Assembly: GCA_964585855.1 (NCBI GenBank)
Contig: CAZPFK010000003.1
Location: forward strand, 22,092-86,091
Direction: 5' to 3'
Length of the DNA: 64,000 bases
Source of the DNA: an uncultured Vicinamibacteraceae bacterium
Lineage (GTDB): Bacteria > Planctomycetota > Phycisphaerae > Phycisphaerales > UBA5793
The position numbers and the translations under genes are program-made. Shown here in pieces: positions 1 to 64,000 of the stretch. Numbering within the stretch: the stretch's first letter is position 1; each line of letters begins with the position of its first letter. The notes below the pieces were generated by a model, which saw only the letters and a program-made list of their open reading frames with translations, searched no databases and was not told where the DNA came from.

Positions 1-1
1 G

Positions 2-1216
2 ACCGATGCACTCAGCCACGCGACGCTGCCGGGGATCGCCCTTGCCTTCATTCTCGCAGCTGCGGTGGGAGTTGAGGGAAAGTCGACGTGGGTGCTGGTG
101 CTGGGGGCGCTGGTCACAGGCAGTCTCGGCATTCTCGTGGTGCAGGCGATTACGGCGACGACGCGCCTCAAGGAGGATGCCGCCCTGGGCATCGTGCTGA
201 GCGTCTTCTTCGGCCTCGGCGTCTCGCTGCTGAAGATCGCTGAATACATGCCCGGCGGAAGCGCAGCGGGGTTGAACAGCTTCATTCTCGGCCATGCCGC
301 GTCGATGATTGCGGCCGACCTGCGCGCCATAGTCTGGGTGAGCGTTGCCTCGCTGCTGCTGTGTGTTCTGCTGTTCAAGGAATGGCGGCTGCTGTGCTTC
401 GACAGCGAGTTTGCGCGCGTTCAGGGCTGGCCGGTGACGGCTCTGGATCTGGCGCTGATGGGCGTCATTGTCGCGCTGACGGTCGTCGGGCTGCGGGCCG
501 TCGGCCTGGTGCTGATCGTGGCGCTGCTGATCACGCCGGCCGTGGCCGCGCGATTCTGGACGCGGCGGCTGGCGCCGATGACCGCCGTGGCTGCATTGCT
601 TGGCGCGGTATGCGGCTACAGCGGAGCCGTCGCCAGCGCGCTGGCTCCGAGAATGCCCACCGGCCCGATCATCGTCATCATGTGCGGGGCGGCGCTTGGC
701 GTCAGTCTGATTGCAGGTGCGGAGTCGGGGCTGGCACGTCGGTGGCTTCACATCGTCGCAAACAGACGCCGGGTCGCCCAGCAGCATCTGCTGCGGGCGC
801 TGTACGAGGCCCACGAGATCGCAGGAGAGGCCGCTCCGCAACCGACGCCGCTGACGTCGCTGCTGGAGTTGCGCTCCTGGAGCCGGCGCGGGTTGCGGTC
901 GGCGATCCGCCGGGCGCAGCGCGAGGGCCTGGCGGTGTTGAACAGGGAGGACACGGTCACTCTGACGAAGGCGGGGTGGAGTGCTGCGGCGAGACTGGTG
1001 CGCAATCACCGGCTGTGGGAGCAGTATCTCGTCTCCTTTGCCGACATCGCGCCCTCGCATGTGGATCGCAACGCCGATGAGATCGAGCATGTGCTGGGTG
1101 CGGAGCTCACGGCCCGCCTCGAGGCGCTGCTGGCCGCCGACGGGAAGCGAGCGGCTCCTCCGCCCAGTCCGCACGCGCTGGCGACGGGAACCGGCAGTCA
1201 GGAGCAGGGGCGATGA
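2..1216 (+). CDS. Metal ABC transporter permease (ABC-3, MntB/ZnuB-like) fused to a C-terminal DtxR/MntR-like domain; 5' end off window
   Basis: The frame is open from nt 2 (TDALSHATLPGIALAF...), so the Met at 65 is internal. A multi-helix hydrophobic ABC-3 body is followed by a ~130-aa soluble tail with a DtxR-type signature (LTKAGWSAAARLVRNHRLWEQYL...ADEIEHVLGAEL). The stop overlaps the next start (ATGA, 1213-1216). Confidence 0.8.
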   Translation, partial: TDALSHATLPGIALAFILAAAVGVEGKSTWVLVLGALVTGSLGILVVQAITATTRLKEDAALGIVLSVFFGLGVSLLKIAEYMPGGSAAGLNSFILGHAASMIAADLRAIVWVSVASLLLCVLLFKEWRLLCFDSEFARVQGWPVTALDLALMGVIVALTVVGLRAVGLVLIVALLITPAVAARFWTRRLAPMTAVAALLGAVCGYSGAVASALAPRMPTGPIIVIMCGAALGVSLIAGAESGLARRWLHIVANRRRVAQQHLLRALYEAHEIAGEAAPQPTPLTSLLELRSWSRRGLRSAIRRAQREGLAVLNREDTVTLTKAGWSAAARLVRNHRLWEQYLVSFADIAPSHVDRNADEIEHVLGAELTARLEALLAADGKRAAPPPSPHALATGTGSQEQGR

Positions 1217-2541
1217 CCTGGCAGAGCGGCGATACCTGGATCGTGGTGACGGCGATTGCCGTGGCGCTTTCCTGTGCTGTGCCGGGAGCGCTGCTGGTGC
1301 TGCGGCGGATGAGCATGATGGGAGATGCGATCAGCCACACCGTGCTGCCGGGCATCGCCGTGGCCTTTCTGGTGACGCACAGCCGTGATCCGGGGGCGAT
1401 GTTTCTGGGGGCTGCAGCCGCCGGACTGCTGACGGCACTTCTGGTGCAGACGCTTCGCGAGGCGGGGCGCGTCGAGCCGGGGGCGGCCATCGGCGTGGTC
1501 TTCACCACGCTCTTTGCCGTCGGCATTATCCTGATCCGCCGCAGCGTCGATCTGGACCACGTTGACCTCGACCCCGATTGCGTGCTCTACGGGTCCATCG
1601 AGACCTCCGCGCAGGATCTTGTGTCGCTGGGTGGCCTCGGGGTGGAGCTTCCGCGTGCGGCCCTGATCAACTTCGGCATGTTCGCAATCAACGCCGTGAT
1701 CGTGCTGGCGTTGTTCAAGGAGTTCCGCGCCAGTTCGTTTGACCCGGAGTTTGCAACCTCGCAGGGGATTTCCTCACGGGCGATGCACTACCTGCTGATG
1801 GCGATGACCGCCGCCTCCGCCGTCGCCGCGTTCGAGTCCGTCGGTTCGATTCTTGTCGTCGCGATGATCGTCGTGCCCGCCGCGACGGCCGTCCTGCTGA
1901 CGCATCGTTTTGCAATGGTCTTTGTGCTCAGCGCGATCGCGGGAGTCATCGCTGCTGTTGCGGGCCATGTTGCGGCGATCGTCGTGCCGGGGTGGTTCGG
2001 ATTCGGCGAGACGGTGACCGCCGGCGGGATCGCCTCGGTCTCGGGGCTGCTCTTTGCGGTCGTCTGGATGCTGGCCCCCGGTGACGGGCTGCTGGCTCAG
2101 CACCGGCGTCGATTCCTGCTCGGGGTGCGGATTACGGCCGAAGACGTTCTGGGCCTTCTCTATCGCGTGGAGGAGTCGCCCTCGTCGGTGCCGGCTGGTG
2201 TGCCGGCCAATGATCTGCTTGGAGTCTCGCGGCTGCGGCTGGCGATGGCGCAGCGGTCGCTGCGACGCCGGGGACTCGTGGCAGCCGAAGCGGACGCGCC
2301 GCGCGGGCTGCGCCTGACGCCGATGGGCCGATCGGCGGCGAGCCGCCTGGTTCGCCAGCATCGTCTCTGGGAGACGTACCTGCACAACCGCGCCAATATC
2401 GCGCCTGATCACGTGCATGGAACGGCGATGCGCCTCGAACACGTCACGACGCCCGAGATGCTCGAACGGCTCGATGAGGTCACGGGCCGGCCCGGCGTCG
2501 ATCCGCACGGTCATCCGTTGCCGTCGAGCACGGACCATTAG
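1213..2541 (+). CDS. Second metal ABC transporter permease (ABC-3, MntD-like), also fused to a DtxR/MntR-like C-terminal domain
   Basis: 442-aa ORF. The hydrophobic permease body includes MMGDAISHTVLPGIA. The tail reads LTPMGRSAASRLVRQHRLWETYL...RLEHVTTPEMLERLDEVTGRPGVDPHGHPLP, which matches the DtxR dimerisation/metal-site region including DPHGHPxP. Confidence 0.8.
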   Translation: MTWQSGDTWIVVTAIAVALSCAVPGALLVLRRMSMMGDAISHTVLPGIAVAFLVTHSRDPGAMFLGAAAAGLLTALLVQTLREAGRVEPGAAIGVVFTTLFAVGIILIRRSVDLDHVDLDPDCVLYGSIETSAQDLVSLGGLGVELPRAALINFGMFAINAVIVLALFKEFRASSFDPEFATSQGISSRAMHYLLMAMTAASAVAAFESVGSILVVAMIVVPAATAVLLTHRFAMVFVLSAIAGVIAAVAGHVAAIVVPGWFGFGETVTAGGIASVSGLLFAVVWMLAPGDGLLAQHRRRFLLGVRITAEDVLGLLYRVEESPSSVPAGVPANDLLGVSRLRLAMAQRSLRRRGLVAAEADAPRGLRLTPMGRSAASRLVRQHRLWETYLHNRANIAPDHVHGTAMRLEHVTTPEMLERLDEVTGRPGVDPHGHPLPSSTDH

Positions 2542-3302
2542 TCGAGGTCAAAGGCGCGATTGTCCTGATCGCCGAACCACCCGATGCGGAACTCCGACAT
2601 CTCGGCCTCTGTGACGCCGTAGATGTTGCCGGCGGTGAAGGCGAAGGGCTCGCCCGAAGTATGTCCGTCAGCCCAGGCGATCGTCGCGAGGTCGCGGTGG
2701 CGGAAGTGCATCGTGGGATCCATGGAGGCGTCGGGCTGATCGGCGTGTCGGGGCGGCTCTGCGAAGCTGTATTCGATGAGGCGCAGCCCCGGATAGCGCA
2801 CCGCGAGGGCAGCGTCGGCGAACATGAGCGTCGCGAATGGAGCGGCGATGCGCGAGAGCGCGGCCCCGGCCCGGTCATCCCCGTCGGCGGAGACGCCAAG
2901 GTAGGCGTTGTTGTAGCCGTATCCGCCGCAGCCGCGCTCGAAGTCGGTCGGCTGGGGGTCGACGGCGGGAGACTCCGGGCAGGCGCGGACTCGTCCATCC
3001 TCGTTGAGGTAGGGCGAGAGCGGGCCGCCGTGGGCTTCGAAGGGTTCATAGACCGAGGCGCGGCTGCCGAACCAGCGATGGAGGTTGGCAAGAAAGTCAG
3101 ACGCGCCGGGGGCGAGCCGTCCGCGATGGTCGGCGGCGTAGGTGAGGTTGGCCAGTGAGAGATGCCGGATGTTCGAGGCGCACGTCGCCGCCCGCGCCCC
3201 GGCTCGAGCCGAGGAGAGCGCCGGCAGGAGCAGCCCGAGCAGCAGGGCGGTGATCGAGAGGACCACGAGGAGCTCGACGATGGTGAAGGCGCGCGGTTTC
3301 AT
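2538..3302 (-). CDS. Type IV pilin-like (prepilin N-terminal methylation motif) DUF1559 / H-X9-DG protein
   Basis: Starting at the Met at 3302 gives MKPRAFTIVELLVVLSITALLLGLLLPAL, a class III signal/methylation motif. The C-terminus has HRDLATIAWADGH (H-X9-DG). ATGA overlap with the upstream gene at 3299-3302. The ORF-track start at 3326 is an alternative. Confidence 0.8.
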   Translation of the reverse strand: MKPRAFTIVELLVVLSITALLLGLLLPALSSARAGARAATCASNIRHLSLANLTYAADHRGRLAPGASDFLANLHRWFGSRASVYEPFEAHGGPLSPYLNEDGRVRACPESPAVDPQPTDFERGCGGYGYNNAYLGVSADGDDRAGAALSRIAAPFATLMFADAALAVRYPGLRLIEYSFAEPPRHADQPDASMDPTMHFRHRDLATIAWADGHTSGEPFAFTAGNIYGVTEAEMSEFRIGWFGDQDNRAFDLD

Positions 3303-4267
3303 CGTTGGACTCCGCAGATTATCCACGGGCCGGGAGCGCCCGGAAGCGTCAGCGGGGCGAAGATGGGCGTAAGCGCCGGGCCGACAATCGCCACGCCGCC
3401 GATTTCCGCAGAGACTTCGCCGAGTTCGCCTGAGTCGGCATCGACGGCCGTTGTGATGCGAATGAAGTCGAAGCCGCGCAGACCGGCGGGCGCGCCGGTT
3501 GCGGGGTCGATGGCCCAGGCGATGTCGAAGCCGTCGCCGCCGCCGCTGCCGGGAGTGATGCCGACTTCAAAGGGATCATCGGGCAGGGTGTAGAAGCGAT
3601 CCGGCGTGATGGCGGCGTCATCGATGAGGTTGTCGCCGTCAAGATCGCCGAGGCGCAGAACGGGCGTTGCGTCGGCGTAACCGAAGACCTCCTCCTCGTT
3701 CGGGTCGGAGTTGAACAGGGGCGGTGAAGCGAAGGGGATCTCGGGCAGGATGAAGTGGCCGTCGCGCTGCTGGCTGCCGGCGTCGTGAATGTGCGAACCG
3801 GGAATGAGGTACCAGGGATCGTCGGCAAGCCCGTTGTCGTTGACATCCAGGGCGATCTCGATGACGGCCGCCTCGGCAAATCGGCGCTGGGGGTCGCCGC
3901 CCGGCCAGAAGGCGTTGCCGAAGACGATGCAGTCGATGCCGAAGGGGTTGCGCGGATCATCCATGGCGCGGCGGGCGAAGCCGAGGGTGATCGAGCCGCC
4001 GAAACCGCCGAGGGTGACAACCTTGGAGTTGTCGGCAAAGAGCGTGCCACCGCCGATCGGCGCGCCAAGCGCGCGAGCCGGATCGTTGAATTGCGGATCG
4101 TTGACAAACTGTCCGTCGGCCGGGGCGTACTCCAGCACGCGGACGGCAAAGGGTGAGGCGAGAGGCGGCGGATCGTCGGCCGAGCCGCTGCGGAGCGACT
4201 GCCCCGACGCTGAAGCGGTTGCGCTGAGAATGGCGACGATGAAAGTTGGGCCGATGGAGACTCTCAT
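3299..4267 (-). CDS. Secreted protein of unknown function with Asp-rich (Ca-binding-like) loops
   Basis: The N-terminus MRVSIGPTFIVAILSATASASGQS looks like a signal peptide. It contains DVNDNGLADD and GDLDGDNLIDD loops. It is translationally coupled on both sides (4-nt overlaps). I recognise no family. Confidence 0.6.
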   Translation of the reverse strand: MRVSIGPTFIVAILSATASASGQSLRSGSADDPPPLASPFAVRVLEYAPADGQFVNDPQFNDPARALGAPIGGGTLFADNSKVVTLGGFGGSITLGFARRAMDDPRNPFGIDCIVFGNAFWPGGDPQRRFAEAAVIEIALDVNDNGLADDPWYLIPGSHIHDAGSQQRDGHFILPEIPFASPPLFNSDPNEEEVFGYADATPVLRLGDLDGDNLIDDAAITPDRFYTLPDDPFEVGITPGSGGGDGFDIAWAIDPATGAPAGLRGFDFIRITTAVDADSGELGEVSAEIGGVAIVGPALTPIFAPLTLPGAPGPWIICGVQR

Positions 4268-5286
4268 GGCTGCGCTCCGATTGAGGGCAGGCGGCCGGAT
4301 CGGCCCGTCTCCTCGAAGAGCAGCACGGCTGATGCCGCATCTCCCTGCACAAGAAAGGCGCCGTCGAGAGGGCTGAAGCGGGCCGTGTAGAGACTGGTGT
4401 CGCCGCCCTGCGGGTTTCGGCGGAAGATGTCGCGCGGATCAACCGGGCCATGACCGGCCATGGTGTCTGCAATCCCGTCACGGTGGAGGATGGCGAAGTA
4501 GCCGTAGTCGCCGGATCCTCCGAAGAGGTCGCCGCCGCCGACGAAGAGGTTTCCGAGATCGTCGAAGTCGAGGGGCGATGCAGTCAGCAGGTCGGCGACG
4601 AGGAGGCCTTCGGAGGCGAAGTCGATTGCGGGCTGAACGCCGTCGAGGACGTCGAGGATGCGGTCGGCGGCGAAGACGCGGATTTCACCGGTTTCCGAAC
4701 CGCCGGTGGCGAGGTCGAAGCCGTTGGCGGTAAAGAGGTTGCCGTTGTCGTCGAAGGCGATGCCTCCAGAGGCGCCGTCGATGGAGAGGATCACCGTGGC
4801 TTCGCCGGTGATGGTGTCGAGCCAGGCGACCTCGCCGAAGAACGTTGAGAGGTTGGCGTAGGTGACGGCCAGATGGGAGTCGGAGACCCAGGCGGCGTCG
4901 AAGTTCTCCTGCAGGAATCGAGTGACGGGCACTTCGCTGCCGAGGAGATCGACGACATCGAAGGTGGAGACCCAGGCACCGCCGAAGTTGTTGTCGCCGA
5001 CGGCAACAGTTGAGCCGGAGGGATTAATGCGCACAAACGATGCGCCCCAGGGGGCGACGGTTCCTTCCGGCAGCGTGCCGGCCAGGTCGAAGACGCCGCT
5101 GCCGGGTGACGTTTCGAGAAGCACCTCGGTGACGTTGACGGCCAGCATCCGGCCGTCGGGCAGGATGTCCCAGGGGGCATCGGGGCCCGGCCGGGCGTCG
5201 ATGCGGAGGAAGGGCGGGGCCGCGAGAGCGGATGCGGCGGGAAATGCACAACAGATCAGGGCGGGAACGCAACGAACCTTGGGCAT
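4264..5286 (-). CDS. Secreted beta-propeller-like protein; first gene downstream of the cobalamin riboswitch
   Basis: The internal Met at 5286 (residue 59 of the 398-aa ORF) gives MPKVRCVPALICCAFPAASALAAPP, a signal peptide, and GGAAAGGA lies 8 nt upstream. Repeated strand-rich segments such as GIAFDDNGNLFTANGF are typical of propeller blades. The upstream part of the ORF overlaps the riboswitch platform and is not credible as coding. Confidence 0.65.
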   Translation of the reverse strand: MPKVRCVPALICCAFPAASALAAPPFLRIDARPGPDAPWDILPDGRMLAVNVTEVLLETSPGSGVFDLAGTLPEGTVAPWGASFVRINPSGSTVAVGDNNFGGAWVSTFDVVDLLGSEVPVTRFLQENFDAAWVSDSHLAVTYANLSTFFGEVAWLDTITGEATVILSIDGASGGIAFDDNGNLFTANGFDLATGGSETGEIRVFAADRILDVLDGVQPAIDFASEGLLVADLLTASPLDFDDLGNLFVGGGDLFGGSGDYGYFAILHRDGIADTMAGHGPVDPRDIFRRNPQGGDTSLYTARFSPLDGAFLVQGDAASAVLLFEETGRSGRLPSIGAQP

Positions 5287-5497
5287 GGGAGCAATCCTTT
5301 CCACGGGCCGGCTCCGAAATCGCGGGAGCCGGCGGCGTTTCGGCGTCATTGGCGAAAGCCGATGACACGGGAATCGGAAACCGACCGCCGATTGCGGAAA
5401 GGATTGGATTCGGGAGTTCGAGTTCAGCAGGGCGCTGCGCGCGTGCCGGCGACGAAGCAATCCCGTTTCCGTCCCGATCCGCGAGGACGGTCACGAC

Positions 5498-5690
5498 AAG
5501 TTCGTTGACGGCAGGTCTTCCGGCTTGGGGCCTCTGACTCCGGCCTTCCCATTCGAGGTGCTTCGAACAGTGGCTACCCGGCAGTCAGTGCAACGACTGT
5601 GGTGCGTTGCGGCCCGTTACGGCGGCGCGTCCGCGGTGGCTTCTCACCACGCTTCCCTTTTCAGTCTGCGACCGAAGCCGAGACACTCTC
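5498..5690 (-). promoter_or_regulatory. Cobalamin (B12) riboswitch
   Basis: The minus strand reads, in order: AAAAGGGAAGCGTGGTGAGAAGCCAC (GGGAA plus a GTGG/CCAC hairpin with an AA loop), CGCCGCCGTAA, a GCAACG/CGTTGC hairpin, GCCACTG-[TTCGA..TCGAA hairpin]-GGGAAGGC, then the B12 box AAGCCGGAAGACCTGCCGTCA (plus-strand coordinates 5506-5526). Order and spacing match the known cobalamin riboswitch core. The ends are approximate. Confidence 0.85.
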
Positions 5691-5721
5691 GGATTCGGGA
5701 ACAGACACCGGCAACGCCGCC

Positions 5722-5751
5722 ACTGTAGCGGCGCATCGGTGCGGGTGTCAA
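5722..5751 (-). promoter_or_regulatory. Sigma70-type promoter for the riboswitch-led operon
   Basis: The minus strand has TTGACA (5751-5746), an 18-nt spacer and TACAGT (5727-5722), just upstream of the riboswitch 5' end. Confidence 0.5.
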
Positions 5752-5787
5752 CGCCTGACGGGAAGGATTGGCGGAAAGAAAGGAGAT

Positions 5788-5813
5788 CGACCCGGCAGGG
5801 GGCTGCCGGGTCG
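5788..5813 (-). terminator. Stem-loop downstream of tsf (putative intrinsic terminator)
   Basis: Perfect 11-bp stem CGACCCGGCAG/CTGCCGGGTCG with a GGGG loop, 30 nt after the tsf stop. On the minus strand it is followed by ATCTCCTTTCTTTCC, which is pyrimidine/T-rich but not a clean U-tract. Confidence 0.5.
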
Positions 5814-5842
5814 AGGGGATGGATCGGTATGGAGGTTGTGAA

Positions 5843-6649
5843 TCAGACGCCGACGAGCCAGCGATCGAAGGCGAGCACCTTCACGCCCGAGGGCAGGATG
5901 CTGCCGACGGTCTTCTTGCCTTCCGGATCCTTCACGTAGATCTGGTTGACCAGGGTATTTTCCGCGATGAACTTGCGCACCTTGCCCTCCACCATCTTTT
6001 CGATGATGTTGGCGGGCTTGCCGGACTCGGCGGCCTCGGCCTCGGCGTCCGACCGGGCGCGGGTGAGCAGATCGGGGGCGATCCCGGACTCATCGGGTGC
6101 AAGCGGCGTCGGGACGTGGGCCAGCACATGCTGGGCAACGCCCAGGGCCGCATCCTTCTCAACCGGACCGCTGAAGGCGACGACGGCGGCCTTCTGCTCA
6201 TCGTGGTGCAGGTAGGCGGCGACATACGGGGCGGCGACCTTGAGGCCGCGCCGGTAGGAGATGTTCTCGCCGGTCGTGATGCGCAGTTCGTCGATCAGCG
6301 CGGTGATTTCGGCCGTTGCGGCGACCTGCCCGGCCGGGGCGGCGAAGGCGATCTCGGCGATTTTTGCGGCGGCGGCGCGGGTGGCGTCGTTGCGGGCTGT
6401 GAAGTCGGTTTCGGTGTTGATTTCGATGATGGCGACGGCGGAGGCATCGGGAGCGACCTTGACTGACAGCAGCCCCTGGGCGGCGGCGCGATCAGTCCGG
6501 GCGTCCATTTTTCCCTTGAGGCGGGTGCGGAGCAGTTCGATCGCGGCGTCCATGTCGCCGTTGGTCTCGGTGAGGGCCTGCTTGCAGTCCATCATTCCCA
6601 GACCCGTCTTCTGACGCAGGGTCATCACGTCCTTGGCGCTGATTGACAT
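5843..6649 (-). CDS. tsf: Translation elongation factor Ts
   Basis: The N-terminus MSISAKDVMTLRQKTGLGMMDCKQALTETNGDMDAAIELLR is the conserved EF-Ts UBA-like motif (TGAGMMDCKKAL). It lies downstream of rpsB, as is usual. Confidence 0.95.
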   Translation of the reverse strand: MSISAKDVMTLRQKTGLGMMDCKQALTETNGDMDAAIELLRTRLKGKMDARTDRAAAQGLLSVKVAPDASAVAIIEINTETDFTARNDATRAAAAKIAEIAFAAPAGQVAATAEITALIDELRITTGENISYRRGLKVAAPYVAAYLHHDEQKAAVVAFSGPVEKDAALGVAQHVLAHVPTPLAPDESGIAPDLLTRARSDAEAEAAESGKPANIIEKMVEGKVRKFIAENTLVNQIYVKDPEGKKTVGSILPSGVKVLAFDRWLVGV

Positions 6650-6817
6650 GATCAGTGAGTCTCCCGTGATTGGTGCACAAGTGCGAGTGTTGTCGAGAGC
6701 GACCGGACCGCAGGCGTCTGTGGTACGGCGATCCGGGTCGGGCGGTCGGCCCGCAAGCCCGGGTGATTATTGGTGATACTCCCCGCTGGAAGCGGTTGTG
6801 AACTCTGAAGATCGCGC

Positions 6818-7735
6818 TCAGGAATCCTTGCCCTGAGCGGCGACGGGCTGCTGTCCGTCCTTGGCAGGGCTTCCGCTGCGCGGCGTTTCATCGCCTTCCG
6901 AGGGGCTCTCGGCGGAACGTGATCCGCCTTCCTCCTCGGAGCGGAACATCGCCCGGCGGCTGCGGCGGCGCGGCGCGGGGGCGTCGCCGGGACGCGATTC
7001 TGCCGAGTCATCGCGAGTGGACTCTTCCTTGACGGTCACGCGCTGGTTCTTGCCCTCGACGATGGCCTCGCAGAGTTCGCGGATCACGACGTCGATGGAG
7101 CGCATCGAGTCGTCGTTACCGGGGATGGCGATGTCGGCCAGATCGGGGTCGCCGTCGGTGTCAATGAGGCACACCGTGGGGATGCCCAGTTTGCGGGCCT
7201 CACGGATGGCGTTGATCTCCCGCGCTACGTCGACGATGACCAGGGCGCCTGGGAGCTTCTCCATGTTGCGGATGCCCTCGAGGTTCCGCGTGATCTTCTT
7301 GCGCTCGCGACGGAGCTGGGACTCCATCTTCTTGGAGTAGGAGGCCATGTCGCCGGACTCGTTGAGGGTTTCGAGTTCTTCGAGTCGCTTGAGTCGTGAG
7401 CGGATGGTGCGAAAGTTGGTCAGCGTGCCGCCCAGCCAGCGTTCGGTGACCCAGTGCATCTTGACCGCGCCGACTCGCTGCTGGATGACCTCACGGGCCT
7501 GGCGCTTGGTTCCGACAAAGCAGACATCCTTGCCGTCGGCAACGACGCGGGAGAGGAACCGCTTGGCCAGCAGCAGGCCCTTGACGGTTTCCTTGATATC
7601 GATCACATGGATCTGATTCCGTTTGCCGTAGATGTAGGGGCCCATCTTCGGGTTCCAGCCGCTGCTGCGCTGGCCGAAGTGAATGCCGGCTTCGATGAGG
7701 TCTGTGACGAGTGATTTCTGTGTGGTCTCTGCCAT
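6818..7735 (-). CDS. rpsB: 30S ribosomal protein S2 with a ~65-aa acidic/Ser-Arg-rich C-terminal extension
   Basis: LIEAGIHFGQRSSGWNPKMGPYIYGKRNQIHVIDIKET and the rest of the sequence are collinear with S2. At 305 aa it is longer than the typical ~240 aa. Confidence 0.95.
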   Translation of the reverse strand: MAETTQKSLVTDLIEAGIHFGQRSSGWNPKMGPYIYGKRNQIHVIDIKETVKGLLLAKRFLSRVVADGKDVCFVGTKRQAREVIQQRVGAVKMHWVTERWLGGTLTNFRTIRSRLKRLEELETLNESGDMASYSKKMESQLRRERKKITRNLEGIRNMEKLPGALVIVDVAREINAIREARKLGIPTVCLIDTDGDPDLADIAIPGNDDSMRSIDVVIRELCEAIVEGKNQRVTVKEESTRDDSAESRPGDAPAPRRRSRRAMFRSEEEGGSRSAESPSEGDETPRSGSPAKDGQQPVAAQGKDS

Positions 7736-7981
7736 GAGAAGTGCCTTTCCAGCACCAGCGACACCGACGGAACAAGGAATCGGCCGACTTCAAGTCTTCG
7801 AAACGGGGGGAAACCCGTTCCGACGCTCGAGGAAGACTCGAACCGTCATAAGGGCGCTTGAACCTGTTGTTCATGTGGCGGCGAAGCACACCAACTGGTT
7901 CGCCGTCACCTGGATTTCAAACGGTCTTCGGGCACCACCCCCGAAGCACCGCCCGGCCGCCGAATCTCGGCCGGTTTGCAA

Positions 7982-8010
7982 ACTATAACCCCATCGGATG
8001 CCGACAGCAA
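7982..8010 (-). promoter_or_regulatory. Putative sigma70-type promoter for rpsB-tsf
   Basis: The minus strand has TTGCTG (8010-8005), a 17-nt spacer and TATAGT (7987-7982). This AT-rich hexamer stands out in GC-rich sequence. It would give a ~240-nt leader. Confidence 0.35.
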
Positions 8011-8067
8011 ATCCGAGGGCCCTTTATCGACTCTCAGCCGATATTTGATCCAACCCTGCCGAAAGCC

Positions 8068-9372
8068 TCACAGATTCTTGCTGCGGACGACGCCGCCCAC
8101 GATCACTCCGGCGATTGCGGCCTTCACCTTCGTCCCGAAGAACGGGGTGTTGTTGGACTTCCCGGCCAGACAGGCCTCGGTGATCGTCCAGGGCCGGTCG
8201 GGGGCGATGAGGGTGACGTCGGCCGCCGAACCGGGGGCCAGCGACCCGAGCCGGTGGGGCGGTGCGTCGAGGCGACAGAGCCGGGCCGGATTGATGGTCA
8301 TGAGCCTGATGAGAGCCGGCCAGTCGATCAGGCCGGTCTCGATCAACGCCTTTGCGTAAAGGGGCAGGGCGGTCTCCAGTCCGATGATGCCGAAGGGGGC
8401 GTGGTCGAACTCGAGGGCCTTGCGCTGGCGGGTGTGGGGGGCGTGGTCGGTGGCGAGTATGGTGATGGTTCCGTCTGCAACCCCGAGCTGCACGGCCTTG
8501 ACGTCCTCGAGCCGTCGCAGGGGTGGGTTCATCTTGGCCGCAGTGTTGTAGCCCTCGCAGGCCTCCTCGGTCAGCAGCAGGTGGTGCGGACTGGCCTCGG
8601 CGGTCACTGGCAGTCCCTCCTGGCGCGCCCGGCGGACAACCTCCACAGATTCCGCCGCCGAGATGTGCTGCACGTGATAGCGGCAGCCGATGTCGCCGTT
8701 GAGGCGGATGTCGCGCTCGATCATCAGCGTTTCGGCCACGCTCGGCCAGCCGGTCAGCCCCATCCGCAGGGCGACGGGGCCGGCGTTCATCACCGAGCCG
8801 ACCGTCAGCGTCGGCTCCTGGCAGTGCTGCATCATGACTGAACCGGTTTCGGCGATCGCCTCGAAGGCCCGCCGCTGAAGTCCCGCAGAGGCGACCCCGT
8901 CTCCGTCGTCAGAGAAGGCCACTGCGCCGGCATCATTCATCAGGCCGATCTCGGCCAGTTCAGCGCCCTTTCGGCCGACGCTGACGGCGCCAACGGCAAA
9001 GACGCGGCACAGCGCAGACCGCTCCGCCCTGGCGCGGACGTATTCGATCATCTCCGGGCTGTCGAGCGTGGGAGTCGTGTTCGGCATGCAGCAGACGGTG
9101 GTGAAGCCGCCGGCAATCGCCGCATTGGACCCGGACTCGATGGTTTCGGCCTCAGGCGCACCGGGGTCGCGCAGATGCACATGCGGATCGATCAACCCCG
9201 GGGAGACGATCAGGCCGCGAGCGTCGATCACCTCATCCTCGGGGCCGGCATTCGCGCTGCCGGGCTCAGTGAGCGACTCCACGCGCCCATCGGCGAGCAC
9301 GAGATCGGCGACCTTATCGATGTCTGAGGCGGGATCGATGACCCGGCCGGACTTGATGACGATGCGTTTCAG
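8068..9372 (-). CDS. pyrC: Dihydroorotase
   Basis: Motif VSPGLIDPHVHLRDPG and overall collinearity support dihydroorotase. The ORF-track start is the GTG at 9300. However, the in-frame upstream codons encode LKRIVIKSGRVIDPASDIDKVADLV, which looks like the conserved DHOase N-terminus. That points to a CTG start at 9372 overlapping the upstream stop (CTGA). The start is uncertain (9300 vs 9372). Confidence 0.85.
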   Translation of the reverse strand: MKRIVIKSGRVIDPASDIDKVADLVLADGRVESLTEPGSANAGPEDEVIDARGLIVSPGLIDPHVHLRDPGAPEAETIESGSNAAIAGGFTTVCCMPNTTPTLDSPEMIEYVRARAERSALCRVFAVGAVSVGRKGAELAEIGLMNDAGAVAFSDDGDGVASAGLQRRAFEAIAETGSVMMQHCQEPTLTVGSVMNAGPVALRMGLTGWPSVAETLMIERDIRLNGDIGCRYHVQHISAAESVEVVRRARQEGLPVTAEASPHHLLLTEEACEGYNTAAKMNPPLRRLEDVKAVQLGVADGTITILATDHAPHTRQRKALEFDHAPFGIIGLETALPLYAKALIETGLIDWPALIRLMTINPARLCRLDAPPHRLGSLAPGSAADVTLIAPDRPWTITEACLAGKSNNTPFFGTKVKAAIAGVIVGGVVRSKNL

Positions 9373-9986
9373 GGTTCACCTCCATCCGCAGCCACGGGTT
9401 GGTGCGAACCATAGGCGAGAGGGGCGGAGTCGCGGTCAGGGCGCGCCAGCCACTCGTTTCGCAGAATGCCCCAGACGACTTCGTCGACGCGCTTTCCCTG
9501 GATCAGGTAGTGCTGCCGCAATACGCCCTCGCGCTGGAAGCCCAGCGCGGCCGCCAGCCGGCACGATCGATCGTTTGCGTGATGGATGAGGGCAAAGAGC
9601 CGCTCCATGCGGGATTCACGGAAGGCGTGGTCGCACAGGCGGGAGACAGCCGCGCGGCCGATGCCCTGCCCCTGGCGCAGCGGCGCGACCTGGTAGCCGA
9701 TCTCAGCATGCCGCATCATCCACGAGGGCTTGGCGCTGACAGTTCCGACGGGCTCTTTTCCACAGAGGATGATCCATCGACAGTCGCGGGAGGCCTCATC
9801 GGTCAACGTTCCGCCGCAGCGGGAGAGCTTCTGCGCCAGATCGCGTTCGCCGAGCAGCTGGTAGGGGTTCATCGCCTGCGCCTGCGGGTCGCTCCGCCAG
9901 GCCAGCAGCAGGGGGGCGTGCTCCGGGCGGGCGGGAATGAGCCGAACGTCGGGGAGGCGCCGGGGCTGTGCCGATGCATGGGTCAT
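9369..9986 (-). CDS. GNAT family N-acetyltransferase (RimJ/RimL-like)
   Basis: The acetyl-CoA-binding region is QVAPLRQGQGIGRAAV (Q/RxxGxG/A motif). Length and layout are typical of GNAT proteins. It has a 4-nt overlap with the upstream gene. Confidence 0.75.
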   Translation of the reverse strand: MTHASAQPRRLPDVRLIPARPEHAPLLLAWRSDPQAQAMNPYQLLGERDLAQKLSRCGGTLTDEASRDCRWIILCGKEPVGTVSAKPSWMMRHAEIGYQVAPLRQGQGIGRAAVSRLCDHAFRESRMERLFALIHHANDRSCRLAAALGFQREGVLRQHYLIQGKRVDEVVWGILRNEWLARPDRDSAPLAYGSHQPVAADGGEP

Positions 9987-12451
9987 GGCGTGGGCGGCTC
10001 CGCGAGTCGGCGTTCAATGGTGCGGACCTCGGAGTCGGTCAGCCCCTTGAGGGGGTCGAGGCGAAGGTTGGCGTTGAGGTCGAGCGTGCGGCGATACCAC
10101 GCAATGGCCTCGTCGGTCTGACCGGCGGCATCGAGTAATTCCGCAAGTCGGTGGGCGGTCGCGACGCCATAGGGATCGAGCGCTGCGGCCTGCTTCTGCA
10201 GGGCCACGGCGTGCTCCATCCGCCCGGCGAGGGGGTTGAAGCCGTGGGCATCCCGCAGCACGAGTGCGGCGAAAGCAAGGTCGGCAGAATCGCCGGGCCT
10301 GCGGGCGGCCAGTCGCAGCGCGGCCTCGACGGCGCGGGCGGCGTGTTGTTCGGGGTCGCCCATTTCGGCATCCTGCCGAGCGATCAGGGCGTGCTGCATG
10401 TGAAGGCGTGCCATGACCCGGATCGCCATTGATTCATCGATGAGCGTCTCCGACGCACGTTCCAGTTCAGAGATCGCCTGGGGAATTGCAGTTGCGGCCA
10501 GCCGGCGTCGGGTGGCGTCGAGGCGTGTTGCGGCCTCACCCAGCAGCGTTGTGAGGCGGCGACTGTCATTGGCTGCGACGGCCGATTCGGCTTCGCGCAG
10601 GAGGCCGGCGACATTGGCATCGACTCCGGCCGAGGCGGCGATCTCCGATGCTTCCCTGAGCGTGTCGATGCGCTGCTGCGGCGCGACGTCAGCGGCGGCC
10701 TGTGAGAGTCGATACTGCACCGCTCCGACGGGGACGAGGACCTGCTGCGCGGCTGAGGCGTGTCGTTCGTGCTTCAGCACCGGTTGCAGTGCGGCGACTC
10801 CCGCCAGGGCGACCACCGCGACAAGGAGGCCTGTCAATCCCAGGTCGAGCGTCCGGTTGCCGCGCGGCAGCGGCTGGGATGGAAGCCGTGCAGCGGCCGT
10901 GCCGATCAGGAACATGGCAGCGGCGGCGGAGGCGGGCTGAGTGAAGGTCATCTCAATCTGCCCGTGAACGGCGAGGACGACCAGGCCGGCCCAGACTGCC
11001 CATCGCAGCGACATGAGCGAGGATTCGCGCGCCAGCCAGGGGAGCAGCGCGATGGCCAGCGCGAAGGCGAGCATGGCCATCGGCCACCAGAGGAGGCGAA
11101 AGTCGATCATCATCGACTCGCGGTTGAGAATCCATCCGGTAAGGGCCACCACACCGGCGATCCCGAGCGCCGGGAGCCAGTCGGCTCGTGTCATTGAAGA
11201 TGTCGGCTCCCCGGTCGGGCTTGCCTGATCCGGGGTGCGATTCTCGCCACGGTGCTCCAACACGGCCGGCCAGGAGGGGGAGGCGCGGCGCAGCAGCAGC
11301 CACCACAGGGCCGCCCAGAAGAGCCCGGCAGCGCCGAGGCAGGCGATCCAGGCGATCAGAACGTTGTGCGGATCGGCGACTTCCTCGGGGCTCAGCGGCG
11401 GCTTGTGCAGGAGGTAGGCGCTCTTGAAACCGGCCGGTCCGACGCCGGTCATCCAGTGGTCCTGCAGCATGGAGGCGGCGCCCTGCCAGTAGTGCCAGCG
11501 GAAGAGAAGGCTGTAACCGTCGGCGGTGATCCGCTCACCTGCAAGTCCTCGACCGACCACGGCAGCCAGCGCCACAACGACAAGGGCCAGAGTGAGTGCG
11601 AAGGTGCGCGTGCGGGCGCGGCGGCGCCAGCGCTTCGGAAGCAGCACCGCCACGGAGAGGCCGATGCCGATCAGCCCCGCCCCGATAGCGCCTTTGGAGA
11701 AGCTCATCGTCAGCCCCGCCAGTGCGAGGCCCGCAATGAGGCCGACGACGCCGATCCATCCGCTGCTGAGGCGCGAACGGGCTGCGGCGAGCGTCAACCC
11801 GATCCACGCCGCCGCCAGAGCGGCCATCATCGAGCCGTAGACATTGGCCAGGCCGAACCATCCCGTCGCCTCGGCCTGCGTGAGCCGGCGGACATAGAGG
11901 CGGGCGCTGGCGGAGTCGGCGCTCCAGCCGTGGCCGGCGAGGATGGCCGCCTGGTTGCGTTCAAACTCCTCGACGGTGAAGGCGTGTTCCACGGTGAACT
12001 GGTAAATGCCCTTGACGGCCAGCGGCAGGGCCAGGGCCAGCAATGCTCCGGCGGCAAGTAGCCGCAGGCGCATCTCCCGCGCCAGGTGGGCGATGCCGAC
12101 GGCTCCGAAGACGGCTGCGCTCCAGGCGAGTGTCAGGCGAGTGTGGTCCAGGGAGTGCTCCCAGGTCAGCACCGCGACAATTGCCGGCAGCAGCGCGAGT
12201 GCCACGAGCGGACGCTCCAGCGGCCGGCCGCGCAGGCATTCATGGAGCAGGGCCGCCGCAGCGCCAAGCAGCACGAGGATGTCGAGCGTGGCAGAACCGG
12301 CCGGGCCGAGGCCGTCGGGTGGCGTGGGAAAGTAGAGCGGGTCGGTGGCGAAGTAGAGCGTCGGGCTGAGGATGGTTACGCAGCGGACCAGCGCCGGCAG
12401 CAGTATGGCCAGCAGCGCCGCCCACTTGAGGATGTGCAGGGCCCGGCTCAT
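9983..12451 (-). CDS. O-antigen ligase (Wzy_C/WaaL-like) polytopic membrane protein fused to a C-terminal TPR domain
   Basis: About 12 hydrophobic helices with a periplasmic-loop motif (DPHNVLIAWIACLGAAGLF, the HNxxL type). The C-terminal ~300 aa is helical repeat (AIAWYRRTLDLNANLRLDP). Confidence 0.7.
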   Translation of the reverse strand: MSRALHILKWAALLAILLPALVRCVTILSPTLYFATDPLYFPTPPDGLGPAGSATLDILVLLGAAAALLHECLRGRPLERPLVALALLPAIVAVLTWEHSLDHTRLTLAWSAAVFGAVGIAHLAREMRLRLLAAGALLALALPLAVKGIYQFTVEHAFTVEEFERNQAAILAGHGWSADSASARLYVRRLTQAEATGWFGLANVYGSMMAALAAAWIGLTLAAARSRLSSGWIGVVGLIAGLALAGLTMSFSKGAIGAGLIGIGLSVAVLLPKRWRRRARTRTFALTLALVVVALAAVVGRGLAGERITADGYSLLFRWHYWQGAASMLQDHWMTGVGPAGFKSAYLLHKPPLSPEEVADPHNVLIAWIACLGAAGLFWAALWWLLLRRASPSWPAVLEHRGENRTPDQASPTGEPTSSMTRADWLPALGIAGVVALTGWILNRESMMIDFRLLWWPMAMLAFALAIALLPWLARESSLMSLRWAVWAGLVVLAVHGQIEMTFTQPASAAAAMFLIGTAAARLPSQPLPRGNRTLDLGLTGLLVAVVALAGVAALQPVLKHERHASAAQQVLVPVGAVQYRLSQAAADVAPQQRIDTLREASEIAASAGVDANVAGLLREAESAVAANDSRRLTTLLGEAATRLDATRRRLAATAIPQAISELERASETLIDESMAIRVMARLHMQHALIARQDAEMGDPEQHAARAVEAALRLAARRPGDSADLAFAALVLRDAHGFNPLAGRMEHAVALQKQAAALDPYGVATAHRLAELLDAAGQTDEAIAWYRRTLDLNANLRLDPLKGLTDSEVRTIERRLAEPPTP

Positions 12452-13557
12452 CGTGTCTCCGCCGGGTTTCGCAATGCGAACTCGTAGAGCGCCATCACCA
12501 GGAGCAGCACGATGGTCTGCACGCCGATCAGCATCGCCTGCCAGCCGGAGACGCCCGCGAGGATGATGCCGCCGATTCCGGTCGCGGCGGTGAGGCCGTA
12601 GATGACCAGGACGGCGTCGCGCCGGGAGAGGCCGCGCTGAACGAGGCGGTGGGAGAAGTGCTGCTGATCGCCGACCATGGGGTTGCGTCCCTGGGAGAGT
12701 CGGAGCCAGACGACGGTGGCGAAGTCATAGAGGGGAACAGCGAGAATCACCAGCGGCATGAAAACGGCGTACCACGCGGCATCATCCCCGCCGAGGTACG
12801 TCGTGCGCACGGTCAGAAAGGCCAGCAGGAATCCGACGACGGTGGAGCCCGCATCGCCCATGAAGACGGTTGCGGGAGGAAAGTTGTAACAGAGGAAGGC
12901 GATCAGCGCCCCGACAAGTACAGCCAGCATCGCCGCGACAAACCACTGGCCGTTGATCAGTGCGGCCGTGAGGAAGAGCGTGGCGGAGATCGCGGCGACT
13001 CCGCCGGCCAGGCCGTCCATGTTGTCGATGAAGTTGAGGGCGTTGGTGACGACGACAAACCACAGGGCGGTGATGACGATCGAGGGCCAGGGGGCCAGCG
13101 GCAGGACGCCGTCCAGAAGGGTGAGCAGGCGGGTTTCCGTGAGATACGCCAGTGTCGCGGCCAGAGCGATCTGCACCATCAGCTTCGTCCACGGGCCGAG
13201 GGAAAGGCGATCGTCGGCCAGGCCGAGTGCGTGCAGGGCCGCCATCGCGGCAAGCAGCCAGAAGGCGGTGGGCGATTCGGCGATGATGCCGGGGCGGTGC
13301 TCTGCCAGTGCGGGAAGGAAGCGGTCGAGCGTCTCACCGCGAGCCAGGAGGATTCCCGCCAGCACTGGAATCACGACGGCCCAGAAGATGCCGATGCCGC
13401 CGACGGTGGGGATCGGCCGGATCTCCGGCTTGTGATGTCCGGCCGCACCGGGCCGGTCGACCAGACCTATTGGCGCGGCAAGGCGGCTCATCAGCGCTGT
13501 CAGCACGACGCCGATTATGAAGGCAATGGCCGTCAGCAGAAGAATGGCGGAGATCAC
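12448..13557 (-). CDS. Polyprenyl-phosphate N-acetylhexosamine-1-phosphate transferase (MraY/WecA, glycosyltransferase family 4)
   Basis: Motifs NALNFIDNMDGLAGG and FMGDAGS are present. I prefer the GTG start at 13557 (VISAILLLTAIAF...) because the ORF-track start at 13650 would overlap the upstream YeaQ-like gene. Confidence 0.8.
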   Translation of the reverse strand: MISAILLLTAIAFIIGVVLTALMSRLAAPIGLVDRPGAAGHHKPEIRPIPTVGGIGIFWAVVIPVLAGILLARGETLDRFLPALAEHRPGIIAESPTAFWLLAAMAALHALGLADDRLSLGPWTKLMVQIALAATLAYLTETRLLTLLDGVLPLAPWPSIVITALWFVVVTNALNFIDNMDGLAGGVAAISATLFLTAALINGQWFVAAMLAVLVGALIAFLCYNFPPATVFMGDAGSTVVGFLLAFLTVRTTYLGGDDAAWYAVFMPLVILAVPLYDFATVVWLRLSQGRNPMVGDQQHFSHRLVQRGLSRRDAVLVIYGLTAATGIGGIILAGVSGWQAMLIGVQTIVLLLVMALYEFALRNPAETR

Positions 13558-13576
13558 GGGCCAATCGTAACCGTGT

Positions 13577-13822
13577 TCAGCGCTTCCGCTGGATGTACCC
13601 GGCGATGATGAGCAGCAGGACCGCTCCCACGAAGGCGGAGATGAGTTCACCCAGAATGCCGGTGGTGGTGAAGCCCAGCAGGCCGAAGACGAAGCCTCCG
13701 ATCACGGCCCCGACGATGCCGACGATCAGGTTCCCGAGAATGCCGAAGCCGCCGCCCTTGAGGGCCAGTCCGGCAAGCCACCCTGCAACCGCGCCGATGA
13801 TGAGGAAGTAGAGGAGATCCAT
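13577..13822 (-). CDS. GlsB/YeaQ/YmgE family small membrane protein (transglycosylase-associated)
   Basis: 81-aa product MDLLYFLIIGAVAGWLAGLALKGGGFGILGNLIVGIVGAVIGGFVFGLLG..., a typical Gly-zipper family sequence. The ATG at 13822 lies inside the longer track ORF. Confidence 0.8.
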   Translation of the reverse strand: MDLLYFLIIGAVAGWLAGLALKGGGFGILGNLIVGIVGAVIGGFVFGLLGFTTTGILGELISAFVGAVLLLIIAGYIQRKR

Positions 13823-13913
13823 GCTGCGTTGCCATCCTTGAAGTGGAGGAAGATTCACTTCGACGCCACAACCGTTATGCCCGATCCGGCCCGGATTGTC
13901 AAGCGATGCGGAT

Positions 13914-15701
13914 TCACTTTCGAGGATTGTGCGACGACCACCCGGCCGGTCGTCCACCCTTGCGGGGGTCACTTGACGCGACGTAGCCCTCCTCGGTGCG
14001 CACGATCATCTGCACGACGGCAAGCGAGGGTTCCCGCCGGATCGTGTGTCCGCGTGCTTCAAGGTCGGCAATGACGCCGGGCTCACTCCAGGCCTCCTCA
14101 ATCAGCAACAGATCAGGCATCCACTGATGATGTACGCGCGCTCGGCTGACGGCCTGTGATGCGGATTCCTCGAAGATCAGCGCGTGCAGGAGCGCCTGAA
14201 GGGTGGCGCTGATGATTCTCGGCCCGCCGGAGGCCCCGGCGACCGCCTCCACGCGACCCTCTGCATCCAGCACGATCGTCGGCGACATGCTGGAGAGCGG
14301 CCGCTTGCCGGAGGCGGGGGCGTTTCGATCGGACTGGGTGAGGCCGAAGGCGTTGGGCACGCCGGGCCGGGCGGCGAAGTCGTCGAGTTGATTGTTCATG
14401 AGGAAGCCGTACTCAGGGATGGCCAGCAGCGAGCCGAACTCGAGGTTGACCGTTTCCGTGCAGGCCACGGCATTGCCCCAGCGGTCAACGACGGAGAAGT
14501 GGCTGGTGCCGGCGTCGTCACGGGGTGCGAACTCGACGGCTCCATAGTCCTGCGGTGAGAGCGTGCGCTGCGGGTCGAAGCGGGCGGCCATGGCGTCGAG
14601 GTGTTCTTCGGAGAGGAGGCGGTTCAGCGGCACATCGGCCATCGCATCGTCGCCAAGCCAGCGGGAGCGGTCGGCATAGGCGTGCTTCATCGCCTCGACG
14701 AGCAGGTGAAGCCAGGCGGCATCCTGGGGCGAAGACCCGATGAGCGATTCGTGCCGCTCGATGACACCCAGCGCCTGGAGCATTGCGACGCCGCCGCTGG
14801 AGGGCGGAGGCATCGTCAGCCAGGTGCGCCCGAGGCGCTGGGCGGCGAGCGGTTTGCCGGTGCGGACCTGGTATTGGGAGAGGTCGCCGGGGCCGAAGGT
14901 CGGGCAGGCGCGGCGGATGGCCAGCGCAATCTCGCCGGTGTAGAAGACGGGTTCGCCGAACCGCGCAAGCAGCCGGAGTGTTTGCGCGAGTTCGGGCTGC
15001 CGCAGCGTGTTTCCCTCGGAGGGGGTTCCCGCAAACAGGAAGCGTTCCCAGAGGAACTCAAAGGCCTCATCGCCGAGCCGCTCACGGATACTGGGGTCGG
15101 CCTCGATGCGTGCGATTACCCGTTGTGCGGCGCTGACGTAGGAGGCGTCAATGGCGAAACCCCCTTCGGCCACCTCGATGGCCGGGGCGAGCACGACTTC
15201 CCGGTCCAGCGTGCCGTAGAGGTCCAGCGCCAGCAGCAGGCCGGCGACGGTGCCCGGCACGCCTGAGGCGGTGTGACCGAGCGTGCTGGAGCGGCCCGGC
15301 TCTTGGGTAGCGAAGAAGTCGGGTGTCACGGCCGAGGGCGCGGTCTCGCGGTAGTTGACCACCGCGCTCATCGCCGCCGTCTCCCCCTCGGCGGGCATGT
15401 GCACGACCATGAAGCCGCCGCCGCCGATGCCGCAGCTCTCGGGTCGAACGACTGCGAGTGCAAATGAGGTCGCTACGGCGGCATCCACGGCGTTGCCCCC
15501 GCGCTGCAGCATGGCAAGGCCGGCCCGGGAGGCGATGGGGTGATCGGCGGCAACCACACCGAGGTCGAAGGCGGTGTCAGCCGGATACTCCTGCGGCGGC
15601 GCAAGTGTTGAGTACGAGGAAGCACAACCGGCGGCAGACAGCAGGGCCGCAATGGCGAGTCCGATCGGAATTGCGGCGAGGAAGCGGCGGGGTGAGAGCA
15701 T
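13914..15701 (-). CDS. ggt: Gamma-glutamyltransferase
   Basis: It has a signal/lipobox-like N-terminus (LLSAAGCAS), the autoprocessing site DDAGTSHFSVVD, and GASGGPRIISA near the C-terminus. Confidence 0.9.
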   Translation of the reverse strand: MLSPRRFLAAIPIGLAIAALLSAAGCASSYSTLAPPQEYPADTAFDLGVVAADHPIASRAGLAMLQRGGNAVDAAVATSFALAVVRPESCGIGGGGFMVVHMPAEGETAAMSAVVNYRETAPSAVTPDFFATQEPGRSSTLGHTASGVPGTVAGLLLALDLYGTLDREVVLAPAIEVAEGGFAIDASYVSAAQRVIARIEADPSIRERLGDEAFEFLWERFLFAGTPSEGNTLRQPELAQTLRLLARFGEPVFYTGEIALAIRRACPTFGPGDLSQYQVRTGKPLAAQRLGRTWLTMPPPSSGGVAMLQALGVIERHESLIGSSPQDAAWLHLLVEAMKHAYADRSRWLGDDAMADVPLNRLLSEEHLDAMAARFDPQRTLSPQDYGAVEFAPRDDAGTSHFSVVDRWGNAVACTETVNLEFGSLLAIPEYGFLMNNQLDDFAARPGVPNAFGLTQSDRNAPASGKRPLSSMSPTIVLDAEGRVEAVAGASGGPRIISATLQALLHALIFEESASQAVSRARVHHQWMPDLLLIEEAWSEPGVIADLEARGHTIRREPSLAVVQMIVRTEEGYVASSDPRKGGRPAGWSSHNPRK

Positions 15702-15819
15702 GAATCCTCCATTTCAGGGCCGGTCGCAGCCGGTCGAGGCGGTGCATCGCATAGACTCTACCGGCTCCGGAACGCCGGGCGCACGGCCTGGCGCGAGTGA
15801 ATCCAGGGGAGGTCAGACG

Positions 15820-17655
15820 ATGATTACGCGCAAGATCGGAAAGATTCTGCGAGGCAAGACGACGCCGTTTCAGATCATTGCTGCGGCGGTGCTGGCGTGC
15901 ATGCTGGGGTTCGTGCCGTCGATCCGCACCTCGCCTGGCGCCGTCATCACGCTGGCGTCGCTGCTGATTGTGCTCAATGCGAACCTGTGGCTGGCGCTGA
16001 TTCTCGGAGCGGGGGCGAAGGTGCTCTCGTTGCTCCTGCTGCCGGTGTCGTTTACTGTGGGCCAGTGGCTGATCGAGGGGCCGACCCGGGGCCTCTTTGC
16101 CGCACTGGCTGAAGCGCCGATTCTGGCGTGGTTCGGTTTCGAGTACTATGCCACGACCGGCGGACTGGCCGTCGGCCTGCTCCTCGGAGCGGTCGTTGGT
16201 GTGGGTATCACGATGCTCGTGCAGCGCTTCCGCAGAAGAATGTCGCACCTGGAGCAGGGCTCCGAGAAGTTCAAGACCTTCACGGCCAAGCCGTGGGTGA
16301 AGGTGCTGACGTTCATCTTCGTCGGCAGCGGCCACGGCAAGATGACCTATGAGCAACTGATGCAGCGGCGAATCGGCAATCCCATCCGGATTCTCGGCGT
16401 CATCTTTGTCGCGCTGGTCGCTGGGCTTGGCTGGATCGCATCGGGATTCCTCGATGAACCGATTGTCACCACGACGGTCCAGAGCAACCTCCAGCGCGTG
16501 CACGGCGCGACGGTCGATCTCGAAGGGGCGGAGGTAAGTCTTTCGGACAATCGCATCACTCTGCGCGGTCTTGCCATGGCTGACCCGAACGACCTCCAGA
16601 AGGACCTCTTCCGCGCTGCGACGCTCTCGGCCGACCTCGGCGGCGTCGACCTGCTGCGCAAGCGACTGACCGTCGACCACTTCATCGTCTCTGACGCAGT
16701 CTCGGGAGCGCAGCGATCGTCACCCGGTGAGCGGTTCTCGGAGCCGGCCGAGCCCCCGCGTGAGGTCACGATTCCCGACGCGGAGACTCTGGAGGAATAC
16801 CTCCGCGATGCGCAGATCTGGAAGGACCGCCTGACGCAGATCTATGAGTGGCTGGAGACGGCAGCCGGGGAGCCGGAGCAGCCGGTCGATCCGTCCGCGC
16901 CGCAGGAGACGCTGCGGGAGCGGCTGGCGCGGGAGGCGGCCCAATTGGGCTATGCCTTCGTTCGCTCAGATACCCTCCGCGAAGAGGCCCCGACGCTGCT
17001 GGTCTCCCTGCTGGAGGTTGGCGGTCTCGTGGCCGAGCAGTGGGGGGGCGAGACGCTTGACATCCGGGCTGAGCACCTCTCAACCAATCCTGGTCTGATA
17101 CAGGAACGGCCGAGGATCACGATTGCCTCCCGTTCGGGGATGCTCAACGCAGAGGTGGTGATGGCAAGCGCTGCGTCGACAGAGAATCGCATCTCCCTGA
17201 TGCGGAAGGGCATGTCGGCCGATTCGCTCGCCTCTTCGCTGGTCCTGGCCGGGAGTGAGCCGATGCTCTCAGGCGGGACGGTTGATGCCCTGATCGAGGG
17301 AACCTTCGGCGCCGGCGGTGTGCTGGACCTGACGTTGACGGCAACGGTCCGGAACTCCACGCTTCGTATCCCGACGGGGGATTCGGCACAGGTGTCGGAG
17401 TTCATCCTTCCCATCCGTGTCGTCGGAACGGTCTATCAGCCGCGGATCCTCCTCGATGATGAGGCCCTGCGGACGGCCTTGGTGGATGCTGGGGCCCGGG
17501 CGCTGGCCGACAAGGCGCTGGGCGAGGCGACGAAGAAGATTCAGGAGGAGGTCGGCAAACAGCTGGGGGATGAACTCGGCGAGCAGATCGGCGAGGAGGG
17601 CGGCAAGCTGCTGGAGGGCATCTTCGGCGGCGACCGCAAAAAAGACGACAACTGA
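15820..17655 (+). CDS. Uncharacterised membrane protein: N-terminal multi-helix module plus a large C-terminal AsmA-like/extended domain
   Basis: The ATG at 15820 is preceded by GGGGAGG 7 nt upstream. The N-terminus is MITRKIGKILRGKTTPFQIIAAAVLACMLGFVP, followed by about 5 helices and then ~400 aa of soluble sequence with an acidic/Lys tail. From memory it resembles a fusion of the paired TIGR03546/TIGR03545 families; this is not verified. Confidence 0.5.
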   Translation: MITRKIGKILRGKTTPFQIIAAAVLACMLGFVPSIRTSPGAVITLASLLIVLNANLWLALILGAGAKVLSLLLLPVSFTVGQWLIEGPTRGLFAALAEAPILAWFGFEYYATTGGLAVGLLLGAVVGVGITMLVQRFRRRMSHLEQGSEKFKTFTAKPWVKVLTFIFVGSGHGKMTYEQLMQRRIGNPIRILGVIFVALVAGLGWIASGFLDEPIVTTTVQSNLQRVHGATVDLEGAEVSLSDNRITLRGLAMADPNDLQKDLFRAATLSADLGGVDLLRKRLTVDHFIVSDAVSGAQRSSPGERFSEPAEPPREVTIPDAETLEEYLRDAQIWKDRLTQIYEWLETAAGEPEQPVDPSAPQETLRERLAREAAQLGYAFVRSDTLREEAPTLLVSLLEVGGLVAEQWGGETLDIRAEHLSTNPGLIQERPRITIASRSGMLNAEVVMASAASTENRISLMRKGMSADSLASSLVLAGSEPMLSGGTVDALIEGTFGAGGVLDLTLTATVRNSTLRIPTGDSAQVSEFILPIRVVGTVYQPRILLDDEALRTALVDAGARALADKALGEATKKIQEEVGKQLGDELGEQIGEEGGKLLEGIFGGDRKKDDN

Positions 17656-17817
17656 GGCCCTTGAAGGCGCCGAACGGCCGGTGTTTTCTGGACGATTCCG
17701 CCGGTCTGACTATCCTTCCCACTCCGCACAGCAGGGGGCTTGGGGAGTCGGCGCCCCCTGATCAACACACGTCTGCCGAAGCACCCGCCCGGTTCGGGCC
17801 CTGGTAAAGCACCACGC

Positions 17818-19176
17818 ATGAACTACACGCAGATCACGCCCGCTCAGCGGCAGGAGATGTTCAAAGCCATCGGCATCTCCGACATCGATGAACTCTTCAC
17901 CCCGATCCCCGAGGCGCTTCGCCTTGACCGCGAACTCGACCTGCCGGCTCCGGCCAGCGAACTCGAGCTCCAGCGGGAGTTGAACCGTCTGGGCCGGCAA
18001 AACAACGGCTCGGATACGCACGCCTGCTTTATGGGCGGCGGGGCCTATGACCACTTCATTCCCACGCTGATTGACCCCCTGATCAGTCGCGGCGAGTTTC
18101 TGACCTCCTACACGCCGTACCAGGCCGAAGCCCTTCAGGGCACGCTGCAGGCGTTCTTCGAGTTTCAGACACAGGTTGCGCTGATTTCCGGGATGGATAT
18201 CGCAAACGCCAGTCTGTACGACGGGGCCACGTCCGTTGCCGAAGCGGTGATCCTCGCGCTCAACACCACCGGCAAGCGCCGTGTGCTGATTGCCGAAACG
18301 CTTCATCCGCACTACCGGCAGGTCGTGGAGACCTACCTCGACTCCCTGCCTGCACAGGTCGTCACGATTCCCGCCCGAAACGGCGTGACTCCCGTTGATG
18401 CCATCCGGGCCGAGCTCAAGGGCGATGAGGCGTGCGTCGTCGTGCAGTCGCCGAACTTCTTCGGCCTCTTCGAGGACTGGCAGGGCTGCTTTGAAGCAAC
18501 GCACACGCAGGACCGCACCCTCGCTGTTGCCGTCTTCAACCCGATCGCCTGCGGCCGATTCCGCAAGCCGGGAGAGTGCGGGGCCGACATCGCCGTCGCC
18601 GAAGGGCAGCCGCTGGGCGTTCCGCTGCAGTTCGGCGGGCCGTACCTCGGACTCTTCGCCGCTCGCAATGATCTTTCCCGGAAGATGCCCGGCCGCCTCA
18701 TCGGTGAGACGACCGATCGCGAGGGCCGCCGGGCCTACTGCCTCGTCCTGCAGACTCGTGAGCAGCACATCCGCGGGGCGAAGGCGACCAGCAACATCTG
18801 CACCAACCAGGGTCTGCTGGCGATGCGGGCGACGATGTTCATGAACGCCCTTGGCCCGAAGGGCCTGGCTGAGATGGCTGAGCACTCCTTCCACAAGGCC
18901 CATTACCTCGCAAGAGGCCTCGCCGCCCTTCCCGGCTTTGCCCTCAAGTATCCGGGCGACTTCTTCAACGAGTTTGTCCTGACCTGTCCCTTCCCTGCTT
19001 CACGCCTGATCGATGCGGCGCGGGATGCGGGCATGTTGCTCGGTCCCGCCCTTGATACCGCGCGGGCCGGCAAAGTCGGCAGCGATCGTGATGTGCTGAT
19101 TGCCGTGACCGAGAAGCGCACGAAGCGGGAGCTGGATGCGCTGATTGACCTTGCAGGTGCGCTCGCCTCCGCCTGA
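17818..19176 (+). CDS. gcvPA: Glycine dehydrogenase (aminomethyl-transferring) subunit 1
   Basis: MNYTQITPAQRQEMFKAIGISDIDELF... and TSYTPYQAEALQGTLQAFFEFQT are typical of the split P-protein alpha subunit. The Met at 17818 lies inside the longer track ORF. Confidence 0.9.
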   Translation: MNYTQITPAQRQEMFKAIGISDIDELFTPIPEALRLDRELDLPAPASELELQRELNRLGRQNNGSDTHACFMGGGAYDHFIPTLIDPLISRGEFLTSYTPYQAEALQGTLQAFFEFQTQVALISGMDIANASLYDGATSVAEAVILALNTTGKRRVLIAETLHPHYRQVVETYLDSLPAQVVTIPARNGVTPVDAIRAELKGDEACVVVQSPNFFGLFEDWQGCFEATHTQDRTLAVAVFNPIACGRFRKPGECGADIAVAEGQPLGVPLQFGGPYLGLFAARNDLSRKMPGRLIGETTDREGRRAYCLVLQTREQHIRGAKATSNICTNQGLLAMRATMFMNALGPKGLAEMAEHSFHKAHYLARGLAALPGFALKYPGDFFNEFVLTCPFPASRLIDAARDAGMLLGPALDTARAGKVGSDRDVLIAVTEKRTKRELDALIDLAGALASA

Positions 19177-19223
19177 CCGATGACCGAAAGCCACAGAGTG
19201 CCGATGACGGCAAGTGAGATCTC

Positions 19224-20801
19224 ATGCAGCCAGTTTCCGAAACCACAGCCCGGCGTCCAGTCGCCGTTGAGTCCACGACCATGACCACGCCCGCCGCAGA
19301 TGCTTCCTTCAACGGCTCCGCCCGGTCGCGATCCGAGCGTCCCGTCGAACCGCTGATCTTCGAGAAGTCCGTCCCCGGTCAGCGGGCGGTGACCTTGCCC
19401 GATCTCGATGTCGAGGAATCACCGATTCCGGAGGCGCTCACCGGTTCGGGCTTTGCCGGCGCGGAGGTGGGTCAGCTGAAGCTCGTCCGCCACTACACGC
19501 ATCTTTCCAATCGTAACTTCTCCGTAGACGGCAACTTCTATCCGCTCGGGTCGTGCACGATGAAGTACAACCCCCGCATCAACGAGTGGGCCGCCGCTCA
19601 TCCGGGCTTCTCCACGCTGCACCCGCTGGCCGACGATGTCGATATCCAGGGCGCGCTGGAACTGCTCTACGACCTGCGGGGCTACCTGCAGGAAATCTCC
19701 GGCCTGCACGAAGTCAGTCTCCAGCCCGCAGCCGGCGCCCACGGCGAGTATGCAGCGCTGAAGGTCATCCGGGCCTACTTTGTTGATCGGGGCCAGACGC
19801 AGCGCACCAAGGTGCTCGCCCCCGACACTGCCCACGGGACCAACCCCGCCAGTTGCGCGATGTGCGGAGCCAACGTCATTACCGTGCCCTCCACGCACGG
19901 CTACACCGATGTCGTCGCCCTGCGCGAGATCATCGAGCGCGAGGGACCGGAGACCATCATGGCCATGATGGTCACCAACCCGAACACCGCAGGACTCTTT
20001 GACTCCAAGATCAAGGAGATCGCCGACATCGTCCACGAGGCCGGCGGCCTTCTGTATCTCGACGGCGCCAACATGAATGCCGTGCTCGGCAAGACGCGCC
20101 CGGGCGACTTCGGCGCCGACGCGATGCACTACAACACCCACAAGACCTTCTCGACTCCTCACGGCGGCGGCGGACCGGGCGCCGGGCCCATCGCCGTGCG
20201 CGACTTCCTCGCTCCTTACCTTCCGGTCCCGCAGGTCGTGAAGCGGGCAGACGGGCGATTTGCCCTCGACTACGACCGGCCCAAGTCCGTCGGGAAGGTC
20301 CGCTCATTCTTCGGGCAGTTCGGCGTGCTGGTCCGCTGCTGGACCTACATCCGCGCCTGTGGAAACACGGGTCTGCGCGACGTTTCCGAGATCGCCGTGC
20401 TCAACGCCAACTACCTCGCAGCCCGGCTCCGGGACCGTTTCGAGATGCCCTACTTTGCGCCGCAGCGCGGGGCGTATGCCGCACACGAGTTCATCACCGT
20501 TCCGAAGTCGCTGCTGGCTCGGGGCGTGACGCTGCTGGATATCGCCAAGCGACTGATCGACTTCGGCATCCATCCGCCGACGATGCACTGGCCCATCCAC
20601 GACTGCCTCATGGTCGAGCCCACCGAGAGCGAGGGCAAGGGCACCCTCGATGAGTTCATCGCCGTGATGAACCGCATCGCCGATGAGATCGAAAGCGACC
20701 CGGAGATCGTCCGCCAGGCCCCGACCGACGCGGCCGTGCGTCGCCTCGATGAGGTCGCCGCCAACCGCAAGCCGGTGCTGCGCTGGACTCCGACCGGCTG
20801 A
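19224..20801 (+). CDS. gcvPB: Glycine dehydrogenase (aminomethyl-transferring) subunit 2
   Basis: EPLIFEKSVPGQRA plus the PLP region HYNTHKTFSTPHGGGGPG. The start could instead be the Met at 19281. Confidence 0.9.
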   Translation: MQPVSETTARRPVAVESTTMTTPAADASFNGSARSRSERPVEPLIFEKSVPGQRAVTLPDLDVEESPIPEALTGSGFAGAEVGQLKLVRHYTHLSNRNFSVDGNFYPLGSCTMKYNPRINEWAAAHPGFSTLHPLADDVDIQGALELLYDLRGYLQEISGLHEVSLQPAAGAHGEYAALKVIRAYFVDRGQTQRTKVLAPDTAHGTNPASCAMCGANVITVPSTHGYTDVVALREIIEREGPETIMAMMVTNPNTAGLFDSKIKEIADIVHEAGGLLYLDGANMNAVLGKTRPGDFGADAMHYNTHKTFSTPHGGGGPGAGPIAVRDFLAPYLPVPQVVKRADGRFALDYDRPKSVGKVRSFFGQFGVLVRCWTYIRACGNTGLRDVSEIAVLNANYLAARLRDRFEMPYFAPQRGAYAAHEFITVPKSLLARGVTLLDIAKRLIDFGIHPPTMHWPIHDCLMVEPTESEGKGTLDEFIAVMNRIADEIESDPEIVRQAPTDAAVRRLDEVAANRKPVLRWTPTG

Positions 20802-20813
20802 GGCGGCTGCGCC

Positions 20814-22205
20814 TTACGCCATCCGCACCCAGTGCAGCAGCGTGCGCACGCTCGGCGGCTTGCCGTACATCAGGATGCCGATGCGGAAGATCTTGGCCGT
20901 CACCCAGATGAAGAATCCGACGGCCAGGAAGCCGATGATCAGCGTCGCGATGATCTGCCAGAGGGGGATCGGCTGGTTGCTGCCCAGCCGCATCGCCATG
21001 ACAAAGGGCGTCATCGGCGGGATGAAGCTCATCACCGTGGCAAAGCCGGAGTTTGGCCCGCGAACGATCGGGACGAACGCGATCAGCGGGAGCATCAGGA
21101 TCATGATCACAGGCCCCATCAGCGCCTGCGCCTCGCGCATCTCCGTCACCGCAGCGCCGACGGCCGCCATCGCACAGGCGACGAAGAAGAAGGCCATGAT
21201 GAAGTAGGGGGTAACGATGAGCACCTTGTTCAGGTCGATCAGGTAGGCCCATTCGGTCGTGCCCAGCCACCAGATGCCCGGTGCGGCATAGAGCAGCAGC
21301 ATCAGCAGCGCCACCGCGCCCTGGCCGATGATCTTGCCCTCCATCAGTTGCCGCGGCGAGGCGGCGCTGAGGAGCACCTCCATCACGCGGTTGCTCTTTT
21401 CCTCGACGGTGCTGGTCAGCAGATACTGGCCCCCTGTCATCGTGCAGATCCACAGCAGCATCATGAACGCAAGCGGCACGAGCATCGCGGCCGCATCGCT
21501 GGTGGCGGCCTCGCCCCGATCCGTGACGGTCTTCATATCAATCGACGGCGGCTGCACCATCGCGTTGGCCATCAGGTAGTCCTGACCCTGCTCCGCCAGT
21601 CGTGCCTTCACGACGCCCACGGAGACGCCGGCCTTGAGCCGGTCGGCGTTGTCGGCGTGCAGTTTCGGGCCGGTGTAGACCGTCACCTGCTCCTGGGCCC
21701 CGATCGCAAGTGCCTGCGGGGCGAGCACGATGGCGGAGGTCAGTTCTCCGGCAAGCACGCGCTGCCGCAGCGAATCAAGCAGGGCCGTTCGTTCCTCCTC
21801 CGCAGTTGGATACTCAATCGACTCGAAGGTCACTTCAGGCAGCGGCTGGTTCATGAAACGCGAAATCATCGGCCCGGCGGCGAGCATCTGCATCTGCATG
21901 TTTCGGTCGATGGGGGTGCCGGCCTCCCGGGCCGCGGAGAGCATCTCCTGGCTCTGGCGGTACTGCTCCTGCTGGAGTCGGATGGTCTCCGGGTCGAGTT
22001 CGCGCTGGATGACCGGCTCGATGACTCCGGTGGCGTCAACGATCGCCACGGCTCCCTTCAACTGCGGAATCTCCGGTTCCAGGGAGGTGAAGTAGAACAT
22101 CAGCCCGTAGACGATGACCGGGAGAATCACGGCGCCGAAGAAGAACGCCATCGTCATCACCGTCGATTTGAATTCCCGCACAGCGACGAGGAACGTCTTA
22201 TGCAT
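20814..22205 (-). CDS. ABC-2 type transporter permease (NatB/YhaP-like)
   Basis: N-terminal helix, a large extracytoplasmic loop and then 5 C-terminal helices. The MHKTFLVAVREFKS start has GGAGG 9 nt upstream. It overlaps the end of the upstream ATPase gene. Confidence 0.7.
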   Translation of the reverse strand: MHKTFLVAVREFKSTVMTMAFFFGAVILPVIVYGLMFYFTSLEPEIPQLKGAVAIVDATGVIEPVIQRELDPETIRLQQEQYRQSQEMLSAAREAGTPIDRNMQMQMLAAGPMISRFMNQPLPEVTFESIEYPTAEEERTALLDSLRQRVLAGELTSAIVLAPQALAIGAQEQVTVYTGPKLHADNADRLKAGVSVGVVKARLAEQGQDYLMANAMVQPPSIDMKTVTDRGEAATSDAAAMLVPLAFMMLLWICTMTGGQYLLTSTVEEKSNRVMEVLLSAASPRQLMEGKIIGQGAVALLMLLLYAAPGIWWLGTTEWAYLIDLNKVLIVTPYFIMAFFFVACAMAAVGAAVTEMREAQALMGPVIMILMLPLIAFVPIVRGPNSGFATVMSFIPPMTPFVMAMRLGSNQPIPLWQIIATLIIGFLAVGFFIWVTAKIFRIGILMYGKPPSVRTLLHWVRMA

Positions 22206-23139
22206 CGGCCGCCACCTCCAGCCCGCCAAGTTCGTTGATATGTACGTCCGAAACCATGCTGATGAAGACGTCGTCGAGACTCAACTGCCGCAGCTCCACC
22301 TTCCGCAGTTCCGCATGCTCCATCAACTGCCGCATGACCGCGTACGGATCGGCCCCGTCTGTCAGGGAGACCTCGAACTCGCCGTGCAGCCGGCGGACGT
22401 CGAGTACGCTGGGGAACCCTGCGAGGTCGATATCGCCGTTCCGCGGGCTGACGATGAGCGTGCGCGGGTCAAACTGCTGCCGGATGTTGGCCAGCGTGTC
22501 GTCGAGCAGCTTCTTGCCCTTGTTGATCAGCACGATACGGTCGCACATCTGCTCGGCCTGGTGCAGCACGTGCGTGCTGAAGATGAAGGTGCGTCCGGCA
22601 TCGCTGAGCTCGACGATCAGTTCCCGCATTGTCCGGGCGTTCACCGGGTCGAGGCCGGAAAATGGCTCGTCGAGGATGATCAGTTCCGGCTCGTGGATCA
22701 GCGTTGCGATGAACTGCACCTTCTGCTGCATGCCCTTGGAGAGTTCTTCGCACTTCTTTTTGATCGTGTGACCCAGCCCGAGCCGCTCCAGCCAGTCCTT
22801 TGACTTCAACTTTGCAGCCGGCGTGTCCACGCCCTTCATCCCGGCCATGAAGGTGAGAAACTCGCCGACTTTCATCTTGCGATACAGGCCGCGCTCCTCG
22901 GGCAGGTAACCGATCTGGTCCTTGCTCTCGATGGCGCTGGCCTTGCCGAGCACGCGGATCTCCCCGGAATCCGGGAAAATGATCGACATGATCATGCGGA
23001 TCGTCGTTGTCTTTCCAGCCCCGTTCGGGCCCAGAAAGCCCGTCAGACTGCCGGTCGGCACCGTCAGACTGAGGTCGTCAACGGCCTGCGTCTCGCCGAA
23101 TCGCTTGCTGGCATTTCGAATCTCGATGGCTGCATCCAC
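22198..23139 (-). CDS. ABC transporter ATP-binding protein (NatA-like)
   Basis: Walker A GPNGAGKTT, signature LSKGMQQKV and Walker B LIILDEPFSGLD are all present. Confidence 0.9.
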   Translation of the reverse strand: MDAAIEIRNASKRFGETQAVDDLSLTVPTGSLTGFLGPNGAGKTTTIRMIMSIIFPDSGEIRVLGKASAIESKDQIGYLPEERGLYRKMKVGEFLTFMAGMKGVDTPAAKLKSKDWLERLGLGHTIKKKCEELSKGMQQKVQFIATLIHEPELIILDEPFSGLDPVNARTMRELIVELSDAGRTFIFSTHVLHQAEQMCDRIVLINKGKKLLDDTLANIRQQFDPRTLIVSPRNGDIDLAGFPSVLDVRRLHGEFEVSLTDGADPYAVMRQLMEHAELRKVELRQLSLDDVFISMVSDVHINELGGLEVAADA

Positions 23140-23310
23140 GTCGGGGGCTCCTGGGCCTCGGGTCCGGATTCCGATGGGTCGATTATTGGCACGTCGGCTG
23201 CGGGGCCGAATCCTTCATCGGGAGACGCGAGCCCCGGTCGGCCGATCCCTCAGAGCGGTGTCCGGAACGTCTCACCGGCATCATCACGGCATCGACCATA
23301 CGATTGTCCG

Positions 23311-26103
23311 ATGCACACGATGCCCGACGCCGCCAATCTCGCCTACGTCGAGAGTCTCTACGAGGCCTATCTCGAATCGCCCGACGCCCTGCCGGAGCCC
23401 TGGCGCGAGTATTTCGCCGGCATGACCAACGGCCACGCCCCGGCCCTGCGCCCCGCCTTCCGGCCCGCAAGCATTTTCAACCCGACGACCGCCTCGGGGC
23501 CGTCGACCGCATCGGCTCTCTCCGGCGATGCCCGTCGCCTCATGCTCCAGCAGCGCGTCGATCAACTGGTGCGCAACTACCGCGTCCGGGGCCACATCAT
23601 CGCCCAGATCGACCCCTTGGGCCGACAGCGCCCGACGCCCGCGGAGCTGGAGCCGGAGTACTACGGCTTCACCGAAGCGGAGATGGACCTGCCCTTCTCG
23701 ACGGATGCGATCAACGGGCAGACGGTCTGGACGCTGCGTGAGATCCTCAAGCGTCTGCGCACGACCTATTGCCGCTCGATCGGCGCGCAGTTCATGCACA
23801 TCGATGACCTGCAGGTCCGGCGCTGGCTTTCAGACCGAATGGAGACCTCTGAGAATCACACGAAGATCTCCCGTGATGAGCAGCTGGCGATCCTCCGCCG
23901 ACTGACGCAGGCCGTGATCTTCGAGGAGTTCATCCAGAAGAAGTACGTCGGGGCCAAGAGCTTCTCGCTGGAGGGGTCGGAAACGCTCATTCCTCTGCTG
24001 GCCATGGCCATCGAGAAATGCGGCGACGACGGGCTCGATGAGATCATTCTCGCAATGGCGCACCGGGGCCGGCTCAACGTGCTGGCCAACATCGTCGGCA
24101 AGAGCCCGGCGCAGATCTTCCGCGAGTTTGAGGACATTGATCCAAAGCGTCACACCGGGCGCGGCGACGTGAAGTACCACCTCGGTTATGACGGGCAGTG
24201 GCAGACCAGTGCCGGTCGCCGGGTCCGCCTCTCGCTGTGCTTCAACCCCAGCCACCTCGAGTACGTCAATGCAGTCGCAGCGGGGCGTGTCCGCGCCAAG
24301 CAGGATCGGGCCGGTGATTTCGCTCGGGCCCTGAAGACGGCGATCATGATCCACGGCGATGCCTCGTTCATCGGCCAAGGCGTCGTGCAGGAAGTGCTGA
24401 ATCTCAGCCAGCTGCGCGGCTACGCCACGGGCGGGACGCTGCACGTCATCGTCAACAACCAGGTCGGCTTCACGACGCCTCCGGAGGAGGCGCGTTCGAC
24501 GGTGTATGCCTCCGATGTCGCGAAAATGCTCCAGAGCCCCATCTTTCACGTCAACGGTGAAGACCCCGAGGCCGTGGCGCAGGCGGTGCGGCTCAGTCTC
24601 GACTTCCGTCGCGAGTTTCAGCGGGATGTCGTCATCGACCTCTACTGCTACCGACGCCGCGGTCATAACGAGGGTGATGAACCCTCCTTTACGCAGCCGC
24701 TCCTCTACCACGCCATCGAGCAGCGCGACAACGTCCGCGAGGGCTACCTGCACCACCTGCTCAAGCTTGGTGAGGTCTCCCGCGAAGACGCGGATGCCAT
24801 GGCCGATGAGCTTCATGCCGACCTCGAACGCAAACTCGAGGCCGCCCGCGCGGAGTCCTTCGAGCATCATCGACACTCCCCCGATGGCATCTGGCGCGGC
24901 TATCTGGGCGGCAGGGAGGGACAGGTCCATGAGGTTGACACCGGGGCGCCGCGCGAGCAGATCGCCGATGTGCTCCGCCGCGTCACCGAAGCGCCGGAGG
25001 GCTTCAACGTCAATCGGAAGATCCTTCGCGGCCTCCAGGCACGCCGGAAAATGGCCGAAGGCGAGCAGCCGGTGGACTGGTCCGCCGCTGAGGCCGCCGC
25101 ACTTGGTCTGCTCTCGCTGCAAGGCGCTCGGATTCGCCTGACCGGGCAGGACACCGCTCGAGGCACCTTCAGCCAGAGGCACGCGGCCTGGCACGATTCA
25201 GAGACCGGCTCGGTCTACGTCCCGCTGGCCAATCTCGCGCCGGATCAGGCTCCAGTGGAGATTCTCAACAGTCCCCTCTCCGAATCCGGCGTCCTCGGCT
25301 TCGAGTACGGCTACAGCCTCGAAACCCCCGACGGCCTTGTGCTCTGGGAGGCGCAGTTCGGCGACTTCTGCAACGTCGCGCAGCCGATCATCGACCAGTT
25401 CATCTGTTCGGCCGAGGACAAGTGGCAGCACCTCTCCGGCCTTGTCCTGCTGCTGCCGCACGGTTTTGAAGGGCAGGGACCGGAGCACTCAAGCGCCCGC
25501 CTTGAGCGCTTCCTCACGCTTGCGGCCGAGGACAACATCCAGATCGTCAACCCGACGACTCCGGCGCAGTACTTCCATGTGCTTCGCCGGCAGGTGATCC
25601 GGAAGTGGCGCAAGCCGCTGATTGTGATGACGCCCAAGAGTCTGTTGCGCCACGCTTCGGTCGTCTCCTCCCTCGATGAACTCTCAGACGGCATGTTCCA
25701 GCGCGTCCTGGGCGATCCCCGACTGGAGTCTCCCGGCGACCTCCGCCGCGTGATTCTCTGCTCCGGCAAGGTCTATTACGACCTCGAGGAGCACCGCCGC
25801 GAACATGGCCGGGACGATGTCGCGATCATCCGCCTGGAGCAGCTGTACCCCTTCCCGAAGGCGGCTCTTGAGCGGCAGCTGGCTTCGCTTCCGGACGGAA
25901 CCGATGTTCGCTGGGTCCAGGAGGATCCTGAAAACATGGGCGCGTGGCGTTTCCTGCGCGTCCTCCTGGGCGAACGTCTCATGGGCCGCTTCCCCTTCTC
26001 GGGCATCTCGCGCAAGGCGTCGGCGAGCCCGGCGACGGGTTCAAAAAGCAGCCACAAACTGGAGCAGGAGCGCCTGCTGGAGCGGGCGTTTGCCCTTCCA
26101 TGA
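23311..26103 (+). CDS. sucA: 2-oxoglutarate dehydrogenase E1 component
   Basis: 930 aa, with an N-terminal NLAYVESLYEAYLESP and motifs including HRGRLNVL and GDASFIGQGVV. It is collinear with SucA. Confidence 0.95.
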   Translation: MHTMPDAANLAYVESLYEAYLESPDALPEPWREYFAGMTNGHAPALRPAFRPASIFNPTTASGPSTASALSGDARRLMLQQRVDQLVRNYRVRGHIIAQIDPLGRQRPTPAELEPEYYGFTEAEMDLPFSTDAINGQTVWTLREILKRLRTTYCRSIGAQFMHIDDLQVRRWLSDRMETSENHTKISRDEQLAILRRLTQAVIFEEFIQKKYVGAKSFSLEGSETLIPLLAMAIEKCGDDGLDEIILAMAHRGRLNVLANIVGKSPAQIFREFEDIDPKRHTGRGDVKYHLGYDGQWQTSAGRRVRLSLCFNPSHLEYVNAVAAGRVRAKQDRAGDFARALKTAIMIHGDASFIGQGVVQEVLNLSQLRGYATGGTLHVIVNNQVGFTTPPEEARSTVYASDVAKMLQSPIFHVNGEDPEAVAQAVRLSLDFRREFQRDVVIDLYCYRRRGHNEGDEPSFTQPLLYHAIEQRDNVREGYLHHLLKLGEVSREDADAMADELHADLERKLEAARAESFEHHRHSPDGIWRGYLGGREGQVHEVDTGAPREQIADVLRRVTEAPEGFNVNRKILRGLQARRKMAEGEQPVDWSAAEAAALGLLSLQGARIRLTGQDTARGTFSQRHAAWHDSETGSVYVPLANLAPDQAPVEILNSPLSESGVLGFEYGYSLETPDGLVLWEAQFGDFCNVAQPIIDQFICSAEDKWQHLSGLVLLLPHGFEGQGPEHSSARLERFLTLAAEDNIQIVNPTTPAQYFHVLRRQVIRKWRKPLIVMTPKSLLRHASVVSSLDELSDGMFQRVLGDPRLESPGDLRRVILCSGKVYYDLEEHRREHGRDDVAIIRLEQLYPFPKAALERQLASLPDGTDVRWVQEDPENMGAWRFLRVLLGERLMGRFPFSGISRKASASPATGSKSSHKLEQERLLERAFALP

Positions 26104-26142
26104 TCAGATTGAAACCCCGGCTCATGCCGGCACGGAGTTGCC

Positions 26143-27321
26143 ATGCCTGTTGAAGTGAAGATTCCGGAGATCGGCGAGTCCATCACCGAAGCCATCATCG
26201 CCGCCTGGCTCAAGAAGCCCGGCGACTCCGTGGACAAGGATGAGCCCGTCGTCGAACTCGAGACCGACAAGGTCTCCGTCGAAGTGCCGGCTCCGTCGGC
26301 CGGTGTGATCGGCGAGCTGCTGAAGAAGGCGGGAGAGACAGCCAACGTCGGCGATGTGATCGCCTACATCAACGAGTCCACCGACGCCTCCGCCAACGGC
26401 AATGCCGGCGCGAAGTCCGACAGGCGCACGACCTCAAAGCCGCAGCCGGATTCCACCTCGACTATTGAGGGCGGCAAGGCCGGGACGAAGAAGCAGGAGA
26501 AGGAGAAGGCCGGGTCTGAACACGTGAAAGAGCCCGAGGCGAAGAAGGAGCCGAAACGAACCGCCGACGACGCTGCCGCGGCGACGAAGGCGGAGCCGGC
26601 GCGGAAGGAGTCCTCGGAGGGCCGGCAGGAGGAACTGGTGCCGCTCTCCCCGATGCGCAAGCGCATCGCGCAGCGCCTCGTCTCTGCGCAGCAGACTGCG
26701 GCCATGCTCACGACCTTCAACGAGATCGACATGTCCGCCGTGCAGGCCCTGCGGAAGAAGTATCGCGAGGCCTTTGAGGCGCGCTACGGCATCCGTCTCG
26801 GGCTGATGTCCTTCTTCGTCAAGGCGGTGATCGAAGGACTCAAGGCCGAGCCGCGCCTCAACGCCGAAATCCGCGAGGATCACATCGCCTACCGCAACTT
26901 CTATGACATCGGCATGGCTGTCAGCACAGAGAAGGGCCTCCTGGTTCCAGTGCTGCGAAACGCCGAACGCCTCAGTTTCGCCCAGATCGAATCGGCCATC
27001 GCCGACTTCGCGCAGCGCGCCCGCACCAACCAGATCGACCTCGATGAACTGCGCGGTGGAACCTTCACCATCACCAACGGCGGCGTCTTCGGCTCGCTCC
27101 TCTCCACGCCCATTCTCAACCCCCCGCAGAGCGGCATCCTCGGCCTCCACACGATCCAGGATCGTCCAGTCGCCATCGACGGCCAGGTGGTCATCAGGCC
27201 GATGATGTACGTCGCCCTGACTTACGACCATCGCCTGGTCGACGGCCGCGAGGCGGTCACCTTCCTGAAGCGCATCAAGGACCTGCTGGAAGACCCCGCT
27301 CGCCTGCTTGTGGAAGTCTGA
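26143..27321 (+). CDS. sucB: Dihydrolipoyllysine-residue succinyltransferase (E2o)
   Basis: Lipoyl domain [14 protein letters not shown] and catalytic domain [14 protein letters not shown]. The linker is Lys/Glu/Ala-rich, and I see no peripheral-subunit-binding motif. Confidence 0.9.
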
Positions 27322-27327
27322 CGCCGC

Positions 27328-28113
27328 TTACGGGCACTCCAGCGTCGTGATGTCCACGCGCCAGTCTCCGGCCGGCGTCGCCGTGGAAAAGACCTCCGGC
27401 TCCACCGTCGCCTGGGGGTCGTAGTTCACCACGTCGGCAGTGTTCAGGTCCCCGGAACGCTCCAGCACCACGACGCGGCTTGGCATCCACGTCTCCGGGT
27501 CGTACCAGAGGTCGACCTGCTCCAGCTCCTCATCCTCGCCGGACGACCTCGGCGTCAGGCGGAGGTGGTAGTGCCCGGCCAGTCGCCCGGTTTCCGTGTT
27601 CTCGATCTGCTCCACATGGAATCGGCGAACGATGTCGGCACGCGACTGGCCGATCGGAAGCGGAAAGGGGCCGTCGATGGAGAGCGGGTCGTACTCCGGA
27701 TCATCCGGGCAGGCGATCTCCCGCTTGTTGAACTGACGCTCATCATTGAGTCGCTCGACGAGGTACCGCCCGTCGAAGATGTAATCCACATCGATGGATT
27801 CAACCGTCACGCCGATCTGCTTCTCGTCGAAGTGAACGGCAAACTGCCGTCGGCCCGTCTCCGGATCTAGCCGGGAATGAAGCGTCCCCTTGCGCACCTG
27901 CGTGTCTCCGATCAGCGCCTTCTCGTTCTCGTAGCGGATGCGCGCTGTCAGCGTGCCGAGGTCGGCCGTCTCCTGCTCAATCCGATCCAGCAGTTCGTCG
28001 GCCGACGTGATCGGCTGGGGCAGGGCGATGCACTCCCCCCCGGTCGGGGGCGTCTCTGGCTGCAGGAGCGCTATGGCGAGGGCGAGCAGGAAGGTTGTGA
28101 GCATCGTCGTCAT
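27328..28113 (-). CDS. LolA-like / outer-membrane lipoprotein-sorting family protein (putative)
   Basis: It has a signal peptide, and the pattern ADELLDRIEQETADLGTLTARIRYENE...GTL...FDGRYLVE resembles the LolA-fold family layout. This is a pattern-level call only. Confidence 0.4.
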   Translation of the reverse strand: MTTMLTTFLLALAIALLQPETPPTGGECIALPQPITSADELLDRIEQETADLGTLTARIRYENEKALIGDTQVRKGTLHSRLDPETGRRQFAVHFDEKQIGVTVESIDVDYIFDGRYLVERLNDERQFNKREIACPDDPEYDPLSIDGPFPLPIGQSRADIVRRFHVEQIENTETGRLAGHYHLRLTPRSSGEDEELEQVDLWYDPETWMPSRVVVLERSGDLNTADVVNYDPQATVEPEVFSTATPAGDWRVDITTLECP

Positions 28114-28658
28114 CCGGGAGATTCCTCTGCCTGCTGCTGCCGGCTGAGCCGTTCCTCGCGCAGGGCGGTCACCTCGTTGAGGATCGCATCAGAAAGGACG
28201 AGGTTGTCCTCCAGACATTCCCATTCCTTCCTCGCCCCATACAGGTTGAAGACAACGGCAACCGCCGCCGCTCCCAGGGCCCACCAGGCCGAGATCGCCA
28301 GCTCCTGCCGGACCGGACTGGCCATGAAGTGCAGCGATGCGGCCGTGACGGTCGCGACAATCGCCATGAAGCCGTACCGGAAGGCGACGCGCTTATTCCG
28401 CTTAGCGCGATCGGTCGCCTGCGGATCGGAGTAGCCGTGGTCCTCCACCGCCCGCTCCACAAATCGTGTCGCCGCAATGAAATACGTGTAGAAGATCGAA
28501 TGTACCAGGGCCGTCCAGACCGCCGTCAACACGACCAGCACGTCGAAGGATGGCGAGGTCGCCGCGTCGTCGCCGAACCCGCGCACCACTCCCCAGGCGA
28601 CGACGATCGTCAGCAGCAGAATGTTTGCGGAGGTCAGATTCAGAAAGAGATTCTTCAC
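28110..28658 (-). CDS. Hypothetical integral membrane protein (about 4 helices)
   Basis: The ORF has four hydrophobic segments and a charged C-terminal tail. It is coupled by a 4-nt overlap to the downstream gene. No family recognised. Confidence 0.5.
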   Translation of the reverse strand: MKNLFLNLTSANILLLTIVVAWGVVRGFGDDAATSPSFDVLVVLTAVWTALVHSIFYTYFIAATRFVERAVEDHGYSDPQATDRAKRNKRVAFRYGFMAIVATVTAASLHFMASPVRQELAISAWWALGAAAVAVVFNLYGARKEWECLEDNLVLSDAILNEVTALREERLSRQQQAEESPG

Positions 28659-28665
28659 AATGCTC

Positions 28666-29088
28666 CTACTCGGTCTGCCCCTGGTGCCGTTCGAGATAAT
28701 CCTTCAGGATCACCGTCGCCGCCAGTGCGTCGCGCTGGTCCTTCTTCGCCCCGTGCGTCAGGCCCGAGCCCGCCAGCGCCTGGTCGGCCGCAAAGGTCGT
28801 CAGCCGCTCATCCTGCAGGTGGACGGGCAGTTCCGTGCGCGCGCTGAGGCGCTCGGCGATCTCCATGATTCGCCGCGCCGCCGGGCCGTGGCTGCCGTCC
28901 ATGTTGACCGGCAACCCGATGACGATCTCGTCCGGGCCGTACTCCTCGACGGCTGCGGCGAGTCGATCCAGCAGCGTCTCCGCCCGATCGGTCACGATGA
29001 AGCCGACCGGCCCCGCCGTCCCCGCCTCGGTCGAGGCCATGGCGATGCCCGTCCGCTTCCCGCCGATGTCAAAACACAGCAATCGCAT
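28666..29088 (-). CDS. ruvX: Holliday junction resolvase-like nuclease RuvX (YqgF)
   Basis: MRLLCFDIGGKRTGIAMAS is the family N-terminus. The track ORF starts 15 nt further upstream (29103), inside ruvC. Confidence 0.85.
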   Translation of the reverse strand: MRLLCFDIGGKRTGIAMASTEAGTAGPVGFIVTDRAETLLDRLAAAVEEYGPDEIVIGLPVNMDGSHGPAARRIMEIAERLSARTELPVHLQDERLTTFAADQALAGSGLTHGAKKDQRDALAATVILKDYLERHQGQTE

Positions 29089-29092
29089 GTGC

Positions 29093-29599
29093 TTACGCTC
29101 CATCCGCCCCGACCGGGTCCAGCGCCAGACGCCGAGCGGCCGTCAGCGCGATCGCCAGCGCATCGGCCACATCCGGCGGCTCGGGGATCGCCCCAAGCCG
29201 GAGTTGTTCGGTCACGGCATGTTGAATCTGGCTTTTGGAGGCGTGGCCCGAGCCCGTGATCGCCTTCTTGATCTCCGTCGCCGCCGTTTCGTGAATCTCC
29301 ACGCCTCGCCGCTGGGCGGCCAGAAGGATGACACCCCGGGCGTGCGCCATCTTGACGGCCGTCTGCGGATGTGCGTAATGCGAGTACAGGCGCTCCACGA
29401 CCATCCGCGCCGGCCTCAGACGCTCAATCAGCTCCTCCAGGTCACGGAAGAGTTCGCCGATGCGGGCGCTTACGGGCGTCCGACGGTCCAGCCGGATCGC
29501 CCCGGCTTCGATGACCGTGGGGTCCAGCATTCCCGGTTGTGCCTCAAGGCACGCATAGCCCGTTATCAGGCTGCCGGGGTCGATGCCGAGGATCCGCAT
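29093..29599 (-). CDS. ruvC: Crossover junction endodeoxyribonuclease RuvC
   Basis: MRILGIDPGSLITGYACLE and ...GHASKSQIQHAV...PPDVADALAIAL match RuvC. Confidence 0.9.
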   Translation of the reverse strand: MRILGIDPGSLITGYACLEAQPGMLDPTVIEAGAIRLDRRTPVSARIGELFRDLEELIERLRPARMVVERLYSHYAHPQTAVKMAHARGVILLAAQRRGVEIHETAATEIKKAITGSGHASKSQIQHAVTEQLRLGAIPEPPDVADALAIALTAARRLALDPVGADGA

Positions 29600-29602
29600 G
29601 GG

Positions 29603-30415
29603 TTATTGTAGTGCGGCGGCCGGCTGGGCCGTTGCGGCCAGGATACCGGTGCGGCGGAAGACCGTGTCCGACTCGACCAGCCCGTCGCGAAGCCGGACGA
29701 TGCGCTCGCAGCGTTCGGCGATGGAGTCGTCGTGGGTGACCATCACGATCGTCAGCCCCTTTTCCTGGTGCAGGCGGTCAAAGAGGGAGAGGATCGCCTT
29801 GCCGGTCGTCGAATCGAGGTTGCCCGTGGGTTCGTCGGCAAGGACGAACTGCGGATCATTCACCAGCGCCCGGGCGATCGCCGCCCGCTGCTGCTGACCG
29901 CCCGAAAGTTCACTGGGCCGATGGTTCAAGCGATCGCCGAGGCCGACGGCATCAAGCAGTTCCGCTGCCCGGCGGGTTCGTTCAACCGGGGAGATCTGCT
30001 GATAGAAGAGCGGCACCGCGACATTCTGCGCAATCGTGAGGGCCGGGATCAGGTTGAAGGCCTGGAAGACAAAGCCGATCAACTGCCCCCGGACATGCGA
30101 GAGTTCATCGTCATCCAGCGATGCGACGTTCTTCTCCGCGAGAATGAACTCGCCCTTTGTCGGCCGGTCGAGGCAGCCGAGGATGTTCATCAGCGTGGAC
30201 TTGCCGCTGCCGGAGGCGCCCATGATCGCGACGTACTCGCCGCGTCTGAAGTTGAGGTCGATGGATTTCAGGGCCTCGACGAGGATGTCGCCGTTGGGCT
30301 TGTAGTAGGTCTTGTTCACCCCGCGCAGACGAATGACCGCGTCTGAGGCGTCGGGAACGGGAGAATCTGTCGGCATCGAGGCGCGTGACATGCCTGCAAG
30401 TGTATCGGTTTCCAT
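29603..30415 (-). CDS. ABC transporter ATP-binding protein (LolD/MacB/FtsE-like)
   Basis: Walker A GASGSGKST, signature LSGGQQQRAAIARAL and Walker B VLADEPTGNLD are present. Confidence 0.85.
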   Translation of the reverse strand: METDTLAGMSRASMPTDSPVPDASDAVIRLRGVNKTYYKPNGDILVEALKSIDLNFRRGEYVAIMGASGSGKSTLMNILGCLDRPTKGEFILAEKNVASLDDDELSHVRGQLIGFVFQAFNLIPALTIAQNVAVPLFYQQISPVERTRRAAELLDAVGLGDRLNHRPSELSGGQQQRAAIARALVNDPQFVLADEPTGNLDSTTGKAILSLFDRLHQEKGLTIVMVTHDDSIAERCERIVRLRDGLVESDTVFRRTGILAATAQPAAALQ

Positions 30416-30448
30416 CGCTTGCGGCGTCCGAAGCCCGGCGCCTGCCTC

Positions 30449-30757
30449 TCAGGGGCTCTCCCGCGTCTCGCCGTCGAGCCGCCGGCCGCACTCCGGGCAT
30501 TTCAGGCCGCACAGGGAGTGGTCGCATCCCGGGCAGCGGAAATTCTGAACTCGGGAGCGGGAGAGAAAGTCGAGCGATTCAAGGACAGTCCAGATGATCA
30601 GGCAGGTGAGTCCCCATGTCATGCCGAGGCGTATGCCTGTCTCTGGCCCGACGTTCGTACGAAAAGCGCTAAAGTACAACAGTACACAGAATCCGAGTCC
30701 CGCAACAGCCGTTGCAAGGAACGCAATTCGATATCTCATTGCAAACGACCTTTGCAA
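30449..30757 (-). CDS. Small membrane protein with a C-terminal zinc-ribbon (CPGC...CPEC)
   Basis: Two hydrophobic helices are followed by FRCPGCDHSLCGLKCPECGRRL. It lies at the edge of a lower-GC stretch. The start may be the Met at 30739. Confidence 0.45.
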   Translation of the reverse strand: MQRSFAMRYRIAFLATAVAGLGFCVLLYFSAFRTNVGPETGIRLGMTWGLTCLIIWTVLESLDFLSRSRVQNFRCPGCDHSLCGLKCPECGRRLDGETRESP

Positions 30758-30813
30758 TGGCCGGGGAACAACTCCGTCTGGGATTCACCACCAAACCAGA
30801 GTGAGACTGGAGT

Positions 30814-31581
30814 CTACTGGGGAGGATTCTCACAGCAGATTGCGAATATGCCACTACTGTAGCCGCCGCAACAAGCATAGTACCCCGTGCCGCAGGTGAC
30901 GGACTTTGAGTATTCTCCATCAACGATCGTGCAACTGGTTGCGCCCGGACCGCCGCCTGTGCATTGCTCCCAAGGGTTTGCTCCGGCCGGAGGCACGACT
31001 CCCGTGAAGCCTGCCGCGTCAAGCAGGAATGCCCACTGATCGCGATGCACGCCTGTGTCAAGAGCCCAGAGGTCTTCAAGCAACGTATCGATCTGCTCGT
31101 CGGTGAAATCTCGTGCCTGTACACCGATCACAGGGATCACGTGTTCTGCATCCGGCTTCTCCCGGATGATCGGATGATCAAGCGAAAGGTAAAGGCTTGT
31201 GGCTTCTCCATCGCCCTGGGACGGGGAAATGGTCAACATCAGTCCGTGGAGCGATCCGCCCGTAGAGTCCGCTGTCACCGCAAGCGGCCCTTGGACTCGT
31301 CCCGGTTCCATCATCACGCCCTCGCGAGGGGTCGCAGCCAGGATGCGCCACCGTTTGCCGTCGACAGGTATCTCAAGATTCTGATAAACGATCACTCGCC
31401 CGCCGTCTTCAACGACGACCATCGCATGTCCGGTTCCGGTGAAATGGCGGTACGTGTCCGTTGCGGCAGTCGCCATGGTGCCGGAATCTGCAATGAGTTT
31501 TGAAGACTCTGAACGGGCTGTTACCACTGCGGCCATTGAGAAGGAAAGGGTGAAAAACGCTCTTGCTGCGAATCGACGCAT
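30814..31581 (-). CDS. Secreted hypothetical protein with a Gly/Cys-rich C-terminal module
   Basis: Signal-like N-terminus MRRFAARAFFTLSFSMAAVVTA, with AAGGGA 8 nt upstream of the ATG. The last ~50 aa are QCTGGGPGATSCTIVDGEYSKSVTCGTGYYACCGGYSSGIFAICCENPPQ (7 Cys). Local G+C is about 50%. Confidence 0.55.
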   Translation of the reverse strand: MRRFAARAFFTLSFSMAAVVTARSESSKLIADSGTMATAATDTYRHFTGTGHAMVVVEDGGRVIVYQNLEIPVDGKRWRILAATPREGVMMEPGRVQGPLAVTADSTGGSLHGLMLTISPSQGDGEATSLYLSLDHPIIREKPDAEHVIPVIGVQARDFTDEQIDTLLEDLWALDTGVHRDQWAFLLDAAGFTGVVPPAGANPWEQCTGGGPGATSCTIVDGEYSKSVTCGTGYYACCGGYSSGIFAICCENPPQ

Positions 31582-31769
31582 GATGTGATCCCTTTGGATG
31601 CTGAGGACAAGTAGTTATTCTGCTATCGACCAGCTGCTTTACGCACTCTACTGGGCGAATGGCCTTCCGTCAACCCTGAATTGCGATATCCAGGCCTTTG
31701 AAAGTCTAAGTGCAATAGTTCCAGAGAGATACGAATGTGCAAATCGGGATGCACGCGGGGGCAGGTCGA

Positions 31770-32120
31770 TCAATCGCCTCTCTCGGTGGCCAGTTGCAGC
31801 GCCGCCAGCGACAGCAATTTATCCGGATCGATCTGGAAGACCCGGTCAAGCCCCGTGATCTCCATCACCGAGGCGATGTCGCCGTTGAGGCAGCACAGTC
31901 GCATCGAGCCGTGAATCCGCTGCACCTCCTTGTGCAGGCGCAGCAGCTGCGAGAGGTTGGAACTGTTGATGTACTCCACATCGCGGAAGTTCAGCACCAC
32001 ATCGTGCGACTCATCCGACTGGCTCAGCTGATCCGTCAGCGCAAGCACATCCTCGCTGAGATCGGGCTCGTTCTGCAGATCGAGGATGATGATTCGTTCT
32101 GACCAGTCAAACGAAGGCAT
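31770..32120 (-). CDS. STAS-domain protein (anti-sigma factor antagonist family)
   Basis: 116 aa. VVLNFRDVEYINSSNLSQLLRLHKEV...LCCLNGDIASVMEITGLDRVF matches the SpoIIAA/RsbV-like layout. Confidence 0.75.
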   Translation of the reverse strand: MPSFDWSERIIILDLQNEPDLSEDVLALTDQLSQSDESHDVVLNFRDVEYINSSNLSQLLRLHKEVQRIHGSMRLCCLNGDIASVMEITGLDRVFQIDPDKLLSLAALQLATERGD

Positions 32121-32240
32121 GTGCAGGGGCTCCCGGTTCCTTTAACGCCGCCCAGCATACCAGATTTCACCCGCCAGGGGAATGGGCCCCGGCCCGGAAA
32201 GCGCTGGCAATGTGTAATTCGATGGCCGGGCGGGCGGGGT

Positions 32241-34853
32241 TCACGACTCGGCAGGGGGTGCTTCCGCATCGCCTTCGGAGTCCGAATCCACCACAATCGC
32301 CGCAGAAACCAGGTGGTCGCCTTCCTTCAGGTTGACCACTCGCACTCCCTGCGTCGCCCGGCCGATCCGGCTGATGCCCGAGGCGGCCGTCCGGACGATC
32401 ATGCCCAGTTCCGTGATGAAAAAGATGCTGTCCTCGTCAGAAACCGCAAGCGCACCCACGACTTTGCCGTTCCGCTTGCTGGTGCGGATGTCGGTCCGGC
32501 CCTTGCCGCCCCGGCTCTGTGCCCGGGTTGAGCCGTCCTCGGAGTGAACGAGGTACTCCTCCATCGCCGTGCGTTTCCCGTAGCCGTTCTCCGTGACCGT
32601 CAGAAGGTCGCGGGAGTTGTCAGCCCGGACCAGGGCGACGACCTCATCGCCCTCCTTCAGTTTGATGCCGCGCACGCCGGTGGCGTTCCGCCCCATCACC
32701 CGGACATCACTCTCGGGGAAACGGATCGCCATTCCGCCGGCTGTCGCCAGCAGCAGGTCATCTTCGCCGGAGGTCTGGATGACGTTGATCAGCCGGTCAT
32801 CTTCGCGGAGGTTGAGCGCGATGATGCCGGAGCGGTTGACGTTGCGGTACTCCTTCAGGGCCGTCCGCTTCACCGTTCCCGAGGAAGTCGCAAACGTCAG
32901 GAAGTCCTCGCTCTTTTCAAAATCGCGCACGGCCAGGAAGGTCTGCGCCTTCTCATCAGGACGCAGATCGATGATGTTAACGATGTTTCGGCCAAGCGAG
33001 GTCCGGCTCATCGCCGGGATCTCGTAGACCTTAAGTTTGAAGACGCGGCCCGTGTTGGTGAAGCAGAGCAGGTCATCGTGCGTGGAGGCGACAAAGAGGT
33101 GCTCGATGAAGTCGTTCTCACGCGCCTCGGAGCCCTTGATGCCCCGGCCGCCGCGCCCCTGTTCGCGATAGGTGTCCACGGCGACGCGCTTCACGTAGCC
33201 CTCGTGGCTGATGGTGACGACGCAGTCTTCCTCGGCAATCAGGTCCTCGTAGTGAATGTCCGCCGCGTCTTCCTCGATGCGGGTCAGCCGCTCCTGCGGG
33301 AACTTCTCGCGGATCTCCACGACGTCTTCACGCACGATGTCCAGCACGAGCGTGTGGTCGGCGAGGATCGCTTCGTACCCTTCGATCTCTTCGATGATCG
33401 AGCGGTAGTCCTCGACCAGCTTTTCGATCTCCAGGCCCACCAGCTGGATCAGTTGCAGGCGGCCGATCGCCTCGGCCTGCGTCTGCGTCAGGGCGGCACC
33501 GGCGTCGCTTGCCGCAACGACGAGCAGGCGTTCGGGGATGCGCGGGGCGTACTTGTGATCCCGGGCGATGCGGAAGCGACGCTCGATGAGTCTGCGGATC
33601 GCCTCTTCGCGGGTGGAGCTGCTGCGGATCAGCGCGATTACCTCGTCGATCTCACAGACGGCGTAGATGAGCGCCTCGAGCAGGTGGGCCTTCTTGCGCG
33701 CTTCCTGCAGCTGGTAGGCGGTGCGGCGGCGGATGACGTCAACACGATGATCGATGTAGGCGTCGATCATCTCCCGCAGCGAGAGCGTCCGCGGCTGGCC
33801 GTTGACCAGCGCGATGTTGATGATCGAGACAGTCGATTGCAGCGGCGTGTATTGGTAGAGCTGGTTCTCCACCAGATCGGCATCGGCGCCCTTCTTGAGT
33901 TCGACGACAATCCGCGTCCGCGCCTTGCGGCCCGACTCGTTGCGGACGTTGGAGATGTCGGTGATGCGCTCGGCTTTCACCGCCTCGATGATCTTCTCAA
34001 TCAGCGTGTTCTGCACCGTCTGGTAGGGAATCTCATCGATGACGATCTGCTGCCGGTTCGCGCCCTTCTCCTCCACATGCACCCGCCCGCGCAGCGCGAT
34101 CCGGCTCCGCCCCGTCGCATACGCCTCGTGAATGCCTGCCCGCCCGCAGATGATCCCTCCGGTCGGGAAGTCAGGCCCCGGCACGATCTCCATCAGCTCG
34201 GCAAGCGAAATCTCCGGATTATCAATCACCGCCTCGATTGCCCGGCAGATTTCTGAGAGATTGTGCGGCGGAATCGAGCACGCCATGCCGACGGCGATTC
34301 CCGTCGAACCGTTGACGAGGAGATTCGGAAGTTTGCTGGGCAGAACGACTGGTTCTTCCCGCGTGTCGTCGTAGTTGGCCTTGAAGTCAACGGTGTCGAG
34401 CTTCAAGTCCTCCAGCATGTACGAGGCCGCCTCGGTCATCCGCGCCTCGGTGTATCGCATGGCGGCCGGCGGGTCGCCGTCGATGGAGCCGAAGTTCCCC
34501 TGCTTGTCCACGAGCATCACGCGCATCACCCAGTCCTGCCCGAAACGAACCAGGGTGGGGTAGATGACGGCCTCGCCGTGGGGGTGGTAGTTGCCGGAGA
34601 CGTCGCCGCAGATCTTGGCGCACTTTCGATGCTTGGAGCGGGGGCCGAGGTTCAGGTCGTTCATCGCGACGAGGATGCGCCGCTGGCTGGGCTTGAGACC
34701 GTCGCGGACGTCGGGCAGGGCCCGGTCCGTGATCGTGCTCATCGCATAGGTCAGATAGGAATCCTGCAGCTCACGCTCGATCTGCAGGTCCAGAATCTGC
34801 CCGCCGGGCCCCGGAATGCCGATTCCATCGTGAATATCGGGCGTGTCAGCCAT
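32241..34853 (-). CDS. gyrA: DNA gyrase subunit A
   Basis: [39 protein letters not shown] and C-terminal beta-pinwheel repeats are present. 870 aa. Confidence 0.97.
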
Positions 34854-34982
34854 GGGGGGAGTACTCGCTGAATCCGGGCGGAAATCGAAGAAAAATCATA
34901 GGCGCGCCGGCTCGAAAACCGCCGTCTCGGCAGCCCTCATTCCTACCTTGATCGACCCGGATGATGCCGGCAGAATTGGTCC

Positions 34983-35432
34983 ATGAACCACTTGCCGTTT
35001 ATCGATGCAGCCCTCGAAGAGGCACTGAAGGGTCGGCTCGAAGGGGGCATTCCCATCGGCTCGGTGCTGGTCAACGCCCGGGGCGAGATCGTTGCAGGGG
35101 GTCACAACCTCCGAGTCCAGTCCGGCGACCCCACCGCTCACGCCGAGGTCGTCTGCATCCGCAATGCCGGGCGACGGCGGGACTGGCACGAGCTGACGCT
35201 CTACTCCACCCTCTCGCCCTGCCCGATGTGCTCGGGAACGGCGATCCTGTTTCGGATTCCCCGCGTGGTCCTGGGCGAGAACCGGACGTTTCAGGGGGCC
35301 GAGGAGTGGATGTGCCGGGAGGGCATCGAGGTTGTCAACCTCGACGATCAGCGCTGCGTGGAGATCATGCGGACCTTCATCCGCGAGCACCCCGATCTCT
35401 GGAACGAGGACATCGGCGTGCCGGAAGCGTGA
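34983..35432 (+). CDS. CDA-fold cytosine deaminase (yeast FCY1-like nucleoside/base deaminase)
   Basis: Zinc motifs HAEV and PCPMC are present. The sequence is collinear with Fcy1 as I recall it (GGIPIGSVL..., TLYSTLSPCPMCSGTAI..., IPRVVLGEN..., EHPDLWNEDIG). Confidence 0.75.
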   Translation: MNHLPFIDAALEEALKGRLEGGIPIGSVLVNARGEIVAGGHNLRVQSGDPTAHAEVVCIRNAGRRRDWHELTLYSTLSPCPMCSGTAILFRIPRVVLGENRTFQGAEEWMCREGIEVVNLDDQRCVEIMRTFIREHPDLWNEDIGVPEA

Positions 35433-35490
35433 CAGCAAGTCACAACAACCCGTGCAGGACTGCCGCCGCGCGAACGAACATGAAGACTTG

Positions 35491-35865
35491 TCAGGCTGCG
35501 GCCGCTGACGCCGTCGAGGAGGCCTTCGCCTTCTCGCACAACTGGTCGAAGACCTGCGGCGACTCGATCGCCAGTTGACTGAGCATCTTGCGGTTGAGCA
35601 GAACGCCGGACATCTGCAGCCCGTTGATGAACTGGCTGTAGCGCATGCCGCGCATCCGGCAGGCGGCCGAGATTCGCGTGATCCACAGGCGGCGGAAGTC
35701 GCGCTTCCGGGCGCGGCGGTCGCGGAAGGCGAACGCACCGGCACGCATCAGCGCCACCTTGGCCTGCTGCTTGTGACGGCTCTTGGTTCCGTAGTATCCG
35801 CGGGCGGCGCGGAGAAGGCGTTTGCGGGCGCGGGTACGGGCTGATCCCTTGCGGACACGAGGCAT
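35491..35865 (-). CDS. rplT: 50S ribosomal protein L20
   Basis: MPRVRKGSARTRARKRLLRAARGYYG...RRLWITRISAACR matches L20. Confidence 0.95.
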   Translation of the reverse strand: MPRVRKGSARTRARKRLLRAARGYYGTKSRHKQQAKVALMRAGAFAFRDRRARKRDFRRLWITRISAACRMRGMRYSQFINGLQMSGVLLNRKMLSQLAIESPQVFDQLCEKAKASSTASAAAA

Positions 35866-35960
35866 GGTCGAATCTCCCTTTCGCAGAGTCGGGGGCGATC
35901 AGTTGCAATCGCGCTTGGACACCCGATCCGCAGAAATGCTCATCTCAATACTTCGGCCGG

Positions 35961-36212
35961 TTACTCCGAGGCGGCCTCGGACTGCTGCTGCAGCTCGGGC
36001 CGACGGATCTTGAAGCCCAGCAATTGCTGCGCCCGCTTGCGCTCCACGTCTGCGAGGTAACTCGGCCGGCGAAGCTGGCGGTTCTGGCTGCTGGAATGCA
36101 GACTCTTACGGTGGCGGCCGCCCGTCGTGCCATGCTTGACATGACCGTTGCGGGTGATCTTCACGCGCTTGAGGAGTCCCTTGTGTGTCTTCTTCTTGGT
36201 GCCTGTAGCCAT
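35961..36212 (-). CDS. rpmI: 50S ribosomal protein L35 with a short C-terminal extension
   Basis: The internal Met at 36212 gives MATGTKKKTHKGLLKRVKITRNGHVKHGTTGGRHRK. The upstream part of the 138-aa track ORF is not credible as coding. No infC precedes it. Confidence 0.85.
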   Translation of the reverse strand: MATGTKKKTHKGLLKRVKITRNGHVKHGTTGGRHRKSLHSSSQNRQLRRPSYLADVERKRAQQLLGFKIRRPELQQQSEAASE

Positions 36213-36327
36213 GTTCCTGCCGCCTTTGCGCCCTTTCGGGCCTCGAAGTTCTGAGAAAAATGAGCCTGCAAGCCTAACCTGCCTCGTCGCGGAGTCAACC
36301 GCCTCGTCCCCGTCCGGAGCCTCCCTC

Positions 36328-38316
36328 GTGTCGTTTCTGACGCCCTGGTCAGCCCTCCTCGCCGCCCTGATCGCCATCCCGATCCTGCTGCTGCTCTACT
36401 TTCTCCGCCTCCGCCGTCAGCCCCAGACCGTTCCCTCCACCCTCCTCTGGCAGGCCGCCGTCCGAGACCTTCAGGCCAACGCCCCGTTTCAGCGCCTCCG
36501 CCTCTCCTGGCTCTTCTTCATCCAGTTGCTCATCCTGATCCTCCTGGCGATCGCCCTGGGAAGACCCCTCTTCGGCTCAGCCGACGCCGCTCCCGGCCGG
36601 GTCATCCTCATTCTCGACTCCTCCGCCTCCATGAAGGCCCGACTGCCCGGCCTCGACCGGAGCCGCTTCGACGTCGCCCTTGACGTCGCACAGGACGCCA
36701 TCGACCGCCTAGCCTCGGCCGGCAAGGAACCGGAAGTGATGATCATCACCGCCGGCCCCTCGGCCCGGGTCGTCTTTCCCCCCGCCACCGACCTCCGCGC
36801 TGCCCGCGCGACGCTCCAGAGTCTCACCCCCGTTGATGGTGAGGCCGCGCTTCAACCGGCGCTCCGACTCGCTGAGGCCTATGTCTCGGCCTCCAACGGC
36901 GAGACCGCCGCAGCCCCCGCTCATGTGATCGTCATCACCGACGGTCGGCCTGCCGGCGATCTGCTCCAGCCGCCTGAGTTCGCCTCCGTGGAGACGCTCA
37001 ACGTCCTTGAAGGCGTCGAAGGCGACCACGACAACGTCGGCATCGTCACCCTCGCAGCCCGGCGGGACTATGACGACCCGACGCTGCTGCGGCTCCTTGT
37101 GGGGCTGAGCAATTCCTCCGTCGAGGCGCAGACCGTCGCCCTCTCCCTGCGTCTGCCGCAGGGCGACCCGGTGGTCCGAAGCATCGAGATACCCCCAGCT
37201 GACTCAGAGGCAGGGATTCCGGGCGAGGCCGTCGTGCAGTTCGACCTGCCCGACCCGACGGTGGACACCGCCGCCGCTCCGATCCGCCTCTCTCACTCCC
37301 ATGCGGATCTGCTCGCAACTGACGACACCGCCACCCTGGTCGTTCAGCCGGTGGAGACCGGGGTCCTGCTGGTCGTGACCCCCGACGGGGCTCCGCTCTC
37401 CTGGCTTCAGCCGGTGCTCGACCTGATGGAGTTCGAGCGAATCGACCACCGCTCCGCCGCCGACTACAACGCCCTGGCCGACCTCCCGGCGCCTGAGCGT
37501 GCCGCACGACTTGCCGGCTACAGCCTCATTCTGCATCAGGCCGTCGCCCCGGCCTTCCTGCCGGACGTGCCGACGATGACCTTCGGAGCCGCTCCGCCGA
37601 TCCTTGATTTCGAGCGATTCTCGGCTGAGGGCGATGAACCCCTCTCACGCCGCGTGCTGGCGTGGGACCGGCGTCATCCGATTCTGCGGGATGTCGAACT
37701 CGCCGGCATCGTCGTCGCCGACCCCCACCGTCTGCGCATCCCGGAGACGACCGCCGAGGAACTGCTGATCGGTCAGGGCGGGCCGCTGGCGGCCGTGGCC
37801 AGGGTCGGGCGGACGCGCCACCTCGTCGCCGCCTTTGACCTCGTGAACACCAACTGGCCGCTGGATGTCAGTTTCGCAATCTTCATGCGCAACGCCGTGG
37901 ATGTCCTGCTGGGACAGGCCTCCGACCAGGCGGGCCGATGGTTCCGCATCGGCGATCGCGTGGAGGTGACCGCCGAGGCGGGCGTCGAGTCGCTGCGTCT
38001 CCGCAGTGAGGATGTCGATCTGCAGGTCGCAGCCGAGCCCTCCGGCTCGACGGTCCTGCCTCCCCTGGAACGCGTCGGCTTCTACACCGTGGAGGGCGCG
38101 ATCCCGACGGATCGCTTTCTCCCGATAAACCTCTGCAGCCCTTCGGAGTCAAACCTCCTCCCGGCCGAACTCGTCATCGAGTCCGCCGCCGCAACCGGCC
38201 CTCAGCCGCGCCTCTCAGAGTCCCCACGTGAAATCTGGCGATGGGCGGCTCTGGCGGCACTCGGGCTGCTCCTGCTGGAGTGGTGTCTGTACCTGTGGGT
38301 GACGCGCTCCCTGTGA
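36328..38316 (+). CDS. BatA-type (N-terminal double-transmembrane) VWA domain protein
   Basis: The GTG at 36328 gives VSFLTPWSALLAALIAIPILLLLYFLRLRRQPQTVPSTLLW (BatA_N-like). The MIDAS motif is ILDSSASM. There is a C-terminal helix. The track start at 36148 overlaps rpmI on the other strand. Confidence 0.7.
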   Translation: MSFLTPWSALLAALIAIPILLLLYFLRLRRQPQTVPSTLLWQAAVRDLQANAPFQRLRLSWLFFIQLLILILLAIALGRPLFGSADAAPGRVILILDSSASMKARLPGLDRSRFDVALDVAQDAIDRLASAGKEPEVMIITAGPSARVVFPPATDLRAARATLQSLTPVDGEAALQPALRLAEAYVSASNGETAAAPAHVIVITDGRPAGDLLQPPEFASVETLNVLEGVEGDHDNVGIVTLAARRDYDDPTLLRLLVGLSNSSVEAQTVALSLRLPQGDPVVRSIEIPPADSEAGIPGEAVVQFDLPDPTVDTAAAPIRLSHSHADLLATDDTATLVVQPVETGVLLVVTPDGAPLSWLQPVLDLMEFERIDHRSAADYNALADLPAPERAARLAGYSLILHQAVAPAFLPDVPTMTFGAAPPILDFERFSAEGDEPLSRRVLAWDRRHPILRDVELAGIVVADPHRLRIPETTAEELLIGQGGPLAAVARVGRTRHLVAAFDLVNTNWPLDVSFAIFMRNAVDVLLGQASDQAGRWFRIGDRVEVTAEAGVESLRLRSEDVDLQVAAEPSGSTVLPPLERVGFYTVEGAIPTDRFLPINLCSPSESNLLPAELVIESAAATGPQPRLSESPREIWRWAALAALGLLLLEWCLYLWVTRSL

Positions 38317-38319
38317 CGG

Positions 38320-39042
38320 CTACGCCTCGTCCTTCCCGAACCCGATGAAGGCGTTCCAGACCTGGGCGGCGAGCACGGCCCCGACGAGCGGAGCGACGTA
38401 ATACGCCCACCAGTTCCAGCCGGCGTTCTCAGCGAGAATCTGCGGACCGAAACTCCGGGCGGGATTCATCGATGCGCCGGTGACGGGGCCGATGGCGAGG
38501 ATCAGCGCTGCAACCGTCAGGCCGATGGCAAAACCGCCGACCATCGGTCCCTTGCCGACGCCGCGAGGGTCGACGGCGGAGCCGAGAATCGAAAACATCA
38601 GCAGGAAGGTCGCCGCGACCTCGAGAATCAGCAACGCCGTCAGGGAGACGGCCTCAGGGTTGGCCGGGAGCGTCGCTCCGAGGTTGCAGGCCTCGGCCGC
38701 CGAGGTTCCGTCGGCCAGGACGACGGAGTCGAAGCCGATCCGCAGCAGGAACGCGCCAAGGGTGGCGCCGGCCATCTGGCTGACGATGAACAGCCCCGTC
38801 TTCGCCGGCCCCTGTTTGCCAATTGAGAGCAGCGCGATGGAGACGGCGGGGTTGATCTGCCCGCCGGAAATGTGCATCGTCGCCGAGACAACGCAGGCGA
38901 GAATCAGCCCGTGGGCCAGCGCGATGCCGACGAGCCCGCCGCCGGTTCCTCCGGTTGTCAGAACAATCGCCGCGCCGCCGACGAACATCAGTGCGAAGGT
39001 GCCGACGAATTCCGCCACGCATCCACCCAGGATTCGCTTCAT
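38320..39042 (-). CDS. MIP family channel (aquaporin Z-like)
   Basis: Two NPA boxes are present (GGQINPAVS and GASMNPARS). The Met at 39042 gives MKRILGGCVAEFVGTFALMF. Confidence 0.9.
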   Translation of the reverse strand: MKRILGGCVAEFVGTFALMFVGGAAIVLTTGGTGGGLVGIALAHGLILACVVSATMHISGGQINPAVSIALLSIGKQGPAKTGLFIVSQMAGATLGAFLLRIGFDSVVLADGTSAAEACNLGATLPANPEAVSLTALLILEVAATFLLMFSILGSAVDPRGVGKGPMVGGFAIGLTVAALILAIGPVTGASMNPARSFGPQILAENAGWNWWAYYVAPLVGAVLAAQVWNAFIGFGKDEA

Positions 39043-39152
39043 AGTGACCTCTGCTCCGGTATGGGGTCCACGATTATCCGAAACGCCCCACATTCTAACC
39101 TTCAACGGCTCCTCCCGGCTCGGCGGTTGCGATTCCCCGATATGATCTTCTG

Positions 39153-40337
39153 ATGAAGTCCCTCGACGCACTTCTCCGACTTCACCCCGACCACTCCGGG
39201 GCATTGTGGATCGAACCCGATCTCGCTGTCATCGATTCTCTCGTGGGGCCGCAGGTTCTGCGCCTACTCGCCGATCACCGGCAACACCCGGTCGCAGTCG
39301 ATCCCGAACGTGTGCGAATCATCCTGGCCCCCGGCGCGGTTCCAGGGTATGGAGCGGCGGTTCGGGCGTTGGAGTCGATGCGCGCCTTTGCGGATGAGTA
39401 CGGCATCGCGGTGGTCGAGACCGATGAGCCCGAGTGTCTGGATTCGTGCTCTCCGCTGGCGGACGATTCGGGTGTAATCGCGGGGCGGGGGAGGGTCGTG
39501 ATCTCAGCATCCCGCCGTGGCTCGCCCCGACTGGCAGCCGACGGCGACCTCTGGATCGGCGTCGAGAGCGTCGATCTTGCCGCCTTCCTCGCATCGGGCC
39601 GGGTCTGGGTGGCGCCTCCCCCTGTTCTGGTCGTGCATCTGCATGGTCCGCCTCCCGGGGCGGAGGGCCCTGCCACCGTGCATGACGTCGCCGCCGTTGT
39701 ACGAGCCGCCCTCCCGACGGGGCCGGCCATTGTCCTCGTCGGCGTGAATGAGGCACTCTGGCCGCATCCCGACCGCCTCACCCTCGCCGCCCTCCTCCGG
39801 AACGACGACCGCACCGTGGTCATCAATCCGGCCCTGGCCGAGCAGCCGAGTCCGACAGTCCGGGTTGAGGTCGCAACGATCAGGCCTGTTGTGGAGGAAG
39901 CCGGGGTCGTCAGGCCGTTGGAGGATTGCCCGCCCCTGGCTGTGGATCGGGTCTACATCGGGTCCTGCACGACCGGAAGGGTGGATGACCTCCGTCCTGC
40001 TGCGGCTCTGCTCCACGGGGCAAAGGTGACGATACCTACGGTCATCTCCCCCGCCTCGGTTGCAGACTTTGAGTCGCTTCAAAGGGAGCGACTCGGGCCC
40101 GGGGGGCCGACCCTTGCGGAGGTCTTCGTTCAGTCCGGCTGCGACATCGGAATGCCCGGGTGCGGCTCCTGCGTCAATGCCCTGGGCGATACCTTCAGGC
40201 CCGGGACGCCGACGGAGTCGCTGACGGTGCTCACGACCGCGGCTGCATCGGTGGCAACGCGGAAGGCGGCGCGCGTTCTGACCGCATCTCCGATAACTGC
40301 CGCGCAAACTGCGTTGGCCGGCTCTGTTGGCCGCTGA
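39153..40337 (+). CDS. Divergent aconitase-superfamily protein (LeuC/HacA large-subunit-like)
   Basis: The C-terminal half keeps IGSCTTGRVDD, GMPGCGSCVNALGD and a VLTASPITAAQTALAGSV end, like isopropylmalate/homoaconitate dehydratase large subunits. The N-terminal half is poorly conserved. There is no adjacent small-subunit gene. Confidence 0.55.
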   Translation: MKSLDALLRLHPDHSGALWIEPDLAVIDSLVGPQVLRLLADHRQHPVAVDPERVRIILAPGAVPGYGAAVRALESMRAFADEYGIAVVETDEPECLDSCSPLADDSGVIAGRGRVVISASRRGSPRLAADGDLWIGVESVDLAAFLASGRVWVAPPPVLVVHLHGPPPGAEGPATVHDVAAVVRAALPTGPAIVLVGVNEALWPHPDRLTLAALLRNDDRTVVINPALAEQPSPTVRVEVATIRPVVEEAGVVRPLEDCPPLAVDRVYIGSCTTGRVDDLRPAAALLHGAKVTIPTVISPASVADFESLQRERLGPGGPTLAEVFVQSGCDIGMPGCGSCVNALGDTFRPGTPTESLTVLTTAAASVATRKAARVLTASPITAAQTALAGSVGR

Positions 40338-40403
40338 CCGGGACGCCCGCTGGCCGTTATACTCTCGGACCCGCCGGAAGGCGGATTTCTGGAGTCCGGC
40401 CGC

Positions 40404-41024
40404 GTGGATGAACGCAGCGACGAACAACTGGTCGAGGATTACCGCAACGGAGACGAGGCGGCCCTGGCCGAACTCATGCGCCGCTACGAGCGGGAATTGC
40501 TGGCATTTTTGATCCGGCTCATGGGGAACCGGGCCGCCGCCGAGGACGTCTTCCAGGACGCCTTTATCCAGATTCACCTCTCTTCAGACGCCTTTGACGT
40601 CAATCGCCGATTCAAACCCTGGCTTTTTACGATTGCCGCGAACAAGGGCCGAGACTACTTCCGTAAGAATGCCCGTCACACCTCTATGGTGGGGCTCTCC
40701 ACCCCGATTCGCGGCTCGGCGGAGTCGGGGCAGACAACTCGGCTGGTTGACCTCCTCGAGCTGGACACGGAAGAGGAGAGCGCGGGATTGTCGCAGGCGG
40801 AGCTACGGGATCGTGTCCGCCACATCATTGACGAGTTACCCCGGCACATGCGGGAGATTCTGCTGCTGGCCTACTTCCAACGAATGAGTTACAACCAGAT
40901 GGCCGACTCGCTGGGCATTCCGCTCGGCACCGTCAAGAGCCGGCTGCACTCCGCGGTGGCGACCTTCGGCCAGCGATGGCGCGAACTTCAACACGGAGAC
41001 AATGGGGAGTTGAACGAACGATGA
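40404..41024 (+). CDS. ECF-type RNA polymerase sigma-70 factor
   Basis: Region 2 is EDVFQDAFIQIHL...FKPWLFTIAANKGRDYFRK and region 4 is EILLLAYFQRMSYNQMADSLGIPLGTVKSRLH. Confidence 0.9.
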   Translation: MDERSDEQLVEDYRNGDEAALAELMRRYERELLAFLIRLMGNRAAAEDVFQDAFIQIHLSSDAFDVNRRFKPWLFTIAANKGRDYFRKNARHTSMVGLSTPIRGSAESGQTTRLVDLLELDTEEESAGLSQAELRDRVRHIIDELPRHMREILLLAYFQRMSYNQMADSLGIPLGTVKSRLHSAVATFGQRWRELQHGDNGELNER

Positions 41025-41992
41025 CTGACATGGACCGCGACACACCCTGTACACTCTGCCCGGCAGACGTCGCCGCACTGGATGCGCTCGTCGAAGCCGG
41101 GTTTGAACCGCACCCCTCGAATGCAGTAGATCCTCGCCGCATGCATCGCATTCTTGATCTGCTGAGCAACGTTGACGTCGCTGACGATGAACTCACCGGG
41201 CTTTCCCTGCTGCGCCGCCGAACGCTGGAAGCCGTGGCTGCGATGGGCCGTGAGGCGCGGCGCGCTGCAATCATCGGACTCGAAGACACTCGCCGATTTG
41301 TCCTGCCCAGCTTCGGCTGGCGCGAGCCGGCCCTGGCGGCCGCCTCCGTCGTGCTGCTGGTCAGCGTTGTCGGACCGCTGATGGCCGGCAGCGAAGTCTC
41401 CGCCCGCTCCTATGCCTGCCGCCAGAACCTGATGACCTCCGCCCACGGTTTCACGCAGTATGCCGCCGACCATCGTGGCGCGCTGCCGGTGGCGCTTGAG
41501 GCCCGGGATGATCGCGACTGGCTCCGGACGCGCGACAACTCCGCCAATCTCTTCGTCCTGCCCAGGGAGGGCTACGTCTCGCTGGCCTCGCTGACCTGCC
41601 CGGAGAATCCCCGAGCCTGTTCCAAGGATGAGGCGCTGCGGGACCGCAACTGGTCCTGCATCGAGGAAATCAGCTTCAGCTACCAGAACGTCCTCTGCGC
41701 TAACCGACCCTCATGGAGTGACGGCCCCGCCGTCCCCGTCCTGGGCGATCGCAACCCCGTTGTTGACGGCATCCTGGCCGGCCGCGACGTCATCGGAAAC
41801 ACGAACTCCTTCTCCCATCGCCTCCTGGGCCAGAACGTGCTCTTCACCGACGGGCATGTGGAGTGGCTGGATTCGCCGCGCATCGGGTCAGACAACATCT
41901 GGCTGCCCGAGGGCATGGACTGCTCACAGAAGGCCATGCTCAAGGGCTCCGAAACCCCCGCCCGCGCCCACGACGCCATGCTGATTCACTGA
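41021..41992 (+). CDS. Putative anti-sigma factor: N-terminal cytoplasmic segment, one TM helix and a C-terminal DUF1559-like (H-X-DG) domain
   Basis: The ATG at 41021 overlaps the sigma factor stop (ATGA). The TM helix is ALAAASVVLLVSVVGPLMAG. After it, ARSYACRQNLMTSAHGFTQYAADHRGALP and FSHRLLGQNVLFTDGHVEWL mirror DUF1559 proteins, but the prepilin leader is missing. Confidence 0.6.
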   Translation: MTDMDRDTPCTLCPADVAALDALVEAGFEPHPSNAVDPRRMHRILDLLSNVDVADDELTGLSLLRRRTLEAVAAMGREARRAAIIGLEDTRRFVLPSFGWREPALAAASVVLLVSVVGPLMAGSEVSARSYACRQNLMTSAHGFTQYAADHRGALPVALEARDDRDWLRTRDNSANLFVLPREGYVSLASLTCPENPRACSKDEALRDRNWSCIEEISFSYQNVLCANRPSWSDGPAVPVLGDRNPVVDGILAGRDVIGNTNSFSHRLLGQNVLFTDGHVEWLDSPRIGSDNIWLPEGMDCSQKAMLKGSETPARAHDAMLIH

Positions 41993-42083
41993 GGCGGCCG
42001 ATCGCCCCTCAATGCGCTGATTCCACGGTGCCTGAGGCCTATCCTTCCGCCCAGCAGCACAGAAGCAGGACAGGATCGACCCC

Positions 42084-42635
42084 ATGGGATGGATCGAAAA
42101 CCGCTTTGAAGAGAACCTGATCATCACCAGCGTCGACTGGGCGGTGAACTGGGCCCGCAAGTCCAGCATCTGGCCTATGACCTTCGGCCTGGCCTGTTGC
42201 GCCATCGAGATGATGGCCTTCGCCGCCGCCCGCTACGACGTCGATCGCTTCGGGGCCGGCGCCTTCCGTGCCACGCCCCGCCAGGCAGATCTCATGATCG
42301 TCGCCGGCACGGTGACCTACAAGATGGCCTCGCGGGTCCGCCGGTTGTACGAGCAGATGCCCGACCCCAAGTACGTCATCGCAATGGGGGCCTGCACCGT
42401 CGGCGGCGGCCCGTACTTCAAGTACGGCTACCACGTCGTCAAGGGCGTTGACCTCGTCGTGCCCGTGGACGTGTACGTGCCCGGCTGCCCGCCGCGTCCG
42501 GAGGCACTTCTTGAGGGGTTGATGCGGCTTCAGGACAAGATCACGGCCCAGACGATCGCCCTGCCGAAGGGCTCCCGCAAGGCGGCTCGGGAGTACGACA
42601 TTCCCGTCCCGGCCCCCGCAGCAGCGGTGTCGTAG
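42084..42635 (+). CDS. nuoB: NADH-quinone oxidoreductase subunit B
   Basis: [17 protein letters not shown], ...[11 protein letters not shown]... and [12 protein letters not shown] are the N2 cluster ligand motifs. No other nuo genes flank it. Confidence 0.93.
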
Positions 42636-42747
42636 GATCGGCTGGCTTTACATTCTTGTGGAATCAAGCTTTCCCACGGCGTTGTGCTCGTTGGCAGCCG
42701 TCGAAGAACTCGATTGGAATAGGTCTCATTGAGTCCCCGTCGCGCGT

Positions 42748-44079
42748 TTACCGTCGAGTGGTCTTTGCGTACTCTGCAAGCTTCTTGAATTGTTCATGGA
42801 CAACTCCGTTGGGAGGAGATCCAACGGCAGTATGATTTGCATAGATTGCTACGGTGTCGAAAATCGGGTGCTGAAACTGATACGCGCCGCCATAGATTGC
42901 CCACCGGAAACCGTATTCATGCATCAGGTCATATTGCTTTCGCATGATGTCTGTTTCCAACGGAGCTGTCTTGATAAACTCGTTCCACTCTTTCGCGGAG
43001 AGTTTATTCGCATACGCATTTCGGATTACTTCACCGTTTCGGAGCCCCCGATACCTCGCCTGATTCTCTGCGGGTTCATATAGCCAATCTTTCAGGGCAT
43101 GAGCCGGTGACCATTCAAGCGTGAGCAACGGCATTTCTGTCCGTTGTCTGACGTACTTGAGGATCTCACGCATGTCCTCTATAGATGCAATGTGAAGGTG
43201 AACATCGAGGTAGTCGCAATACTCTTCTGAGAACTCGATCAACTCGTCCACAAATCTGCGTTTGGTTTCATTTGCGGATCGGTTAGTGGCCATTGCAAGC
43301 GTCACTCCGTCAGACAGGGCTGGAGAAATAATCGCCAGGTGCCTGTACTCGGGAGCGCTTTCTCGAATTTCACGTGCAAGCTTCGCCAGTTCCTTGTACC
43401 AGTCGATAGCGGGACTGGGCTGGCCTGCCGCAGCAGGCGTCATCACGGTTTCTTCAAGCGCACCAGGGCCTCCGGTTACCTCATTGGCCAGACTGAACCC
43501 TGAAATATAAGGCCCGGCTTTGAGCAGAAACTGCCGTGTGAGTGCAAGCTTTCTTGCTTGATCGGAGTGGTTCGGAATCACATCGATATCAGCCTTGCCT
43601 TTGAGGTTTTCGCCCGCAGTGTACCTGATCGTAATAATTACTTGAATGCCTCGTGCATGAAGAGATCGGAGCTTTCTAAGCATCTCGGGATCTTGAGTCG
43701 ACCCGTCTCGATTTCGAGCTGCTTCCAGCTGATAGTCCTTCAGGATGACTCGGAATGCTTCAATACCCGTATCTGCTATTATGCGTTCATCCAGCGCGCC
43801 ATGCAGGCCGAGAATCGGCGCACCCGCCCATTGTTCATTGCTCTCACCCGAAGAAGCCTCCCCCGATTGCCTTTGCTGTGGGCGCGCGTCCTGGACAGGT
43901 TCTGCTCGCTCTCGCTTCTCCCGCTTCCCCGGCATCAGATGAACAGATTCTAAACGGTACCCGGGTGCATGCTGGCCTATTGATGAGCTGGCAATGACAG
44001 GTCCGGACCCCCCAGCGGCTGCAAGTACGCCAATGAGAATAAAAAGAATGACCGCCGCGCCGATAACTGAGCGAGTCAT
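42748..44079 (-). CDS. Membrane-anchored hypothetical protein, possibly a clan GH-A (TIM-barrel) glycoside hydrolase
   Basis: It has an N-terminal anchor helix. A candidate acid/base motif FSLANEV and a candidate nucleophile motif PLLTLEWS lie ~120 aa apart, as in GH5-like enzymes. Local G+C is about 50%. This is a pattern-level call only. Confidence 0.35.
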   Translation of the reverse strand: MTRSVIGAAVILFILIGVLAAAGGSGPVIASSSIGQHAPGYRLESVHLMPGKREKRERAEPVQDARPQQRQSGEASSGESNEQWAGAPILGLHGALDERIIADTGIEAFRVILKDYQLEAARNRDGSTQDPEMLRKLRSLHARGIQVIITIRYTAGENLKGKADIDVIPNHSDQARKLALTRQFLLKAGPYISGFSLANEVTGGPGALEETVMTPAAAGQPSPAIDWYKELAKLAREIRESAPEYRHLAIISPALSDGVTLAMATNRSANETKRRFVDELIEFSEEYCDYLDVHLHIASIEDMREILKYVRQRTEMPLLTLEWSPAHALKDWLYEPAENQARYRGLRNGEVIRNAYANKLSAKEWNEFIKTAPLETDIMRKQYDLMHEYGFRWAIYGGAYQFQHPIFDTVAIYANHTAVGSPPNGVVHEQFKKLAEYAKTTRR

Positions 44080-44099
44080 ATATGTCCTCCCGATACTTC

Positions 44100-44128
44100 G
44101 AACTGAATCCGGAGCCCTGATTCAGTTC
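44100..44128. repeat. Perfect 10-bp inverted repeat (hairpin) between two minus-strand genes
   Basis: GAACTGAATC - 9 nt - GATTCAGTTC. On the plus strand it is followed by ATTTTGT. It may be a terminator for the upstream dus-GT2-membrane operon. There is no clean U-tract on the minus strand. Confidence 0.3.
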
Positions 44129-44176
44129 ATTTTGTGATAAGCATTGCGCCGGACCACGATAGACGGCGCTCATCTG

Positions 44177-45172
44177 TCATCCTTTGTGAGTATAGACGGT
44201 ACGGCCCGCTCGAGATTCCCGGCAGCCTGCCTTCTCCCGCCACTTCCGCCACATCCACACCAGACCGACCACGCCTGTCGGCACGAAGATCAAAGCCTCC
44301 GCCGAACGGTCGATCAATGCCGCAAGGGCTGACCAGGCCTCGATTTGCGCCGCATCCGCCCCGGCCAGCTCCGGAGTCACGAAATACGGCGCCGCCAGCG
44401 CCACCCCCGCCTCTCGAAATCCCAGCGTGCCGGCAGGCAGCAGACTCGTCACCATGCTCACCAGCGCCAGGTACACCGTGTCGCGCGCGCTCAGATCAAT
44501 TCCCGCAATCGCAAAGGCCGCATACAGCCGGCCGGCGTAGGCGGCAGTATCCACGATTCGCAGCCCCATGCACAGCGCCATCGTCGGCCTGTGACGGGTC
44601 AGTTCCGTTGCCGGGCGGATGCGTCCGGGCAGTAGCCGATGATTCGACAGCCAGACCAGCAGGATCGTCGGCGCCGCCAGCAGAGCCAGCAGCAGCAGCG
44701 CCCACGCGATGTCAACCTGCGGCCGAAGAAGTGTGGCCGCAAGCATTGCACCCAGGGCGGTGAACATCAGGATCGCCACCGCTCCGTACCAGGCGAGCAG
44801 GTGCAGGTACGACATGTCGTCAACCCGGCGATGGTGTGCCAGCCGTGTGACCATTCCCAGTCGAACCGGTGCATAGTTGAGGAGATTGACGACAAAGTTC
44901 ACAAGATGCACTTCGGCAAAGGGAAGCCGGCGAACAGGGCGAATCAGCAGCCAGAACATCGTTCCGTTCGCCCCGACGCTGACCAGCGAACACAGCAGAA
45001 GCGTCATCACCTGCCCGGCGCTCGCTTCGCGAAGTTGCGAGAGGTCGCTGCCGCCGACCGCCCGCCGGATGCACCAGACAAGCAGAGCGACTCCGATCAG
45101 AAACATCGAAACCTGGAAGGCCCGGTTTCCGAGTCCTGCGGCGACTGCGGTGCGTGCAGGAGACTCATTCAT
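44177..45172 (-). CDS. Polytopic membrane protein, lysylphosphatidylglycerol-synthase-TM/flippase-like (UPF0104) family (putative)
   Basis: About 8 hydrophobic helices. It overlaps the end of the upstream GT2 gene by 8 nt, a common pairing for this family. Confidence 0.45.
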   Translation of the reverse strand: MNESPARTAVAAGLGNRAFQVSMFLIGVALLVWCIRRAVGGSDLSQLREASAGQVMTLLLCSLVSVGANGTMFWLLIRPVRRLPFAEVHLVNFVVNLLNYAPVRLGMVTRLAHHRRVDDMSYLHLLAWYGAVAILMFTALGAMLAATLLRPQVDIAWALLLLALLAAPTILLVWLSNHRLLPGRIRPATELTRHRPTMALCMGLRIVDTAAYAGRLYAAFAIAGIDLSARDTVYLALVSMVTSLLPAGTLGFREAGVALAAPYFVTPELAGADAAQIEAWSALAALIDRSAEALIFVPTGVVGLVWMWRKWREKAGCRESRAGRTVYTHKG

Positions 45173-45962
45173 GGCCGGGCGCCGTGCTCGGCCTGGCCGT
45201 CATCGTCGCGCTGCGCAGCGGCGGGGACTTCCGCTCCCGGCGGATCACCGTCAGCGCGTGCAGACCGTCACGCCACTTGATCTTCTTGCCTCGGCGGTAC
45301 GAACGCGGCCGGTAGGAGATCGGAACCTCAACGATCGGCTCTCCCCTTCGCCCCAACAGCGCCGTAATCTGCGGTTCAATGCCGAATCCCGTCTCGGTCA
45401 GATGAGGATGGATCGCCCGCAGCACCTCGACGGTCATCATCTTGTAGCACGTCTCCATGTCCGTCAGCCGGTAGCCCGTCGCCCGGTTCGACATCGCCGT
45501 CAACACCCGGTTGCCCCACGCATGCACCCTGGCGCGCCAGTGCTTCGGCGGATAGTGCGGGCCGAACCGCGAACCGTAGACAACGCGCGATGCCCTCTCT
45601 CTGATCGGCTCCAGGAGCTTTTCGAGGTCAGCCGGGTCATACTCCAGATCGGCATCGTGAATGACGACGGCGTCGTCGCGCCGGGCAGTCGGATCGCTCA
45701 GGATGTGATCGAACCCCGATCGCAGCGCGCCCCCCTTGCCCCGATTCCGTTCATGGCGGATGAGGATGAAATCCCGCTGCGCCGACTGTGACTCAAGAAT
45801 CTGCGCCGTCCCGTCGCTCGAAGCATCGTCGACGATGATGATGCGACGGCGAACGTCGGCCGGCACCCGGGACTCAAAGAGCCGGTCAAGGCATGCTTCC
45901 AGCGCCCCGGCTTCATTGAAGACAGGCATGACGACCCACAGAGTCATGGCCTCATCGTTCAC
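45165..45962 (-). CDS. Glycosyltransferase family 2 (polyprenyl-phosphate glycosyltransferase-like)
   Basis: VVMPVFNEAGALEACL, IIIVDDASSDGT and the HDADLEYDP motif are present. Confidence 0.85.
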   Translation of the reverse strand: MNDEAMTLWVVMPVFNEAGALEACLDRLFESRVPADVRRRIIIVDDASSDGTAQILESQSAQRDFILIRHERNRGKGGALRSGFDHILSDPTARRDDAVVIHDADLEYDPADLEKLLEPIRERASRVVYGSRFGPHYPPKHWRARVHAWGNRVLTAMSNRATGYRLTDMETCYKMMTVEVLRAIHPHLTETGFGIEPQITALLGRRGEPIVEVPISYRPRSYRRGKKIKWRDGLHALTVIRRERKSPPLRSATMTARPSTAPGHE

Positions 45963-47122
45963 GAGCGGAAAGCGCCGACGGCCCCTCCGACGGCGATCTC
46001 CGCCGAACCATCATCGGGTGATTCCCCGTAAAAGGCATCCAGCACGGCGTGCCACTCCGCAAGCGTCGTCACGCGCACGAAGGCCATTTTCACCTCCTCC
46101 TCCCGGGGATGATGCCGGCTGAACTTGATGCCGAACTTCCGCATCAGGCGACCCGCCTGCTTCTCGCCGTTGACGGCGCAACACAGGTCGAAGTGCTGCC
46201 GCAGCGCCTCCCGCTGCTGAGCGATCGTCGGGGCCGTCGGGGTCGTCCCGGCTGCGATCTGCCGGGCCTGCGTGAAGATCCACGGATTGCCGATGCACCC
46301 GCGCGCCACTGAGACGGCGTGCACGCCCGTGAAGCGGCGCATCCTGAAGATGTCCATCGCCTCCCAGATATCCCCGCTCCCGAAGATCAACCGGTCGGGA
46401 TACCGTGACACAAGATCGCGCAGGAACTCCCACCGGCTCGGGCCGATGTATTTCTGCTCCACGGTGCGTCCGTGGACGGTCGCCCAGGCATATCCGAGTT
46501 CGTAGGCGCCGTCGAAGATCCGCTCGAAGTTCAGGGCCGCTTCCGGTGAGTCATCCGAGCCGCGCCGAAGCTTCAGCGTCGTCGGGATCGAGTGTGGGAC
46601 CGCCTCGCGAACCGCCCGCAGCACCTCGAGCGCATCGGCCGGATGGGCCAGAAAGTGTCCTCCGCGGCATTTGCGCGCAATTTTCCGCACCGGACAGGCC
46701 AGGTTGACATCGATAACGTCGTACCCCATCTCCGACAGCAGCGCCGCCGACTGCGCCATCTCGCCCGGCTCGGTTCCCATGATCTGCCCGGCCAGCGGAT
46801 GATCCTCAGCGCCGCCGGGCACGTTGTCGGCGAGCACCTCAAGGTCGGCCCGCTCAAGACCCTTGCCCCCGGAGAGCAGAATGCGGTCGAGCATCGCTTC
46901 GGTGATGCAGTACGGGCAGCCGTGCCGCCGCGCGATCAGCCGCATCGCCGCATCGGAGTATCCCGCTAGACCGGCCTGGAAGAAGGGGGCATCGAAACCG
47001 GGCAGCAGGGCGGTGATGCGAGGATCGACCTCGGACAGGCGCGCCATCTCCTGCGGCGAGGGGTCGCCGGCCAGCGCGCCGGGCGTGGTCCCGGGATCGG
47101 TCTGGGTCAATGATTCCGCCAT
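45959..47122 (-). CDS. tRNA-dihydrouridine synthase
   Basis: AGLAGYSDAAMRLIARRHG and DVNLACPVRKIARKCRGG (catalytic Cys region) are present. The ATG at 47122 shares the CATG with the divergent gene start at 47121, so the true start may be the Met at 47044 (MARLSEVDP...). Confidence 0.85.
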   Translation of the reverse strand: MAESLTQTDPGTTPGALAGDPSPQEMARLSEVDPRITALLPGFDAPFFQAGLAGYSDAAMRLIARRHGCPYCITEAMLDRILLSGGKGLERADLEVLADNVPGGAEDHPLAGQIMGTEPGEMAQSAALLSEMGYDVIDVNLACPVRKIARKCRGGHFLAHPADALEVLRAVREAVPHSIPTTLKLRRGSDDSPEAALNFERIFDGAYELGYAWATVHGRTVEQKYIGPSRWEFLRDLVSRYPDRLIFGSGDIWEAMDIFRMRRFTGVHAVSVARGCIGNPWIFTQARQIAAGTTPTAPTIAQQREALRQHFDLCCAVNGEKQAGRLMRKFGIKFSRHHPREEEVKMAFVRVTTLAEWHAVLDAFYGESPDDGSAEIAVGGAVGAFRS

Positions 47123-47546
47123 GCTGAGATCATCGTACCGCGCATTCCTGCTCAGTGCATCCGCTGCCGCCCTGGCCGGCTGCGCTTCGCAGTCGAATCT
47201 TTCCTCAGACCACGCGGGTCGGCCCTATCCCTACGGCGCCGCCGTGGTGGATGTGCAGCAGGTGCAGGTCTTCCGCGACGGCACCTCGATCGATCTGGTC
47301 AACCACTCGCCCCGCTCCTATGAGAACTTCGACCTCTGGCTCAACGAGCGATTTCTGCGGCGGGTCGATTCGCTGCCCGTCGGCGGGGCACTCACGCTCC
47401 GCCTTGACGAGTTCGTCGATGAATACGGCGACTCCTTCCGCGCCGGGGGATTGCTGGCAACCTACCGGCCCGATCCGGTCGTCAAGGCCGAGATCGAGAC
47501 CGCCGAGGGCATGATCGAACTGCTCGTCATTCCGCAGGAGCCGTGA
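47121..47546 (+). CDS. Putative lipoprotein, unknown function
   Basis: MLRSSYRAFLLSASAAALAGCASQ contains a lipobox (LAGC). The Met lies inside the longer track ORF. Confidence 0.55.
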   Translation: MLRSSYRAFLLSASAAALAGCASQSNLSSDHAGRPYPYGAAVVDVQQVQVFRDGTSIDLVNHSPRSYENFDLWLNERFLRRVDSLPVGGALTLRLDEFVDEYGDSFRAGGLLATYRPDPVVKAEIETAEGMIELLVIPQEP

Positions 47547-47982
47547 GACACGGGCGCGGCGCAAGCTCCAGTTCGGCCTCGAAAGTCGCCCCGGCGGGAA
47601 TCTGCACGCTGCTGGCACGCATGAGCCCGGCGAAGGCTGCCTTTGGCTTCATTTCAACATGGCCCCGGACATTGGCCTCGCCGTTGAGCCGGCCCGCAAG
47701 GTACAGCGAGCCGCAGTTGATCTGTCCGTAGACAAGGCCTCGGGACAGGACGCGGGCATCGCCCAGCGTCGAAACCGAACTGTTGGCAACACAGTTGAAG
47801 ACTGCATCCTCAAGGCGCATCGGCGCGGTGCAGCGTGAGCATCGGGCGCTGATGGCCCGTCGGGCCACCTCGACACTCGCCCCGCAGTGGGGGCATCGGA
47901 CGGTGCGCGTCGGCAGGCCGAAACGGAATCGCCCGTCATCCTCGGCAGTGGTGTGGTCGGCTTTGCGCCATCCCCGGAGCAT
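47527..47982 (-). CDS. Bactofilin-like (polymer-forming cytoskeletal) protein with an N-terminal zinc-ribbon
   Basis: CPHCG...CSRC is followed by beta-helix-type repeats (VLSRGLVYGQINCGSLYLAGRLNGEANVRGHVEM...). Confidence 0.6.
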   Translation of the reverse strand: MLRGWRKADHTTAEDDGRFRFGLPTRTVRCPHCGASVEVARRAISARCSRCTAPMRLEDAVFNCVANSSVSTLGDARVLSRGLVYGQINCGSLYLAGRLNGEANVRGHVEMKPKAAFAGLMRASSVQIPAGATFEAELELAPRPCLTAPAE

Positions 47983-48022
47983 GGTGCGTCGAGACTCCCT
48001 GCGATCCTCGACCCCTCACGCT

Positions 48023-48547
48023 TCAGGCCGCCCCGTTGAGCACATCCGACTTGCGACGGATCAATCCCACCACCGCGCTGCGTGCGGCAGCGCCGCCGGT
48101 CGCCTCCTCGGCCTTCTCCTCACCGCCGTGCTGCGCCGCGTACTTCTCCGCAGCGGCGTTGGCGTTGGGCCCGATGATGACGTGGCCCCGGCAGGTCGCC
48201 CCCTCTTCGGCTGAGAAGGAATTGGCGAAGATGTTGCCGATCAGCGTCGAGGATGAGGCGAGCACCAGACTCTCGGAGCACACCACATCGCCGTCAACCG
48301 TGCCCTCAAGGGCCAGCGTGCCGGCCTTGACCGAGCCCTTCACGTTGGCCTCCGTGCCGACGCGAAGCGTTCCGGTGACGGTCACATGGCCGTCGATGGA
48401 GCCGAGAATGACGGCGTCGCCCTCAAGGTGCAGATCGCCACTGAGTCGGCAGGCGTCGCCGATGATCGTCGGCTGGGGGCCTCGTCGGCCGTTCTGCTGG
48501 CTTGTGGGGGTCTCTGCGGTCTGGCCGTTGCTGATCTTCGTGCTCAC
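48023..48547 (-). CDS. Bactofilin family protein
   Basis: LSGDLHLEGDAVILGSIDGHVTVTGTLRVGTEANVKGSVKAGTLALEGTVDGDVVC... is a typical bactofilin repeat. The GTG at 48547 has AAGGAG 6 nt upstream. The track start at 48649 has no RBS. Confidence 0.8.
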   Translation of the reverse strand: MSTKISNGQTAETPTSQQNGRRGPQPTIIGDACRLSGDLHLEGDAVILGSIDGHVTVTGTLRVGTEANVKGSVKAGTLALEGTVDGDVVCSESLVLASSSTLIGNIFANSFSAEEGATCRGHVIIGPNANAAAEKYAAQHGGEEKAEEATGGAAARSAVVGLIRRKSDVLNGAA

Positions 48548-48679
48548 CGGATGCTCCTTGGACTGTCTCAGAATTGGGGTCGTGGCGCTGCGGGGCGCGG
48601 ACACTTCCCTTTCGACGAATCCGCCGCTGAAGCATCGAGAAAACATCAATTGTCCAATAACCCGAAACGGCCCCCGGCC

Positions 48680-49648
48680 CTACGTTGATGCGGGTCGCCG
48701 TCGAACCAGCAGAACGAATCCCAGCAGCAGCATCAGCAGCGAGGCGGGGGCGGGAATCGGCGAGTTGTCCCCGCCGTTGATCGCCAGGTCGTACAACTCA
48801 TCCTCGGTCAGTCCGATGAAGCCCGCATCCCATTTCAGGTTCATCAGTTCGACCAGTTCGTTGGCAATCAGGCCGTTGCTGACCGCCGTCGGATGAATGT
48901 CGTCGGCGAAGAAGTCACCGCTTTCGCCGTAGAACGGGGGAAGGCGGAGGGTCAGGCCGTTGATGTCCGGCGGGTTCTCGATCCAGTCGTTGACAATCGC
49001 CCAGAGATCCAGGACGACGACGCTGGCAAAGCGGGCGTAGCCGCGGATGGCGGCGTTGGCGCGCTCGATGTGTGCGCGCATGTTGCTCTCCTGCTGGTCG
49101 TTGAAGACCTCCCAGTAACGGGGCGTCTGCGTCAGGTCCGGCAGGGTCCAGAGGACGGCCTTGGCGTCCGGTCGCGCATCCTCGTACAGATCACGTGTGT
49201 AATCCGCAAAGTTGTCGATGATCGTGTTGATGATGCCGTCGGCCCGGCCGTTCTCCCCGGGGGCGTACTGCGTCAGCAGGTCTTCATTGCCCAGCAGGTC
49301 GTTGCCGCCCATCTCCAGCTGGAAGAGCGTGGCATCCCGCTGCAGCCAGATCGCATTGTTGAACTCGTACAGCTCAATCTGCAGGTCGACAAGGTCGCTG
49401 GTGAAACCCGCGACGGCGTAGTTGCTCAGTTCGTTGCCGGGCTGGCGATTCTTGTTGAAGACCAGTTCCATCGGGTCGTGGCCGTAAAGGCGCGGCGACT
49501 CTCCCGTGTACCACGGCAGGATGGATTGATTGTCGGTGAGACTGTCGCCGAAGCAGACCACCTCCCGCAGATTCACATCCGCGAAGACGGCCGAAGCCGA
49601 CGCCGCCGAGACGAAAACAGACAACGCCCACGCCGCCACGCGCTTCAT
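48680..49648 (-). CDS. SGNH/GDSL hydrolase with a PEP-CTERM-like C-terminal sorting signal
   Basis: Signal peptide MKRVAAWALSVFVSAASASA, with AGGGAG 8 nt upstream. Block I is VVCFGDSLTDN. The C-terminus PIPAPASLLMLLLGFVLLVRRRPAST has a Pro-rich motif, a helix and an Arg cluster. Confidence 0.75.
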   Translation of the reverse strand: MKRVAAWALSVFVSAASASAVFADVNLREVVCFGDSLTDNQSILPWYTGESPRLYGHDPMELVFNKNRQPGNELSNYAVAGFTSDLVDLQIELYEFNNAIWLQRDATLFQLEMGGNDLLGNEDLLTQYAPGENGRADGIINTIIDNFADYTRDLYEDARPDAKAVLWTLPDLTQTPRYWEVFNDQQESNMRAHIERANAAIRGYARFASVVVLDLWAIVNDWIENPPDINGLTLRLPPFYGESGDFFADDIHPTAVSNGLIANELVELMNLKWDAGFIGLTEDELYDLAINGGDNSPIPAPASLLMLLLGFVLLVRRRPAST

Positions 49649-49750
49649 GCTGCACACTCCCTGACACGATTCAACCACGAACAGGTCATCGTCAACCTGC
49701 TGCTCAGTGTACCACGACTGCCGGAAAATTGGAAGCCTGAATCCGGCAGG

Positions 49751-51208
49751 TCAGCTCTGCGCCAGCGAACGCTCCGCTTCCGGCAGGTATTCCGGACCCC
49801 GCATGAAGGCGATGTCCCGCCCGACCGGCATGGCATCCGGGAAGAGACTCCGTGGCGGGGCTTTCTTCCGCGTCAGCAGGGCCCAGACGCCGACGGCAAC
49901 GTAGAAGCCGAAGAAGCCGACCCCGGCCAGTGTCAGCAGCCACTGCACGATGGTCTGCAGCGTGCCCACCTCGCCGGTCAGATGTGCGAGGTTCAGCGAG
50001 GTCTGCTCCGATGCGGTGTACGGCTGAACAAGGTAGATCCAGACGGCGTTCCCGCAGAAGGCGACGAGACTCAGCGGCAGCAGCACCTTGACACAGGAGT
50101 GCATGACCTGGTCGATGCGGATTCGCGGCAGCGTCCACCGCAGCCACATGTGGACAAAGACGACGGTGCACGCCTTGCCGATGACCCACATCGCACCGTA
50201 CAGGTTCAGCGCCAGAACCCCCAGCGCCCCGCCGTTGATTCCGCTCTGGATCGCAAGGTCGCTCCAGCCGATGCCGGTGGCCATCTCGCCGGTCAGCACG
50301 CCCTGACCGACGGCGACAGGGTCGTAGCCCAGAATCTGGTACACAGGGTCGATCGGCCCCAGCGGGCTGTTCCAGCCCCCGAGGAAGAGGATCGCCTGGA
50401 TGCACCCGATGATGAACATCCCCGAATACTCGGCGAAGAAGAAGAAGGACCAGCGGATGCCGGAGTACTCGGTGTGGAAGCCCGCCACCAGTTCCGATTC
50501 GGATTCGGGCAGGTCGTAGGGGGCGCGCTTGGCCGAGGCGAGACTGGCGATGAAGTAGATGAAGAAGGCGGCGAAGATGAAGGGGTTGTGGTAGAAGAAC
50601 CACGTCTGAATCCCGCCCCCCTGCAGGTACGAGAGTTCCGAGAGGTTCAGCGTGCCCGCGATCATCACCCCACACAGCAGGGCGATTCCAAGCGGGATCT
50701 CGTAACTGACCATCTGGCACGCCTCACGCATCGCGCCGTAGATGGCCCACTTCGAGTTCGAGGCCCACCCGGAGAAGATGACCCCCATGACCTCCACCGA
50801 AAGCATCGCCAGCAGGTAGAGAAGCCCGACGTTGAGCGCATCCTCGAAGACGAATTGCGGGCCGAAGGGAATGACCAGAAAGGCGGCAAAAATCGGCGCA
50901 AAAGCGATGTATGGAGCCAGCCGGAACATGAAGGAGTCGGCCCCGCCAGGGATCAGATCCTCCTTGCCGATCAGCTTGATGCCGTCGGCCAGCGACTGGA
51001 GCAGCCCGAAGGGCCCCACGTGCTTGGGACCGAGGCGGGCCTGAATGTGCCCGGCGACCTTCCGCTCCGCCCAGATTGAGAGCATCGCCCACACCCCGAT
51101 GCCCGGGAGGAAGACCATCGCAACGATGGCGGCCTTGAGGGCCGCAAGGGCTGCGACGTACGGAAGACCCGTGATTTCAGCAATCTGCTGAGCGAGTTCG
51201 GAGAGCAT
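49751..51208 (-). CDS. nuoH: NADH-quinone oxidoreductase subunit H with a C-terminal extra helix/tail
   Basis: Motifs include IWAERKVAGHIQARLGPKHVGPFGLLQSLADGIKL and PYDLPESESELVAGFHTEYSG. The Met at 51208 has GGAAGGA upstream. No nuo genes neighbour it. Confidence 0.92.
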   Translation of the reverse strand: MLSELAQQIAEITGLPYVAALAALKAAIVAMVFLPGIGVWAMLSIWAERKVAGHIQARLGPKHVGPFGLLQSLADGIKLIGKEDLIPGGADSFMFRLAPYIAFAPIFAAFLVIPFGPQFVFEDALNVGLLYLLAMLSVEVMGVIFSGWASNSKWAIYGAMREACQMVSYEIPLGIALLCGVMIAGTLNLSELSYLQGGGIQTWFFYHNPFIFAAFFIYFIASLASAKRAPYDLPESESELVAGFHTEYSGIRWSFFFFAEYSGMFIIGCIQAILFLGGWNSPLGPIDPVYQILGYDPVAVGQGVLTGEMATGIGWSDLAIQSGINGGALGVLALNLYGAMWVIGKACTVVFVHMWLRWTLPRIRIDQVMHSCVKVLLPLSLVAFCGNAVWIYLVQPYTASEQTSLNLAHLTGEVGTLQTIVQWLLTLAGVGFFGFYVAVGVWALLTRKKAPPRSLFPDAMPVGRDIAFMRGPEYLPEAERSLAQS

Positions 51209-51408
51209 CGCGGGGCGATTCCTTCCCGGAAAAGACGCGTCTGGGGTTCGTGGCCCCGATCGTAGGGCCGGGCAGAAGCGTCGGCAAAGGCCCGGACCGG
51301 CTCCGCAGGGAACTTGAACGGGGGTGACTTCGTCTACCATAAGGGAGGGGATGCCGGCGACCTTTCGCCGATGGATGTCGTACTGACAGGAGGGGACTGG
51401 AGACCGCC

Positions 51409-52419
51409 ATGGCCAATTCGATCAATCACGTGCGCACGTTCTGTCTCCTGACGGCGGCCGGCCTGGCCGCCCTGGGAACGTCTGCATCCTCATTGGCGCA
51501 GCCGCACAACGACGAGCACCTCTTTACGAAGCCACAAGTTGTCAGCATGCCGGCCGACGGCTCCATGCCGGAGATGGCGACGGACTATCGGGCCACCGAG
51601 CCGACCCGCGCCTTCGTGCTCAGCCAGAAGAAGCTGGAAAGGCAGATCCGCCAGGTTCGCGCTCGCTACCTCGGTCCCAAGGCCGCCCACGAGCCGACCC
51701 GCAACGAGGGTCTGGCCCAGCTTGAGTCCTTCACGCAGCCGGAGGCGATCGAACCCCTCGTCGAGACGCTCGGCGGCGAATCCGCCCCGGTGCAGTCCTG
51801 GCTCGTGCAGCATCTCCGCGATCGCGTCGATCCGGAATACGGCCAGTCCACGCTTGCCTACCTCTGCATCTACGGGGACGACGCCTCGCTGGCCGATATG
51901 GCCCTGGGCTCACTGGAAGGACCGGCCTCAGCGCGGACCCGCTACATCATCAACAAGGCATTGCACTCGCGCAACCATAACGTCGTCGGCAACGCCGCGA
52001 TCGTCGCGGGGCAGCTGAAGCTCTTCGAGGCGATTCCGCTGTTGATCGCAGCACAGGCCGGTCAGGCCGGCGGCGGCGGGACCAGCGGCACGGGTGACCT
52101 TGCCTTCATCGCCATCGGCACGCAGCGGTATTTTGTCTCCGATCTTCAGCCCGTCGTCGGCGAGGCCTCAGCAGGGTTCGACCCGACGATCTCCACGATC
52201 TTCGAGGGCTCCGTGGTCCGTATTCAGGATGCCGTCGTGGAGTTCAAGCGGCCCGCCGTGCACAACGTCCTGATGGGCATGGTGCAGGAGGACTTCGGCA
52301 AGCCCGTTGATTTCGGCTACGACGTGAACGCCTGGAGGGAGTGGTACAACACCGAGTACCTGCCCTTCAAGGAAGCCCAGCTCCGCGAGCAGGCCGAAGC
52401 CGAGTCCGGTCAGGGCTGA
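51409..52419 (+). CDS. Secreted HEAT/armadillo-like repeat protein, paralog A
   Basis: It has a signal peptide and the block EAIEPLVETLGGESAPVQSWLVQHLRDRV. It ends with VDFGYDVNAWREWYNTEYLP. It is clearly paralogous to the next gene. Confidence 0.6.
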   Translation: MANSINHVRTFCLLTAAGLAALGTSASSLAQPHNDEHLFTKPQVVSMPADGSMPEMATDYRATEPTRAFVLSQKKLERQIRQVRARYLGPKAAHEPTRNEGLAQLESFTQPEAIEPLVETLGGESAPVQSWLVQHLRDRVDPEYGQSTLAYLCIYGDDASLADMALGSLEGPASARTRYIINKALHSRNHNVVGNAAIVAGQLKLFEAIPLLIAAQAGQAGGGGTSGTGDLAFIAIGTQRYFVSDLQPVVGEASAGFDPTISTIFEGSVVRIQDAVVEFKRPAVHNVLMGMVQEDFGKPVDFGYDVNAWREWYNTEYLPFKEAQLREQAEAESGQG

Positions 52420-52438
52420 TCCCTGGAAAGGAGCGCCC

Positions 52439-53647
52439 ATGAACAGCATTCCTCGATTTCTGACGCTCTCGGCGGCTCTTGCGGCCGTCGCGCCGGTCTC
52501 CGCCCAGACGATCGTCAACCCCGGAGTGATCGAGCGGCCCGTGGTTCAGACCGTTCGGGTTCGCACGACGGTTTCAGCCCCGGCGAATGTCTTCGTCCCG
52601 CCGCCGCTGGTTCCACAGGCCGAGGGCATGCGGGCCTTTGAGAAGGCGCAGCAGGGTCTGCTGCAGGAGATGCGGCGTCTGCGCTTCACCTACCTCCACG
52701 AGCGACGCAACGATGACCTGAAACTGCAGGGATTTGCGAAGATGGCTGCCTACACCGCTCAGGAGGCGGTCGAGCCCCTGATCGAGACGCTGCGCGAGGA
52801 TCGCGCTGAGGTGCGCGACTGGCTGGTGGAGCACCTCGCCACGCGGGTCGAGGGGGAGATCGGGCAGGCGGCCCTGACTTACCTCGCCCTCTATGACGAG
52901 GATGGCGACCTTCGCCGCCGGGCCAGCGACGCCCTGGCGCAGACGGCGCCGGCCAATTCATACTCCCGAATGCATCTGACGCTGGCGATCCGATCCGGAG
53001 ATCCGACGATCTTTGAACGCGCCGCCTACGTCTCGCGCGAGCTCGAGCTCGTCGAGGCCATTCCCTACTTCATCGCACACATCGGCAACGGCCGCTACCA
53101 GCGGACGGAGAAGGGGCCGATGATGCTTCGTTCCGGCAATTTCTTCGCGTTCAAAAGCGAGCTGGATCGCGAGGCGGTGCTCGGCGAGACGGGTTTCCCG
53201 CTCGCGGCGATCCAGGAGTATGAGGATCACCGTGCCCGGATTGTGGAGTATCAGCGCGATGTGCGGCAGGTTGATCAGGTCCGGTTTGATGGCGGGTCGA
53301 TTCGTACATCGGGGTCGACTTTGCACGGCATCAGACGTGTCTACACCGGCCCCCCTGAAGAGAACCCATCAGCGTGTCCGTACACGCTGATTCCCGTTCC
53401 GCCGGTGAGCGGCGAAGAAGGCGTCTCCGCCTCCGAACTGATGGGCGACCTCGCGGCGACGACCTTTGTCGTCGAACATGCCCTTGCGGCGCTCGCCGCG
53501 AAAGTCTCGCCGGACGAAGCCCCCGTCAACTTCGGGCACGACTTCGGCTCCTGGGCCCGCTGGTACAACGAGGTCGCCCTGCCGGCCTTGCAGACAACCG
53601 CCGATCCGAACCTCACGACGCCTGCCGCTGACTTGGCTCAGCCGTGA
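52439..53647 (+). CDS. Secreted HEAT/armadillo-like repeat protein, paralog B
   Basis: It has a signal peptide (AAVAPVSAQ), with AAAGGAG 5 nt upstream. It contains EAVEPLIETLREDRAEVRDWLVEHLATRV and ends with VNFGHDFGSWARWYNEVALP. Confidence 0.6.
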   Translation: MNSIPRFLTLSAALAAVAPVSAQTIVNPGVIERPVVQTVRVRTTVSAPANVFVPPPLVPQAEGMRAFEKAQQGLLQEMRRLRFTYLHERRNDDLKLQGFAKMAAYTAQEAVEPLIETLREDRAEVRDWLVEHLATRVEGEIGQAALTYLALYDEDGDLRRRASDALAQTAPANSYSRMHLTLAIRSGDPTIFERAAYVSRELELVEAIPYFIAHIGNGRYQRTEKGPMMLRSGNFFAFKSELDREAVLGETGFPLAAIQEYEDHRARIVEYQRDVRQVDQVRFDGGSIRTSGSTLHGIRRVYTGPPEENPSACPYTLIPVPPVSGEEGVSASELMGDLAATTFVVEHALAALAAKVSPDEAPVNFGHDFGSWARWYNEVALPALQTTADPNLTTPAADLAQP

Positions 53648-53668
53648 CCGGGCGGCTCCGGTCGTGCA

Positions 53669-54889
53669 TCACTCCAGCAGTTCCTTGCGAGGGTTGGAGA
53701 TGGTGCAGTTGGAGGGGATCAGCGCCTGCGTGTAGATGGTCCGGCCGCTGAACCGCGCCGGAATGTGCGCAAAGAGTGTTGCGACGCCGTCAGCATCGGC
53801 CTTGGCGTGTCCGACGAGTGTGGGCGACGCCAGTTCGATGTAGACGTTGCAGCCCGATGGAATCCGCAGCCCCGGCTCGAGGCCGGCGATGAAGTATGCC
53901 TTCCGGCCTGGCTCAACCTCTGTCACACGCAGTCGGTTGGATTCTCCGGCCCGCGCCGGCGTCAGCGGCATCATGCGCGGCCCGCGATTGGGAACCAGCA
54001 GGGCCACTGTCGGCCCCTGCATGCCGGTTCCTGCGGCAGCGTATCCGATTCCCCGAAAGGCGCCGGTCTCGCCGTCATAGCGCAGGATGTCGCCGGTCCC
54101 GAAGGAGGTGACATAGAAATCACCATTGGGGCCGATCATCATGCCGTGGGGTCTGGAGAGGCCGCCGAGACCCGGGGGGATGAATTCGTCGATGAACTCG
54201 CCGGTGAGAGCGTCGAAGCGCTGCACGCTGTCAGTTTCAAACGAGGCAACGTAGAAGTAGCCGTCGGGGGAGAAGAGGAAAGCGTGCGGCGTGTAGATGC
54301 CGCCGTACTCAGCCGGGATAAAGGGGCCCATGAACGTCCCGGTCACACCGTCGTATCGGAGGATTTCGTGAGTCCGCATACTGGTGACGTAGAGATGGCC
54401 GTCGGGGCCGAAGGCGATCAGCTCCGGGCGGTAGAGGCCGCCGGAGCCCTCCGGGACGAAGATGTCGATGAAGGCACCGGTCTGGCCGTCATAGCGGACG
54501 ATGTTGGAGTTTTTGAAAGAGGCGACGTAAAGATGGCCGTCGGGGCCGAAGACGACGTCGGTCGGGCCGCGCAGGCCCCCGCTCTGGACGGTCACGAACT
54601 CGCCGATGTAGACCCCAGTGTTTCCGTCGTATCGGGTGACGTTGTCGGTGCCCCAGTTGGCAAGATAGACGTCACCGTCTGGGCCGAAGGTGATTCCGTG
54701 CGGCCTGAAGATCTGCCCGTCACCGGGCCGGACGAGATAGCCGATGAACTCTCCGGTCTTTGCATCGAGGCGCTGGACGGCCGATTTCTTGAGATCGCAG
54801 ACGATGACCTCATCGGCTCGTGCGGAGTCGAGGGCGGCCAAGGATGCGATGGTGACGGCGCAGAGACGGAGCGACGCGCGGATTGACAC
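53669..54889 (-). CDS. Secreted NHL-repeat beta-propeller protein
   Basis: Six copies of a ~45-aa unit (RP.GI.FGPDG.LYV....T..I.RYDG.TG.F...F). It has a signal peptide and a GTG start with GGAGGGA upstream. Confidence 0.8.
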   Translation of the reverse strand: MSIRASLRLCAVTIASLAALDSARADEVIVCDLKKSAVQRLDAKTGEFIGYLVRPGDGQIFRPHGITFGPDGDVYLANWGTDNVTRYDGNTGVYIGEFVTVQSGGLRGPTDVVFGPDGHLYVASFKNSNIVRYDGQTGAFIDIFVPEGSGGLYRPELIAFGPDGHLYVTSMRTHEILRYDGVTGTFMGPFIPAEYGGIYTPHAFLFSPDGYFYVASFETDSVQRFDALTGEFIDEFIPPGLGGLSRPHGMMIGPNGDFYVTSFGTGDILRYDGETGAFRGIGYAAAGTGMQGPTVALLVPNRGPRMMPLTPARAGESNRLRVTEVEPGRKAYFIAGLEPGLRIPSGCNVYIELASPTLVGHAKADADGVATLFAHIPARFSGRTIYTQALIPSNCTISNPRKELLE

Positions 54890-55190
54890 GACAGGGTTCC
54901 CTCCGGGGGTGGGTCGGGCGAGTGAGCCGCTTTGGACGCTGTATCACAATGAGGCGGCCTGAAAAACAGCGAGACAGGTCGCGGAGCAAGGAATGCCGTT
55001 GTTGGGGATCGCAACGCGGCGATCGGCGCTCATTTGCTCGTCAAGAGCCAGTATACTGGAAGGCGAACGGGTTGAGAAGGGGTTTTGTTCACGCTTGGCA
55101 CAGGAAATTGACGGGGCTACGCTCATCGACTTTGCACTGCGAGTGACCCCGAAAACCGCCCTGTATGGGCCTCGGACCGGAGAATGATTC

Positions 55191-56708
55191 ATGGCCACTG
55201 AGACCACGGAACTGACACTTGGAGCCGTTCGGATCGAAGACGACGGCCCGGCCAATAAAACCCTTACCATTGAGGTCCCAGCCGACGTCATCGAGTCGAG
55301 GCTCAATCAGGGTATCAATTCTCTGATGCAGTCAGTTCGGTTTCCGGGGTTCCGACCCGGCAAGGCGCCGCGCCGACTGGTCGAGAAACGGCTCGGGGCA
55401 GACCTTGAGAAGGACACGACTCAGCGTCTGGTCTCCGAGGCCTACCGAAAGGTGATTGCCGATAACAAGTTGAAGGTGCTCGGCGAGCCCGTGCTCAAGT
55501 CCGACGTCGCCGACCTCGTTATCCGCCGCGGACAACCGCTGACCTTCTCGCTTGAGGTGGAGGTTCTGCCGGACTTCGACCTTCCAAAGTTCGAGGGAAT
55601 CAAGGTTCGCCGGCCCCTGATGGATGTGACACCGGAGCTGATCGAGCAGGAGATCAACGCCCAGCGTGAGCGCCGCGGCCGGCTGCAGGATCGCGACGGC
55701 AAGCCGGAGCCGGGCGACTACCTCTTCGGGATGGCGACCTTCTTCTCGGAGTCAGGTGAGGAGATTCGGACCGTCGATGAGGCGGTCAGCCGCGTCCCCG
55801 TGACTGAGGATAAGGGCATGGGCATCCTCGCCGGCGTCCTGGTCGAAGGTCTGGTTGAAACGCTTGCAGGCAAGGGTGTCGGCGATACCGTCGATGTGCA
55901 GACGACGGGGCCGGAGAATCACGAGATCGTGGAGATCCGGGATAAGCCGATCCGGATCACTTTCGAGATCGCCAGCGTGCGGCGGTTGATGCCGCTGGAG
56001 CTTGAGGACCTGATTCGCATGGCAGGGGTGCGGGATGAGCAGGAGCTGCGCGACCGCGTCTCGCAGGCGCTGGCGCAGCAGATTGATGCGGAGCAGAAGG
56101 ATGTGATGCGCCGTCAGATCATGCGTTATCTGCTCGACAACTCAGACGTTCCGGTTCCCCAGCGTGCCTCCGCGGCGCAGGCGGAGCGGATCTTTGAGAA
56201 CGCCCGAATTGACCTGCTCTCGCGCGGCATGACTGAACTGGAGATCGAGGAGCATGTCTCGCAGTTGCGCTCCGCTTCGCAGGAGCAGACGCAGCGCGAC
56301 ATGAAGCTCACGCTGATCACCTCCCGGCTTGCCAACGAGTTGGATGTGCAGGTCACGGAGGAGGAGGTCAACGGCCACATCGCGATGATGGCCCGGCAGC
56401 AGGGGGTGCGTCCCGCCGCGCTGCAGCAGGAACTGGCCCAGTCCAACCGGATCATGCTCATCGTCGGCCAGGTTCGCCAGCAGAAGGCGCTGGACCACCT
56501 GATCTCGATGGCCGAAATCGAGGATGTCTCAGCCGAGGACTGGAACACGCAGATGCAGGCCGAGGAGGCGGGCGAATCAGCTCCTGCGGAGGAGGCGGCC
56601 GCGAAGCCGAAGAAGAAGACGGCAGCCAAGGGCGACAAGGCCTCGGGAGAGAAGTCGGCGTCCAAGTCGAAGACCACGAAGGGCTCGAAGTCGAAGAAGG
56701 CTGATTGA
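55191..56708 (+). CDS. tig: Trigger factor with a Lys-rich C-terminal tail
   Basis: The N-terminal ribosome-binding region contains the FPGFRPGKAPRRLVEKR motif. At 505 aa it ends in AKPKKKTAAKGDKASGEKSASKSKTTKGSKSKKAD. Confidence 0.9.
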   Translation: MATETTELTLGAVRIEDDGPANKTLTIEVPADVIESRLNQGINSLMQSVRFPGFRPGKAPRRLVEKRLGADLEKDTTQRLVSEAYRKVIADNKLKVLGEPVLKSDVADLVIRRGQPLTFSLEVEVLPDFDLPKFEGIKVRRPLMDVTPELIEQEINAQRERRGRLQDRDGKPEPGDYLFGMATFFSESGEEIRTVDEAVSRVPVTEDKGMGILAGVLVEGLVETLAGKGVGDTVDVQTTGPENHEIVEIRDKPIRITFEIASVRRLMPLELEDLIRMAGVRDEQELRDRVSQALAQQIDAEQKDVMRRQIMRYLLDNSDVPVPQRASAAQAERIFENARIDLLSRGMTELEIEEHVSQLRSASQEQTQRDMKLTLITSRLANELDVQVTEEEVNGHIAMMARQQGVRPAALQQELAQSNRIMLIVGQVRQQKALDHLISMAEIEDVSAEDWNTQMQAEEAGESAPAEEAAAKPKKKTAAKGDKASGEKSASKSKTTKGSKSKKAD

Positions 56709-56811
56709 GGCCGGCGGCCTGAACCTGAAACCTGACGTCCCCTCGTGTTATTTCGAGGTGGTTTCGTCAATTCTCTTGCCCGATTGCGCTGCGGCTTTAG
56801 ACTAGAGAAGA

Positions 56812-57075
56812 ATGTGGATCGCGCAAGCCACGACGGAGGCCGCGGAGTCAGGCGGTCTCGTACCGTTGGTATGGCTGTTGCTGCTGATTCTGGCAGGGCT
56901 CGGGTTGATTCTTGCGGCGAAGTGGTATTTCAAGGAAATGCGAGAGGGAACGGATCGAAGCGGATTTGATCTTGAGGAACTCCGGGCGATGCGCCAGCGC
57001 GGCGAGTTGTCAGAAGAGGAGTTCAAGGCGGCTCGTCACGTGGTTCTCGGGCAGGCGCGGCGGGATGTGGAATGA
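56812..57075 (+). CDS. Small membrane protein with a SHOCT-like C-terminal domain
   Basis: One helix (LVPLVWLLLLILAGLGLILAA) is followed by LEELRAMRQRGELSEEEFKAARHVVLG. Confidence 0.55.
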   Translation: MWIAQATTEAAESGGLVPLVWLLLLILAGLGLILAAKWYFKEMREGTDRSGFDLEELRAMRQRGELSEEEFKAARHVVLGQARRDVE

Positions 57076-57285
57076 TCGGTGCGGTTCGGACGTCTGTTTC
57101 TGGCCGGGGACTTGAATGCTGGACAGGGTGGATCGCTGGAGAGCGGTCATGCAGATGACGATAGATTGACGATACGGCAGGGCGTGAAGCGGCTCTGCCG
57201 GCCGGTGCGGGGTCGAGGCCTGAGTATGGCACTCCGGCGGGCACGGACCGGGCAACCCCACAAACAAGGGCAGGTAGCAGTCAGT

Positions 57286-58617
57286 ATGGCGCAAAGCAGC
57301 GGAAGCAAGGGCGGAGGCGGCAGCGGGAACGGCGGCGGCGGCAGCGGCGAGGGCGGCGGTTTTCGCGGTCGCCGCGTGACCACCTGCTCGTTCTGCGGCA
57401 AGACGTCCAGGGAAGTCGGCCCCATGGTCGAGGGTCCCAACGATGTCTATATCTGCTCCAACTGCGTTGATCTCTGCCAGAACATCTTCCGGCAGGAGCG
57501 TCGGCGGTCGTCGACGAACCGGCCGCTGTTTTCCTCGATTCCCAGCCCGCGGGAGATCAAGGAGTTCCTGGACCAGTACGTCATCGGGCAGGATTCCGCC
57601 AAGCGGACGCTCTCGGTGGCGGTGCATAACCACTACAAGCGCCTGACGCAGCTGGACAAGGAAACCGGGATCGAACTGGACAAGAGCAACGTGCTGCTCA
57701 TCGGGCCGACCGGCTCGGGCAAGACGCTGCTGGCCAAGACGATGGCGCGGATACTCAACGTCCCGTTTGCCATCGGTGACGCGACGACGCTCACCGAGGC
57801 CGGTTATGTCGGCGAGGACGTGGAGAACCTGCTGTTGAAGCTGCTGCAGGCGGCCGACTACGACATCGAGGCGGCGCAGCGAGGCATCATCTACATCGAT
57901 GAGATCGACAAGATCAGCAAGACCTCCAACAACGTCTCGATCACGCGTGACGTCTCCGGCGAGGGCGTGCAGCAGTCGCTTCTGAAAATGCTGGAAGGGA
58001 CCGTGGCCAACGTGCCCCCGCAGGGCGGCCGCAAGCATCCCGAACAGCAGTACATCCAGCTGGACACCTCCAACATCCTCTTCATCGTCGGCGGCACCTT
58101 CGTCGGCATCACCGAGATCATCAAGAAGCGGCTCGGCCGTCGCCGCATCGGCTTTGCGGGCAGCAACGTCGGCGATCAGAACACGGTCGTCGAAAACAGC
58201 GACCTGCTGGCGCAGGTGATGGCCGAGGACGTGCAGCACTTCGGGCTGATTCCGGAACTTGTGGGCCGTCTGCCCGTGATCACGCCGCTGATGCCGCTGC
58301 GCGAGGAGGACCTTGTTCGGATTCTGACCGAGCCGCGCAACGCGATGGTGCGGCAGTACCAGCACCTCTTCTCGCTGGAGGGCGCGACGCTCGAATTCAC
58401 CGACGGGGCGCTGATCGGCGTGGCCCGCAAGGCGATGAAGCGCGAGACCGGCGCCCGGGCGCTGCGGGCAATCATGGAAGAGCTCATGCTCGAGATGATG
58501 TATGAACTCCCCGAGGCCGACAGCACCGGCGTGACTTACATCGTCGATGAGGACGCCGTCGCCGCCAACCGGCCGACGCTGGCCCAGTTGAAGACGAGGC
58601 GGCAGAAGTCGGCGTAA
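57286..58617 (+). CDS. clpX: ATP-dependent Clp protease ATP-binding subunit ClpX, with a Gly-rich N-terminal extension
   Basis: Zinc-binding domain CSFCGK...[10 protein letters not shown], Walker [12 protein letters not shown] and IYIDEIDKI are present. The Met at 57286 lies inside the longer track ORF. Confidence 0.95.
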
Positions 58618-58647
58618 GCCGCACAACAGGCCGATTCGAAAGATCTC

Positions 58648-58685
58648 AGACGCCTCCGGGAACCCGCCCGGGGGCGTCTTTCGTA
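58648..58685 (+). terminator. Rho-independent terminator after clpX
   Basis: 13-bp stem AGACGCCTCCGGG / CCCGGGGGCGTCT (one G-U pair) with a 6-nt loop, followed by TTTCGT, 30 nt after the stop. Confidence 0.6.
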
Positions 58686-58761
58686 TCAGCGGTCCCGGCC
58701 GGCTCATCTGCGTGCGTACCATAGCGGCTTGCAGTCGGACCCTGTGTGGAGGATTGGTGTG

Positions 58762-59874
58762 ATGCGCCTATGGACGATCAGTGCGGCGGCGGTGGTTCTG
58801 GCGGTCTGTGCCGCCGGAGCCCGAGGTCAACGGGCCTTTCCGGTGCGAGCCGATGCAGTGCGGCTGCAGGAAGTGGAGCGCGTCCGCCCCGTGACCGGGA
58901 GCATTGTCTCCTATCGCGAGTCGCTCGTGGCCGGCGAAGAGGACGGGCTGGTGCAGACGGCGGAGTTCGATGAGGGCGACCGCGTTGAGGCCGGAAGCGT
59001 ACTGGCCGAGTTGAACAGCGACCTGCTGGTTCTGCAGCTTGAGGAATCGCGGGCTGACCTTCGCCGCAACGAGGCGATGATCGCGGAGTACGAGGCCGAG
59101 CTGACGCTTGCGGAGTGGGATCTGCAGTCGCTGCGCGACCTCTCGAGCCAGGGGGCGGCCAAGGCCAAGGAAATTGCCGACGTCGAGGCGGAAGTGGCGA
59201 TCGCCGCAGCCCGCGTCGAGGTGGCGCGGATGTCGGTGGCGCTGGCGCAGGCGGCGGTGGCGCGGATCCAGCGTCAGGTTGACGGCACGGTGATTCGTGC
59301 CCCATTCGACGGATACGTCGTCGAGAAGCACGTGGAAGTGGGACAGTGGGTCGATCGGGGCGGGCCGATCGCGCGGATCGTCGAGGCCGGCGTGGTCGAC
59401 GCCCTGCTGGATGTGCCCGAGACCAGCGTGGACAACATCACCATCGGCGCGGAACTGCGCATCGAACTGACGGCCGTCGCGGCTGACGAGATCGGCAGGG
59501 TGCGGAGCATCCGCCAGCAGGGCGATGCGCGGGCGCGGACGTATCCGGTTCGAGTCACACTCAATGACCATGAAGGCCTCATCAGGCCGGGCATGTCGGT
59601 GCGGGGCTGGGTCCCGGTGGGCGGGCGGGAGGAGCGGCTGACGATCCACCGCGATGCGGTGCTGCGATCGGACCTGGGTCCGTATGTCTACGCCGTGCGC
59701 GGCGAGCAGGTCTTCCCCGTCAATATCTCAATTGACGGCAGCGCCGGGGATGGGCGGTTGATCCTGGCCGGCGAGAGTCTGCAGGCGGGCGATCTGGTCG
59801 TGGTCGAGGGCAATGAACGGCTCTTCCCGACGGCCCCGGTGCAGGTGCTGCAGGACACGGCCGACGGGGGTTGA
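58762..59874 (+). CDS. Efflux transporter periplasmic adaptor subunit (HlyD/MFP family)
   Basis: It has a signal/anchor helix, a coiled-coil hairpin region (LQLEESRADLRRNEAMIAEYEAELTLAEWDLQSL) and beta-barrel motifs (IRAPFDGYVV). GGAGGA lies 8 nt upstream of the ATG at 58762. No pump gene is adjacent. Confidence 0.8.
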   Translation: MRLWTISAAAVVLAVCAAGARGQRAFPVRADAVRLQEVERVRPVTGSIVSYRESLVAGEEDGLVQTAEFDEGDRVEAGSVLAELNSDLLVLQLEESRADLRRNEAMIAEYEAELTLAEWDLQSLRDLSSQGAAKAKEIADVEAEVAIAAARVEVARMSVALAQAAVARIQRQVDGTVIRAPFDGYVVEKHVEVGQWVDRGGPIARIVEAGVVDALLDVPETSVDNITIGAELRIELTAVAADEIGRVRSIRQQGDARARTYPVRVTLNDHEGLIRPGMSVRGWVPVGGREERLTIHRDAVLRSDLGPYVYAVRGEQVFPVNISIDGSAGDGRLILAGESLQAGDLVVVEGNERLFPTAPVQVLQDTADGG

Positions 59875-59878
59875 TCGC

Positions 59879-60979
59879 TTATGCAAACTCCGGCTGCCCG
59901 ATCAGGCGGACGTCGCCGGCTCCGTCTCGGAGCACATGGCCGATGACGCACGGCGCTTCACGGAAGGAGCGCAGGTGGTTGAGCACGGAGTTTACGAAGG
60001 CCGGGCGGACGATCAGCACATAGCCGATGCCCATGTTGAAGGTGCGGTACATCTCGGCGGTTTCGACGTTGCCGCGCTCCTGAAGCACACGGAAGATGCG
60101 CGGCGTGTCCCACGAGGAGACGTCAATTTCGGCGGTGAGGTCGGGGCCGAGGGCGCGGCAGACGTTGCCCTCCAGTCCGCCGCCGGTGATGTGGGCCATA
60201 CCGGTGATGATCTTCTTGACGGTGTATTTTCGCAGCAGGCGCGTAATTGAACGGGCGTAGATGCGTGTCGGCGTCAGCAGCACCTCGCCGAGCGGCTGTT
60301 TCGCATCCAGCTCGGGCAGGGGCGTGTGCAGGTCGAGGCCGGCGACTTCAACGATGCGGCGGACGAGACTGAAGCCGTTGGAGTGCAGCCCGGAGGAGGG
60401 AAGACCGATGATCACATCGCCCGCTTCGACCAGGGAGGGATCGACGGCCCGGTCGAGTTCGAGCACGCCGACGGAGAAGCCGACGAGGTCGTAATCCCCT
60501 GGGGCGTACACGGAGGGGAGTTCCGCGGTCTCGCCGCCGATCAGGGCGCAGCCGGCCATGCGGCAGCCGTCCGCGACGCCCTTGACGACCGTGGCGGCCC
60601 AGGAGGGTTCGATGTCGTGGGTGCCGATGTAGTCCAGGAAGAAGAGGGGCTCTGCGCCTTCGACGATCAGGTCGTTGACACACATGGCGACACAGTCGAT
60701 GCCGACGGTGTCGTGAATGTTCATCGCCGAGGCGATCTTCAATTTGGAGCCGACGCCATCGGTGGAGGCGGCGAGCACCGGTTCGCGGTAATTGCGGCGG
60801 AAGAGTTTTTCGTTGTAATCGAGGCGGAAGAGGCCGGCGAAGCTCTCAAAGCGATCCATCACGCGCGGGCCGTGGGTCCGCTTCACCATGCTGTGGATGC
60901 GGCGGACCATCTCGTCGCCGGCTTCGATGTCCACGCCGGAGTCGGCGTAGGTGAGCGGCTTGTCGGTGGGCTGGCTCAT
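59879..60979 (-). CDS. purM: Phosphoribosylformylglycinamidine cyclo-ligase
   Basis: LTYADSGVDIEAGDEMV, DGVGSKLKIA and GGETAELP are present. The Met at 60979 lies inside the longer track ORF. Confidence 0.93.
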   Translation of the reverse strand: MSQPTDKPLTYADSGVDIEAGDEMVRRIHSMVKRTHGPRVMDRFESFAGLFRLDYNEKLFRRNYREPVLAASTDGVGSKLKIASAMNIHDTVGIDCVAMCVNDLIVEGAEPLFFLDYIGTHDIEPSWAATVVKGVADGCRMAGCALIGGETAELPSVYAPGDYDLVGFSVGVLELDRAVDPSLVEAGDVIIGLPSSGLHSNGFSLVRRIVEVAGLDLHTPLPELDAKQPLGEVLLTPTRIYARSITRLLRKYTVKKIITGMAHITGGGLEGNVCRALGPDLTAEIDVSSWDTPRIFRVLQERGNVETAEMYRTFNMGIGYVLIVRPAFVNSVLNHLRSFREAPCVIGHVLRDGAGDVRLIGQPEFA

Positions 60980-61085
60980 GGTCGTGAAGCATAGGGAAGT
61001 GGGGGGCGCGGTGGCAGTGCGGCGGGCGGTGGAATAAGGTTCGCGCCGTTGCCTCGCCCCCATCTCCTCCCACCGGAATCCGTGC

Positions 61086-61508
61086 GTGCGTTTCCAGCTG
61101 ATTGACGCCGTTGAATCACGGGATGCCTCTGCAATCACGGCGGTGAAGGTTGTCACGCGGGCCGAGGAGTACCTCGCGGACCACTTCCCGACCTATCCCG
61201 TGCTCCCGGGAGTGCTGATGATCGAGACGCTGGTACAGGCCGCCCGGGAGTTGCTCCGCGATCGTTCGCCCGGCCGGCTGGTCCTCGGAGAGGTCAAGGC
61301 GCTTCGCTACGGGCGGTTTGTCCGGCCCGGGGAGGCGCTGCGAGTGCGGGTGGAATTGCTGCGGCAGGAGGGGGAGGCGTTCTGGTGCAAGGGAGCGGGG
61401 GTCGTCGTGGGCGTGGGGGGCGGTGAGTCGGCGGAGCAGGCGGTGGCCGGGCGATTCTGCCTGCGGCCGATTCGTGGAGCGGAGCGGATGGGGATCAGGC
61501 GGGGGTGA
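61086..61508 (+). CDS. FabZ/FabA-like hotdog-fold (3-hydroxyacyl-ACP) dehydratase family protein
   Basis: GTG start. YLADHFPTYPVLPGVLMIETLVQAA contains the catalytic-type His (HFP) and Glu. Confidence 0.7.
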   Translation: MRFQLIDAVESRDASAITAVKVVTRAEEYLADHFPTYPVLPGVLMIETLVQAARELLRDRSPGRLVLGEVKALRYGRFVRPGEALRVRVELLRQEGEAFWCKGAGVVVGVGGGESAEQAVAGRFCLRPIRGAERMGIRRG

Positions 61509-61584
61509 GCGGTAGAATCAGGCCTGAATGCGGGGCCGGAGCCCCGTGGGTGACAGAGAGCCAGGAAGATGGAGCCAGGTGAGT

Positions 61585-61971
61585 ATGGAACGAGACGAGA
61601 TTTACGCGAAGGTGACGACCGTGCTGGAGGAAGCGCTGGGGGTGGACGAAGACGAAGTCACTTCCAATGCGGTACTTACGCGCGATCTCGGAGCCGAATC
61701 CATCGACTTCCTCGACATCGTCTTCCGCCTCGAAAAGGCCTTTGACATCAAGATCGGCCAGGGCGAACTCTTCCCGGATAACGTCAGTCAGGACCCCGAG
61801 TACGTCCAGAACGGCAAGGTGACGGATAAGGGGCTTGCGGAACTGAAGGCCCGGCTGCCGCACGCGGATTTCTCGGAGTTTGAGCAGTCCCGGGACGTCA
61901 ACGAGGTCGGCGACATCTTCACCGTCGAGACCGTCGTCCGCTTCGTGGAGAACAAGCTCGCCAGGGTCTGA
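61585..61971 (+). CDS. Acyl carrier protein (phosphopantetheine-binding), unusually long
   Basis: EIYAKVTTVLEEALGVDEDEVTSNAVLTRDLGAESIDFLDIVFRLEKAF has the attachment Ser in ESID. About 50 extra residues precede the last helix, for 128 aa total. Confidence 0.75.
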   Translation: MERDEIYAKVTTVLEEALGVDEDEVTSNAVLTRDLGAESIDFLDIVFRLEKAFDIKIGQGELFPDNVSQDPEYVQNGKVTDKGLAELKARLPHADFSEFEQSRDVNEVGDIFTVETVVRFVENKLARV

Positions 61972-61989
61972 GGCCCACGCGAGACGACC

Positions 61990-62529
61990 ATGCGCTGGCT
62001 CTGGATTGATCGCATCATCGAGAACGACCCCGGCCGCCGCCTCGTCGCCGTCAAGAACGTCTCGCTGGCCGAAGATGTCCTCCACGACCACTTTCCCGCC
62101 GAGGGCGACCGGCCCGCACAGCCGGTCATGCCGATGTCGCTGCTGATCGAGGGGATGGCGCAGACGGCAGGACTGCTGGTGGGGCAGATGAGCGGTTTTT
62201 CGGAGAAGGTGATCCTCGCCAAGGTCAACCGGGCGTTGCTGACTGAGGATGTTTTCCCGGGCGACACCGTGCGCTTCGAGGCGACCATTGAGCGGCACGA
62301 TCCCAGCGGAGTCTCGACGACCGGGACGATCTCAGTCCTGGATCACGCCTCGGGCCGCACGATGCAGGTCGGCGAGGTGGAATTGATCTTCTCGCACATC
62401 GACCGCAATCGAGCCGGCACCGCCTTTCCCGAGGAGAACTTCGTTTTCACCGAGAACTTCCGCCTGCTGGTGGCCGACCTGGAACTGAATCCGCCTGCCG
62501 GGGGAGACTCGCAAGGAGCACGTACATGA
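61990..62529 (+). CDS. Second FabA/FabZ-like hotdog-fold dehydratase family protein
   Basis: MRWLWIDRIIE..., then VLHDHFPAEGDRPAQPVMPMSLLIEGMAQTAGLLVG. Confidence 0.65.
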   Translation: MRWLWIDRIIENDPGRRLVAVKNVSLAEDVLHDHFPAEGDRPAQPVMPMSLLIEGMAQTAGLLVGQMSGFSEKVILAKVNRALLTEDVFPGDTVRFEATIERHDPSGVSTTGTISVLDHASGRTMQVGEVELIFSHIDRNRAGTAFPEENFVFTENFRLLVADLELNPPAGGDSQGART

Positions 62530-63074
62530 AGCAACCGGGCGACCTCATCGTCGTCGTCGGCGTGGACCGGCATGAGCACACGCGCATCGCCCTGGATCGC
62601 CTGACGGAGGTCTTTGCGGGTCCGCAGCGGCCGCTTGCGATCCTGCTGCACATCATCGAGCACGATGTCGTCGCGGAGGCCTCGGTCTCAAGTCTGGCCG
62701 GTGAGGGCGTCGGGCTTCCGGTCAGCGCCGTCGCGCTGACGCCCGAGGAGATCGAAGAACTCAAGCGCCGGGACCTGGGCCGAATGGAGCCGCTGGTTGA
62801 GTATCTTGCGGGTCGCGGCTGGCCGAAGGATCGGATCGATTGCCGGGTGCGGCTCGGGGGGTCGTCAAAGTCGGTGATCGCCGACGAGCTCTCCGAGGAG
62901 GCGCGGGAGGCGAAGGCGGACATCGTCGTGGTAGGGCGGACGCGGCACGGGAAGTTGTGGGAGGCGTTCCTGAAGAGCACGGGAGAGCGGCTGGTGCACT
63001 ATTGCCCGGGACTGACGGTGTGGGTGGTGGGCCATGCACCGACGGGTGACGGCGGCGGCGGAACGGCGGCGTAG
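62526..63074 (+). CDS. Universal stress protein (UspA family)
   Basis: LIVVVGVDRHEHTRIAL and ADIVVVGRTRHGKLWEAFLKSTGERLVHYCPGLTVWVV (ATP-binding G-x-G...S/T region) are present. ATGA overlap with the preceding gene. Confidence 0.75.
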   Translation: MKQPGDLIVVVGVDRHEHTRIALDRLTEVFAGPQRPLAILLHIIEHDVVAEASVSSLAGEGVGLPVSAVALTPEEIEELKRRDLGRMEPLVEYLAGRGWPKDRIDCRVRLGGSSKSVIADELSEEAREAKADIVVVGRTRHGKLWEAFLKSTGERLVHYCPGLTVWVVGHAPTGDGGGGTAA

Positions 63075-63079
63075 ACGCC

Positions 63080-63541
63080 GTGGACTCTGCGGCGAAGAGA
63101 TACTCCTGGCGGGAGATGAACCACCTTCAGGTGGGACGGTTCGCGGAGTATTTTGTAAAGATGGAGTTCGCGCTGCACGGCTTCGAGGTCTACACCTCAG
63201 AAGTCGATGATCGTGGAATCGACTTCATAGCGAGGCGCGACGGCGGCCCATTTTATGAAGTACAGGTGAAGTCGACGCGCACGCTGAACTACGTCTTCTT
63301 CCCCAAGGACAAGTTTCCCTTGAAGGCGGACCGACTTGGTGCGGTGGTCATCCTCCTCGATCAGCAGCCTCCTGACCTTTATCTGATTCAGGCGACTGAA
63401 TGGCGAAATCCCGATCAACTGCTTCGCAGCAATGATTATCCGGAGAAAGCAAGTCAGCCCGACTTCGGCCTCAACCTCTCTCAGAAGAACATGCCGGCGC
63501 TCTCCCGGTTCGCCTTCGATCAGGTCATCCGCAGACTCTGA
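63080..63541 (+). CDS. PD-(D/E)xK nuclease-fold protein (DUF4365/Hjc-like), function unknown
   Basis: GRFAEYFVKMEFALHGFEVYTSEVDDRGIDFIARRDGGPFYEVQVKS gives the helix, D, and E-x-K arrangement of restriction-endonuclease-like folds. G+C is lower than in the flanks. Confidence 0.55.
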   Translation: MDSAAKRYSWREMNHLQVGRFAEYFVKMEFALHGFEVYTSEVDDRGIDFIARRDGGPFYEVQVKSTRTLNYVFFPKDKFPLKADRLGAVVILLDQQPPDLYLIQATEWRNPDQLLRSNDYPEKASQPDFGLNLSQKNMPALSRFAFDQVIRRL

Positions 63542-63549
63542 GCCGGGCC

Positions 63550-64000
63550 CTACTCCTCCAACTCCGCCCGTCGGGTCCACTCCGCCTCCAGCGGACCCAG
63601 TTCATCGCTCAGCACGCCCCGACGCAGGGAGAGGTCGTGGGCGCGGCGGCCGTCGCGGTGCGTCTCCGGGTCGAGCAGGGCTCGGTCGATGGAGGCGATC
63701 TCCCCCTCGATTTCCTGGATGCGGGCCTCGAGTTTCTGCTGGCTGAGCTTCGTGATCGCTCCGCCCGGCGCGGGCGTTGTCTGCCGGGCCGGCTTCGGCT
63801 TCGGCGGCGTCTGTTTCGGAGTCGCAGGCGGCGGACTGGCCGGCTTCTTTGCCGCCGCGGCGGCGGCCGCGAGCTCCTCGGCGTGCACCTTCTCCCACTC
63901 GCGGTACCGGCCCTGGAAGAGTCGCCAGCCGCCCTTGCCGTCAAGGATGAGGAGTTGCTCGACGCAGGCATCCAGCAGGGCGCGGTCGTGGCTGATCATG
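63550..64000 (-). CDS. ABC-F family ATPase, C-terminal part (gene continues past the window end)
   Basis: ISHDRALLDACVEQLLILDGKGGWRLFQGRYREWEK is followed by a Pro/Ala/Lys linker and a coiled-coil tail. The frame is open to nt 64000. Confidence 0.75.
   Translation of the reverse strand, partial: MISHDRALLDACVEQLLILDGKGGWRLFQGRYREWEKVHAEELAAAAAAAKKPASPPPATPKQTPPKPKPARQTTPAPGGAITKLSQQKLEARIQEIEGEIASIDRALLDPETHRDGRRAHDLSLRRGVLSDELGPLEAEWTRRAELEE

Follow-up and report, generated by a model that had tools for sequence, protein, structure and literature searches.

A cobalamin riboswitch-controlled cassette of Planctomycetota encodes a BtuH-like vitamin B12-binding-domain protein together with a pilin-like protein

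The locus described here lies in a 64-kb window, by which we mean the whole stretch of DNA analyzed, and comprises a promoter, a cobalamin riboswitch and three genes, g1, g2 and g3 (Table 1). The terminator-like hairpin that closes the upstream gene tsf is the 5' limit of this unit. The tsf open reading frame occupies 5843-6649, and the tsf copy on a near-identical public contig matches EF_TS. Within the cassette the genes are joined by ATGA overlaps, at 4267-4264 between g1 and g2 and at 3302-3299 between g2 and g3. The gene lengths in Table 1 are those given by an independent gene caller on the near-identical public contig, and for this reason the start of g1 is placed at ATG 5286 and not at TTG 5460.

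Table 1. Features of the riboswitch-controlled cassette and its upstream boundary, with the evidence for each
Feature	Position	Strand	Evidence
Terminator-like hairpin closing upstream tsf	5787..5814	(-)	12-bp stem, 9 GC pairs, then T-rich tail
Sigma-70-like promoter TTGACA-18-TACAGT	5722..5751	(-)	10/12 positions match
Cobalamin riboswitch aptamer (RF00174) including B12 box	5493..5722	(-)	75.4 bits, E 8.8e-17
Expression platform / 5' UTR	5287..5492	(-)	Sequence and minimum-free-energy fold
g1, exported six-bladed beta-propeller, 340 aa	4264..5286	(-)	AlphaFold2 model, homologues
g2, exported BtuH-like B12-binding-domain protein, 322 aa	3299..4267	(-)	Profile matches to 8BLW_B, 7BIZ_A
g3, type IV pilin / pseudopilin-like with H-X9-DG, 254 aa	2538..3302	(-)	PF07963, AlphaFold2 model

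A cobalamin riboswitch had been claimed in an earlier note on this DNA, and the covariance search bore this out: RF00174 (Cobalamin) is matched over the whole model (1-189) at 75.4 bits, compared to the Rfam gathering score of 31.5 bits, and this is the sole Rfam match in the 64-kb window. The motifs quoted in support of the riboswitch (GGGAA.., GCCACTG..GGGAAGGC and AAGCCGGAAGACCTGCC) were all found in the minus-strand sequence, as was the claimed promoter, which agrees with the consensus at 10 of 12 positions. The interval 2300-6000 contains one promoter-like site, compared to a mean of 0.3 in shuffled sequences.

The leader between the aptamer and g1 contains a segment, AAUCCUUUCC (5405-5396), that is the full complement of GGAAAGGAUU (5302-5293), the Shine-Dalgarno region, and 6 nt separate the end of this region from the g1 ATG. 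The two segments are paired in the minimum-free-energy fold (-99.9 kcal/mol; z -2.7 for the single sequence). The UTR fold of one relative was no better than those of shuffles, and no terminator-like site was found in the leader (5287..5492). The regulatory mode of the leader is most likely sequestration of the Shine-Dalgarno region: ligand binding would lead the upstream CUUUCC segment to occlude the g1 ribosome-binding site, and at low intracellular cobalamin the riboswitch would leave that site accessible, allowing the three translationally coupled genes to be made.

The order riboswitch-g1-g2-g3 recurs in 80 species-level genomes of Phycisphaerae/Planctomycetota. Evidence for the riboswitch was obtained in 74 of these 80 loci: RF00174 reached the Rfam threshold in 44 of the 50 loci tested, and 30 further loci had motif or sub-threshold evidence (core motif in 28). 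The linkage of riboswitch and genes, which the earlier note had proposed to check in relatives, is thus upheld. Five of the 80 loci in the riboswitch count are cut by contig ends. The g3 gene was found in 78 and g1 in 72 of the 80 loci; one locus, L058, has kept all three genes, and no riboswitch was detected there. A search anchored on g3 yielded 80 metagenome loci, every one of which, where enough upstream DNA was available, has a BtuH-like gene, a DUF4465 gene or both beside g3, and RF00174 was found in 32 of the 33 metagenome loci tested. In the tested orthologous loci the riboswitch always lies upstream of the genes and on the same strand, and the linkage spans four gene architectures with varied flanking genes. 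Given such recurrence, it is scarcely credible that the riboswitch stands beside these genes by chance or that the RNA controls something else, and chance adjacency, which the conservation data contradict, was rejected.

The surroundings of the cassette are variable. Across the 80 genome loci and 43 clustered metagenome loci longer than 5 kb, flanking genes were not conserved and neither BtuB nor a transporter gene was conserved beside the cassette; pilus or type II secretion system (T2SS) assembly genes were absent from its conserved flanks in every locus clustered. The composition of the cassette also varies. For example, g1 and g2 form one fused protein in two genome loci (L033 and L069), and a DUF4465 gene takes the place of g1 in five genome loci (L038, L040, L054, L070 and L079) and in five of the g3-anchored metagenome loci (L093, L102, L109, L132 and L137). 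In one lineage the partner of g3 is a DUF4465 protein (Pfam E 2.5e-51; 1e-25 to the DUF4465 B12 binders in the PDB) with a distant BtuH-like domain at its C terminus. What is constant across lineages is the riboswitch, a BtuH-like domain and the pilin-like protein g3.

The earlier note saw no known B12 function in the three products and no resemblance to B12 proteins, which is wrong for g2. This protein is a homologue of the B12-binding domain of the BtuH family, which comprises BtuH1 and BtuH2 (PDB 7BIZ) of Bacteroides thetaiotaomicron and the H-domain of BtuG1/BtuGH (PDB 8BLW). The profile of the g2 family matches 8BLW_B (the BtuG1 H-domain) at E 1e-31, over residues 389-521 and 612-658, and 7BIZ_A (BtuH2) at E 1e-24; a search with the single sequence gave 8.5e-20 (8BLW) and 1.8e-15 (7BIZ). 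Homology extends over both halves of the ~270-aa domain. In BtuH, Gln333, Asn399, Glu406, Asp522, Ser582 and Glu584 hold the B12 nucleotide loop and a Na/Ca site (PMC8941943, PMC13616437). Five of these six residues of BtuH2 are matched in g2, where the invariant Q53, N118, E132, S286 and E288 align with Gln333, Asn399, Glu406, Ser582 and Glu584, and Asp522 lies just beyond the aligned blocks. The Asp loops of g2 are the conserved calcium-type loop of the BtuH domain, DxNxNGxxDDxWY. Like BtuH, g2 retains the residues around the B12 phosphate and metals, is exported and is encoded behind a B12 riboswitch; as in BtuG1, its BtuH-type domain has a beta-propeller as neighbor, in some cases within one fused protein. 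BtuG1 of B. thetaiotaomicron is a propeller fused with a BtuH domain (PMC10404256), a layout shared by the two fusions described above.

Several features set g2 apart from the known BtuH proteins. The corrin-contact residue Trp577 of BtuH2 is not kept but is Glu in the g2 of the window, at a column that is variable in the g2 family, and His476, Tyr510 and Trp511 fall in a non-aligning segment that is shortened in this g2. By inspection g2 has a Sec-type signal peptide, which contains no Cys, so g2 does not qualify as a surface lipoprotein in the manner of BtuH; unlike BtuH it has neither a lipobox nor PKD domains. No btuB, btuFCD or btuG is found at its locus, and the g2 gene is invariably accompanied by one for a pilin-like protein. 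Its host group is also different, since the BtuH literature consulted reports the family from Bacteroidota and three Firmicutes only. We suggest that g2 binds corrinoid in a BtuH-type pocket, as its conserved phosphate- and metal-site residues would predict.

The first product had been described as propeller-like, and the AlphaFold2 model of g1 confirms this (pLDDT 90.3; 24 strands in six groups of four). As judged by inspection, g1 has a Sec-type signal peptide, and many of its 47 homologues end in PEP-CTERM-like tails. The analogy drawn with BtuG does not extend to family membership. BtuG proteins are surface lipoproteins that carry PF16819 and cap BtuB, and BtuG2 is seven-bladed (PMC10404256). 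The resemblance is that g1 is an exported propeller whose gene opens a B12-riboswitch operon and which lies next to a BtuH-type domain or is fused with it. However, g1 has six blades and is not a lipoprotein, it has no BtuB partner, and its relatives carry the tails mentioned above. No sequence signal of BtuG was found: g1 had no Pfam match to PF16819 at E<=1, its profile had no match to the BtuG1 chain 8BLW_B at E<=10, and Foldseek with the g1 model retrieved generic propellers only, with no BtuG entry among the best 50 matches. On these grounds g1 was rejected as a BtuG family member, and its binding of B12 is putative. DUF4465 proteins, which include BtuJ, are beta-jellyroll B12 binders (PDB 9FCT, 9HMU, 9QPM) and are absent from the window. 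In sister operons they occupy the place of g1 or are fused to the BtuH-like domain, with the same riboswitch upstream and the same pilin-like gene adjoining. Because it fills the slot of DUF4465/BtuJ, a proven B12-binding fold, in these operons, g1 probably serves as another binder or as a docking partner and acts physically with g2. Published BtuJ/DUF4465 neighborhoods contain TonB-dependent transporters, propellers and binding proteins, and no pilin-like partner (PMC13398666).

The third product, g3, has the N terminus of a prepilin. It passes the Pfam model N_methyl PF07963 (21.9 bits compared to a cut-off of 21.2) and has a class III signal, PRA/FTIVELL, with Glu+5; the GspG, ComGC and TIGR02532 models also match at its N terminus. 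With the Sec-type signals of g1 and g2, this agrees with the earlier claim that all three products carry export signals. Like T2SS pseudopilins and type IV pilins, g3 has a long N-terminal helix (residues 8-58 in the AlphaFold2 model, pLDDT 90.2) and a globular head. The profile of g3 matches solved pilins (geopilin, PilA, GspG) through the N-terminal helix alone, and the head has no relative among solved structures, which together with the lack of assembly genes nearby distinguishes g3 from T2SS, type IV and competence pilins. In its overall layout and its H-X9-DG motif (H202-RDLATIAWA-D212-G213, invariant across 37 aligned sequences), g3 resembles the DUF1559 (PF07596)/H-X9-DG proteins of Planctomycetota and their relatives. 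The assignment of g3 to this group therefore stands as regards the motif and prepilin N terminus and does not as regards the Pfam family, since PF07596 scores below threshold (12.8 compared to 23.3 bits, residues 39-69 only). There is no match to TIGR04294 at E<=1. PF07596 matches are precomputed for some g3 orthologues.

Minor T2SS pseudopilins touch secreted substrates, and there are precedents for a cargo-specific pilin subunit in T2SS tip pseudopilins and in the DNA-binding competence pilins of the DNA-uptake pseudopilus. It is conceivable, though we hold it doubtful, that g3 is a cargo-specific pseudopilin only, which brings the B12 binders to the T2SS for surface export, and that B12 enters by an unlinked BtuB-type or other transporter. 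Such an arrangement would fit the known contacts of minor pseudopilins with substrates, the need of the Sec-signal proteins g1 and g2 for an outer-membrane route, the presence in all architectures of a BtuH-like domain that g3 could recognize, and the lack of an uptake component in the cassette. However, relatives of g1 and g2 have sorting or anchoring signals of their own (PEP-CTERM-like tails, dockerin repeats and some lipobox-like N termini), and BtuB is only presumed in these genomes.

Alternatively, g3 may act outside any filament, its helix serving solely as an inner-membrane anchor for a head that would bind B12 in the periplasm and feed an ABC importer in the manner of BtuF. The head is large (~195 aa) and highly conserved, with invariant aromatic- and His-rich motifs (GGYGYN, EYSF, HFRH and W-DGH), and g3 is paired with binders of different classes, so that the common denominator could be the ligand. 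We regard this as unlikely, given that Glu+5 has been conserved along with the complete class III signal, which is the pattern of pilins that assemble, that H-X9-DG is common to thousands of paralogues with no link to B12, and that no ABC importer is linked to the cassette.

We favor, with moderate confidence, the interpretation that the cassette is a B12-repressed operon for corrinoid scavenging outside the cytoplasm, in which g3 couples the binder to the envelope. The corrinoid capture module that the earlier note inferred fits the riboswitch, its conservation and the BtuH homology. The cassette is a known kind of B12-starvation-induced corrinoid capture module; its pilin-like partner is new, and the working mode of this partner we infer from genomic context. 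In the proposed mechanism, exported g2 would trap corrinoid, and g3, after cleavage by prepilin peptidase, would become part of a pseudopilus of the type II secretion or type IV pilus kind. As a subunit specific to this module, g3 might then tether the BtuH-like binder to the envelope and pass the vitamin inward. A different use of the captured vitamin would be to withhold or store it extracellularly, for competition or as a reservoir, and not to feed import. BtuJ-type proteins of Bacteroides are discussed as extracellular reservoirs (10.1101/2025.07.01.662609; PMC13616437), and g1 and g2 of the window have no obvious anchors. We nonetheless judge this use improbable, since repression by B12 is what one would expect of a system for acquiring it, and storage leaves unexplained the constant pairing with a subunit of an envelope machine, g3.

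This analysis extends two recently described families of extracellular binders of B12, BtuH and BtuJ, from gut Bacteroidota to environmental Planctomycetota, where their setting is a compact riboswitch-controlled cassette without BtuB. In marine and sediment metagenomes, the cassette would be useful for recognizing B12 auxotrophy or scavenging. If g3 does couple vitamin capture to an envelope machine, this would amount to a new principle in the uptake of micronutrients; no link between any pilin and vitamin uptake was found in the literature searched. More speculatively, and with little confidence, we suggest that Planctomycetota may bring B12 across the outer membrane through a pseudopilus, which would either replace TonB-dependent BtuB or work beside it. 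A BtuH- or BtuJ-type binder would trap the vitamin and dock on the dedicated H-X9-DG pilin-like subunit, and the pilus machine would draw the vitamin into the periplasm. On this view, the DUF1559/H-X9-DG paralogues, which number in the hundreds in these bacteria, would act as uptake adaptors, each specific to its ligand.

The role of the DUF1559/H-X9-DG family in Planctomycetota and related phyla is a standing question, and g3 offers a first specific, testable function for a member of this very large pilin-like family. Unlike DUF1559 proteins at large, the g3 subfamily is small, sharply bounded and specific in its genomic context, with ~624 clusters (E<=1e-30) within a pilin/DUF1559 superfamily of >188,000 (E<=1e-10); the g3 of the window itself lies below the Pfam cut-off. 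The functional handle on a protein of this type that the operon had been expected to provide is strengthened, as the g3 subfamily is linked to the riboswitch in every architecture found.

The three minus-strand genes g1 (propeller), g2 (BtuH-like protein) and g3 (pilin-like protein) lie behind a real cobalamin riboswitch. The full-length Rfam model RF00174 matched with a score of 75.4 bits, against a gathering cut-off of 31.5 (E 8.8e-17), which bears out the riboswitch claimed in the earlier note from its aptamer motifs; these motifs, including the B12 box AAGCCGGAAGACCTGCC, are present in the sequence. This was the sole Rfam match in the 64 kb window, and no tRNA genes were found there. As also claimed in that note, the three ORFs following the riboswitch are joined by ATGA stop/start overlaps (4267-4264 and 3302-3299). 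On a near-identical public contig, the gene caller gives products of 340, 322 and 254 amino acids, and the start of g1 was therefore placed at the ATG at 5286. We found no further B12-related or pilin-like genes within the 64 kb window, where the prepilin-type N-terminal motif is confined to the g3 ORF.

Coordinates of features in the window and at related loci
Feature	Sequence	Position	Strand
Hairpin terminating tsf	window	5814-5787	minus
Promoter-like site TTGACA-18-TACAGT	window	5751-5722	minus
Cobalamin riboswitch RF00174	window	5722-5493	minus
Leader segment AAUCCUUUCC, exact complement of GGAAAGGAUU	window	5405-5396	minus
g1 upstream segment GGAAAGGAUU, preceding the g1 start	window	5302-5293	minus
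g1	window	4264-5286	minus
g2	window	3299-4267	minus
g3	window	2538-3302	minus
First ABC-3 permease	window	65-1216	plus
Second ABC-3 permease	window	1213-2541	plus
Three-part gene between riboswitch and g3-type gene	L110	2725-4461	
Selenocysteine tRNA (RF01852)	L148	2903-2995	plus
BFD-like ORF	L026	8854-9186	plus
Acido-Lenti-1 RNA (RF01687)	L031	9526-9571, 9713-9758	minus
Acido-Lenti-1 RNA (RF01687)	L097	6062-6107	plus

No terminator-like site was found between the aptamer and the g1 start, making transcription attenuation by a classic terminator unlikely here. The predicted leader structure of minimum free energy pairs AAUCCUUUCC with GGAAAGGAUU, and this one sequence suggests that sequestration of the ribosome-binding site may place g1 under translational control. 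The leader of a related genome locus, L005, has similar CUUUC/GAAAG pairing, but its fold is no better than those of shuffled sequences, and because it is not statistically distinctive we only infer SD sequestration.

The arrangement is conserved. A scan anchored on g2, with one genome per species, yielded 80 loci, nearly all labelled Phycisphaerae or Planctomycetota, with g3 after g2 in 78 and g1 before g2 in 72. Complete genomes bearing the cassette include OZ245745.1, OZ245804.1, OZ245827.1 and JBICHN010000011.1. The linkage between riboswitch and genes, which the earlier note proposed to check in other Planctomycetota genomes, extends to these relatives: RF00174 reached the gathering threshold upstream on the same strand at 44 of the 50 genome loci tested. 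Two others, L010 (28.1 bits) and L014 (no Rfam score), keep the core motifs; large insertions probably explain why they fall short of the threshold. A core motif was found at 28 loci for which Rfam was not run, and five have a contig end just upstream. Only one locus has all three genes without a riboswitch. There (L058; JADJMV010000017.1, 1-7000), g1-g2-g3 has 6 kb of upstream sequence in which a cut-off as loose as E<=0.01 still gave no cobalamin riboswitch, and this lineage may have lost B12 control. A strict motif search (GCCACTG ... GAAGACCTGCC) found 52/80 genome loci and 4/40 metagenome loci; as it was too insensitive, Rfam was used in its place, and 13 of 14 motif-only loci re-tested in this way reached threshold. 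ORF clustering of the 80 genome loci and the 43 metagenome loci of more than 5 kb revealed no conserved transporter, TonB-dependent receptor or pilus-assembly gene beside the cassette. Its flanks vary by lineage (for example, rpoBC in 21 loci), and since flanking genes are not conserved the cassette is self-contained. The same cassette occurs in L002 (WYBR01000011.1), labelled as the Vicinamibacteraceae (Acidobacteriota) isolate 'PLA1', in a layout near-identical to that of the Phycisphaerae locus L001 and with a g2 68% identical to that of the window; this entry is probably mislabelled or mis-binned.

For g2, Pfam gives no match and NCBIfam a weak one. A profile of 22 family members matched residues 389-521 and 612-658 of 8BLW_B (E 1e-31) and also 7BIZ_A (E 1e-24), and the single window sequence matched the same two chains at E 8.5e-20 and 1.8e-15. 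7BIZ is Bacteroides thetaiotaomicron BtuH2 crystallised with B12 (PMC8941943), and 8BLW comes from work on BtuB1-BtuG1, in which BtuG1 consists of a propeller and a C-terminal extension of ~250 residues homologous to BtuH2 (PMC10404256). It is this extension that g2 matches. The reported nucleotide-loop and Na/Ca-site residues of BtuH2, Gln333, Asn399, Glu406, Ser582 and Glu584 (PMC8941943, PMC13616437), correspond respectively to Q53, N118, E132, S286 and E288 of g2, positions that vary little or not at all across the g2 family; BtuH2 Phe334 and Phe401 are also aligned with Phe. Among the corrin contacts, Trp577 is replaced by Glu, and His476, Tyr510 and Trp511 fall in an unaligned segment. 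The "Asp loops" noted previously in g2 prove to be the domain's own DxNxNGxxDDxWY loop, common to BtuH2 and BtuG1. Judged from these alignments, g2 is a BtuH-domain homologue with a conserved predicted phosphate/metal site. Published descriptions of BtuH concern gut Bacteroidota and, in addition, three Firmicutes (PMC8941943, PMC13616437), and we found no report of it in Planctomycetota in the literature.

The AF2 model of g1 (pLDDT 90.3) contains 24 strands, which we read as six four-stranded blades, and the top 50 Foldseek matches were generic propellers only (WD40 and SMP-30/paraoxonase/strictosidine-synthase types). Membership in the BtuG family was ruled out: besides the six blades and the generic Foldseek result, there was no PF16819 and no profile match to BtuG1. 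g1 is thus a propeller that falls outside the BtuG family. Two loci, L033 and L069, have the propeller continuing straight into the BtuH-like domain with no signal peptide between them, which is the BtuG1 layout. The modelled six-bladed propeller is joined to g2 genetically and at times physically. In L038, L040, L054, L070 and L079, the first gene instead encodes a DUF4465 protein (a BtuJ-type B12 binder) in the propeller's place. Many g1 relatives end in PEP-CTERM-like tails.

The earlier description of g3 as a DUF1559 pseudopilin holds in part: the protein has an invariant H-X9-DG motif and clears Pfam N_methyl, with GspG- and ComGC-type models matching the N-terminus, but PF07596 (DUF1559) stays below threshold. 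The g3 model (pLDDT 90.2) combines a predicted helix spanning residues 8-58 with a globular head, for which Foldseek found no solved relative; solved pilins match the g3 profile over the helix only. At E<=1e-10 the g3 profile retrieved 188,522 cluster representatives, but at E<=1e-30 just 624, indicating a small, sharply bounded subfamily within a huge family. Five library entries (P0288, P0320, P0328, P0331 and P0404) are long proteins in which a BtuH-like binder with a PEP-CTERM-like tail runs without a stop into a g3-type prepilin leader. Either the gene caller merged two genes or these are genuine fusions, which prepilin peptidase would then cleave apart; given this ambiguity they do not count here as support for fusion.

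Scanning metagenomes with the g3 profile gave 80 loci (GC 0.43-0.72), only some with window-like g1/g2 upstream. RF00174 was on the same strand in 16/16 tested loci without a window-like g2 upstream and was present in 16/17 further metagenome loci, the exception, L128, having the core motif. Classed by tblastn, nine complete loci have the layout propeller - BtuH-like - pilin, five have DUF4465 - BtuH-like - pilin, about 35 have a fusion of DUF4465 and a distant BtuH-like domain before the pilin, and two have riboswitch - pilin - BtuH-like. The commonest alternative is exemplified by the three-part gene of L110, with a DUF4465 domain first (Pfam E 2.5e-51; solved DUF4465 B12 binders E 1e-25 to 1e-20), then a C-terminal domain that shows remote similarity to the g2 profile (hhalign probability 95%, E 1.9e-8), and finally a tail of dockerin type. 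None of the metagenome loci with sufficient upstream DNA lacked a binder-type gene, and no further gene was conserved. In every layout found, members of the g3 subfamily go together with B12 riboswitches and genes for B12 binders. In the riboswitch - pilin - BtuH-like loci, a selenocysteine tRNA (71 bits; L148) lies ~1 kb upstream of the riboswitch.

The favoured interpretation is that B12 shortage would switch the operon on and g2 would bind corrinoid outside the cytoplasm. Because its slot is also occupied by DUF4465, g1 would be a second binder or docking partner; g3 would be processed and built into a pseudopilus, coupling the binder to the envelope, where it might display the binder, secrete it or carry B12 inward. 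DUF4465 is described as occurring widely, with links to TonB-dependent transporters, to propellers and to binding proteins (PMC13398666). Our literature search found no paper linking BtuH, DUF4465 or cobalamin to pilin-like proteins, nor DUF1559, which has no assigned function, to cobalamin. The dedicated pilin-like protein is the component that could mark a new mechanism.

Several features near the cassette were also observed. At 19 genome loci, such as L026, g3 is followed, on its own strand, by a small Cys-rich ORF that resembles a BFD-like [2Fe-2S] domain, with rpoC/rpoB beyond on the opposite strand; this ORF is missing from the window. In L031 and L097, matches to Acido-Lenti-1 RNA lie at a distance of a few kb from the cassette. 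Other annotated window genes are housekeeping genes (tsf, rpsB, gyrA, 2-oxoglutarate dehydrogenase, trigger factor). Two adjoining ABC-3 (PF00950) metal-transporter permeases in the window both have a DtxR-type Fe_dep_repr_C domain (PF02742) at the C-terminus; such a fusion of permease and regulator is unusual. The second permease gene is convergent with g3, their stop codons overlapping at 2538-2541.
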